NCBI GenBank assembly: GCA_951406725.2
Contig: OX597825.1
Span: 78,430,001-78,494,000, forward strand
DNA: 64,000 bases
Direction: 5' to 3'
DNA from: Octopus vulgaris
Taxonomy: Eukaryota
Shown: piece by piece, positions 1 through 64,000 of the stretch
How the letters are laid out: the number at the start of each line of letters is the position of its first letter
Numbering within the stretch: the stretch's first letter is position 1
The notes under the pieces: generated by a model
Database searches by the model: none
Told to the model about the DNA's origin: nothing
The model's input: only the letters and a program-made list of their open reading frames with translations
Program-made: the position numbers and the translations under genes

Positions 1-364
1 ATGGTGGTTGCTGTGGTGTTAATATTTGTACTGATGTTAGTGGTAGTTTTGGTGGTGGTGGTGGTGGTGGCGGTGTTGTTGTTGGGGGTATTGTTAATTA
101 TTGTTGTTGTTGTTGGTGGTGGTGGTGACGCTGCTGTTGCTGTTGTTGGCATTAAATAACCATATGACTATGTGCTACCTGTGACATTTTAATCAAGAAA
201 AGAACTTGCCTAAGGTTATAGTAGCATCTTTTGCGCAACAGCTTTTTCGAATACGATCATTTCCCCCACACTTAAACAATAAACATTAATATTAATTCTT
301 CAATTTTGCTTTTTCCTTCCCAGCTTCATAACATAAGTTTCTTCATTTTGCAGGTAGTACCTTC

Positions 365-525
365 TGCTTAGCTTAATAAGTTCGCTTCGCAATCGCACAG
401 TCTTGTGTTCGATCCCATTTCACGGCATCTCGGACCGGACAAATGTCTTCTACCATAGCCTCAGTTGATCAAAAATCTTTTATGATTGAAATTTAGTAGT
501 CGGAAATGGAAACTGTAAGGAAGTC
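365..525 (+). mobile_element. Degenerate 5' part of tRNA-derived SINE family B
   Basis: Diverged match to the head of the full copy at 8811-9233 (gttcgatccc B-box, aaatgtcttctaccatagcctc, gtagtcggaaa...aactg..aggaagtcc). Confidence 0.6.
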
Positions 526-1005
526 CTCTGCATGAATTGGATTGCACATGTTCTTGGCTAGCAGACCAGATCCGTTATATGCTTTAACGCAACTATCTGG
601 TTTTTGATTGAATTTAGCGGAGTCCTCTTTCTTCTCTTGCTTTTTTTCTTTTCCCTCCCCTCCTTAATTGCCTCCCTTGTACCCTGTCCTCTCTCTTACT
701 CTTCTGCCTCTCTCTTTCCCTCTCTCATTCTTTAGTCCCTCCGCCACCCTTCTGATTCTTGCTAAGTGACCAGTGTCCAGTCAAACTGCATCGTTGTGAA
801 CGGGAAGATACAGAAAGTAGAGCAATTTTAAATTGGCTGAAATATGATAGTGGTAAAAAATGAGAAATGAATATAAAATATAAAATATATAGCCTTCATT
901 GGTACATAATTAGCATGTAATAGTCATTGCAGTTGGTCTAGTTGGATTTGTGGTCTTCGGGTGGTATTAATGTTCGGGTATTTTTAATACGTGAACTTGC
1001 TGTAA

Positions 1006-1225
1006 GACAGTGAGCTGGCAGAATCTTTACGGCGCCGGTCAAAATGTTTAGCGACTTTTTGTCCGTACTTTACATTCTGAGTTCAAATTCAGTCGAGATC
1101 GGCTTTACCTTTCATCATTTCAGGGGTCGATAAAATAAGTACCAGTGAGGACCTAGGTTGATGTGATCGACTTATTCTACCCCACACACTGACACTGATG
1201 GCCTTGTGCCAAAATGTGAAACCAA
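1006..1225 (+). mobile_element. tRNA-derived SINE family A, diverged copy
   Basis: gagctggcagaatc head, ttctgagttcaaattc B-box, ctttcatcatttcaggggtcgataaaataagtaccag central domain shared with many copies in the window. Confidence 0.85.
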
Positions 1226-1310
1226 TAACTGAACTTGTTGCTAATACACTATTTACATTATTTACATTTTTTACATTCGACGGATATTTGTCCTCATCTT
1301 GTTTGTTGTT

Positions 1311-1356
1311 AACACAACGTTTCGGCTGATATATCTTCCAGACTTCTTCAGGTGTC
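1311..1356 (-). ncRNA. Minimal type-I hammerhead ribozyme motif (mirror copy)
   Basis: Reverse complement reads gacac CTGAAGA a gtctg..cagcc GAAA cg TT gtgtt; one helix II mismatch. Confidence 0.6.
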
Positions 1357-1452
1357 TTGGGGAAATTTTGAAACTGGGTTCACATTCCTAAGGTATTTTT
1401 CGATGTTATTGTTGTTATTATTATTATTATTATTGTTGTTGTTGTTGTTGTT

Positions 1453-1515
1453 GCTTAGAATCGAACTCGGAATCTTGGGGTTAGTAGCCCGCGCTTTTGA
1501 CCACTACGCCATAGG
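1453..1515 (-). pseudogene. tRNA-like SINE head (not a functional tRNA)
   Basis: Minus strand reads tggcgtagtggtc (A box), gcggg-ctactaa-cccc (anticodon-arm-like), gagttcgattc (B box); no convincing acceptor stem; joined to the repeat body. Confidence 0.7.
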
Positions 1516-1604
1516 CCCCAAGCAGTGACCTGAACAGTAACAACAACAACAACAACAACAACAAATACCTTAGGAATAAGAACCCAGGTTCGAAATTTCC
1601 CCAA

Positions 1605-1650
1605 GACACCTGAAGAAGGCTGGAGAGTATATCAGTCGAAACGTTGTGTT
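1605..1650 (+). ncRNA. Minimal type-I hammerhead ribozyme motif
   Basis: gacac CTGAAGA a ggctg-gagagtatat-cagtc GAAA cg TT gtgtt: helix I gacac/gtgtt, helix II ggctg/cagtc, palindromic AACGTT in place of helix III. Confidence 0.7.
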
Positions 1651-2262
1651 AACAACAAACAAGATGAAGACAAATATCCGTCGAATGTAAATAATGTAAA
1701 TAATGTACATAATTCCTCATCTCTCAAATATAGAATTGTTGCTAATATCCGGACTTGTTGCTAATGTCTGAACTTGTTGGTAATATGCAACTTTGCACGG
1801 TTCTTAAAGCAGTGACTTTAGAAATGGAAAGGTAAGTGAATGAATGAATGAAGGAAGAAAGGAAGGAAGGAAGAAGGGAAGGAAGAAAGGAAGGAAAGGA
1901 AGAAAGGAAGGAAGGAATGAATGACTGAAATGTCGTGTATTGAATTGAATGAAAGGGTCTCCAGAAATGTGTGCTGTGCTTTCATTGGTCCTTGATTTGG
2001 TCCATTGTGCTGTCCTAGGAAATTTTTTTGGTAATCTTTGAGAAAACCGAAAGAAATTGAAATTGCTGAAAGTAGCGAATTAAGCAGTAAGAGACAAAAA
2101 AGTGGAAATGAATAAGAAGTGGAATTCTTTCATATTTTATAAGTTTGTGCATTAAATAATGGTAAGTCTGATGCTGTGTAGATAAACAGTATTTGCGGTG
2201 GCGTATGGGTGTAATATGCCACTGCCAGAAGGGTCTCTAAATGAGAACTTCCTTGTAAACAA

Positions 2263-2308
2263 TATGTATATATATGTATGTGTGTATATGTATATGTATA
2301 TATACATG

Positions 2309-2361
<53 letters not shown>

Positions 2362-2544
2362 TACACACACACACACACATATATATATATACGTATGTAT
2401 GTATGTATGTATATATATATGTATGTATGTATGTATATATAAGTATGTATGTATATGTGTGTATATATATGTATGTACACATACATATACATATACATCC
2501 ATCTCCCTCTCTCTCTCTTTCTCTTTCTCCCTACAAACATGTGT

Positions 2545-2580
<36 letters not shown>
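2263..2580. repeat. Compound (TA)n/(TATG)n/(CT)n/(TG)n microsatellite
   Basis: Directly visible; source of the ORFs at 2130-2660. Confidence 0.95.
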
Positions 2581-2582
<2 letters not shown>

Positions 2583-2589
2583 CACCCTG

Positions 2590-3390
2590 AAAACGCTGTG
2601 GGCACTCTGGATAAGACAACATTGTGTGTATACAGTTCGTTCTTGTTCTGATAAACACAAAACAATCTTCTGAAATATTTGCCTTTATGATTTATTAATT
2701 GTTATTGCCATTGCTAATTTAATAGGAAATTGTCTAATTAATGTAACTGACAACTCGTCACCCACTGAAGAAATAGTAACTCTTGAAATAAAAACAGTAT
2801 TTTTCTGCGATGTGTGTCTTCAGTTATAATCTTCGCGTTAATGGCGATGTTTGCTTGAATGTCTTAAAAGAACTGAACGTATACTATTACACATGTCATT
2901 AACTTAGTCGTACACAGGAGGATAATTAAATCATTAGTCTTTAATTCTGATATGTCAGATGGCAAACCTGAAACAGCTAAAGTATTTATGTACTCTGTAA
3001 TGAATTCTGAAGGGTTAGATTGGTGTGGACATTGATGATGACTAAATGGAACCGCTTCATCTCCTGAAAATAGCTTTAGTATTTCCTTATTAATGAGGTC
3101 AACATCAACATTTTTGAAGATTTTTCTGTTTCTTACAATGCTTTTCAGGGTAACATTTCTCTTAAAATCTAAGAAAATGAGGTCATTGGAATTATTAACT
3201 ATATTACGTCCTTGAGTTGTAATATTTTCTCTCTTGGCCTCTTCTACTATAAATCCATTTCCTACATGGAGTATTAATTTGTTGAATTGAATTTGCTTAT
3301 TCTGATCGTCTGAATTCTGTGCATAGGATTAGAGCTACGTATTTTCTGTTGATTGAATTTTTTTTAAATGTTTCCACAAAGAAGAGTTAT
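2590..3390 (-). pseudogene. Helitron Rep/Hel PIF1-like helicase C-terminal remnant
   Basis: Minus-strand translation gives KNVDVDLINKEILKLFSG...EYINTLAVSGLP and [19 protein letters not shown], matching the PIF1/Helitron motifs EFLNSL..SGLP and RQFP.RLAFAMTINKSQG; interrupted by stops and frameshifts. Confidence 0.8.
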
Positions 3391-4613
3391 TGAAAGTACC
3401 ATCCACCATCTGCCCCAGCATGACCGTAGCTCTCGAGCTGAAACTAGTAGAAAGACTTTTCGACTAAAATACATATCTTAATTATTTCAAGTTTATAATA
3501 ATATCTTGCTTTATTTTTTCGCTCATATTTTGACTTAAAAATGTAAATTAAAAGAACAACTTGTCAAAATTTCATAAATTGAAAAAAATGATTTCCATAA
3601 ATGTAAAAATATTTATTTTTCGACTGACAACGAAATATGTTTTTAAGGTATATGTAGAATTACATTCATCTGTGATTCCAACGGTGTCATTTGGCTGGTG
3701 TTTCTAACAGGTTTAATAGCTGATGTATCAATGCATGCATACTTTTCCTACATATAACAACAATTAGAAATATATTCCAGAACGTGAAACAATACTTTCA
3801 GGGAATATAAAAATATATACGCTTCAGGTAATGCAATATGCATATAAGCAAAATTTTAAAAAATTGCAGTTGTAAGTCCTCGCATAAGCCTTAATTTCTG
3901 AGAGGAAAGAGAAGATATAATTTCAACGAAATGACGCAATTATTGATTTATCTTCAAAAATCTAATTGAGTGGAAACTTTAGCAGAAATTATTGACTGGA
4001 ACGTTGAGTTTCTCTAGATGACCTCTGAACCTATTGGATATGGCAACCAAACAATCTTATCGCATTAAGGAATCGCGATTAATGTCAACTTAGATATCTA
4101 AGATATTTAGTAAATATATTTAGAGCCTCGTGGGGAAGTGTGCCTGTTACTGTAACATAAATTTTCTGTCGAAGAGAAACGGTAAGAAATATCTCATTAA
4201 ATAAGTGATTTTTAGTTTCTTATATGACATGCGCGCTTAAGTACTGCTCTTGCATAAAATAACAAACTTTAGAAATACAAAGCTTTTCTATCTGGTTTTA
4301 AACAATGAATTGTTACTTCTCAGTGGAACGAAATCCGCCTAAAGAAGCACGCACGATATATATGACGCAGACGTCGAAGAAAGAAACACGTAAAACTAAT
4401 TAAATGGAATAGAAGTTGGAAAATATTATATGAAAATGTGTACGTAACAATATAATGCACTGAGAAATAATGGCAGACAATTCCAGTGCAAGGTAACATA
4501 TATTTACGTTTGCGCACAAACTGTTCGCCGGGAATGCGTTCGGTTTCAAATAAATTCGAACATCAAGACTCATGCGCGAAGGAAAGTCATTTTAGATATG
4601 GATTCTTCAAAAC

Positions 4614-4790
4614 CAGAGGTTCCCAAACTTTTTAGGCCACCACCCCGCTCATTGCTACATAGTACCCTCAGCGCCTCCACCCCTATTTTTATGTATAAAT
4701 AAATATTTTATATTTTACTAATTCCTATATATATTATGAATCATTTGATATTTAATATGTTATATAATTTGTATACAATGCTATAATAAT
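4614..4790 (+). mobile_element. Possible hAT (Charlie-like) transposon terminus
   Basis: cagaggttcccaaacttttt resembles hAT-Charlie TIRs; partner TIR not found. Confidence 0.4.
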
Positions 4791-4879
4791 AGTGTATGTG
4801 TGTGTGTATGTGTGTAGTTGTGTGTCTGTGTTTGTCCCCCTACAATCGCTTGACAACCGATGTTAGTGCGTTTACGCCC

Positions 4880-5667
4880 CTGTTTCCGGTTTTAAATTAC
4901 TTTGAGTCATCTATAGCCAACTTTTTTCTCTGTCTGTTTCATCTTCAAAGTCCCTATGAAATTGTGCATGTATTCTTTTCTTTATCCACCTATTTTCAGT
5001 TTAATTCGTTTTCAATTGCTTGTACAGTGCTTTATTTTTGTAATCTTCCATCCTAACAAGCCTGACCTTCTTACTTCCAATAATAGCGGTTCTGTGGCAT
5101 TTTCCACATACCATGCTATGTTGTTTTCTTCTGCTCTAATGCTGTGTTCACATCCAATCAGTCCTCTTCCTCTCTTATTCTTGATACATACAGTCTGTCT
5201 ATGTTACTTTTTGGGTGGAGTATCTCATATCTAGTCAGCAACTTCCTTGTTTTTCTGTCTAAGCTGTTTAGTTCGTTTACTGTCCATGCGATTACCCCTG
5301 CTCCATATCCAAAGTGTGGGACCGCCCAGGTATTGAAAGCTTCAATTTTACTCCGTCCGTTCAATTTCGAGTTAAGGATCAGTTTCAGTCTGCGCAAAAA
5401 CTCCACCTTAAATTTTTCTGTCATTTCTTTCTCCATCAATTTATCCGTTTCCAATATCCCCAAGTACATATCGCCCGTCTCTTCTATTAGCTTCATAACC
5501 TCCCCCGACGCAATCACTAGCCTGCCCATACATTTAATTTTCGCTCTCTTCAAGACTAACACACCACACTTTTTCAGTCCGAACTCCATTCTGATATCAG
5601 CACTGAAAGTATACACCCTATTAACGAGGGAACTAAGTTGGGATTCATGTATACCATAAAGCTGGTT
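4880..5667 (-). pseudogene. Non-LTR retrotransposon (R4/Dong-like) RT C-terminal and thumb fragment
   Basis: ORF 5158-5616: FSADIRMEFGLKKC...YLGILE...LRRLKLILNSKLNGRSKIEAFNTWAVP...LDRKTRKLL...LHPKSNIDRLYVSR, then GLIGCEHSIRAEENNIAWYV after a frameshift; lies next to (ATT)n. Confidence 0.85.
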
Positions 5668-5689
5668 AAGTGCTTGTTAGCGGCTCATG

Positions 5690-5690
5690 A

Positions 5691-5768
<78 letters not shown>

Positions 5769-5786
5769 AGTATTATTATTATTATC

Positions 5787-5867
<81 letters not shown>
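5690..5867. repeat. (ATT)n-(CAT)n-(CAG)n compound trinucleotide repeat
   Basis: Directly visible. Confidence 0.95.
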
Positions 5868-5869
<2 letters not shown>

Positions 5870-5881
5870 CATAACGGTGAG

Positions 5882-6078
5882 GAGGCGAGCTGGCAGAGTC
5901 GTTAGCACGCCGGGCATGATACTTAGCGGTATTTCGCCTGTCCTTACGTTCTGAGTTCAAATTCCGCCGAGGTCGACTTTGCCTTTCATCCTTTCGGGGT
6001 CGATGAATTAAGTGCCAGTCGTCCACTGGGATCAAGTCCCCCCCCCTAAAATTTCAGGCCTTGTGTTTATAGTAGAAA
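5882..6078 (+). mobile_element. SINE family A copy with (ATT)n downstream
   Basis: ggcgagctggcagagtcgttagcacgccggg...gttctgagttcaaattccgccgaggtcgactttgcctttcatcctttcggggtcga. Confidence 0.9.
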
Positions 6079-6089
6079 TTATTATTATA

Positions 6090-6148
<59 letters not shown>

Positions 6149-6173
6149 CATTATTATCATTGTTATTATAGTT

Positions 6174-6345
6174 AGGCGGCGAGCTGGCAGGATGTTTAGC
6201 AGCACTTCGTTCCGAGTTCAAATCCCGCCGAGGTCAACTTTGCTTTTCATCCTTTTGGGGTCGAGAAAGTAAATACTAGTGAAACCCTGGGATCAATGCT
6301 ATCGACTAGTCCCCTTCCCTCAGCTCTTGTGCCTTTAGTAGAAAG
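6174..6345 (+). mobile_element. SINE family A copy, internally deleted
   Basis: ggcggcgagctggcagg head and gaggtcaactttgcttttcatcc core. Confidence 0.85.
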
Positions 6346-6389
6346 GATTATTATTATCACAATCATCATCATCATCATAATCATCAGTT

Positions 6390-6437
<48 letters not shown>

Positions 6438-6809
6438 TAGCCAAATTTTCTTTTATGAAATAAATGGATTTATTTTTAAATTTCTGGAAAATATTGGATG
6501 ATCATTAAAAAAACAAACACACACAACACAGAAAAATCTTAAAGTTTATTAAGATAAAGAAATTTTTAAGAAACACGGAAAAGAATATCAAAATGTGTGA
6601 TATTTTCGGATATGTATTTTATATTGTAGATAAATTGTCGCGAGAATATTGATGTATTTAGCAATAATTAGATATATATGCAATTTATATGTAATTCGAA
6701 ATTTTTTTTATATTGGAACAATAAAAAAAAATTCGAATTATAACAAGAACAACAACAATAAATATAAAACTATTAACATGTGTACGGTTGCGAGGCTTTA
6801 TACATGTGG

Positions 6810-8315
<1,506 letters not shown>

Positions 8316-8381
8316 ACATAGTAAGAAAGAAATGAAATGAGGCTCCTAACTGGTTGAACCCGCATCAAATGAGAAATACTC

Positions 8382-8463
<82 letters not shown>

Positions 8464-8734
8464 CGTAGCTATCGTTGTTTCTATTCACAAGCGTATTTTC
8501 TCAGCTCGATCGTCAGACTTATGATCAATCTTACCTTATTTTTATTCTTCTGTATTTCTCTTGCTTAGATATCTTCTGCAACAACTTTCATCATTCTAAA
8601 TATTTCGAAATTTATACAAATAAGTTCCAATTCACTTGAGGACCAACAAATCTATTTTCAGTACTTGCCTGTCTTCTTATATCATAGGCCAATTCCGCTA
8701 GAGAAAAATGCACACACATAAACCCACACACACG

Positions 8735-8810
<76 letters not shown>

Positions 8811-8811
<1 letters not shown>

Positions 8812-9037
8812 TCTTTTACTCTCTTTACTCTTTTACTTGTTTCAGTCATTTGACTGCGGCCATGCTGGAGCAACGCCTTTAATCGAGCAACTCGACCCCG
8901 AGACTTATTCATTTGTAAGCCCAGTACTTATTCTATCGGTCTTTTTTGCCGAACCGCTAAGTAACGGGGACGTAAACACACCAGCATCGGATGTCAAGCA
9001 ATGCTAGGGGGACAAACACAGACACACAAACACACAC

Positions 9038-9068
<31 letters not shown>

Positions 9069-9231
9069 CGACAGGCTTCTTTCAGTTTCCGTCTACCAAA
9101 TCCACTCACAAGGCATTGGTCGGCCCGGGGCTATAGCAGAAGACACTTGCCCAAGATGCCACGCAGTGGGACTGAACCCGGAACTATGTGGTTGGTTAGC
9201 AAGCTACTTACCACACAGCCACTCCTGCGCG

Positions 9232-9233
<2 letters not shown>
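8811..9233 (-). mobile_element. Full-length tRNA-derived SINE family B
   Basis: Minus strand: ggcgcgcaggagtggctgtgtggtaag (A box), gggttcagtcccactgcgtggcatcttgggcaagtgtctt, internal microsatellite, 3' gactgaaacaagtaaaagagtaaagagagtaaaagag repeat tail; embedded in (TA)n. Confidence 0.9.
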
Positions 9234-9281
<48 letters not shown>

Positions 9282-9370
9282 GAATTCACAAAGATAAAAA
9301 CAAAAGACGAAGACAGGTGATGTAGACAACAAACAGATGTATTAGTTTAACGCTCTGGAAGTGAGAAAGT

Positions 9371-9406
9371 CTTTAACGTTTCGAGCCTACGCTCTTCCAC
9401 AGAAAG
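9371..9406 (-). ncRNA. Variant minimal hammerhead-like motif
   Basis: Reverse complement reads cttt CTGTGGA a gagc-gtag-gctc GAAA cg TT aaag; helices I and II pair fully, but core position A6 is U. Confidence 0.45.
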
Positions 9407-9683
9407 GAACATAGAAAGAAACAAGATATATGTGTACGATCCAAATAATAAGACAACGAAATCATTTGAAGCATTTTGAATGATTCGTTACAATTGTTTA
9501 TCTGGCAACTCTGCTTATGATTTATTCTTCGCCACATCCACACTACGGTTTTACTGCCGTGAAACCAGGATTTTCTACACGTGATGAATTTTGGTATTAG
9601 TCTGGACTCATACAGTGTTGATAGCCCAACTCGGGTTGAGTACTCCTCTGAAAATACCCTGGTTTTATTCCCTATAAGAAACT

Positions 9684-9758
<75 letters not shown>

Positions 9759-9808
9759 AATGTGAAACAAGGTGGAAAAAAGTGTACTCAATTACCAGAG
9801 GTAGAGTA

Positions 9809-9973
9809 ATATGCTTTATTTAAAAGCAGCAGGAATATAACAAAAGCTGTTACTCAGAGTTTCACGGTCCCGTTCGTCGGACAGTTTTGTTAAAAAAAAA
9901 AACCTGTCCGACGAACGGGAACGTGAAACTCCGAGTAATAGCTTTTGTTATATTTCTGCTGCTTTTAAATAAA

Positions 9974-9979
<6 letters not shown>
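9809..9979. repeat. Foldback inverted repeat (76 bp arms) between (TA)n tracts
   Basis: 9809-9884 is the reverse complement of 9904-9979 with a few mismatches. Confidence 0.9.
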
Positions 9980-10007
<28 letters not shown>

Positions 10008-10024
10008 CCAATCGTTTTATTATC

Positions 10025-10141
<117 letters not shown>

Positions 10142-10821
10142 CATGTATGTATGTATGTATATACGCAACATATAATATGTTATGCATAATTCACTATAAT
10201 ACTTTCATTTCAAAATTATATTTATAAAGTCAGACGTTGATGGTTAGCAATAAACTTTAATAATATTTGACAATATACATACAGCAAGCTCCGGATACAA
10301 CTATAAAGTAATGTGCACTCGGATGAGATATAGACAGGAAACTTGTTCAAATGTTTATACATACACATACACTACATAGACACACACACACATACACTCA
10401 CGCACACACATATATTATAAATCTAAGTATAATGCACATATATAGAGATAGACAGATAGTTAAATAAATGTAAATGTATGCATATTGAAATAAATGTGTG
10501 TATACACACACACACACGCACACATATATATATATATAAATATATGTATATATACTAAATATACCTATATATACACTTATATATATGTATGTATAAGTCT
10601 GTATATGCGTTTAAATGTATTCGTTACCTTTATACAGTTATATATATATGATTTACATTTATATATATATTTGTGTGTGTGTGTGTATTTGTGTGTATGT
10701 ATGTGCGTAAATTATATATATATATATACCTATTTTTACGTATATATGCACATATATATATATACATATATATATATACATATATACACAGAGAGAGAGA
10801 GGTGGGTGATAAAAATTAATT

Positions 10822-10895
<74 letters not shown>

Positions 10896-11703
10896 CATAT
10901 ATAAACACGCATATAATGTTTCAGTGATTATAATAGAAGCTTTATCCTCACGAAAAATCTTGAAATCTCTTTTCTTGGAGATGAGATTCTATTTTTCTAT
11001 TTCACATTTATTTATTTATATATTTATTCATTTATTTGTTTATTCATTTATTCGTATTTTTTTTACCTGTAGTTTTTTATTTTCTTCTTCTTCTTCACTG
11101 TATTTCTTTCACGTCAAAAGAAATATATCACTTAAGCCAATTCCAAGAAAATATCTCCGGTCTAATTAATCTTTACTTCAAAAAAATAAATAAATAAAAT
11201 AAAATAACTAAAAGCTGATGGAAAAATAATGAGCAAATATGAAAGAGAAAAAGAAAACACAAACCAATTCATGGTACCTTTTCATTACTAGCACCAAAAT
11301 AATACTATTCGTAATATTAGTTTATCTCTCTCTCTACATGTATATTTTCCTAAATTCGTTAAACGTTTTAATTGAAAGATAAAAAGATGTTTTGAACAAA
11401 CACACGAAAAAAAGATCGTTTAATAGTTTAAATTTACGTAATGACTGTCGTTTCTATGCAATCAACACGTCTGTACACCGTCTAATTATTGGTTTTTATT
11501 GAGACAGTTTTCGTTTCTTTCCTTCGTCGTCTGCAATCGTAGTTATGACGTTACGGCAAGAAGGAAACAGAAATGTCTTTGTGGATGTTCGGCCTGGTAG
11601 GTACAGCTAAGGAAAAATAGTAAAGAAAATAGAAGTAACTAAATTTTCCTCGAAGCAGGTTTTAATGTTTTAGACAGAAAAAAAAAAGATACAGCGAACA
11701 ATA

Positions 11704-12294
11704 CGAGCGGGTGCTGAAAAGTTCCTGGCTTAGAGTAAAAGAAAATATAGGAAGATCAGTCATGATTTTATCCAACATATCCCCCTCTCAGATTCACACT
11801 GTTATGGCAGCGGTCCTTCAGTTTTTCTAAGCCTTGTAAAAGAACTCGGAAGATTGGGTCTCCAATTAAACTTTTTGCGATACATACCTACATACATACA
11901 TGACCCAGCCAACGCAGATGTCCAATCGAGACGTCTGCCTTGGCTGGGTCATGCCCTCCGTCGTCAACCAGGAGAATTCATCTAGGAAAAAATTACCCCA
12001 GCTCCCCTTCAGGGTTGGCGAAAGCGATGTGATGAACAACGAAAAACCTGGCTAATGACAGTCAAGGCTGATCTGGAACCCAACCTAGGCCCCCATATCT
12101 ACGGCGTTCGCTGCTGGAATCAGGAGTGGTTGGAGATCACGCGGTCATTAGCCTCAAATCGCCAGGCCTGGTCGGCATTTGTGAGAGATGCAGCATTGAG
12201 GATGAATGAAGCCAGCTCAGCCCACCCCGGGTGGATGCTGTCAAGTCAAGTCAGTCGATACACTTAAACCTGAGACCTTTTCAGCTCCGTCTCG
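11704..12294. mobile_element. Mariner-type MITE interrupted by an RTE LINE fragment
   Basis: Imperfect TIRs cgagcgggtgctgaaaagtt / accttttcagctccgtctcg, each flanked by TA. Confidence 0.75.
11885..12255 (+). mobile_element. 5'-truncated RTE-clade LINE 3' end
   Basis: Translates to SRRLPWLGHALRR...GWRKR..EQRKTWLMTVKADL...SLASNRQAWSAFVRD; (TCAAG)n tail; TSD cgataca at 11878-11884 and 12256-12262. Confidence 0.85.
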
Positions 12295-12324
12295 TATGGT
12301 CATAAATACACTATCTCCGAATTA

Positions 12325-12537
12325 ACAGAAAAATTAATAGGTAAATGGATCTCAGTCTATTTCGACGATGCATATCTGTGTAATTGATCAAATTAATGAC
12401 CTACTCATTTAATTAGCTTGTAAATGGCTGAATATTCCGCCGACATGCGTATCCTTAAAGTAATTCTCATCCAGAATTAACACTATGTGTGACAAGGTCG
12501 GCCTTTTTTGAGTTAGAGATACAATCCATCTGACGGG
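12325..12537 (+). repeat. Local direct duplication, copy 1 (copy 2 at 14276-14487)
   Basis: ~210 bp co-linear match with scattered substitutions. Confidence 0.9.
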
Positions 12538-14164
12538 GTTCTGCACAGCTTCTGTCGATCCAAATTCATTCAGAGGACATGGATGTCCCCGAGGCTATGA
12601 TAAAAGATATTTGTCCCAAATGCCACAGGGTTATATTCAACCTTTGACCTCATGACTGCGAAACGAACGTCTTAACCATTGATCGTGTCTTCCTCAGTTC
12701 TTAGCTGCAATAAAACTAACCAACCAAAGCAATCAACCACCAGTTAAACAATCAACCAATCAACCAATTAACTAACCAATCAACTAACCAATCGATCAAC
12801 CAACTCAACCAGCCAGTCAGCCAACTAACCAATCAGCTAATCAATGGCGTGACGAAGAGAGATGGTGGGAGGAAGAAATGAAGAGAGAGGGAGAGGCAGG
12901 CGGAAGGAAGGAGACCCAGGGAGAGAAAGATGGGGCAGTCATAATGCGTGAGAGGGCGATGGAGGGAGAGAAGTAGAGAGGGGAGAAAGAGAGAGAGGGA
13001 GAGAAAGAGAGAGGGGAGAAAGAGAGAGAGGGAGAGAAAGAGAGAGAGGGAGAGAAAGAGAGAGGGGAGAAAGAGAGAGAGGGAGAGAAAGAGAGAGAGG
13101 AGAAAGAGAGAGAGGGTGAGAAAGAGAGAGGGAGAGACGAATCAAAAAATTAATCTTAGTTCTTTTTGTTGTTGTTTTTTCTTCTTTATTTAATTTCAGT
13201 TATTCTTAATTCTTCATTTCCTTCCCTGGGGGCCGGGAGGGAGATGCCTGCCTGAGATGAAGAGGTATGGATGGATGGGGTGAGTAAAAGTAATAAATAT
13301 CAACGTTTGTTTATTTCTCATTCATGAAAAGTAAAAACCAAAATTTTGAAACGCAGACAAAAAAGAAATCAAAATAAACCCCAAGAAATTCTTCAGCTTG
13401 GTTTTCACAATCCTTATCCTCACGCAAAGATCAGAAGTTCTAGTTTATCGATTTGGTTTCGAACTTTTAAGACAATTTCCAAGAATAATTTATCACTTTT
13501 GTTATTTATACAGAAATAAAGAAAAACAAATTGTTTATTTATTTTTTTCTAACCAATCAGAACGTTTCATATTCAACTAAACACAATAACTAGTTTTGTG
13601 TGCATTTTGCGCGTGTCGGGTTGAGCATGCGTACGTGCGTGCGTGGGTGCGTGTGCGTGTGCGCATGTGCGCATGTGTGTGTGTGTGTGTGTAAGGGGAG
13701 TCAGTAATCCAATGAATCGATCCACGACACTCATCCTATCAATGATAGGATCTAACGAGACAGCCTCAACGTGGTCACTCGACAGGCTAGAGATTGCAGC
13801 CAAATATTTCTCAAATTGCTTATTTCTCTTCCCTTTTGCACCACAAAATCGAGGGGAGCAAGTCGATTACATCGACCACCCCAATAACTTCATTGGTACG
13901 TTCTTATATCAACCACGAAAAGATGAAGGGCACAGTCGACCTAAGTGGGATTTGAGCCCAGAACATTGAGAAGCAGAAGAAATTACGCTAAACATTTCGA
14001 TCGACGCGCTAACGATTCTACCAATGCGGTCCAAGATACAGTATGTCACAAAAATAGATGCTGATCTAGAGAACAGAGCAGGAATGCCTCAAATGATGGT
14101 TCTTCTGGATCAGGGCTGAATCGAGACTAAACAACAACAACAACAACAACAGCAACAACGACAA

Positions 14165-14266
14165 CAATTTCGCTTATGGCATTGTTTTCAAAATTTCGCT
14201 TAATGGCATTGTTTTCAGAATTTCGCTTAATGGCATTGTTTTCGCTTAATGGCATTGTTTTCAGAA
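14165..14266. repeat. Minisatellite, ~26 bp unit aatttcgcttaatggcattgttttca
   Basis: About four imperfect tandem copies. Confidence 0.85.
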
Positions 14267-14275
14267 TCCTTTGTG

Positions 14276-14487
14276 ACAGAAAAATTAATAGGTAAATGGA
14301 TCTCAGTCTATTTCGACAATGCATACCTGTATAATTAATCAAATTAATGATCTACTCATTGAATTATCTTGTAAGTGGCCGAATATTCCGCCGACATGCG
14401 TATCCTTAAAGTAATTCTCATCCGGAATTAATACGATGTGTGACAAGGTCGGCCATTTTTAGTTAGAGATACAATCCATCTGACGGG
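14276..14487 (+). repeat. Local direct duplication, copy 2
   Basis: Matches 12325-12537. Confidence 0.9.
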
Positions 14488-14584
14488 ATTTTTCTGTTAT
14501 TAAACACAATGGGTTCATCATAGAAATATCTTCAGGGCTTTTCCATACCGTCTTTTAACTTTTATCCCTCACTAGTTTAAATCG

Positions 14585-14770
14585 CTGGACAGCGGCCATG
14601 CTGGGGCACCATCTTGAAGAGGTTTTAGTCGAACGACTCGTCCCAGTACATCTTCTTTTAAGCCTGGCATTTATTTTATTGATCTATTTTGCCGAAACGC
14701 TATGTTACAGAGGGGTAAACAAACCAACACCGGTGCTTAGGTGGTGGTAGGGGAGAACCGCAAACACACG
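14585..14770 (-). mobile_element. SINE family B 3' half, diverged
   Basis: gcggccatgctggggcacc...ttttgccgaaacgctatgttac matches 8855-8990. Confidence 0.75.
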
Positions 14771-14777
14771 CGCATAT

Positions 14778-14850
<73 letters not shown>

Positions 14851-14851
<1 letters not shown>

Positions 14852-14984
14852 CAACCTGTTGCAAAGACCCTCATTGTTATAATTATATATAATTTTACCG
14901 AATATGTTCCTTTTCCATACCGAAAAACTACTTGGTGAAATTTGTTGATTTTATTAAATTAATTATATTTCACCCTTTATCTGT

Positions 14985-14985
<1 letters not shown>
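14851..14985. repeat. Interspersed repeat in (TA)n, reverse-complement partner at 25860-25992
   Basis: gcaaagaccctcattgttataatt...atttcaccctttatctg mirrored at 25860-25992. Confidence 0.85.
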
Positions 14986-15043
<58 letters not shown>

Positions 15044-15117
15044 ATATTAGGGAATAAATCCAAATTTACAGGGAAAAATCAGATTTAAGCTTGAATTCAA
15101 TTTTATAGTAAAATATA

Positions 15118-15300
15118 ATATAATATTAATTAGAGATAAAACCACTATTATGCAAATCAAACAAAGAAAGACTTAATCCAATACATAAAAATTTTATATA
15201 AATTAAATAAAATTAATTTTATTTAATTTATATAAAAATTTTTATGTATTGGATTAAGTCTTTCTTTGTTTGATTTGCATAATAGTGGTTTTATCTCTAA

Positions 15301-15312
<12 letters not shown>
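15118..15312. repeat. Near-perfect spacerless palindrome (~97 bp arms)
   Basis: Centre at 15214/15215 (aaaatt|aatttt); I see only one 1-nt indel between the arms. Confidence 0.9.
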
Positions 15313-15357
<45 letters not shown>

Positions 15358-15424
15358 TGAACATACATAAATACATACATACACTGATAAATACGTGCGT
15401 ACACACACATACATACATACATAC

Positions 15425-16112
15425 TATGTCCGGAGACAATAAAAAGTTGTCATGCAAAGCTGATGACCACGGGCTCTGGGAACGATGCTAGAAGAAGTGG
15501 TTTCCAACCACATCCCGATCAGCGGAGAGCGTGGCAACAGTGCAGGAGATGCTTAATCGCAGCCCACAAAAATCAACATGTCAGGCAGTTCGTGAAAGTG
15601 GACTAACAAGACACACAATACGTACGGTGTTGCATAGAGAATTGAATTTTCGTCAGTGGAAACCCCATTACGAGCAGGAGCTAAAACCTGAAGACCGTGA
15701 CCACAGAATTTCAGACGTCCAGAAGTCCCAAGAAGTCCAGATCTCACTGCATGTGATATTCACCCGTGGGGTTACACAAAAGAGGTGTATAAGAAAAAAA
15801 CCCTCACAAATTGGAGGACTTGGAGACACGGATTCAGGAGGTTCAAAGTGATATCGCAGACGGCATCCTTATAAAGGTTGTTCGCTCCAACCCTGGCTGT
15901 TTGAGGAAACTTGTTGACGCCACCGGTGCTTACATTAAAATATGAAGATTTACTTTCATTCTCCCATGTAATAAAGAACATTTGTTCCAATTGTAGCATT
16001 TGTTCCAATTGTAGCATTTGTTCCATTTGTAGCATTTGTTCCAATAAATTTGTAGAAGGAATATGGATTTCATTATCAATTTTTAATGCCTACTTACTTT
16101 TCATTCACCCTG
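15425..16112 (+). mobile_element. Internally deleted Tc1/mariner-superfamily transposon
   Basis: HTH region (VATVQEMLNRSPQKST...LNFRQWKPHYEQELKPEDRDHR) joined to the SPDLT.CD...LEDLETRIQEV...RKLVDATGAYIKI C-terminus; right end ...ttcattcaccctg|ta. Confidence 0.85.
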
Positions 16113-16352
16113 TAAATATATATGTGTGTGTGTATTTGAGGAATTTTATAAGACTTGCAACTCTTCCTATCCAATATTTTGAAAAGTAGTAAAATTCCTC
16201 GGAACAAACAATGAATATCAAATGGGGATTAACCGGAAGTAGGACCAAAAGTGGAAGGAAGAAGCTAACAAGAGTTAAATGATATAGTTATTCCGTTTGA
16301 TAATTTGATTTCATAATTGGTTTTTCAGAATTGGCGTCAAGATTCCGTTTCA

Positions 16353-16455
16353 GTAGCATTTGTTCCATTTAACAACAGGAGTAGCATTTGTTCCATTTGT
16401 AGCATTTGTTCCATTTGTAGCATTTGTTCCATTTGTAGCATTTGTTCCATTTGTA
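16353..16455. repeat. 18 bp minisatellite gtagcatttgttccattt
   Basis: About five copies; same unit as 15979-16045 inside the Tc1 remnant. Confidence 0.9.
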
Positions 16456-16699
16456 TCACTAATACCATCACCACCAGCAACTACGACAATAACAACAACA
16501 ACAGCAACAACCGTGATGTAGGTAAGCAACAGAGACATTGGATTTCACTGGAAATGTTCTTGGAACAATTATCTTTGTCGCTGATTAAGTTTGATAACGA
16601 GGTTAAGCAAATAGAAGTGTTGACGGTGGGTGAAAGGGAACTCCTTTCTCACTTCCTGTCTTCTTGCGATATCTGATAGCGCAGAATCATGTATATGTG

Positions 16700-16732
<33 letters not shown>

Positions 16733-16763
16733 ATGTATGGATGTGTGTGTGTTCTGTGTGTAC

Positions 16764-16795
<32 letters not shown>

Positions 16796-16822
16796 GTGTG
16801 TGTCTGTGTGTGTGTAAGCATG

Positions 16823-16907
<85 letters not shown>

Positions 16908-16944
16908 ATGCATGCGTATATATGTATATATATGTACACACAGA

Positions 16945-17035
<91 letters not shown>

Positions 17036-17121
17036 ACTTGTCAACAGCTACTCACATTTAATACTTTTGTATTTGCATATAATAAACATATATGTGGGTA
17101 TATGTACACATAATACATATC

Positions 17122-17164
<43 letters not shown>

Positions 17165-17483
17165 ATGTGTGTGTGTGTATTTATGTATGTATGTATGCAT
17201 GTTTATGTATATACGCATACATACTCAAACATAAGAACATATATATACATAAATATCATATATGTGTGTGTGTGTTCATATTCATGCGTGATTGTATCAG
17301 ATGTGAACAGATGTTGACAAATTACATATTCAGTATGTTTGTTTACGTGCATGTGTGTGTGCGCGCGTGTATTGTTTGTGTGTATAACTGTATATGCATA
17401 TTTGTAAATACATTATTTATATACATGTATATATGTACACACAGATCTATATGGATACGTATACATGCATATATACATTATAC

Positions 17484-17530
<47 letters not shown>

Positions 17531-17556
17531 TACGTACATATGTCTGTACATATATA

Positions 17557-17619
<63 letters not shown>

Positions 17620-18813
17620 TGTGTGTGTGTGTGTGTGTGTGTATGTATCAAGCTGATTAATCAATTCTTTAGTCGTGCATTTTATGAAACATGCATAATT
17701 GAAGAACTGTTCTGATAAACAACCCCGACCTGCACACTGCCACACCCCTCCGCAAACTCATGTAGACTCATCCACACCCCGACATCCATTTCTCTCCCAC
17801 CCCACCACTCCATACACACGTTACATTCATATACGTTTGTAGAAACAGAAAGCCGCCATTTTTTCCTCCATTTTCATTGAAGACATTTCGTGTTTCAAAC
17901 ATAGCTACCAATTATTTTTTTAACTAAATTTCGTGAAGATTTTCCAGTTTACAAAATTAATTATTTCATTCTTCTTATTTGTTTTTTTTTTATCTTTAAC
18001 TTTCCTGTTCAAATCTTTCCAAAAACTATTCACTTTTTTTTTTTTACTATAATTTCTCGAACATAATCAAGAATTTTAGTTGAAATTAATTTCGTTTCAC
18101 GCTTTGTATTTTCCTATTTCAAATGATGAATGCAAACTTTTAGTGCTTGTCTGTTGTCGTTTGACGTCACAGTTCCTGTCTTTAACCTACTCCTCCTCTT
18201 CCTTCTCCCCACTTCTTCTTTTCTTCTTCTTCTCATCCACTCGTTAGATATCATGGTTAAGTTGTTAATCTGTTGATAGCACAGTTTTAATACCCATTCC
18301 TGGTTGCTGTTGTGCTAATTGTTTAACTCCAGGGTAGCTTTCATTCACAAACCTATAATCAAAGAATTTCCAATTATGACCACCTTGTCTTTATATAAAA
18401 GGCTCTCAGATAGATTTGTTCTTTTCTTCTGCTTTTTTTCTTTTACATAGCGCGCCATCATCTTGTCTGAAAAGAGGTGAAATTTATTCAAATTTCAAAA
18501 CCCTTATAACCAATACATTGAAAATAGGTTTTCGTATCAGATCAAATAACATATTAAAATGATTAACATAAATGAAAAAAATGGGTGAATTTGTCAGACA
18601 AACGTATATATATATATATATATATATATGAAAAAATAAAAGGAATGACTTCACTAGTAGTTCTTATCAGTTTAATTTAGTTTTAAAATTTTTACTAAAA
18701 TAAATTTTATTTCATATATATATATTACCTTGATAACGTTGACATAAATTTTTGCACATATTATTAGTAGTTTTAATAATAATATGTATATATTTACATG
18801 TGTATATATGAAC

Positions 18814-18899
<86 letters not shown>

Positions 18900-19201
18900 A
18901 TGTATATGTATATGTTAATGCAATTGAAACAATTGTTGGATTTTTAAGGTGTGATTTAAGATAAATACATGGTTTTCTCCGTACATATTATTCATTGTTG
19001 TTAATACTATGATTTTCTTAAAATTCTCCATAAGGATTGCTGGATTTACCTGTCACACATGAAGATTTACCTGAGATTTGCATTCTACATACATTTACTG
19101 GTATCTACTTGTTGGAAATTTAATCTTATTCCTTTACACTGAGTGCTTACCTGATATCTGCCAAGTCTTTTTAATCCCATTTTTACTTCTCTCTCTCTCT
19201 C

Positions 19202-19250
<49 letters not shown>

Positions 19251-19355
19251 TTATTCAAAAAGAATGAACCGATTTCATTATGCAATATTTTAATAAGGAA
19301 AAGCAATAAAAAACTCCAGCTGAGTCACAAGTATTTACTCACAATTAACTTTTAT

Positions 19356-19538
19356 TTCGCTTGACAACCGATGCTGGTGTGTTACGTCCCCGTAACTTAG
19401 CGGTTCGGCAAAAGAGAACGATAGAATAAGTACTAGGCTTACAAAGAATAAGTCCTGGGGTCGATTTGCTCGACCAAAGGCGGTGATCCAGCATGGCCAC
19501 AGTCAAGTGACTGAAACAAATAAGAGAGTAAAAGAGTA
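19356..19538 (+). mobile_element. SINE family B 3' half
   Basis: cgcttgacaaccgatgctggtgtgttacgtccccgtaacttagcggttcggc...gactgaaacaaataagagagtaaaagag. Confidence 0.9.
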
Positions 19539-20175
19539 ACAGCACAAACCATTTGAGAGTTTTCTGCTTTATGAGTGATACAAAAGAAATATCGCCAAAC
19601 AAATTTTTCAGACCAAAATTCCCCCCCCGCCCCAACAAAAAAAAAGAAGATAGGTTAACGTATACAATAAGATGACTTCGGAGGACCAAAAATTCCGTGT
19701 AAAATACAGCAGGGTTTTCGAAGAATAGTGACGATGTTTGAATGTTTAAATTACATGTTCACTAAGTATACTATGCCAACTTGTATGCCGGAAAATACGG
19801 TAGGCGATTTCGACTGTTACCATCACTTGTACCACAAGTGCACCAACATCATCACCGGCGGTACCAGAGGTTTACGAGTGAACTAGGAAACCTCTACGAA
19901 GTGATTTTGACCTGTATGAAATGGTAGGAAAATGTTCCTCGAATCATAACCTACAGTGTTTTTAAAAGACGAGCGACTTCGATAATTCTTTCTACCTTAA
20001 GAAGAAAGCCTGGAATTTTGAGTGAGGGTTAGTCGATTACTGTGCTCAACTAGTACTTATTTTGTCGACCACGAAAACATGAATAGCAAAGTCGACTCCG
20101 ACGGCATTTGAACTCAGAACGTAAAGAGAGAAGAAATGCTGTTAAGTATATTATCTGACGTGCTAACAATTCTGC

Positions 20176-20963
20176 CTATTTCTTTACTACCCACAAGGGG
20201 CTAAACACAGAGAGGAAAAAACAAGGACAGACAAACGGATTAAGTCGGATATATCGACGCCAGTGCGTAACTGGTACTTAATTTATCGACCCCGAAAGGA
20301 TGAAAGGCAAAGTCGACTTCGGCGGAATTTGAACTCAGAACGTAGCAGCAGACGAAATACCTATTTTGTTTTACTACCCACAAGGGGCTAAACGCAGAGG
20401 GGACAAACAAGGACAGACAAACGGATTAAGTCGATTATATCGACCCCAGTGCGTAACTGGTACTTAATTTATCGACCCCGAAAAGATGAAAGGCAAAGTC
20501 GACTCCGGCGGAATTTGAACTCAGAACGTAGCAGCAGACGAAATACCTACTTTGTTTTACTACCCACAAGAGGCTAAACGCAGAGGGGACAAACAAGGAC
20601 AGACAAACGGATTAAGTCGATTATATCGACCCCAGTGCGTAACTGGTACTTAATTTATCGACCCCGAAAAGATGAAAGGCAAAGTCGACTCCGGCGGAAT
20701 TTGAACTCAGAACGTAGCAGCAGACGAAATACCTACTTTGTTTTACTACCCACAAGGGGCTAAACGCAGAGGGGACAAACAAGGACAGACAAACGGATTA
20801 AGTCGATTATATCGACCCCAGTGCGTAACTGGTACTTATTTAATCGACCCCGAAAGAATGAAAGGCAAAGTCGGTCTCAGCAGAATTTGAACTCAGAACG
20901 TAACGGCAGACGAAATACCACTAAGCATTTCGCCCGGCGTGCTAACGATTCTGCCAGCTCGCT
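20176..20963 (-). mobile_element. Tandem tetramer of SINE family A (~186 bp period, one complete head)
   Basis: Units start at 20176, 20361, 20547 and 20733 on the + strand; junction gacgaaatac|cta(t/c)ttt; an older family A copy lies at ~20020-20175. Confidence 0.95.
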
Positions 20964-21421
20964 GTCTCGGCCGTATTCAACAATGTAATTCTTAATACAC
21001 CGTGTTTAAAAATAAGACGAGATGGTTAACGCTGGAATACCTTTGATAATTGGTTTGCTTGACCAGGTCTATCCTGGGGTTAAACGACAACAGCTACTTC
21101 AAGCGTTCTATGTTGGAAACCTCGGCACTTCTTTTCTGGTTGTTTTCCTCTTTTAATTTCTTTTTTTTTATTAATTTTGTATTAATTTTTATTTTTTTCG
21201 TCTGAATTGTTAATATGCAGGGCATAACGAATAAAACCTTGCAAATGAGAAAAATTAAACATCTCAAAGGTCGACACATGTTGTTGAAATAATGATTTAA
21301 ATACAAAGCGATTTTTTAAAGGGAAAAAAAAAATGATTTCGCGTGATTTGGTTTCTAAAATTTAAATTGCAAGGAAGCTTTTTATGTCAGTATTGTGTGT
21401 TTGTGCGTATGTCACATGCGT

Positions 21422-21462
<41 letters not shown>

Positions 21463-21699
21463 CTATTTATTTAGATATATACATACACACACAACACATG
21501 TAAATACATACACACACACAAACACTCACACACATATATATATGCATGTTTGTAAATGCATGCGTCTTTGCGTGTGTGTCTGGTTGTTGTACGTCGTTCG
21601 ATTCAATTTATTTATTTCAACCGAAGACATTACAAGTATTTACAATATACCAACAAAACAGAGAATGAGACATTTAAAGTCGAGAGTATCATAAATGGT

Positions 21700-22035
21700 A
21701 CCAGGCAGTGGCTCTCATGTCTTCTGATCTTAACTAATTGGAAATGTTATCATGTGCGTGTTTTGTCTTGGTAAAAAAGATGGGCTACAGCAAATATTCT
21801 GCTCAATATCACAGATTTGCCAGTCAGTTGTTTGACCATAACCAGTTGAGCATGTCCCTTAGTGGCTGACAATATGTGCATCTCTGATCACGAGCAGAAG
21901 TAGTGGGGGAGCATCATAGCCATGTGTTGAGAGGAATTCTTTGGGGTTTGAATAATTCACCTCTGGAAACAAGGGTTTTCATTCAAAATCCTTAAACGAC
22001 CCTTATTCAGGGACATTTTGAGTGGGATGAGCTGC
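21700..22035. repeat. Unclassified interspersed repeat (diverged reverse-complement fragment at ~26430-26590)
   Basis: gatgggctacagcaaatattctgctcaatatcacagatttgccagtcagttg mirrored by caactgacaagtaaatatgtgatattgtgcagaatatttgccgtagtccatc. Confidence 0.65.
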
Positions 22036-22477
22036 GTGCTATATGGCCCCAAAGTTAGACAAATTTTACTGTGAAAATTATGGGAGGAAAAATTAGAATA
22101 ATTTATTACCAGTGGTTCACATGCGTAATGAAAGTCATAAAACAACATATTTTCATATATAAGAGTGTATATAGATTTATACACAGAGAGAAGACCCTTG
22201 ACAGGTCTTCTTACATGCTAAAAAGGGCAGACTTTTATTACGCATGAGAACCACTGCTAATAAATTATTCTAATTTTTTATCCCCATAATTTACACAGTA
22301 TCTGTATACATACATATGTATGTATGTATATATATGTGCGTGTGTGTATATACATATATATATGTATACATATATATTTGTATATATATATATGTGTATA
22401 TACACATATATGTATATACACATATATGTATGAATATATGTATATATATATTTATACACATACATATGTATATTTAC

Positions 22478-22515
<38 letters not shown>

Positions 22516-23538
22516 TGTATCTATCTATCTATCTATATGTGTATATATATATATATACGAGCAAAACGCTCCCCGTCCAATGGACGGTGATGAGTTGTCA
22601 AACATTTAAACCAAATTTTCTCAAAACAACTTGTCCGACCGTTCTATAGGCCTCCCCTTTGTGAAACACTGATTTAACCTAAATTTGAGACACCAGCAAA
22701 AGAAGAAATAAAGGGAGACTTTTTTTCTATTCCAAAGAAAAACGATTTTATTCACACAAATATGGAACCGAAGAGTTTAAAGGACCAGTAATGATAAGAC
22801 TGTTGACTGGGAGAACACAATCGATTGTTGTAATTTTTTCAACACTTACACACGTCCTGATACCATCGGTATCTACATATCAGATTTGAGCGCAATCGGA
22901 TGGAGGATGCCCGAGATCCTAGAAGACACACACACACAGACAGACAGAACGGATTTTATATAATATATTATATATACACGAATGAGTAGACAAACAAAAG
23001 AAAGTGACTCTCAACATATTTGGTAGAGTTACATCTATTATTTGATAACATCAAACTGTTGCAAACTGTTATTAAAAAGTATGTATATACGTATGTATGT
23101 ATGTATGTATGTATGTATGTATGTATGTATGTATGTATGTATGTATGTATGTATGTATGTATGTATACATGTTTGTATGTATGTATGTATGTATGTACGT
23201 ATGTATGTATGTATGTATGTATGTATGTATGTATGGGTGTTTTCATGTGCCTTTGTTTGCGTTTTTGCCACCCCATTCCTCACCGCTTGACAACCGGTAC
23301 TGGTGTGTTTACTTCCTCATAACTTAGCGGTTCAACAAAAGAGGCTGATAGAATGTGGACCAAACTCTAAAACACAACAACAAAACAAAAATAAGTCATG
23401 GATTTAATTTGTTCGCCTTAACACCTTTCAAAGTGTTGCCCCCCAATATAGCAACATGACTGAAACAAGGGGGCAATCAAGAGATATTCTGTTACACCGA
23501 AACGTTTGAGCTCTAATTGTGTTGTCCAAACCTGTAAC

Positions 23539-23763
23539 TATTTCTTTACTGCCCACAAGGGGCTAAACATAGAGGGGACAAACAAGGACAGTCAAATGGA
23601 TTAAGTCAATTACATCGACCCCAGTGCGTAACTGGTACTTATTTAATCGACCCCGAAAGGATGAAAGGCAAAGTCGACCTCGGCGGAATTTGAACTCAGA
23701 ACGTAGCGGCAGACGAAATACGGCTACACATTTCACCCGGCGTGCTAACGTTTCTGCCAGCTC
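23539..23763 (-). mobile_element. SINE family A, near full-length, with 15 bp TSD
   Basis: TSD gtccaaacctgtaac at 23524-23538 and 23764-23778. Confidence 0.95.
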
Positions 23764-23902
23764 GTCCAAACCTGTAACACAGTGCTGTACTCGTGAAACG
23801 AAACCGAGTCCCTTCCGTTGTGTAGTAAAGCCTCTCAATACACCAGACTTTCATCTCCGACAGACTTAATAGAATTTCGCCAGCGATTATATTTTGGCTT
23901 CT

Positions 23903-24080
23903 CGTGTTCCCGTGTGTTTTATTGTAATCGTGAGAAGAAAGAAGAGACACGTTATGAGTAACACGAGACATCACACAGACACAATCACACAGACAAAAGT
24001 ATACCTGAATATATTCTCACGTACTCACATCCACCCACGCACTTGTGGCCCCATTCAATCTTTCGCTTTCTCAGCCTCTC

Positions 24081-24143
<63 letters not shown>

Positions 24144-24310
24144 CTCTTTCTGTGCCTCTCTCTCGTACGAAAGAGAAAGAGATATATATATAGAGGGAAA
24201 TAAGCAGACAGAGAGTTAAATCGAAAGCTAGATATAGATATGCCTATATATATACGTATATTTATTATGTGTATATATATATATATATATTATGTATATA
24301 TATATATATA

Positions 24311-24347
<37 letters not shown>

Positions 24348-24430
24348 AATATATATATATATACATATATGTATATATATATATATGTATATATATATGT
24401 ATATATATATATATACATATATATATATAC

Positions 24431-24525
<95 letters not shown>

Positions 24526-24590
24526 CACACACAAAGAGAGAAGGGTAAAAAGAAAATGAAAAGTGTAAATAGAGAGAGAGAAGAGAGAGA

Positions 24591-24650
<60 letters not shown>

Positions 24651-24772
24651 AGGAAAGAAAGAAAGAAGGAAATTGAGTCAGGGAGGGAAAAGAGAGAATG
24701 AACAAATGATAGAATGCAGCGTAAATGAATACGCTCTGATAGATATTCTCACCTGTAATAAAACTAGATATT
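23903..24772 (+). repeat. Inverted segmental duplication, left copy
   Basis: Non-microsatellite blocks are near-identical reverse complements of 34181-35027. Confidence 0.95.
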
Positions 24773-25000
24773 CTCATCTGTAATAATATTAAAAGGAATT
24801 AATGTTGTGGTGGAATTGTCATTTCTCGTTCAAACATTCTATTTTTTTTTTACCTCTTTATAGCGAAGGGAGTGAGAAAAAAAAAAGAGGAAAATGCTAG
24901 TTGACTGGAGTGTTATAGTACTTATCCTTGACTGGTAGGGACCTGTACATATGTGCATAAATGTATCTGTGTGTGTATGCGTTCATATATGTATATATAT

Positions 25001-25080
<80 letters not shown>

Positions 25081-25085
<5 letters not shown>

Positions 25086-25817
25086 ATAGTCAAAATGCGA
25101 TAAAATAAATTATTATCGCCGGTGATCTAGCACAAAAGACATTTCAGCCATAGGCTATATGTTATTCATATATAAGTACATTAAAAGGCTTCTAAAAGAA
25201 GAAGTGAGTACTAGATACACAAAAGTTGGATAAATTCAGTGAAATGAAAATTAAAAACGTTTACAAACTCGGTTCATCTTATACTGCAGTTTCGTCTTTT
25301 TCAGCATTAAATATAATTTACCTGCTCAGGTCAGATTCTTCAGTAAGCAACCTGTTATTCTAGAAGTGCATATCAATAGAAGCATGTGCGACTCTACTAA
25401 TTTGCTTTCTCTAACTTTTCAAATCATTGCGCAGACGCAGAACATACCCGACAAACAGAGGGGGTTCTGGTATAGGGTCTAACGGTCAAAATTTATCGAG
25501 AAATACGTAAACATAGTCAAAATGCGATATGTTTACGTATTTCTCGATAACTTTTGACCGTTAGACCCTATACCAGAACCCCCTCTGTTTGTCGGGTATG
25601 TTCTGCGTCTGCGCAATGATTTGAAAAGTTAGAGAAAGCAAATTAGTAGAGTCGCACATGCTTCTATTGATATGCACTTCTAGAATAACAGGTTGCTTAC
25701 TGAAGAATCTGACCTGAGCAGGTAAATTATATTTAATGCTGAAAAAGACGAAACTGCAGTATAAGATGAACCGAGTTTGTAAACGTTTTTAATTTTCATT
25801 TCACTGAATTTATCCAA

Positions 25818-25820
<3 letters not shown>
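25081..25820. mobile_element. PLE-like pseudo-LTR cassette: short direct repeat plus ~290 bp inverted repeat, embedded in (TA)n
   Basis: 25223-25514 vs 25529-25820 inverted (one mismatch seen); taaacatagtcaaaatgcgata repeated at 25081 and 25508; hammerhead core in each arm. Confidence 0.8.
25696..25765 (+). ncRNA. Type-I hammerhead ribozyme motif (mirror on minus strand at 25278-25347)
   Basis: ctta CTGAAGA atct...agac GAAAC tgca GTA taag: helix I ctta/taag, intact core, GUA triplet, palindromic ACTGCAGT helix III; first helix II pair is an A-C mismatch. Confidence 0.75.
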
Positions 25821-25863
<43 letters not shown>

Positions 25864-26649
25864 TAAAGGGTGAAATATAATTAATTTAATAAAATCAACA
25901 AATTTCACCAAGTAGTATATCAGTATGGAAAAAGACCATATTCGGTAAAAGTTTATATAATTATAACAATGAGGGTCTTTGCAACAAGTTGCTAGACCAC
26001 ATACCGAAAGTATTAGAAATAGCAGCCAGAGGACTGCTATTTCCTTTTACTACAAAAATACTCATACATACATACATTCATACATACATACATACATACA
26101 TTCATACATACATACATACATACATACATACATACATACATACATACATACATACATACATACATACACACATACATACATACATACATACACATCTATA
26201 CGTTTCTAAATCATGGCCTTGTTACTTCCGTCATTGAAGTCTCTTTTAGAGTAAACATGGAGGCTTTTTGAAATGTAAAAATTCTACATAGAACTCATTA
26301 ACAAACAACCTGACAGTGACAAACTTTCGGCGCCTTTGGAACTGATTATGGCAAGGATTCACCCCCATCAAATGATTGAATGATTGACATATGTGTTTGT
26401 TTGGTTGTTTGTGAGTGTGTATGTGTGTGCAAGTTAAGGTCAAAGGTCAGGCAACTGACAAGTAAATATGTGATATTGTGCAGAATATTTGCCGTAGTCC
26501 ATCTTTTACACCAAGAAAAAAAAAACATGTACCTTAACTCTTCGAATCCGTTAAGATCAGAATCCTTGAAAGTCCAACATGGTACGGCACCAAGCCATGT
26601 ATTAATTTTATTCTTCTTCTTGTTATTATTATTATTATTATTATTATTA

Positions 26650-26825
26650 ATATGCCGGGCGAAGTGTTTGGGGACATTTCGTCCATCCTTACTTCCTGAG
26701 TTCAAATTCCGCCGAGGTCGACTTTGCCTTTTATTCTTTTGAGGTCGATAAATTAAGTACTAGTGAAGCAATAAGATCAACGTAATCGATGCGTCCCCTC
26801 CCCCTCAAATTTCAGTAGAAAGGAC
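26650..26825 (+). mobile_element. SINE family A, 5'-truncated
   Basis: ctgagttcaaattccgccgaggtcgactttgcc core. Confidence 0.8.
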
Positions 26826-26829
26826 TAAT

Positions 26830-26957
26830 CTACTACTGCTACGACTACTACCACTACTACAACTACTACTACAACTACTACTACAACTACTACTACAACT
26901 ACTACTACAACTACTACTACTACAACTACTACTACTGCTACTACAACTACTACAACG

Positions 26958-26988
<31 letters not shown>

Positions 26989-27264
26989 AAACTACTACTA
27001 CAACAACAATTACTACTACTACTACTACTACTAAAACTACTACTACAACAACAATTACTACTACTACTACAACTACAACTACTACTACTACTACTACTGC
27101 CACTACAACTACTACTACTACTACTACTACAACAACAATTACTACTACTACTACAACTACTACTACTGCTACTACAACAACTACTACTACAGCTACAACT
27201 ACTACTACTGCTACCACAACTACTACAACTACTACTACTACTACTACTACTACTACTGCTGCTG

Positions 27265-27295
<31 letters not shown>

Positions 27296-27300
27296 AACTA
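26830..27300. repeat. (CTA/CAA)n then (CTG)n trinucleotide array
   Basis: Directly visible. Confidence 0.95.
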
Positions 27301-27303
27301 CCA

Positions 27304-27527
27304 AGGTGGCGAGCTGACTGAGGCGTGAGCACGCCAGGCAACATTTCCTCCTTGATCAGCAACATTTCCTCCGTCTTTACACTCCGAGTTCAAATGTCAC
27401 CGAGGTCGACTGTGCCTCTCATTCTTTCCAGGTCGATGACATGAGTACTAGTTGAACCCTGGGTCGATGGTGCCATTGACGAACCCCTCCCCAAAATTTC
27501 AGACCTTGTGCCTATAATAGAAAGGAT
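27304..27527 (+). mobile_element. SINE family A, diverged
   Basis: ggtggcgagctgact head; ccgagttcaaatgtcaccgaggtcgac core; internal duplication of gcaacatttcctcc. Confidence 0.8.
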
Positions 27528-27606
27528 TATTATTATTATTTATTTAAAAATTCACCATCATCATAATCGTCGTCATCATCATCTTCATCGTCATTACTAT
27601 TATTAC

Positions 27607-27700
<94 letters not shown>

Positions 27701-28334
27701 GCTATTATTAATTGTTGCTCGTTTGCTGGACCGGGTAGAGTATTTTAACCTTGGGCAATGTGTAGTTATATCTCTAGAACAGTTTATGACCACGTTGCCA
27801 AAACGGCTTTCCGTTCATGAGGGAAGCTTCCGAATATTTCGCTGTTTGAGTTCAGGAAAGCAGCAGGATCGCGTGAAATTTTTTCAATGCTTAGCGAAGT
27901 TTGCTAAGTTTTATTCCATTCAAACATAGCCAATGCTGTACCAGCAAATTACTGTTAACTTTGTACGGTATTACTCTTTGGAACACCATCTGTAGCTAGC
28001 TGAAGTTGAATCACTTCGTACCTCATGAATTCCAAAGAATGTAACGGAAGTAGGTTTAGAAAATGTGGGCGACTCATCCTTAGTATATGAAACTAGACAG
28101 ACGGAAATGGTAATAAAGGTGTGTTGGGTGGATTATACCCGTATTCCAAACGCACAGCCTTGTCACGTTGAGTCAGTATGATTCTAAGAATTACGTTTTG
28201 GATATACGTGTCTCAGGAATACCCAGCAATTTATGTCTTAATTCAGGAGCAAGTAATTTAGTTGATGGAACAGCTGAGTCACCATCGTTGAAGCTGATGG
28301 ATATCTATCCATATGTTTGTGGGGGGGCGTTTGA

Positions 28335-28632
28335 AGGTGTGTGGTCCATTGGTTAGGGTGTTGAACATACGACCACTAGATCGTGGGTTCGGTTCCCTGC
28401 TCGAGCGACACGCTGTGTTCGTGAGCAAAACACTTCCTTACAAGGTTGCTCCACTCCACTCAGCTGCAAATGAATGATCCTGTTAAGGACTTGACTTCTG
28501 ATCAGAGGAGATGTTGGCCTACTCGCCTCCCCAGCAGGCCGGCGGCCTCATTCGGAAGCTAAAACGATGCTAAGTGCATTGTGAGCAGCGATGTATAACA
28601 ACAGCTGATAGTCTGGTCGATCAGGGTATCCT
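28335..28632 (+). mobile_element. tRNA-derived SINE, family C-like head
   Basis: gtgtggtccattggttagggtgtt...gtgggttcggttccc...gagcaaaacacttc...ttgctccactccactcagctgcaaatgaat, similar to the reverse complement of 45310-45452. Confidence 0.7.
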
Positions 28633-28633
28633 G

Positions 28634-28678
<45 letters not shown>

Positions 28679-29031
28679 GAGAGACACGTATGCACACACA
28701 TAAATACACACCCACCGAGACACACACTCACAGACAAAATTCTGTGTGTGTGCCTGAATGTGTATTAATATCTATTTATATATATATATATATATATTCA
28801 TATATATGAATGAATGTGTGTATGTATTTACGTATATATGTATGCATTACTGTATGGATATATGTCTAATGTGCGAGACTAATAAACGATTATAATAAAC
28901 CAAATGTAAGTCACGATTCATCGAATCTTCTTTGTCCGAGTTCACACGTCTCAAATAATACAATATGACATATATGTATGTGTGTATATGCATATATATA
29001 TGTATACATACATACACACTCACACACACAG

Positions 29032-29068
<37 letters not shown>

Positions 29069-29560
29069 TATTCTTAAAAATACAAGAGGGTACACGAAGC
29101 ACCAGCTTGCTAGAAAGTGGAAGTAAAATCCTCCAACTTAACCACTAATCTTACAGAAAATATATAACGGGCCAACAGAAATTGGGTAAACGAGGAGAAG
29201 TTAACATGCTATTTCAGCTAAAAAGCTGTAGAATGAGGTAACAGATATACATGGATCATGATTTCGAGATCTGGCGAGTGCCTCAATTCTCCTCAGCAGG
29301 TCTTACCGTGCCTAAAATGAAAAATCCATCCCACCTCGTTGTAATCCGTTTCGCCCCGCGCTAATTTCAAAACGATTTCAGTGCATAATATATACATCTA
29401 TAAGAACGAGTAAATATTCAGAATAAATAATCGTAAAGTTCAAATACCACCGAGGTTGACTTTGCCTTTCATCCTTTCGGAATCGATGAATCAAGTTGAG
29501 TACTGAAGTCGATGTGATCACTCCTTATAAATTCCTGGGTTTGTGCCTATAGGAGAACGG

Positions 29561-29655
<95 letters not shown>

Positions 29656-29656
29656 C

Positions 29657-29691
<35 letters not shown>

Positions 29692-29756
29692 CATTATTAT
29701 TATCATTTTTATTATTATTATTATTATCATTTTTATTATTATTATTATTATCATTA

Positions 29757-29829
<73 letters not shown>

Positions 29830-29900
29830 CATTTTTATTATTATTATTATTATTATCAATATTATTATTATTATTATCATTATTATTATTATTATTATCA

Positions 29901-29990
<90 letters not shown>
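29561..29990. repeat. (ATT)n microsatellite with ATC variants, after a SINE A fragment (~29435-29560)
   Basis: Directly visible. Confidence 0.95.
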
Positions 29991-29991
<1 letters not shown>

Positions 29992-30087
29992 CAGTGGCAC
30001 ATCTGAATAACTGATAATAACAACAATAACAGTAACATTAGTGGCAGCAAACGATTTTTGCATTAAAAAGCTATACAATAAATTCTC

Positions 30088-30160
<73 letters not shown>

Positions 30161-30164
30161 TATA

Positions 30165-30794
30165 TTGGTTTATCTCAAATAAAGCGGGGGTTTTTTTTGC
30201 AATTGCATGAAACTAAAAGTTGGAGGGGACGGGATAAACTACCTGCATCAACTTACTATAAAAGCAGGTAGTAATTTTGCCTTGATCTTATTCTTAGTGC
30301 AAGTTTTGAAGAGTACAGTTCCATTTTAAAACTTTTTTTTTTCAAAGCTATAATGGAAGTGACAAAGGAGCATATTCGGCATATTTTGCTTTATGGGTTC
30401 AATAAAGGCAACAACGCAACGAAAAGTGCGAGCAATATTAATGCAGTATACGGGAATGACATCTCAAGGCTGACATCCCAAAGGCTGTAGCAATTTGAAC
30501 GGGAAACGGTGCCCCACCCACCATATTAGCCGGACATTGCCCCATCTGATTATCATTTATTCCGCAGTCTTGAAAAGATATGAAGACGGAAAAGTTATGA
30601 ATTCTGTAGTCGATGTCAGGACAGTACTAGAGGAGTATTTTTCGACACGGATAAGTGAAGTTTGGAAATCTACCAGATAGATGGAAAAGCATTGTAGAAA
30701 ATGAAAGAGAGTATATTTTGGATTATAAAGAAACTTTATCTTAATTTTGAAGAATAAAAGTATAAAAAACCGCATTATTTATGGGACGACATAA
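30165..30794 (+). mobile_element. Internally deleted mariner transposon
   Basis: MEVTKEHIRHILLYGFNKGNNATKSASNINAVYG (from 30353) and VPHPPY*PDIAPSDYHLFRSL motifs; imperfect TIRs ttggtttatctcaaataaagcgg / ccgcattatttatgggacgacataa in TA context. Confidence 0.9.
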
Positions 30795-31702
30795 TATATA
30801 GATATATGCATATATAAAACTTACTTGGAAGAAGAAGAAAACGACGCGAGCGTTCAATCAAATAACAAAATGATAAATAAAACATATGCATACATACATA
30901 CATATATGTACATACCTACATCTATATGTATATATACATGCATATATGGGTACAGGACACCACAAATAAACGTAGAACACAACGAGAAAGGAAAACATAA
31001 AACTAAACAAGGAAACGGACTTTTTTTAACAACGAAAAAACAGAGTAGAAGACAAACAACACAAGGAATATTCCCCTTCATCAGCTGCCCCTGTTTCGAC
31101 TCAATGCGTGTTTCGAAGGTAAGGGCAGAACACGAACGCTGAATGCGTATGGGCAACAAATAGAAGCAACATGTACATATATATACATACGTACAAATAT
31201 ACACCAATATCAATATGAGGATTTTTTTCGTCACAGCTAAATTATACGTATATGTATATTTTTATCCATCGAATTCATATGGTTTCACAGAATATTTTTG
31301 CAGAATATTTCATAATAAGAAAACATTTGTTAAGATATGATAGATAAGCTGTAAGATCCATGTTATATGTTATATATTAATATTTTAGAGTTTTAAAACT
31401 ATTGGGGGTTAGGGGGCGATTATTTTAAATCATAAGCTATATCTAATTGGTTAACAAATTTGAATTTCTACGTCTCAGTACGGTTAGTTCATAGAAGACC
31501 GAATGATTAAGTAGATAAACCGTGTTAATCTCCCGTATTTACAATGTATATCCTTAAATTAACTTTTAGTTATTAATCGTAAGCAAAGAATTCTTACAAT
31601 AAGCAATACAAGTGTAAGTTAATACACGAATAATTATCTACAAAATTTAATAAAGCATATAAAAACCTAACCATACGTTATAGAGATTATATATATATAT
31701 AT

Positions 31703-31933
31703 ATATGAATAAAAAAAATGGAGTTAACGCAGGTGTAATCAAATATTTTTACTTTCGACACATGTTAACTCCATTTTTTTATTCATATTATTCAAAATAT
31801 TCAACGTAAACACGAAGTTTCTACCTTTATAAACAAGGAGTTACAACACCTTTACTTGCGAGATTTTTGCTGCCCTGGTAACTATTTATTTATTTTTTCC
31901 GTGTTAATTGTTAACAAGGTAAAAATACAGTCA

Positions 31934-31936
<3 letters not shown>
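31703..31936. repeat. Interspersed repeat in (TA)n with a terminal hairpin; second member at ~59255-59416
   Basis: Arms 31703-31728 / 31764-31788; gtttctaccttta.aaacaagg...ccctggtaact...ttttttccgtgttaattgt shared with 59271-59416. Confidence 0.8.
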
Positions 31937-31998
<62 letters not shown>

Positions 31999-32530
31999 AT
32001 GCATACATAAATCATACATACATATATTACATACCATAAACATATATCCGATGAAATATATAGATATATACGTATATATACCCACGCACATATATATCAA
32101 TATACATGCATACATATATATTGATATATTCTTACAGAAAGTCACAGATAGATATATACAGTCGTACCTCATATATATATGCATACACATACATTTTTAA
32201 ATCAATATATACAAACACATACATATCCATATATTTATATACATTTAGGTCTACAATTACACGAATAAACTAATTATAAGTAAAATAATTATATACCCAA
32301 CACGTTTTTTAAATAATTGAATAAATAAACGAGAACTTACCTATGTCTATAAATACATTTGTATAGACACACTACAATTCTCCATATACACGATATTATT
32401 TGATAAACATATATACCCATATATAACCACACATGAGTATAAATATATACATACATATATCCTCAAAGAACCTCCATATACACATACATACAGATATACA
32501 TATACAAGCACATACACACACACGACCACG

Positions 32531-32611
<81 letters not shown>

Positions 32612-32875
32612 ATGTATACATACATACACATACATATGCAAAAGTAAATATATCCACACACATATAAAAATACAATTATACATACTTGTATGTACAGATA
32701 ACCACACAGGTAATTATATAACCTAATTCAAATATATAAAAACACATATATCTACATAAGTATAAGCTAGACACACACATACATATATATATACATACAT
32801 ACACATATATACACATTGACCTACCTATAAGACCTAATATACATAATTAATAGCATTAAACAATAATTGAAAACT

Positions 32876-32940
<65 letters not shown>

Positions 32941-32951
32941 ACGCACACACT

Positions 32952-32997
<46 letters not shown>

Positions 32998-33236
32998 CAC
33001 ACATACATACATACATATATATACTAATGTATATACAGCTGTAAGAGTGATTTTAATGATTTCAATAATTTATATTAAGATTTTTATAATTGTATTCTTA
33101 TGTTATATGTATTGAATTATAATGTATATATGTATGTTATTATGGTTCTCGTTTTTGTTAAATAAATAAATAAGTCAACGTTCTAATATCCGAAAGCTGA
33201 TTAACCAACTAAATTGTTTCTCCATTTTCTTATTTG

Positions 33237-33305
<69 letters not shown>

Positions 33306-33375
33306 TGTATGTATGTATGTATGTATGTATGTATGTATGTATGTATGTATGTATATGTATACAAACACACACATT

Positions 33376-33429
<54 letters not shown>

Positions 33430-33573
33430 CACGGGCCGTGTATAGAAGAATATATTACTTAAAGAAATTCCAGCTTCGTCTGATTTTCATGTTTTATTTA
33501 CAATCTTATGATAATATAAGATAATATAAGATAATATAATGAGATGATAGAATATTAAATGTCCATTCTGGTT

Positions 33574-33616
33574 GAACTAGTACTTTCATGCATTAAACTC
33601 TGCAATCTTCAGGTAC
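33574..33616 (-). ncRNA. Minimal type-I hammerhead ribozyme motif
   Basis: Reverse complement reads gtac CTGAAGA t tgca-gagtttaa-tgca t GAAA gtac TA gttc; palindromic AGTACT helix III; one helix I mismatch. Confidence 0.6.
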
Positions 33617-33752
33617 TTGTAGCAGAGGTGACAGTTATGTTTTCTCTAGTAGACCTTTTTTTAAGTAGAGGAAATGGCTTAGATATTAGCTGCTTTTTCT
33701 GAACTTCGGTATGTGGTGATGCATTTTTTTTGCTGATCCCTTAATATTAGTA

Positions 33753-33853
<101 letters not shown>

Positions 33854-34037
33854 GTTTGTATGTATGTATGTATGTATAAATATGTACACACATATAGATA
33901 GATAGTTACACGTATATATATATATATATATATAAACACAACATATAAATGATGTACATGAACATACATATACATACATACATACATGCATTCATACATG
34001 CATACATACTTACCTACATACATAATACATGCATACA

Positions 34038-34071
<34 letters not shown>

Positions 34072-34180
34072 CATCCAGCCATACATACATAACATACAAC
34101 TCTGCACATACATACATGGAGGAGGAGATTTGATAAACATGATTTTACTTTAAGGTTTCAGAAGGAAAAAAATAACCTGT

Positions 34181-34298
34181 AATATCTAGTTTTATTACAG
34201 GTGAGAATATCTATCAGAGCGTATTCATTTACGCTGCATTCTATCATTTGTTCATTCTCTTTTTTCCCTCCCTGACTCAATTTCCTTCTTTCTTTCTT

Positions 34299-34343
<45 letters not shown>

Positions 34344-34399
34344 TCTCTCTCTCTATTTACACTTTTCATTTTCTTTTTGCCCTTCTCTCTTTGTGTGTG

Positions 34400-34435
<36 letters not shown>

Positions 34436-34502
34436 CATTACACATACATATACATGCATATCCATGTATATATATACATCAAACATACATATACATGCAT
34501 AT

Positions 34503-34555
<53 letters not shown>

Positions 34556-34565
34556 TAAATATACA

Positions 34566-34607
<42 letters not shown>

Positions 34608-34636
34608 ATATATAAATATTATGTATATATATATAC

Positions 34637-34687
<51 letters not shown>

Positions 34688-35027
34688 TATATATATATAT
34701 ACATATATATATATAGGCATATCTATATCTAGCTTTCGATTTAACTCTCTGTCTGCTTATTTCTCTCTCTATATATATCTCTTTCTCTTTCGTACGAGAG
34801 AGAGACAGAGAGAGAGAGAGAGACAGAGAGAGAGAGAGAAAGAAAGAGAGAGAGGGTGAGAAAGCGAAAGATTGAATGGGGCCGCAAGTGCGTGGGTGGA
34901 TGTGAGTACGTGAGAATATATTCAGGTATACTTTTGTCTGTCTGATTGTGTCTGTGTGATGTCTCGTGTTACTCATAACGTGTCTCTTCTTTCTTCTCAC
35001 GATTACAATAAAACACACGGGAACACG
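34181..35027 (-). repeat. Inverted segmental duplication, right copy
   Basis: Reverse complement of 23903-24772. Confidence 0.95.
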
Positions 35028-35272
35028 TTTCGGAAGTTATCCCTTCAGCATTAAAATAAAGGATGAAGAGACGTATAGGTAGAAATGACAGAGAAATATA
35101 TTAAGTGCTTGAAAAGCAGGCAAGATATGTGTGATATGTGAGAAATTAGAAACGAATGGGAATGTTCTTCTATCGGGTGGGGAGTTATAAAGAGGGGAAG
35201 AAACATGTGATACATGTTTTGGTGTGTATCTTTGTCTCAAAGCAGACATACACACACACACACACACACACA

Positions 35273-35320
<48 letters not shown>

Positions 35321-36164
35321 GTCCATACATACTTAAATACTTATGTACATATAATTACGCTAAGAAACATTTGTTAGAAGTGTTAGCAGGTTGGGAAAGT
35401 ATTATCATTGAAACTGTAATACCCTGCTTGCGATAATAAAAATGTTATCATATTACGCGCGGTAGGGCCGGGGTATGTTGTTACTGCGTCGAAACAAACA
35501 TATCTTAAGAGGTATCGTTTTTACTCTCGAAGAAACAACATATGTACTACAATAGCGAGAACATTACGAACTCCACAGCAACCACCCAAACAGCATCGTA
35601 TTCAAACTTATATAATACAGGAAGACATGTCTTTAGCTCATATACTAAATCTGCACAAATTTCCTGTCTGTAGATCCGTCCTCCCGAGTTAATGGTATTT
35701 TTTACGCGTCCGAAGAACACGAGGAAGTGCGGAAAGCACTAAAAGGATTATGTACACCGATGGTTGACACTGCAGAGCTTTTCTTCCTGCCTACGCTTAG
35801 CACTGTCCGTCCCTACATTTTAGGCTTCGAGGCTTGACCACAGTGGTCCAGTGGGCTAAAAACACGTGCGGTGACCATCAAGTTGTAGCTTTTTCTTTGG
35901 GGCTGCCTCTTCTGTAGGTGAATTGCCTTCTTTACGTGAATTGCCTTCTTTAGGTCAATTGTCTTACAGGGCTGGGGAGCTTCACTTACCCTAGGGTTAC
36001 TGGATGGGTGTCATAGAAGGTACTAGACCACCCGAAGGACCCTATTCTTTGATTTGTTGTTGAGATTGACTTTTCTTGTTTTTCCAACGCTCTCAAAAGA
36101 CAGTATCGTGTCGACCCACGTGCGAATGGTGCGTGACTGGCTGACCAACTGACTGATTGACTGA

Positions 36165-37655
<1,491 letters not shown>

Positions 37656-38387
37656 AACGTAAAATTCACCAACACCACCACCACCAATATCACCACAGGC
37701 ACGCATCATTACTTTCCTCTGCTCCTCATCCTCCTCCTCCTCCTTCCTAATCAACATCACCATCATCATCATCATCACCGTCACTACCACCGGCTCCACC
37801 GAAACCACATGTCCCCCACCGTCAACATTATCCGCTCCTTTTCCCTTTCCCTTCCAGTCTGCCTGTGACAATTGCAAACCCTTAAGTGACCTTGAGCAAC
37901 GAATTTCATTTTTCCTACATAATCCACGACTATCACCACAGCCATCAACCATCACCAACAACATCACCATCATCGACGTCATCTTCACTAACAACAACAA
38001 TAACAAACTGTTTTATTGAGTCTTACATACAAAAGTTACTTCAATGTGACATAACACATCCACGCACATTTACGACCATATACATACACACATACATATA
38101 TGTGTGCGTATCTGTGTTTACCTACACACACACACTCTCTCTCTCTCACACACACATACCCATATATATGTATATGTATATGCATATATATATGTGTGTG
38201 TGTGTGTGTGCATACATGTACATATGTATGTACGTATATATATATATATATATATACATAAATACGTACATATCTTCACATGCACGTATATATATGCATG
38301 TATATGTATGTATGTTTATAGGTATATGCATACATAAATATATGCATATCTTCACATGCATATATATATGCATGTATATGTATGTAT

Positions 38388-38422
<35 letters not shown>

Positions 38423-38454
38423 CATATCTTCACATGAATTTATATATATATATG

Positions 38455-38584
<130 letters not shown>

Positions 38585-39232
38585 TATGTATAAATGGGTA
38601 TTATATCTGTGCGTATGTATGTATGCATCTATGTACGTATGCATGCATGCTTAAATGCTTACATTTATGTATTTTTATACATGCAAATGTTTATATTTTG
38701 AAGTACCCATTCACTGTCTGTCAGGTAATTTATTTTCTATTTGCAAAAATATCCTTTACTGTAGCTTGAACTATTTCGATGACGACGACAACGACGACGT
38801 CAACGCCGCCGCCACCGACGACGGCGTTGATGATGCACAGTTAAGGACTGAATTACTTTGTAGCTTAGGCACAAGGTCAATAGTTTTGAGGGAGTTGGTG
38901 TTATTCTATTCCACCGAACACGGTATTTGAGTGGTAATTTAAGTTATACGGCTCCGGAAGGATGAAAGGAATATTTGACATCAGCAGATTTTGAACTGAG
39001 AACGCAAAGTGACAGGGAAAAAGATTCCACTAATGCACCCTGACTCTAATGAAAGTCATTGAAAACTGGAAAGTATGCAGTTCAGCAGTGTCCCTAGCTT
39101 CCCATTTAAGACGCAGCTGGGAGCCTTAAACGCATTTTAATAATCATTATCGCCCTTAAAACGGAGGAGGAGGAAGAAGAGGAGAAGAAGGGGGAAGAGG
39201 AAGCTGTAGTAGTAGTAGTAGTAGTAGTAGTT

Positions 39233-39290
<58 letters not shown>

Positions 39291-39704
39291 AAAAAGAAGA
39301 ACAAGAAGAAGAAAACAATGTTAGTGGTGGTGGTGGCGGCGGCGGCGGCGCTAGTAGTGTTGGTGATGATGATGATGATATCGGTAGCTGCGTCGGTGGC
39401 AGCGGCAGCGGCGTCGACGATTGTGGTGTCAGTAATAGCAGAGTTTGATTGATGTTTGAAGAGCACTGAAATATTCCTATCAACCTTTGTCTCGGAGGCG
39501 AAGACACAGACACACATTCGACTCGTGCACAAAATATCTGCTACCTTTGAAGAGTTTAGTCGAACAAATCACCCCAATAATTACTTATTATTATTATTAT
39601 TATTATTATTATCATTAAGAAGAAGAAGAAGAAAAAGAAGAAGAAGAAGGAGGAGGAGGAGAAGAAGAAGAAGAAGAAGAAGAAGAAGAAGAAGCAGGAG
39701 GAGG

Positions 39705-39762
<58 letters not shown>

Positions 39763-40004
39763 TAAATTTACTGAAGTTGACTTTGCCTTTCATCCTTTCG
39801 GGGTCGATGAAATAAGTACCAGTTGAACACCGGGGTCGATGTAATCGACTTATCCAGTGGATATATATATATATATATCTACAGGCGGGCTTTCATTAGT
39901 AACAGTCTACCAAATCCACTCACGACTTGGTTGGCCCCGGACTATAGTTGAAAATATTCGGCCAGGATGCTGCTCGTTGGGATTGAACCCATGATTTATT
40001 TCTG

Positions 40005-40400
40005 TGGAGGAGGAGGAGGAGGAGGAGAAAGAAGATGAAGAACAAGAAGGAGAAGAACAAGAACAAGAACAAGAAGAACAAGAACAAGAAGAAGAAGAAC
40101 AAGAAGAACAAGAAGAACAAGAAGAAAAAGAATTAGGAAGAAGAAGAAGAAGAAGAAGAAGAAGAAGAAGAAGAAGAAGAAAAAGAATTAGGAAGAGAAG
40201 AAGAAGAAGAAGAAGAAGAAGAAGAAGACGAAGACGAAGGAGGAGGAGGATGAGGAGGAGAAGAATGAGAAGAAGAAGGAGAAGAAGAAGAAGAACAACA
40301 ACAACAACAACAGCAACAACAACAACAAGAACAAGAACAAGAAGAACAAGAAGAAGGACAAGAAGAAGAAGAAAAAGAAGAAGAAGAAGAAGAAGAAGGA
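40005..40400. repeat. (GAA)n/(GAACAA)n purine-rich repeat
   Basis: Directly visible. Confidence 0.95.
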
Positions 40401-40850
40401 GAGTTAGTCCAAGCGACACAATAGTATTAGATAAACATCAGCTTATATACAAACTAATATACCTTTAATTGACAGGTATACAAATCAAACGATCGGCTTC
40501 GTTTAATAAGAGAGATAGAGCGAGATAAATTCGTGTCAACCTACAGAATGTGGTGTGAGGTAATTTAGATGTGACTTAAGCAAATAATAATAATATCCGT
40601 TAATATGATTCATCTTTAATCCAGGATTAATTAGTCAGCGATTTTCTTTCTTTTATTTCTATGTATTTATAAATGTGTTTGTTTGATGGTTTGTTTGATG
40701 GTTTGTTTATTTGTCTGGCGAAAATGTTTTGGAAAGAGAATATATTGATTCCTTACATTTGGTTCCGAGACTACAACAAAATTTTGAAGGAAATATTAAA
40801 ATGGCTACCACCACTATCGTCACTACCAACGCATCTACCTTCAGAAATAC

Positions 40851-41261
40851 CTATTTCTTTATTACCCACAAGGGGCTAAACACAGAGAGAACAAACAAGG
40901 ACAGACAAACGGGTTAAGTCGATTATACCAGTGCGTAACTGGTACTTAATTTATCGACCTCGAAAGGATGAAAGGCAAAGTCGACCTCGGCTGAATTTGA
41001 ACTCAGAACGTAACGGCAGACGAAATACCTATTTCTTTACTATCCACAAGGGGCTAAACACAGAGGGGACAAACAAGGACAGACAAACGGATTAAGTCGA
41101 TTATATCGACCCCAGTGCGTAACTGGTACTTAATTTATCGACCCCGAAAGGATGAAAGGCAAAGTCGACCTCGGCGGAATTTGAACTCAGAACGTAACGG
41201 TAGACGAAATACCGCTAAGCATTTCGCCCGACGTGCTAACGATTCTGCCAGCTTGCCGCCT
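40851..41261 (-). mobile_element. Tandem dimer of SINE family A with 15 bp TSD
   Basis: Same gacgaaatac|ctatttc junction as the tetramer; TSD taccttcaga(a/t)atac at 40836-40850 and 41262-41276. Confidence 0.95.
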
Positions 41262-41538
41262 TACCTTCAGATATACCATCATCGAGACTACAGCCATTGC
41301 TACCAACACCGCTTCCATCACCACCATTCCCAACACCGCCACCGCATTGGTTGTGGTGGTGGTGGTGGTGATGGTGGTGGAGTTGGCAGTGGTAGTGGTG
41401 TTGAGGGTTGTGGCTTCAGAGCAAAACGATGTGATCTAGCTCGATACATTTTATTTACTTCGAGTAAATTTGGCACAATGATTTCAAAACTACAGTCGGT
41501 TTTGTTCTATCACGTCGAAGGTTTTTTTCTTTTATCTA

Positions 41539-41889
41539 CAGGGTGGATGAAAAGTAAGTAGGCTTTAAAAATTGATAATGAAATCCATATTCCTTCAACA
41601 AATTTATTGAAATAAATGCTACATGTTCTTTATTGCATGGGAGAATGAAAGAAAATCTTCATATTTTAATGTAAGCACCGGTGGCGTCAACAAGTTTCCT
41701 CAAACAGCCAGGGTTGGAACGAACAACCCTTATAAGGATGCCGTCTGCGATATCCCTGGGAACCTCCTGAATCCGTGTCTCCAAGTCCTCCAGTGTGCGA
41801 GGTTTTGTTTTGTACACCTCTTTTGTGTAACTCCACAGGTAAATATCACATGGAGTGTGATCAGGACTTCTGGACATCTGAACTTCTGT
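41539..41889 (-). mobile_element. 3' end of the same Tc1/mariner family as 15425-16112
   Basis: SRSPDHTPCDIYLWSYTKEVYKTKPRTLEDLETRIQEV...RKLVDATGAYIKI; terminus ta|cagggtggatgaaaag. Confidence 0.85.
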
Positions 41890-43070
41890 AAAGTGTTGCA
41901 GCCCAGTGCTCGAAAGCTAGTAAACGAGGCCTGCACAAGTTCTTCATAATTGGACTTCCTGTTTCCCAGGAAATCAAACATAACCGCAGTAAGAGCATTC
42001 CACGCTTCTTTTATAACGCCAGACATGGTCTCCAAAAAGCTCATCCAGCAAGAGCCACCTAATCTGTCGCTCGTCAAACTCACTGGTCACCCGGGAAAAG
42101 CATTCTAGGAATTGTCAACAATTATAAAGTATACAAATGTAGATTTGTGATAGCAAAGTTCCATGAAGAGCATATATATACGATGAAGTTCTTTGTACAG
42201 TTCTTTGACTATACTGGACAAAGAGTTGACATTGACCCATGTGACCTCACAATTAAAATATCAAGGGCAGTTTCAAAATACCAATTTCCATAAGAAATAG
42301 TTAACGGTTCAATGAAACATGTCTCACCTGGCATAGCATGGGCATAGCTGCAGAAAAATTCCACTTATATGAGATGTCTTGCAAACAACTTGCACATGCT
42401 AGTGCTACCAGTTAAAAGCTCTGTATACCGGAAGCTAGCAAGTGTATGGGGTCATCAGGAGAGAATGCGCGCCGTTTCGGGGCCTACCTCTCGACGGCAT
42501 CAATGCGCACCGGCCGCCCTCACTGATATGAGGCCCCGCTTGCTAGATCAGCTGGTTATGAAGAACTCAATATACTTCTAGCCATCGCTCATCGTCTCTT
42601 TTTAACCTAATCCTGTGGTTATTATGTATTATGTCAAGGACCACCGAAATGTGTTGTTTATTAACCTCAAATTGTACAAAGGACATTTCTGTCATCATGA
42701 GGACATTTGAAAGTAGTTGGATTGAAAATAATGAAAGCTGCAGAGTTTGATGCTTTTTATTTACTGAAGACATTTAAATCCTGACTTTTATTTTCACTTT
42801 CACTTTTGTAGTTGTATTTACGTTAAATGACATTGAAAAATTATATTTTCAAAGTTATGTCAAGTTCTATTCATGGGTCTGCATTTGACGAAGCCATATT
42901 TATCCTTAGAAAATGGTAACAATACCGGAAATATTGAAAAACTGACATTTGAATTTGTGAAAAATCTGGACGTGATAGAGCAAAATGGATTTCATTTTGG
43001 AAGTCAACTCCCTAAAATGACTAGGAAACATGTCTCCAGCGACAGACAACAAAAACCATATTCTCCGGTG
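41890..43070 (-). mobile_element. Decayed Chapaev3-like (CMC superfamily) DNA transposon
   Basis: FLETMSGVIKEAWNALTAVMFDFLGNRKSNYEELVQASFTSFRALGCN matches the AW..F..V...FLGN.K..NY..LV......LGCN motif I associate with Chapaev3 transposases; minus strand begins cac at 43070. Confidence 0.55.
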
Positions 43071-43459
43071 TAATTATTTTCTATAATGAGCAGCAACAAA
43101 AACAAGCAAACAAAACACAAATAGACTAAAAATAAAGCTTTCCAAGGCGAGGTGGAGATACTCCCGTGTCAGTAAATCAGCTGTTCATTTAAGTCTTACC
43201 TTTAATAAATACTAGTTCTATAAATACTAGCTTCTCAACTTTCCGATATTACGTTTTAATATCATATTCTGATATTCCAGAACTACTTAACGTATTCCAG
43301 TATTCTATTGTGGGTTTTTTTAAAATAGAATATTGTAACCGTAGTAACTCCCACGAACATCAAAGTTAGGTTTTTGTACGTGGGTGTGAGGGGTATGTGT
43401 GTGTGTGTGTGTGTGTGCGTGGGCGCGTGTCCGAATTTCCGATTCTAATGATGGTAGTA

Positions 43460-44056
<597 letters not shown>

Positions 44057-44239
44057 TCGACAACAAAAACAATAAATGTGATTAGTAATAGTAAATTAGG
44101 AAATAAATGTTAGGAATGCTCTCGTTTCACATCAGATGCCAATTTGGTGAGAGCAGGTGGTTTGTTTGAGTATTACTATGGTCATACGCACATGCATACA
44201 TACATACATGATGAGGCGTTTGTGTGTGAGTGAGTGTGT

Positions 44240-44310
<71 letters not shown>

Positions 44311-44884
44311 CATAAACATATATATATATACATACATACATACGCACATGCGTATATATAAATATATGTACATACACACACACACATATATATATGTGTG
44401 TGTGCCTAAGCATGCGTTTCTAGCATACATACATACATACATACATACATACGCAAACATATATCTACCTTTGCATGTGTATATACGTATATACACATAT
44501 GTAGGTATGTTCGTGTGCGATTGTGTATGTGTGTGTTTGTGTGTGTGTGTGTGTGTGTCCTATCTGATGTACAGTTAAGAGAGAATAGATTCATCAGAGC
44601 CCCCGGCTAAATTTCACAAGATTTAATGTTATTGAAGTGTGGTATGACATGGCAAGATGCGATGGGAGTGGTGGGTAATGGAAAAGGTAGAATCGAAGAT
44701 AAAAAAACCTAGCAGCATTTGTCAGGTTCCGGGTTCAAATCTCGTGAACCCGATTTTGTCTATCATCATTCTGGAATCGATTAATAATGTACCGATTAAA
44801 TACAAACCATCTCTTCTCTCTCTCTTTCCTTCTCCTTTTCTCTCTTCCCGACTGAATCGGATACGTTCTACATATATACTCTAG

Positions 44885-45452
44885 TGGCACTCCGTCGCTT
44901 ACGACGACGAGGGTTCCGGATGACTCGATCAACGGAACGGCCTGTTTGTGAAATTAACGTACCTAGTGGCTGAGTACTCCACAGACACACGTATCTTTAA
45001 CGTAATGCTCGGTTGGATTCAGCGTGAAACAGAGAGTGACAAGATAGGCCTTTTGAAAGGCGGCGAGCTGGCAGAAACGTTAACACGCCGGGCGAAATGC
45101 TTAACGTGTTTTTCGTCTGTCACTACGTTCTGAGTTCAAATTCCGCTGAGGTCAACTTTGCCTTTCATCCTTTCGGGGTCGATAAATTAAGTACCAGTTA
45201 CGCACCGGGGTCAATGTAATCGACTTAATCCGTTTGTCTGTCCTTGTTTACCACTTCTGTGTTTAGCCCCTTGTGGGCAGTAAAAGAAATAAAACTGGCC
45301 TTTTGAAATACAGGTACTACTCATTTTTGCCAGCAGAGTTGACCGGAGCAACGTGAAATAAAATGTCTTGCTCGAGTACACAACTTTCCGATGGGAATCG
45401 AACTCGCGACCTTAAGATCGCGAGCCGAACACCCTAAACGCTAAGCCATATA
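44885..45452 (-). mobile_element. SINE family C interrupted by a SINE A insertion
   Basis: tRNA-like head on the minus strand (tggcttagcgtttagggtgttcggctcgcgatcttaaggtcgcgagttcgattccc); body continues across 45059-45292. Confidence 0.8.
45059..45292 (+). mobile_element. Full-length SINE family A nested in SINE C
   Basis: Complete head to tail; TSD ggccttttgaa on both sides. Confidence 0.95.
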
Positions 45453-45959
45453 ACAGGCACTGGTGTTAGAACAAACTATGCTGCGACAGTTACCATGAGA
45501 GAAACTCTTACATTAGCTTTTTGGTGCAAAATGCACTCTTCTTTCTATCGCTAGCAGGGAGGTGGAGATAGATATTACCGCTTGGTATGAAAAACTGCCT
45601 CTGTCGCTAATAAAATATTTTTTAACAAGCTTACTGGGTAATCGCGATACAAGTGCCTGTTCTGGCACTGTTTTTCTACATATCGCTGCCGGAGATGAAT
45701 CGCTGGTGTTTCTAGTGGCCAGGCGTTCGTCATTGACAAGTCCACAGACGGCTGAAACCACGTGAGCTGAGGTGGCGGGTAATTATCTCATCGCTGGTGA
45801 TATGAACAGGAATGTGCACCGAAAGCCAATACGAGAGTTTCTAAGGGATTTAGGGACTTATGGCACGATATTGTTCCAAACTAAATATTAAAGAATCATT
45901 AAAAATCTTAAGAATCTGTAAAAAAATGCATTATATTCATGTATAGTCGTGTAGCGAGT

Positions 45960-48075
<2,116 letters not shown>

Positions 48076-48517
48076 ACACACGTCCATATATCCACCTAGA
48101 TCAGATACGAAAAGATACTGAATTTATATTTTAATTGCTTCCTATTGTGTGTAATATGTATCGCAATCTATTAATATTTTTTTCATAATTTCCATTATGC
48201 TTCGGCTCTAATATATCATTATTATGTTTATATAATAACCATTGTGTATGCGGCTGTTTATTATTTTTAATGTAACAATCCATTACATTTTCCTAAATTA
48301 TATCCTAGATGAACTGCAATTTACTAAACTATTATAGTTTCGATGTAACGGCCACCGTGGTGTAGATAAAACTGTAGTAATGGCTTTATATGTAAGAACT
48401 CGCACATTTTCAATAGAAAAGCCAATTTGAAAGAGACGAAGAGTTTGACAGAAACGGTTGTGAGGACCCCCCGTCTCCTCACAAAAAGCTTCCTGTTGTT
48501 TTCTGTAGTTTTATACT

Positions 48518-48900
48518 CAGTAGAATTGTTAGCAGGCCGGAGGAAATGCTTAGCGCCATTTCGTCCGTCTTTACGTTCTGAGTTCGAGTTCCACCGAGGT
48601 CGATTACGCTTTTCAGCCTTTCACCGTCGATAAAGTAGGTACTTGTTGAGTACTGGGGTCGATGGAATTGACTTATCCCCTTCCCCGAAATAGCTGGCCC
48701 TGTACCGAATATTTGAAATCGTTGCCGGTCGAAATGCTGAGCGGTATTTCGTTCAACCTTCTATTCTGAGTTCAAATTCTTTTCGAGGTCGGTTAAGTAA
48801 GTACCAGTTACCCACTAAGGTCGATGTAATCTACTCTATCCCCCTGTCTGTCCTTGTTTGTCCCCTCTTTGTTTAGCCCCTGTGGACAATAAAGAAATAA
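48518..48900 (+). mobile_element. Two adjacent SINE family A fragments
   Basis: Two aaatgct.agcg..atttcgt..ttctgagttc segments; the second ends in the tgtttagcccctgtggacaataaagaaat tail. Confidence 0.75.
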
Positions 48901-48921
48901 ATTATTATTATTATAATTATA

Positions 48922-49002
<81 letters not shown>

Positions 49003-49169
49003 GATCTGACTCAAGTTCGTACTTATTCCTAGTAGAATTTATTTGGGTGGCGCTTTCAATAGTCTTTCAAGTGCTTAAGACCCTCCAGATAATCTTCCCT
49101 CTCCCTGTCTGGAAAAATTTCTCTAGAAGCTAAAAAAATCGTTGTCTCTTGGGGATATTACTATTAATA

Positions 49170-50222
49170 TTATTATTATTGAGTGAGAAAGCAGTGCATG
49201 CCATCAAACTGATACAGGAATAAAATATACGAAACCCAGTAAACCCATCATAACAACCCGTCTGATAAGAGTACATCAGGCACATGCACCAGAAAAATAT
49301 GTGCGTAACATGATGACTTCATATCAAGAAAAACAGTACATGATCTTGCAGATGGGACCCAGTTAGAATTTTCTCATGTTTTTTCTTCAATTTCTTTGTT
49401 ATCCACTCTAACATCATAAGGCTTTACTAAACCTATGATCTTACACTAACTGTTCGTCTTGCTTCGGTTGTATGTTTAGTTTTTATGGGAGGGTCATATA
49501 AAATTTTGTAATTCTTATTCATGTTCTTACCATTTTCGTGCTATATTTCGAAACCACACTCGGCTGACATGCCACTGCACACTTTTACATATGCAGTCCT
49601 TCCTGCGCTTATACTCTTTTTGTGTTCATTTATTGCATTCACTCATGATATGATTAATACTTTCAGTTGCTTTTCTGCAGATTCTGCGTTTGCTCTCTGA
49701 CTAATTTTTATCGATCTTCACTTTATCAGATTCGTTCAATGTCTTGTTCCTCGGCAGCGATAATTAACACTTCTGACTCTCGTTTCATGTTTCCGTTCTT
49801 CAGACACAACTAGCATCCTTTACGTCAAACATCTTCAGTTTGCTGCATGAATTGGTCATGTAATTTCATTTCTTTTGATCTGATTGTTCTGTGGTGCTTT
49901 CTACTGTTATTGAATTCTCCTGCTGTTTCTTTTGGACGTCTCTGTCTGCCGTATTCTTTCTTAGCGGCACAAGCGATGTCTTCTGCGTTTAGTAATCCGT
50001 TGCTCCCTTCCTTTCTAGCTAGGTAGTGTCTTTCGGTATTATTTTTAGGGTGTTGTGAGTTGTGCATTGGGAACAGCTTCCTAGTTCTCCTAATCAATTT
50101 CTGTATCTTGATTTTTGTTCATTTTAAAAGAGAAGCAGAGTATCTTAATACTGTCATACGCCAGGTATTTATTGCTTTAATATTCCTTCCATTTCGTCTT
50201 GTTGCGTGGAGATTTTCTCTCT
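49170..50222 (-). pseudogene. Decayed R4/Dong-like LINE 3' portion with putative 3' UTR
   Basis: RRTRKLFPMHNSQHPKNNTERHYLARKEGSNGLL, LHDQF, MKRESEVLIIAAEEQ motifs; bounded by (ATT)n on both sides. Confidence 0.75.
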
Positions 50223-50225
50223 CAA

Positions 50226-50283
<58 letters not shown>

Positions 50284-50347
50284 GTTATTATTATTATTAT
50301 TGTTATTGTTATTGTTATTATTATTATTAATGTTATTAATATTATTA

Positions 50348-50427
<80 letters not shown>

Positions 50428-50474
50428 GTTATTATTATTATTATTGTTATTGTTATTGTTATTATTATTATTAA

Positions 50475-50551
<77 letters not shown>

Positions 50552-50774
50552 TATTATTATTATGTATTTTTTTCAAGACATAAACGTAAAATTTTAACAT
50601 GGAAATAAATACCCATTTAGAAATTAAACTCCTGAACAAAATCAAATCAACACAGTATTATTTTGCAATCCTTAATGAAATTAAAATTGTTTTAAACTCG
50701 TTTATTGTTTTAAACTTAAGGCAAAAGTCGACATTACTAGCTCAAATCGTCATAACGATAATTTTTAAGAGAGA

Positions 50775-50968
50775 ATGAAAATATATAAAGATTTCTCACA
50801 GCGAAAGAGCAAAGCGGTTAGTGATGTTTATAAAGTGAAATGATATAACCGATTGATGCGAACACATGTTGATGCTGTTCCTCTCTTCAATCGGTTATAT
50901 CCTTTCTCTTTGTAAACATCGCTAACCACTGTGCTCTTCCTTGGTGAGAAATCTTTATATGTTTTCAT
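50775..50968. repeat. Diverged inverted repeat (~80 bp arms) abutting (TA)n
   Basis: 50775-50856 vs 50887-50968. Confidence 0.85.
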
Positions 50969-50971
50969 CGT

Positions 50972-51116
<145 letters not shown>

Positions 51117-51182
51117 ATATATATATATAAATATATATATATAATGGCGTGATATATTTTGGTGGTGGTGGAGGTAGTAGTC

Positions 51183-51239
<57 letters not shown>

Positions 51240-51412
51240 TAGATACAAAGATAGATAGATATACTTATATAACAAATATAAACGCATATAGATACTTATG
51301 TATATAAACACATGCAGAGTTAATATAATGCATATGTATGTATGCATGTATATATATATATATATATATAGGTGTGTGTGTGGTGTGAATGTATATGTGT
51401 GTGTGTGTGTAC

Positions 51413-51471
<59 letters not shown>

Positions 51472-51936
51472 TATATATATATATTTGTATATATGAATAT
51501 ATACAAATGCACATTCGCACACGTCTATTGAAACGCCAAGATTTGTCCCAACTCTCGCTCATTTGTTAAAACTAAAGCTATACATTGATCCTTAACCTTT
51601 CACAGTAGTCAGACAATTTTCTCCGTGTAGATATCCAAGCTGTTATCAAAACGCCATTGATGCCGGAAAAAGTCACAGCGCTGCATAAAATCAGTGCGAT
51701 TTTCAAATGTCAAATCAACAATAATATTTACATATCTCTTAAGTAAATCCGATAAAGATAATATATCCAATAATATACTTTATTTAATCATATATTTGTT
51801 GACGTTGCTCCTGTTGCTGTTGTTGCTGCTGTTGTTTTAATCAATTATCGCAAAACATTTCTTCCAAGATCTGTCACCAATGAATTTTCTAATAAAAATC
51901 AACCGTACATTAACTGTTCATACACACACACACACT

Positions 51937-52032
<96 letters not shown>

Positions 52033-52049
52033 ACATATATACATACATC

Positions 52050-52100
<51 letters not shown>

Positions 52101-52177
52101 TGAGACACTGAGAATACTACCCAATACGATGAAAATAAGGAAATCTGTTATTCGATAGAGGTTGAAGTATACTTGCG

Positions 52178-52255
<78 letters not shown>

Positions 52256-53126
52256 GTATGGATGTATATATATGTATACATATATATATATATGTATGTA
52301 TATACATTCATACATATATTACATACATGTATAAATGTACATATATATATTATATATAATACATATATATATATGTATGTATACGTAAATATATATATAT
52401 ATATAGGTGTTTAGATACCAGAAATATATGTGTGTGTGGAACATATAAATATGAATCTAACATACATACATACATATACACATATATTTATATAATATTT
52501 ATATGTAACATATGTATGTATATCTATGTATCTATGCATGTAGATATATATATATATATACGTGTCTATGTATATGCATATATATATACATGTAAACCTA
52601 TATATATCATTAAAATTTAATCATTTCTCTAATTTAGCATATTTTTTTGTGTGTGTGACGTATCTCTAATAAATCAATATACTCTATTAGTTTTATTAAA
52701 CTTCATTAAATCGTTTTTCCCTACAATTAATTAAATATAGTTACCTCACATATGCCTATCTAACACCAATCTTATAAAAATTACTTGCTGCCCAAAGATT
52801 TTCATTTTCATTTTGAGGATTTTCAGATTGTGAAATACCTTTTCTCAATCATACCACAGGAGAAATATTCTTTCTCACTCTCAAAACATGAATTTTATAT
52901 GCATACAACAATGTTAATGTGTAAATATATAGATATCCTTGCTTCTGTTTATGTATGGCGTACATGAATTGATTTTAAAACATCTATCTCTGTGCTATGT
53001 ATGTATGTGTGTATGTATGCATGTATGTATGTAGCTTTTTATGTTTTGTTTTATGTATGCATTCTCATGCATATAGTTACATATCTAGACATGCTCATAT
53101 ATATTTAAATGATAAACGTCTGGAAA

Positions 53127-53326
53127 TTATTTACATTATTTACATTCAAAGCTGGGTTCTCATTCCTAAGGAATGAGAACCCAAGTTCGTAATTTCCCCC
53201 AGACACCTGAAGAAGGCTGGAGGATCTTTCAGCCGAAACGTTGTGTTAACAACAAACAAGATGTGGACAAATATCCATCAATTGTAAATAATGTACATAA
53301 TTCCTCGTCTCTTAAATATAGAACTG
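53127..53326 (+). mobile_element. SINE family D, 5'-truncated and inverted, inserted in the LINE 3' end
   Basis: Matches 1570-1735; imperfect TSD aaac(g/t)tctgg(a/g)aa at 53114 and 53327; palindromic junction gggttctcattcct|aggaatgagaaccc. Confidence 0.85.
53202..53247 (+). ncRNA. Minimal type-I hammerhead ribozyme motif
   Basis: gacac CTGAAGA a ggctg-gaggatcttt-cagcc GAAA cg TT gtgtt; helices conserved while loop II differs from the 1605 copy. Confidence 0.7.
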
Positions 53327-54200
53327 AAACTTCTGGGAAGTTTTACAGATTTTTACAGTTCTAGTGAGGGATTATATCTGGAGTCTTCGAATTAGCTTTC
53401 TCCTTTCTGGTTTTTACTGTTCCACACACAGATTAGACTTGTAATGTACGAATCAGCCTGTCAATTCTTCTTTCTGAAAAATCCAGATTCTCCTTTAGGA
53501 TTTTACTCAGAAAACCTATCACTCCAATTATTATTGGTATGAATATGGTATGAATATGAAGCTGGAGGTTTCGAAGCATTTGTCCATAGGTAGCTTTTTT
53601 TTATTTTCAAAGTAATATTAACATCTGCAGGACAGCTAACCTCTATGATAGTACATACCTTTGCCCCTCTGTCCCAAACAACAATATCCGACCTGTTATG
53701 CCTACATTTTACTGACGTTTTGATTGGAATATTCTACCAATATTCTTTGAGTTGGTGTTCATGAATGTATTCCACAACAGAGGGACTTTCTAAATTTATT
53801 TCAGGACAGCCATTTTTGCGGATGCTATTGTAAATTGTTTTAGTGCAACGTCGTGCCGTATTGGGAAGTAGTACCGTTACGACATTTAAGGACAGCTGCT
53901 AATCACATGCGTAATGTCTTCCACAAAATATGACATAGCCTACACATGCGGTTGCACTCTGGGATTACAAGAGTGTCACTGTCTCTCTTGTTCACCCGGT
54001 ACTTGGTGGTAATCTCCTGTTTTTGGATTGCAAACACATAGCCTTCAAAGTGTGATGTGATGTGGTGGTTTTGTGTCCAAGAGATGCTGCGCTTCGTGTC
54101 AATTCTACTGTCTCGCTTTCCATCACCTTCTATTCCTCCATACCAAATACACACAGAACTGCACACATAACCCAATAAATCTTTTGGTTGGTGAAAATTG

Positions 54201-54231
<31 letters not shown>

Positions 54232-54374
54232 TGTATGTATGTATGTATGTGTGTGGGTATGTATGTATGTATGCATGTACGTGCTGCAACAGCAGTTTTA
54301 TGGGGTTGTACCGAACTGTGCCGATGTAACGTTGGATAAATATAGTAAGAAGAAGAAGAAGAAGAAGATATTTT

Positions 54375-55530
54375 AACGCATCACTACACGCGTTTCCACG
54401 ATCTTAGTCCGTATTGTTAGGAGGATTACAGTAGTCCGTAGTATCCATGAACATCATGTGGGTTTTAGTTCGTGTGTTCATTTCTTCAGGTGATATGGCC
54501 TTAAAGTTGGAAGTAACGAATGTATAGCTGAAGGATGTTTATCAATTTTCACCAATTAAAATATTTATTGGGGTATGTGGGAATTTCTGTGTGTATCTGG
54601 TAGGGAGGAATAGAAGAAGAAGGAAAGAGAGACAGGTAATGATAAAGGAGAGAGATGAGTGTGTGGTGAGACTAGACTTGTTTTGATATTTGTGCGAGAA
54701 GATGTTGGGATGGGTGGTATAGGTCATTGATTTTGACCTTAGTCACAGCAAGCATTTCCTCAGGGAATTCAAATACTACTGGGCTAAGAAGCAAACTTTG
54801 TTTTGGTGTTGAAGTTCGTTGTCTGAGTTGACAAATGATGTTCCCTTAAAGGGTCCTTTTCATTACTTCTGGTGGTGTAATATAGGAAAATAATCGTCTG
54901 TTTAGTTCATTTATAGGTTCTTCTTTTGTTCAGTTAGATGCTAATGATGGGTTAGTGTCTCTCTGTTTCATAATGTTCTGTTCGAATTCTAGAAAAGGAT
55001 ATATTGATCTTATGTTTGCATGATAGAATTACTTCGGAATGCTTATTATATTAATAATGTGTTCCCTGGTTATGATGATCTCCAGAGTTTCCTCTAAACG
55101 TAAGCTACACACCCGCGATGTTCTATTGTTTGGTCTAGCGTTTTTCCTTATAGACCAGTTGCTTGTATGCTCTATTCCTTTCCCTTTGAGCCTCCAGATG
55201 AGGTTAGATATGATGTACAGTGCTTTTTGTTTTCATTGAAAAATGACGTAAGATGGTTATGCAGACGATTTTTCATGGTGTCTCCAGTTGCACCAATGTA
55301 CACATATTATAGTGCACCCGCCTTCACTTCACATTTGTAAACTACGTTCTTTATTAATTGTTATTAAATTTGCAGTTGTTATTAAAACTGCATGCATTTT
55401 TCTGTCTGTAGTTACATGCTACATTATCTTTTCTGGTTCGATTAACCGAGTTATTGTTAGTGCTCACATTTCTTCCTCCTGCAACAGTGTTCTTATTTTT
55501 CTCAAGCATGAACTGCACTGCCAGTGCTAA
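54375..55530 (-). mobile_element. Penelope-like retroelement remnant (GIY-YIG endonuclease plus 3' pseudo-LTR)
   Basis: Minus-strand translation ACNYRQKNAC...KNVVYKCEVKAGAL*YVYIGATGDTMKNRLHNHLTSF...LIWRLKGKG...NWSI...EETLEI...NKHSEVILSCKHK matches the PLE GIY-YIG pattern; stops and frameshifts present. Confidence 0.85.
54380..54494 (-). ncRNA. Hammerhead motif with extended helix II region, 3' of the PLE ORF
   Basis: Reverse complement reads atcac CTGAAGA (~86 nt) GAAAC gcgt GTA gtgat; helix I atcac/gtgat pairs fully; GUA triplet. Confidence 0.65.
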
Positions 55531-55676
55531 GGCATTTTAATATGCGTATTTTTTTTCCGTTGGCTCCCTCTAGTTTTATTTTGTGTAAATAGTATGTATA
55601 GAGACATGTGTGTGTGTGACTATATATATGTATGTCTATATATACACATACACAGATATACATATATATACACATA

Positions 55677-55742
<66 letters not shown>

Positions 55743-55796
55743 AATATATATATGTATACATGTGTGCCCACGTTGGGTGCAATATATCTTTCGGTA

Positions 55797-56535
55797 GAGG
55801 CGTAGGTGTGTGGTAAGAAGTTCGCTTCCCAAACACAAGGTTCCGGGTTCAGTTCCACTTCGTCGCACCTTCACCAGCTGTCTTCTGCTGAACGACCAAA
55901 GCGTTGTGAGTAGATTTGGTAGACGGAAACTAAAGGAAGCCCTTCTTATATATATTTGTGTGTGTGTGTGTGGGTAGGTGTGCATGTGTGTGCGTGTGTG
56001 TGTCATGTTTGTGTTTGTCCCCCACCGCTTGACAACCGCTGTTAGTGTGTTTACTTTACCCGTGACTTGGTAGTTCGGCAAAAGTCATTGCTAGAATAAG
56101 CACCAAGTTTTAAAAAAGCACCGGGGTCGATTCATTCGACGAAAGATTCTTCAAGGTATGGCTGCAGCCTGATGACTGAAGCAAGTAAAAGATAAAGTGG
56201 CTGTGTGGTAAAAAGGTTACTTCCCAACCACATGGTTCCGGGTCCAGTCCTACTGCGCGGCACCTTGGGCAAATGTCTTCTACTATAGTCTCACACCGAC
56301 CCAAGCCTTGTGAGTGGATTTGGTAGACGGAAACTGAAAGAAGCCCGTCGTGTGTGTGTGTATGTATATATATACATAGATATGTGTGTGTGTTTGTCCC
56401 CCTCCATCGCTTGACAACCGTAACTTAGCCTTTATGTCCCCGTAACTTAGCGGTTCGGTAAAAATCACCGACAGAATAAGTACTAGGCTTACAAAGAATA
56501 AAGTCATGGGGTGGATTTATTTGAAACAGGTAAAA
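55797..56535 (+). mobile_element. Two head-to-tail SINE family B copies
   Basis: Heads at ~55797 and ~56196 (gtgtggtaa...ggttccgggt.cagt.c.act), each followed by the body. Confidence 0.85.
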
Positions 56536-56574
56536 GAATAACAGAATACATACACACACACATACATACATACA

Positions 56575-56625
<51 letters not shown>

Positions 56626-56645
56626 GCGCATACACTCACACACAC

Positions 56646-56678
<33 letters not shown>

Positions 56679-57926
56679 CTTTGAAAAACCGGAAAACTTT
56701 ACATCATTTAATCAATTAAGTTTTTATCTCCTCCCCACTCCTCTCACGCACAATATAGTCATACATACATACTTACTCACTTACATCCATACATACATAC
56801 ACACACACGCACACACACACACACACAGACACGCGCGCAAACGCGCACACATATATATGCACACACACACACACACGGACGCACATACACATATATATAT
56901 ATATACGCTCATACATAAATGTATATATAAATTTACGATAAAAGAACAACAACAACAAAAAAAAACAATTACATCAACAAAAAGTGGAAAACATGATTTT
57001 TAAAAAAAAGTTATCTTCGACTAAATGTAAATCTTCATTTTGCTTAATTTTGTTTGTCAAGAAAGAATTCTTCCGAAAAAAAATTCCAAAATAAAGGATT
57101 TTTTTTCTTTCGTGTTTAAGTTATAGCTTGTTAATGCGTTTTTGTATCACCAACTCAGCGCCAACCTCCTCTCCATACACGCTTTTATTCATTCAACTAA
57201 TTATGTTTTCTATAAAATGTTGTCTTTGGAATTAACGAAGCCACTACGAAGAGAGGACGGAGAAGAGACGGTGCAGGAAGGGAAACCGAGCGGGAGAAAT
57301 TAAGTGAGAGCGAAGAGAAATAAAGGGGGGAGTGGAAATTTCGGGAAAATGAGAGGAAAGGGAACTGAATTGGAGAAAAAAGAGTGGGATAGAAGGATTG
57401 TGAGAGAAAGAGAGAAAGAGAGAGAGAGTGTCTGAATGAGAGAGAATTTGTATGTCTAAGAGTGTGAGTGTATACGTGCATTTGTGTGTGTGTCGTCTGC
57501 GCGCGTTTTGTGTGTCGTCTGCGTGAGTGTGTGTGTCGTCTGCTCGTATGTGCGTGTGTTTGTGTGTGAAAAGGAGCGAAAGTGTTTGTAAATATGTGTG
57601 TTCATGGTGTGTGTGCATGTGTGTGTGTGAGTGTGTGTATGTGTGTACGTATGTCTACACGTGTGTGAAGAGAGAGATTGTGTTATTGCGTTTGTATGTG
57701 GGAGAGAAAGTTTGTACGTATGTGTGTGTGTGAATGTGTGTGTATGTGTGAGGGAGGGAGGCTACGTGTGTGATATAGAGAGTGTGCAAGATAGGGAAAG
57801 AGAGAGAGAGAGTGAGTTTGCGTGTATGATAGAGAAAAAGAGTGAGTATACCTGAGAAAGTTTTATGTGGGTATGTGTCTATATGTTTGTGCGTGGGAGA
57901 GAACATACACATACATATGTATGTGT

Positions 57927-58012
<86 letters not shown>

Positions 58013-58099
58013 GATGAGAGAAAGTAACGAAGGAAGAAGCGAAATATTTAATTTTACGTGATCTGTCGGTAATAAACTTTAAACGTTCACTAGGTAGAA

Positions 58100-58298
58100 C
58101 AAACTGGGAAAAAAATCTTTCTTTTTCTTCTTTTCTCTTATTCTTTTCCTTCTTTTTGTTTTCCTTCTTTCTTTTTCTTTTCCTTCTTTCTTTTTCGCTT
58201 CTCTCCTTTCTTTTTCTTCCTTATTTTCTTCTCTCCGCTTCTTTGTCTTTCTTCTTCCTCTCCTCTTTCGTTCCTTTCTTGTTTCTTTTTCCATTTCT

Positions 58299-58330
<32 letters not shown>

Positions 58331-58360
58331 TTCTTCTTCTTCTTCTTCTTCTACTTCTTC

Positions 58361-58392
<32 letters not shown>

Positions 58393-58505
58393 CTTCTTCT
58401 TCTTCTTCTTTTTCTTCTTCTTCTTCTTCTTCTTCTTCTTCACCTTCCTTTTCTTCTTCTTCTTCTTCTTCTTCTTCTTCTTCTTCTTCTCCTAATTCTT
58501 CTTCA

Positions 58506-58543
<38 letters not shown>

Positions 58544-58589
58544 ATTCTTCTTCTTCTTCATTCGTCTTCTTCCTCTTCTTCTTCATTCG

Positions 58590-58621
<32 letters not shown>

Positions 58622-58710
58622 ACCTTCTTCTTCTTCACCTTCTTCTTCTTCACCTTCTTCTTCTTCTCCTTCTTCTTCTTCTTCTTCCTTGCCATCCTCC
58701 TCCTCCCTTT
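58100..58710. repeat. (TTC)n pyrimidine-rich repeat
   Basis: Directly visible. Confidence 0.95.
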
Positions 58711-58969
58711 CCCTTGTCATTAATTATCTTCTATCCTCAAAAATACATTTCCTTTGTCAACCATCGCCATTGTGTTTTTAGACAATATAATGTCTTGTAT
58801 AAATGAGACAAGTCATTCTGCCGATCACTCTAATGTTACTAAGCGATCCCAATGGTCACCACTAAAGATATTTACTAACTTTTAATATATGTACCTATCC
58901 AAACAATAGGCTACGAGTTGTTATAATACTTCGATGAATGGGCCATAAAAGCGCTGAATCGATATATCT

Positions 58970-59201
58970 TGCTTTTATCTTTTACTCGTTTCAGTCATTA
59001 GACTGCGGCCATGCTGGGGACAGACTTGAAGAGTTAGTAGTCGAATGCATTGACCCAGTACATTTTTTAAAAGCCTGGTAAGCCTGGTGCGTATTCTATC
59101 GATTTATTTTGCCGAACCTCTAAGTTACAGGAACATAAACACACCAATACCGGTTGTCAAGCGGTGGAGGGAGAACAAATACATACATAGATTATATATA
59201 A

Positions 59202-59243
<42 letters not shown>

Positions 59244-59412
59244 TTAATATATATAATAAATAAATGGAGTTCAATATTTCACATCAACCCGTTGTTTCTA
59301 CCTTTAAAAACAAGGTGTTACGCCATTTTTACTCGTGTGATTTTTTGCTACCCTGGTAACTGCTTATCTATTTTTTCCGTGTTAATTGTAAACAAAGGGG
59401 AAAATACACACA

Positions 59413-59452
<40 letters not shown>

Positions 59453-59457
59453 CGTGT

Positions 59458-59509
<52 letters not shown>

Positions 59510-59625
59510 AACTTACTGGGAAATGCTATAGTAGAAAAAACTTGCCGAAGTTACCATGCAGTGGGGTTGAACCCGGGCCCTTGTGGTTGGGAATCAAGCT
59601 TCTTACCACACATCTATGCCTACGC
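58970..59625 (-). mobile_element. SINE family B pieces (3' half 58970-59180, head 59525-59625) separated by microsatellites and an inserted repeat
   Basis: Matches to 8830-9010 and 9130-9230. Confidence 0.7.
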
Positions 59626-59769
59626 GTATATGTTTACTAATTTGATCTTGTGATGTATTTGATGACCGAAATCTGTGGGGGTACCTGTTCCAGAAATCAT
59701 GAAGATAGGAGGGGTGGAGCAGACATATACATCAGCAGGAGACCACTCGAGACAAATTGGGGCCTGCTA

Positions 59770-60190
59770 CGTAGTTGCTCGTTCTACTAAAATTGCAGTC
59801 AAACCTCCCTCAAACTCTCAAGCACTCAAGTCCTACCATTTTCTAAAGGAACTAAATTATATTAACAAAAAATTAAAATATCGCAACTTATCGCGCTAAA
59901 ACTAATAAAGACAACGTTTGGTCTACTAAAACAGTAGCCAAATCTCCCTCAAACCATATCCCTGCTGTCTTCTGAAAGAAGCAGATACATGTCTACTGAT
60001 CAATGTAAACCTAGGTACATTATACCTAAAAAGACAAAATCGCCCAATAAGAGCTTCTCTGGAGTTAGACAATAGTAAAATCGACGCTCGATTTGCTAAA
60101 ACAGCAACTAAATCTCCTTCGGACAGCATATCACTACTCAACGCTCCCACTTCGTAATTTCCCTTCAATCTTCTAAAGGAAGTAGAAAAA
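59770..60190 (+). repeat. Three degenerate copies of a short repeat at ~150 bp spacing
   Basis: ctaaaa..gcagccaaatctccctcaaac...tcttctaaaggaa motif at ~59785, 59925 and 60095; related motif at ~13785. Confidence 0.6.
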
Positions 60191-61633
60191 AAAAGAGGGT
60201 TTTATCAAGAGCTATATTCCAAGGGACGTAACTTTCGATACATCCCTCACAATATTGCCCCCCGTCCCCGTGGCTGAGTATTGTCTTTTTTCGCAGAACA
60301 CACAAACCGTATGTGACATTTTCTCACTTCTCATAACAGTAAATAATGGCCATGTTATTTTACAAACCCGCCATCTCTGGTGGACACATATATTTATTGC
60401 TGACCAAAAATTACCCCTTATATTCTCCGATAAAGCTATATTTCTACATGCATCCATGTTAGTAAATTATTAAGGCCCATTCTACACATCAGGTATTTAA
60501 TTACTATAATAACCGATATAAAAGTTGGTTGGTTGGTTGGTTGAGGGATTGATTTCTCTGATCGTTTAGAGAGAGGGAATGAGAAAGAGTAAAAGAGTGA
60601 TACAGTGTGAGTTAATATAAGCGGTTCAGATTTGATCACAAGCAGCGCTGCTTTGAGAATCCTGTGTATGCAGAGTGCTATTACGTCAACATAATTTCAA
60701 AATAATCTGGAAAAATAATAGTACATATTTATTATACAAATATACAAATGAGAAATATGTTTTACTTAATAAGTATTTTCATGTTTATTCTTAACACGTT
60801 TAGGCAGGTTCAGATGCCAAATATGCTGGGCGTTGTAGTGTATGTCTTCTCCCATTCAGACATCAGTCTGTTCAACACACTCGGCTTCTTGTTGCACAGC
60901 ATTCTGGGACACCGGTGTTTTGACATGTTGTGTGTCGTCAAGCAGACGTAGCCGGAACTTTGAAACTAGCCATAGATACTGGCTTTGTTTATTTTAAGGT
61001 GGTATTTTTCGTTTGAAATTTAAAATTTCTTTTTCATCATTTTACATAAACACCAGAGAATTTTATAAGAGTTAAGTAATAATTATTTATGTATACCATA
61101 TGTCCTGTTATTGCTCATGGTGTTAAACCTGTATTTCCAAAGTTACCCGTTATATTACGGGTAGCATTCTGGATTGAGTATATGATAGCCGACATTTATG
61201 TCGGTTAATTTTTCCACTCACGTTCTACATCATATAGAGAAAGGGAGAAAGAGAGTAAAATAGAGATAAAGAGAGGGTTAAATAAGAGGCGTAGGATGGG
61301 TGAATATATGTAGCTTGGTGGCAGGCAATGAGTAATAGAATGCTACACACATACAAGGAGAAATTATCACAAAGGAGAGCAGGAGTGGTGTGATGTTATC
61401 GCATTTGTTTGCTTTCTGGTCAGTTGTATCCCAATATGTATCTATCCGTCTATCCATATGACTATATAAACTATCTGCTTAGTTACCAGTGTGTCTATTA
61501 GTCACTTTCTCTTTCTCCTATTATTATCTGTGTGTATATACGTGTTTTTGTGTGTCTATGTGTATGTGCGTACATGTATATATATATATGTATATATACA
61601 TGTATATATGTATTCTATATATATAAATGTATG

Positions 61634-61770
<137 letters not shown>

Positions 61771-62524
61771 GTATATATATGCATATATGTATGCATGTGT
61801 TATCTTCTACTTTTCCCCTTATTTAATTTTTCTAATATTTCCCCTCTTTTAATTTCGATTTCACTTACACCTCCCCCTCTTCATCTGCCTCTGTTTCATC
61901 TTCCCTATTTCCTTCTTCGAATTCTTTCATTCGTTCAATAGTTTGAGAGACCTAATTCCATTAACGACATACAATTGAATTTAATATCAATCGAAAAGTA
62001 CCATAAAATAACAATTTTCCAAATTATTTTTCAAAACCAGAACATCATTATCATTTTTTACCCTTTTGTTTTATAATTTACACCCGTCCTGAATCCACCT
62101 AAGCCGATATCCAACTACTTTCTTAAAATCCACTCGGATAATATAAAGATTTACGAGACTTCTTTCTGTCTAAATCTGGGATCCTTTAAGTTTTATTCTC
62201 GCTGTTCAACAACCAACCAAAGTATCTTAAGCTAAACCAGCTTAACAGAACTAAAGCTAATTGCTGTGCACAACATACTTTTAATTAGAATGTATTTTAA
62301 CAAAAATACAGTTAAACTAATTGAATTGATTTTAAGTCCTTTAGACACTAGCATTTCCTTCCGTTCTCTCCAAATAACATTTAAATACATATTTTTTTTC
62401 ATACATAAACAACAAATCTAATATGAAAATAGTTTTTTTTTCTGCCCCTTTTAATTGAATTCTATTTTCTTTTTCTCTAGACTGTTCACACTAAATTTTT
62501 CTATTATAATATTTACATGCTTTC

Positions 62525-62760
62525 TGACGAGGTCGAATTTGCCTTTCATCATTTTGGGGTCGATAAATCAAGTACCGGTTGCGTACTGGGATCGATCTAA
62601 TCGACTGGTCCCCTCCCCCCAAACATTTCAAGCCTTGTGCCTAGAGCAGAAAATAAAAGAAGTTAAATGCCATTATTTACAGCGTGGCACCTTGGACAAG
62701 TGTCTTTTACTAAAGCTCCGCGTCGACCAAAGACTTATGGGTGGATTTGGTAGAAAGAAG
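62525..62760 (+). mobile_element. SINE A fragment followed by SINE B fragment
   Basis: gaggtcgaatttgcctttcatcattttggggtcga, then gcgtggcaccttggacaagtgtctt...gtggatttggtaga. Confidence 0.75.
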
Positions 62761-64000
62761 CAAATCATGTGTGTGTGTCTGTGTGTATAATATATATATA
62801 TACATACATATATACATACATACATAATTACATACATACATAAATGCATGAATGCATACATACATACATACATACATACATACATACATACATACATACA
62901 TACATACATACATACATACCAATCCAATGTAACAGTATATTCTAAGACTAGAAAACGCGAAATCCTATGGCACGCACTGACTTTTCTACACAGGTTAAAT
63001 GTTAGCCTAAATTATTTTTTAAATTCTGAAATCAAACTTTCCACAGCACCATAGATACCACTCAGACTTTAACAAATCGCCAGTCAAATTTTCTTACTCC
63101 ACCACATCAAATTTAGGAAATATAATAGCCTATATTAATAGATATAAAATTCAGATTCAGACTAATACACACCAAAACCCTTGCACAGCACCCCGAATTA
63201 GTTCAAAAATAACAACAAAAGAACTAGTATAAACGGTGGCACAATAAAAAAAACCTGTAATTGTCGTATATCTAATGCATGCCCGCTTGGGAAGTTTTGT
63301 CTGTATAAAAATGTCTTGTAGAAACATCGAGTAAACACCAAGCATGGACCTACATAAGTAACACTTTAAATTTTCAACGGCGATATCGAGCTCACTTAAA
63401 TTTTTTCACCAAGATAAAATACAAATTCTCGACATTATTAGCCACATACATACATGATCTTAAATCCCAAAACATACAATATACACTGGATATTATAAGC
63501 TCCTCCTTATAATACAATTATATGTAAGTGCAAATTATGCTTAAAAGAGTCATTAATTATTCTGTCTACTCTTGCAAACAGGTTTTTTTCAAACATATGA
63601 TTCATTATGATTCTGGATAGAGGTGAGAACCAGCCTTCACACCAATTGAAACACTCCCCTCCTCTACCTTTAGAGACATTAGTAGCCTTATCTTATCGTA
63701 ACTTGTATCTCCTTCAACCACTCAAAACACTTTCACTCCCTGGTCTTTTGCGTATAGCTCTATACAAACACTAAGTAGGTAATTCTCATTAGAAAAAAGC
63801 AGTGCATATAAGCCTTTTTAGAAACTTATCTTCCCCAGAAACGGCCGTATGATTATTAACTGAATTAGTAATACCCAAACATTTTATCTTCTAGACTCTT
63901 AACTCTTTTTATGACTTCGTTTTATAATCTGTAAGTCGACCTATATATGTATTTATTTTTTCTATATACAGGGTGCGGCAGCAGTACCGTTCTTTTGGCA

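Follow-up and report, generated by a model that had tools for sequence, protein, structure and literature searches.

How did a small non-coding unit with a hammerhead ribozyme motif come to stand as an almost perfect foldback inside a TA microsatellite, and is the foldback a working RNA device or a trace of the way in which the element was inserted? The question is raised by a locus on contig OX597825.1 of the Octopus vulgaris assembly GCA_951406725.2, lying in a stretch of 64,000 nucleotides (positions 78,430,001 to 78,494,000, forward strand) that was analysed as a whole and is referred to here as the window. Unless stated otherwise, coordinates are those of the window.

Structure of the locus and its hammerhead motifs

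The original prediction described a unit of about 427 bp whose start is repeated, followed by a near-perfect inversion of about 290 bp, all inside (TA)n. Each part of this description was borne out. The 22-bp direct repeat (25081-25102 and 25508-25529) is exact, with a period of 427; the inverted arms (25223-25515 and 25528-25820) are 293 bp long, are separated by a 12-nt spacer and have a single mismatch, at 25492/25551; and TA arrays occupy both flanks (24985-25082 and 25820-25859). The features are as follows.

24985..25080, no strand: left (TA)n target microsatellite (array mapped at 24985-25082)
25081..25529, minus: long arm, 1.05 units, sense on the minus strand, with its 3' end at the distal end site of the family
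25081..25102, minus: copy of the 22-bp direct repeat lying at the long arm's 3' end
25081..25224, minus: predicted 3' RNA domain (structure prediction, modest covariation)
25266..25357, minus: type I hammerhead motif of the long arm (core 25343-25282)
25508..25529, minus: copy of the 22-bp direct repeat that belongs to the preceding unit (head-to-tail junction), ending at the inversion joint
25528..25820, plus: short inverted arm, unit positions 15-307, with its 3' end at a minor upstream site
25686..25777, plus: type I hammerhead motif of the right arm (core 25700-25761, predicted cut after 25761)
25821..25859, no strand: right (TA)n target microsatellite (from array mapping)

Read in the ribozyme sense, the left arm runs for 1.05 units along the minus strand; the right arm, on the plus strand, covers unit positions 15-307. 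The arms are joined at their 5' ends via a 2-nt TA microhomology, and their 3' ends point outward into (TA)n. The distal end site corresponds to unit position ~447, i.e., 200 nt past the predicted cut; near the minor site of the short arm, three other copies end as well (about 309-313). Among the contigs of eight public sequencing runs, the head-to-tail joint is present in those of four runs, and the inversion joint is covered in none.

Each arm was expected to carry a hammerhead core with a ctta/taag helix I and a long helix II, and all these elements were located, with one motif per arm: the core CUGAAGA...GAAAC-UGCA-GUA lies at 25700-25761 (plus) and 25343-25282 (minus), with helix I CUUA/UAAG. 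The description of the core as intact holds for the invariant core residues and is otherwise overstated, as A10.1-C11.1 replaces the conserved G-C pair closing helix II. Thus, the window motif has a long, two-part helix II whose first pair is A10.1 opposite C11.1, and a helix III of 2 bp with a palindromic loop. Among 144 motifs, this first pair is G10.1-C11.1 in 121, A-C in 22 (both arms of the window copy included) and G-U in one; A10.1-C11.1 occurs in 18 of the 21 motifs of subfamily A, to which the window copy belongs. G10.1-C11.1 is called highly conserved in the available text of PMC4209133, where hammerheads with a short helix III and a palindromic loop are said to act as dimers and to cleave weakly alone. 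We found no published measurement of an A10.1-C11.1 hammerhead. The existence of a lineage with this pair suggests that a perfect ribozyme is not required for spread.

A set of 28 motifs from four subfamilies has an invariant core; in helix II, 28 cells carry double changes compared with 10.2 in shuffles, a count inflated by the relatedness of the sequences; helix II cells are paired in 88.7% of cases versus 31-42% when the partners are slid. A 19-nt hammerhead word has 93 exact matches in the genome and its reversed control none, and the motif is therefore not due to chance. An Rfam scan of the locus gave no hammerhead match at E<=5, returning only microsatellite-driven miRNA matches; the Rfam models miss the form with a long helix II. 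In predicted folding, the unit monomer has no advantage over shuffles (z -1.25). An intron reading, based on a GT donor within helix II, was dropped, since its G is private to the window copy.

With a single motif per strand, the window copy should be unable to excise a monomer or to form a dimer in cis. Two consecutive same-strand units with complete ribozymes, the mark of an active locus according to Li et al., are absent from it and occur at other loci of the family (e.g., L007, L022 and L222). No monomer circles are predicted to arise from the window copy, which would be a dead end in this respect.

The window also holds three hammerhead motifs with a short helix II, at 1311-1351 (minus), 1610-1650 (plus) and 53207-53247 (plus), which belong to an unrelated family. 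The first two form another head-to-head pair, located within trinucleotide repeats.

A non-coding family and its relatives

The 2.8-Gb genome contains 85 matches to the unit, and a variant hammerhead word has 82 matches compared with none for its reversed control. All loci obtained from the unit matches, the 19-nt word and the variant word, 132 in total, were typed; because this sampling requires a ribozyme word, it favours two-armed loci. They fall into subfamilies A (427 bp, 22 loci, including the window copy), D (430 bp, 39 loci), B (404 bp, 45 loci) and C (397 bp, 26 loci). A relative, E, has a 445-bp unit and 140 matches, and a 20-mer common to the relatives is matched 703 times. Of the 132 typed loci, 123 have a TA run on one side or both, 100 of them on both. 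Coding sequence contiguous with the unit was found at none of the 132, and the window copy holds no ORF combining a reverse transcriptase (RT) with a GIY-YIG domain, as an autonomous Penelope-like element (PLE) would. The view of the locus as a non-coding element of PLE type or retrozyme-like kind, with further copies in the genome, including tandem ones, is therefore upheld.

Arrays of subfamily B reach five identical units, and an array of relative E contains ten spaced matches; the arms in subfamilies A and D are shorter than 1.9 units. The presence of an arm longer than one unit, together with head-to-tail junctions, implies a tandem or circular template, as had been proposed from the window copy. 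A cleaved linear monomer as the main template is unsupported: only 4 of 175 5' ends lie within 5 nt of the cut, where 4.6 would be expected (in a biased sample), and of 112 distinct contexts after the cut, 3 begin at it within microhomology, with no pile-up. Private variants shared between the copies of a locus, which could reveal rolling-circle replication, amount to 15 sites across 67 multi-copy loci, too few to decide the matter.

By its non-coding, head-to-tail repeated 427-bp unit, the family falls within the size range of retrozymes (about 150-450 bp), and each unit contains one type I hammerhead with a conserved core. It resembles the metazoan non-LTR retrozymes, as these are presented in the available text of PMC7229834 and bioRxiv 10.64898/2026.07.22.740005 (Li, Clavereau and Pollet 2026), in having low-GC units of 397-445 bp, in ranging from monomers to tandem arrays and in co-occurring with PLEs. 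It differs from that description in its long, two-part helix II, in the A10.1-C11.1 pair of subfamily A, in a monomer that folds no better than chance and, for the window copy, in the want of two ribozymes on the same strand. The word "inverted" does not appear in the main text of PMC7229834 (Cervera and de la Pena 2020); pairs of hammerheads on opposite strands, 100-700 bp from each other, are mentioned in the available part of an earlier paper (Cervera and de la Pena 2014, PMC4209133).

The likeness to insertions of EN+ PLEs extends to the arrangement of the copies. As far as the available portions of PMC8557442, PMC3846280 and PMC11167929 describe them, inverted pLTR-plus-tail insertions of EN+ PLEs share with the present locus a partial tandem, an inverted 5'-truncated copy placed head-to-head, one end longer than the other, a (TA)n or AT-rich target, and a hammerhead that has a palindromic loop on helix III and precedes the end sites. 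Unlike them, the window copy lacks an ORF and has a tail of about 90 nt instead of the 30-40 nt in print, this family lacks the extra unpaired base before helix II, and its sister subfamilies B and C lack the second end site and the inversion. Among titles and the beginnings of abstracts, no paper on the family was found; supplements may hold Hydra or octopus consensus entries. The window copy is one recent insertion and a new addition to the known class of non-coding retrozyme-like repeats.

The expectation that a coding PLE would share the unit failed in the PLE loci sampled. No significant DNA similarity to the unit was detected in 30 GIY-YIG, 20 longer Neptune-type and 12 Hydra-like loci, which represent a small part of the thousands of PLE loci in the genome, and no coding parent emerged from a GIY-YIG family search, a Hydra-like protein search or four hammerhead or flank patterns. 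The genome does contain an intact 899-aa Hydra-like family with RT and GIY-YIG-like domains (RW., DKT, CxxC and CxH motifs, without CCHH), which has long-helix-II hammerheads, TA targets and pairs of long and short ends. By analogy, this family probably represents the likeliest kind of mobiliser; its pLTR has no similarity to the unit, and it is therefore not the parent. It shares features of the Hydra-clade PLEs as outlined in section 11 of PMC8557442, except that the CxCX5C linker is missing. A general pattern for hammerheads with a long helix II is matched 5,045 times in the genome against 8, and the coding Hydra-like PLEs examined in this genome resemble the family in hammerhead style, in their TA targets and in the pairing of long with short ends. 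An alternative mobiliser is an intact 781-aa RT/GIY-YIG family of Neptune type, which likewise ends in (TA)n and has no DNA similarity to the unit.

Several observations made along the way are recorded here. The Hydra-like PLE with the 899-aa ORF (L303-L308) is very young: of the 150 loci scored, 82 are identical over its last 151 residues, some of them full tandems. In the intact Neptune-type family (L147-L154, 3' region), there is an upstream ORF that reaches 479 aa, and the TA-joined end is preceded by a hammerhead-like motif whose core has U3-A8. Upstream of the ribozyme, at 25412-25450 (minus), lies a 39-bp block with the core GCGTCTGCGC; no other part is conserved as well between subfamily A and the distant relative E (85%), and the block is a possible promoter element. 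The antisense strand of the unit, at 25481-25498 (plus) in the window and at locus L345, matches positions -14 to +4 of a U2 snRNA gene variant in 18 of 18 letters, compared with 16 of 18 in two other variants and a longest match of 17 in 500 shuffles; by eye, no matching upstream box stands at the U2 spacing. The match may reflect a start or target motif common to both, or be accidental.

Origin of the head-to-head copies

Head-to-head arrangements were found at 15 of the 22 loci of subfamily A and at 27 of the 39 of subfamily D, and all 13 opposite-strand hammerhead pairs among the 76 loci obtained with the 19-nt word are head-to-head. Thirteen further apparent inversions (11 in B, 2 in C) represent an internal hairpin and were left out of these counts. 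Thus, the window foldback is not special; it is a routine insertion product of its lineage. A distal end on one arm is paired with an upstream end on the other in all 15 inverted copies of A and in 23 of the 27 of D. Twelve of the 15 upstream ends in A fall at unit positions 348-370, mostly where TA-like letters of the unit itself merge with the target; end points free of TA-run overlap in BLAST lie at about 355-362 and at 307. The arms are not nested, in either direction, at 13 of the 42 inverted loci, and 21 of the 42 have joints with an overlap of 2-5 nt.

These regularities, in our opinion, make it likely that the RT and endonuclease of a PLE, acting in trans, wrote the copy into the TA microsatellite by priming cDNA from both cut ends, and that the foldback is a by-product of insertion. 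A tandem copy elsewhere would be transcribed into a multimer or circle, in keeping with the head-to-tail arrays seen in the genome. The PLE protein would then bind the structured 3' domain and cut both strands of (TA)n, as another PLE does in vitro. One end would prime at the distal site and the other at the upstream site, giving the observed end pairs, and both cDNAs would halt at variable points and be joined by microhomology of 2-5 nt, leaving the head-to-head junctions found at these loci.

The available text of PMC8557442 and PMC3846280 presents an inverted 5'-truncated copy plus a tail as typical of PLEs. Purified PLE protein nicks each of the two strands and extends it; two internal RT start sites bound the tail, and insertion does not need the ribozyme of the element (PMC11167929). 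The same study found no strand difference in the start site, which counts against two-end priming; so do, for the window copy only, a short arm wholly within the long arm, a 12-nt loop and the use of a minor end site.

These last properties are those expected from self-priming, in which the first cDNA folds back by means of 2 nt and serves as its own template before being joined to the target; for the rotifer Penelope, an antisense RNA has been proposed in this role. Such a model is put forward in the available part of PMC3846280, and it would account for the nested short arm, the short loop and the TA microhomology of the window copy, for containment-compatible arms at 29 of the 42 inverted loci, and for one private A>G variant common to both window arms. 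The remaining 13 loci, with arms that are not nested, need two RNA-templated cDNAs. Moreover, the outer ends of the second arms cluster at a site shared with single-arm copies, which snap-back does not predict, and the distances of the inner ends vary widely between loci. Self-priming is therefore an unlikely origin of these copies, with some chance of being correct, and two-end priming is retained as the preferred account. The private A>G (sense strand) lies at 25321 and 25722, and a copy of subfamily D carries it too, on a single arm. Editing of the RNA, made permanent when it was reverse transcribed, is one possible origin of the change; inheritance from a source copy outside the sample is another.

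The window copy is among the youngest of its family. Its arms differ at 1 of 293 positions, compared with 49 of 2222 multiply covered sites across 13 loci of A and 186 of 5131 across 24 loci of D, in agreement with the young age originally assigned to it. The nearest other copy differs from it at 3 of 332 positions, and a source locus was not identified.

The hairpin that read-through transcription would produce had been considered a potential ADAR or Dicer substrate that would also mask the ribozyme. Such a hairpin is physically expected (predicted -554 kcal/mol over 738 nt), and any read-through transcript, in which the antisense arm should come first in either direction, would contain the 293-bp duplex. 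That the foldback is a selected dsRNA device, masking the ribozyme or silencing the family, is nevertheless highly improbable: the lineage produces this shape by default, the arms of older copies have diverged to the extent given above, the window copy is itself among the youngest, and the 90 longest of the 162 complex frames in the window gave no Pfam match above the curated cut-off that would mark a host exon. Near-identical arms would also be expected of an assembly or library foldback artefact, which we consider scarcely credible, as the arms are unequal, differ at one base and lie between different unique flanks, and the copy follows the end-site rule of 41 other loci, in which the arms have diverged by up to several percent.

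A clade without inversions and the predicted 3' RNA domain

Among the typed loci, inversions are nearly confined to subfamilies A and D. Only 1 of 45 loci of B and none of 26 of C are inverted (42/61 for A and D versus 1/71 for B and C; Fisher p about 2e-18, with copies that are not independent), and the upstream site is used by 1 of 70 single-arm copies of B and C. Rooted toward relative E, which sits on a long branch, a tree built from 51 full units is a ladder of D, A and then a clade of B and C (100/99); relative E, which is young and lies outside A-D, is head-to-head at 9 of the 17 loci examined. The loss of inversions in B and C is one evolutionary event.

B and C have two deletions in common, of 11-12 and 19-20 nt. 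The predicted 3' domain consists of a long closing stem around a multibranch loop, in which hairpins h1 and h3 flank the main upstream end site, and of a terminal hairpin ahead of the distal end site. In this prediction the deletions take the 3' halves of the two hairpins flanking the upstream site and convert the multibranch loop into a plain stem-loop. Covariation in the domain is modest: 90% of it is paired, and the count of double changes is reached by 20 of 500 shuffles. Subfamily C retains the same TA-like letters at the upstream site, yet does not use the site.

As modelled, the loss of the two predicted hairpins may point to a signal for inversions. It is conceivable, and we propose it tentatively, that B and C are a natural knockout of two-ended priming and that the branched RNA domain is the cis-signal for a second cDNA start by the PLE enzyme. 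A switch of the mobilising enzyme, or altered spacing, would explain the loss equally well. Among titles and the beginnings of abstracts, no paper on a cis-signal for PLE inversions was found, and the available text of PMC8557442 names the origin of tandem and inverted PLE insertions as an open question.

The locus taken singly is ordinary, one of many such palindromes, and its value lies in the family. The subfamilies offer a matched pair of RNAs of about 400 nt, both recently mobile in one genome, that are two small deletions apart and differ almost all-or-none in the use of the second start. If the proposed role of the branched domain is correct, they constitute a minimal substrate pair for studying how Penelope inverted repeats form; as an in vitro PLE assay exists (PMC11167929), this pair could test the mechanism of inverted insertion directly.

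One locus of subfamily B departs from the usual target: the 5' end of its five-unit array (L222:3342-3400) adjoins not (TA)n but another element's tail of TCAA repeats.
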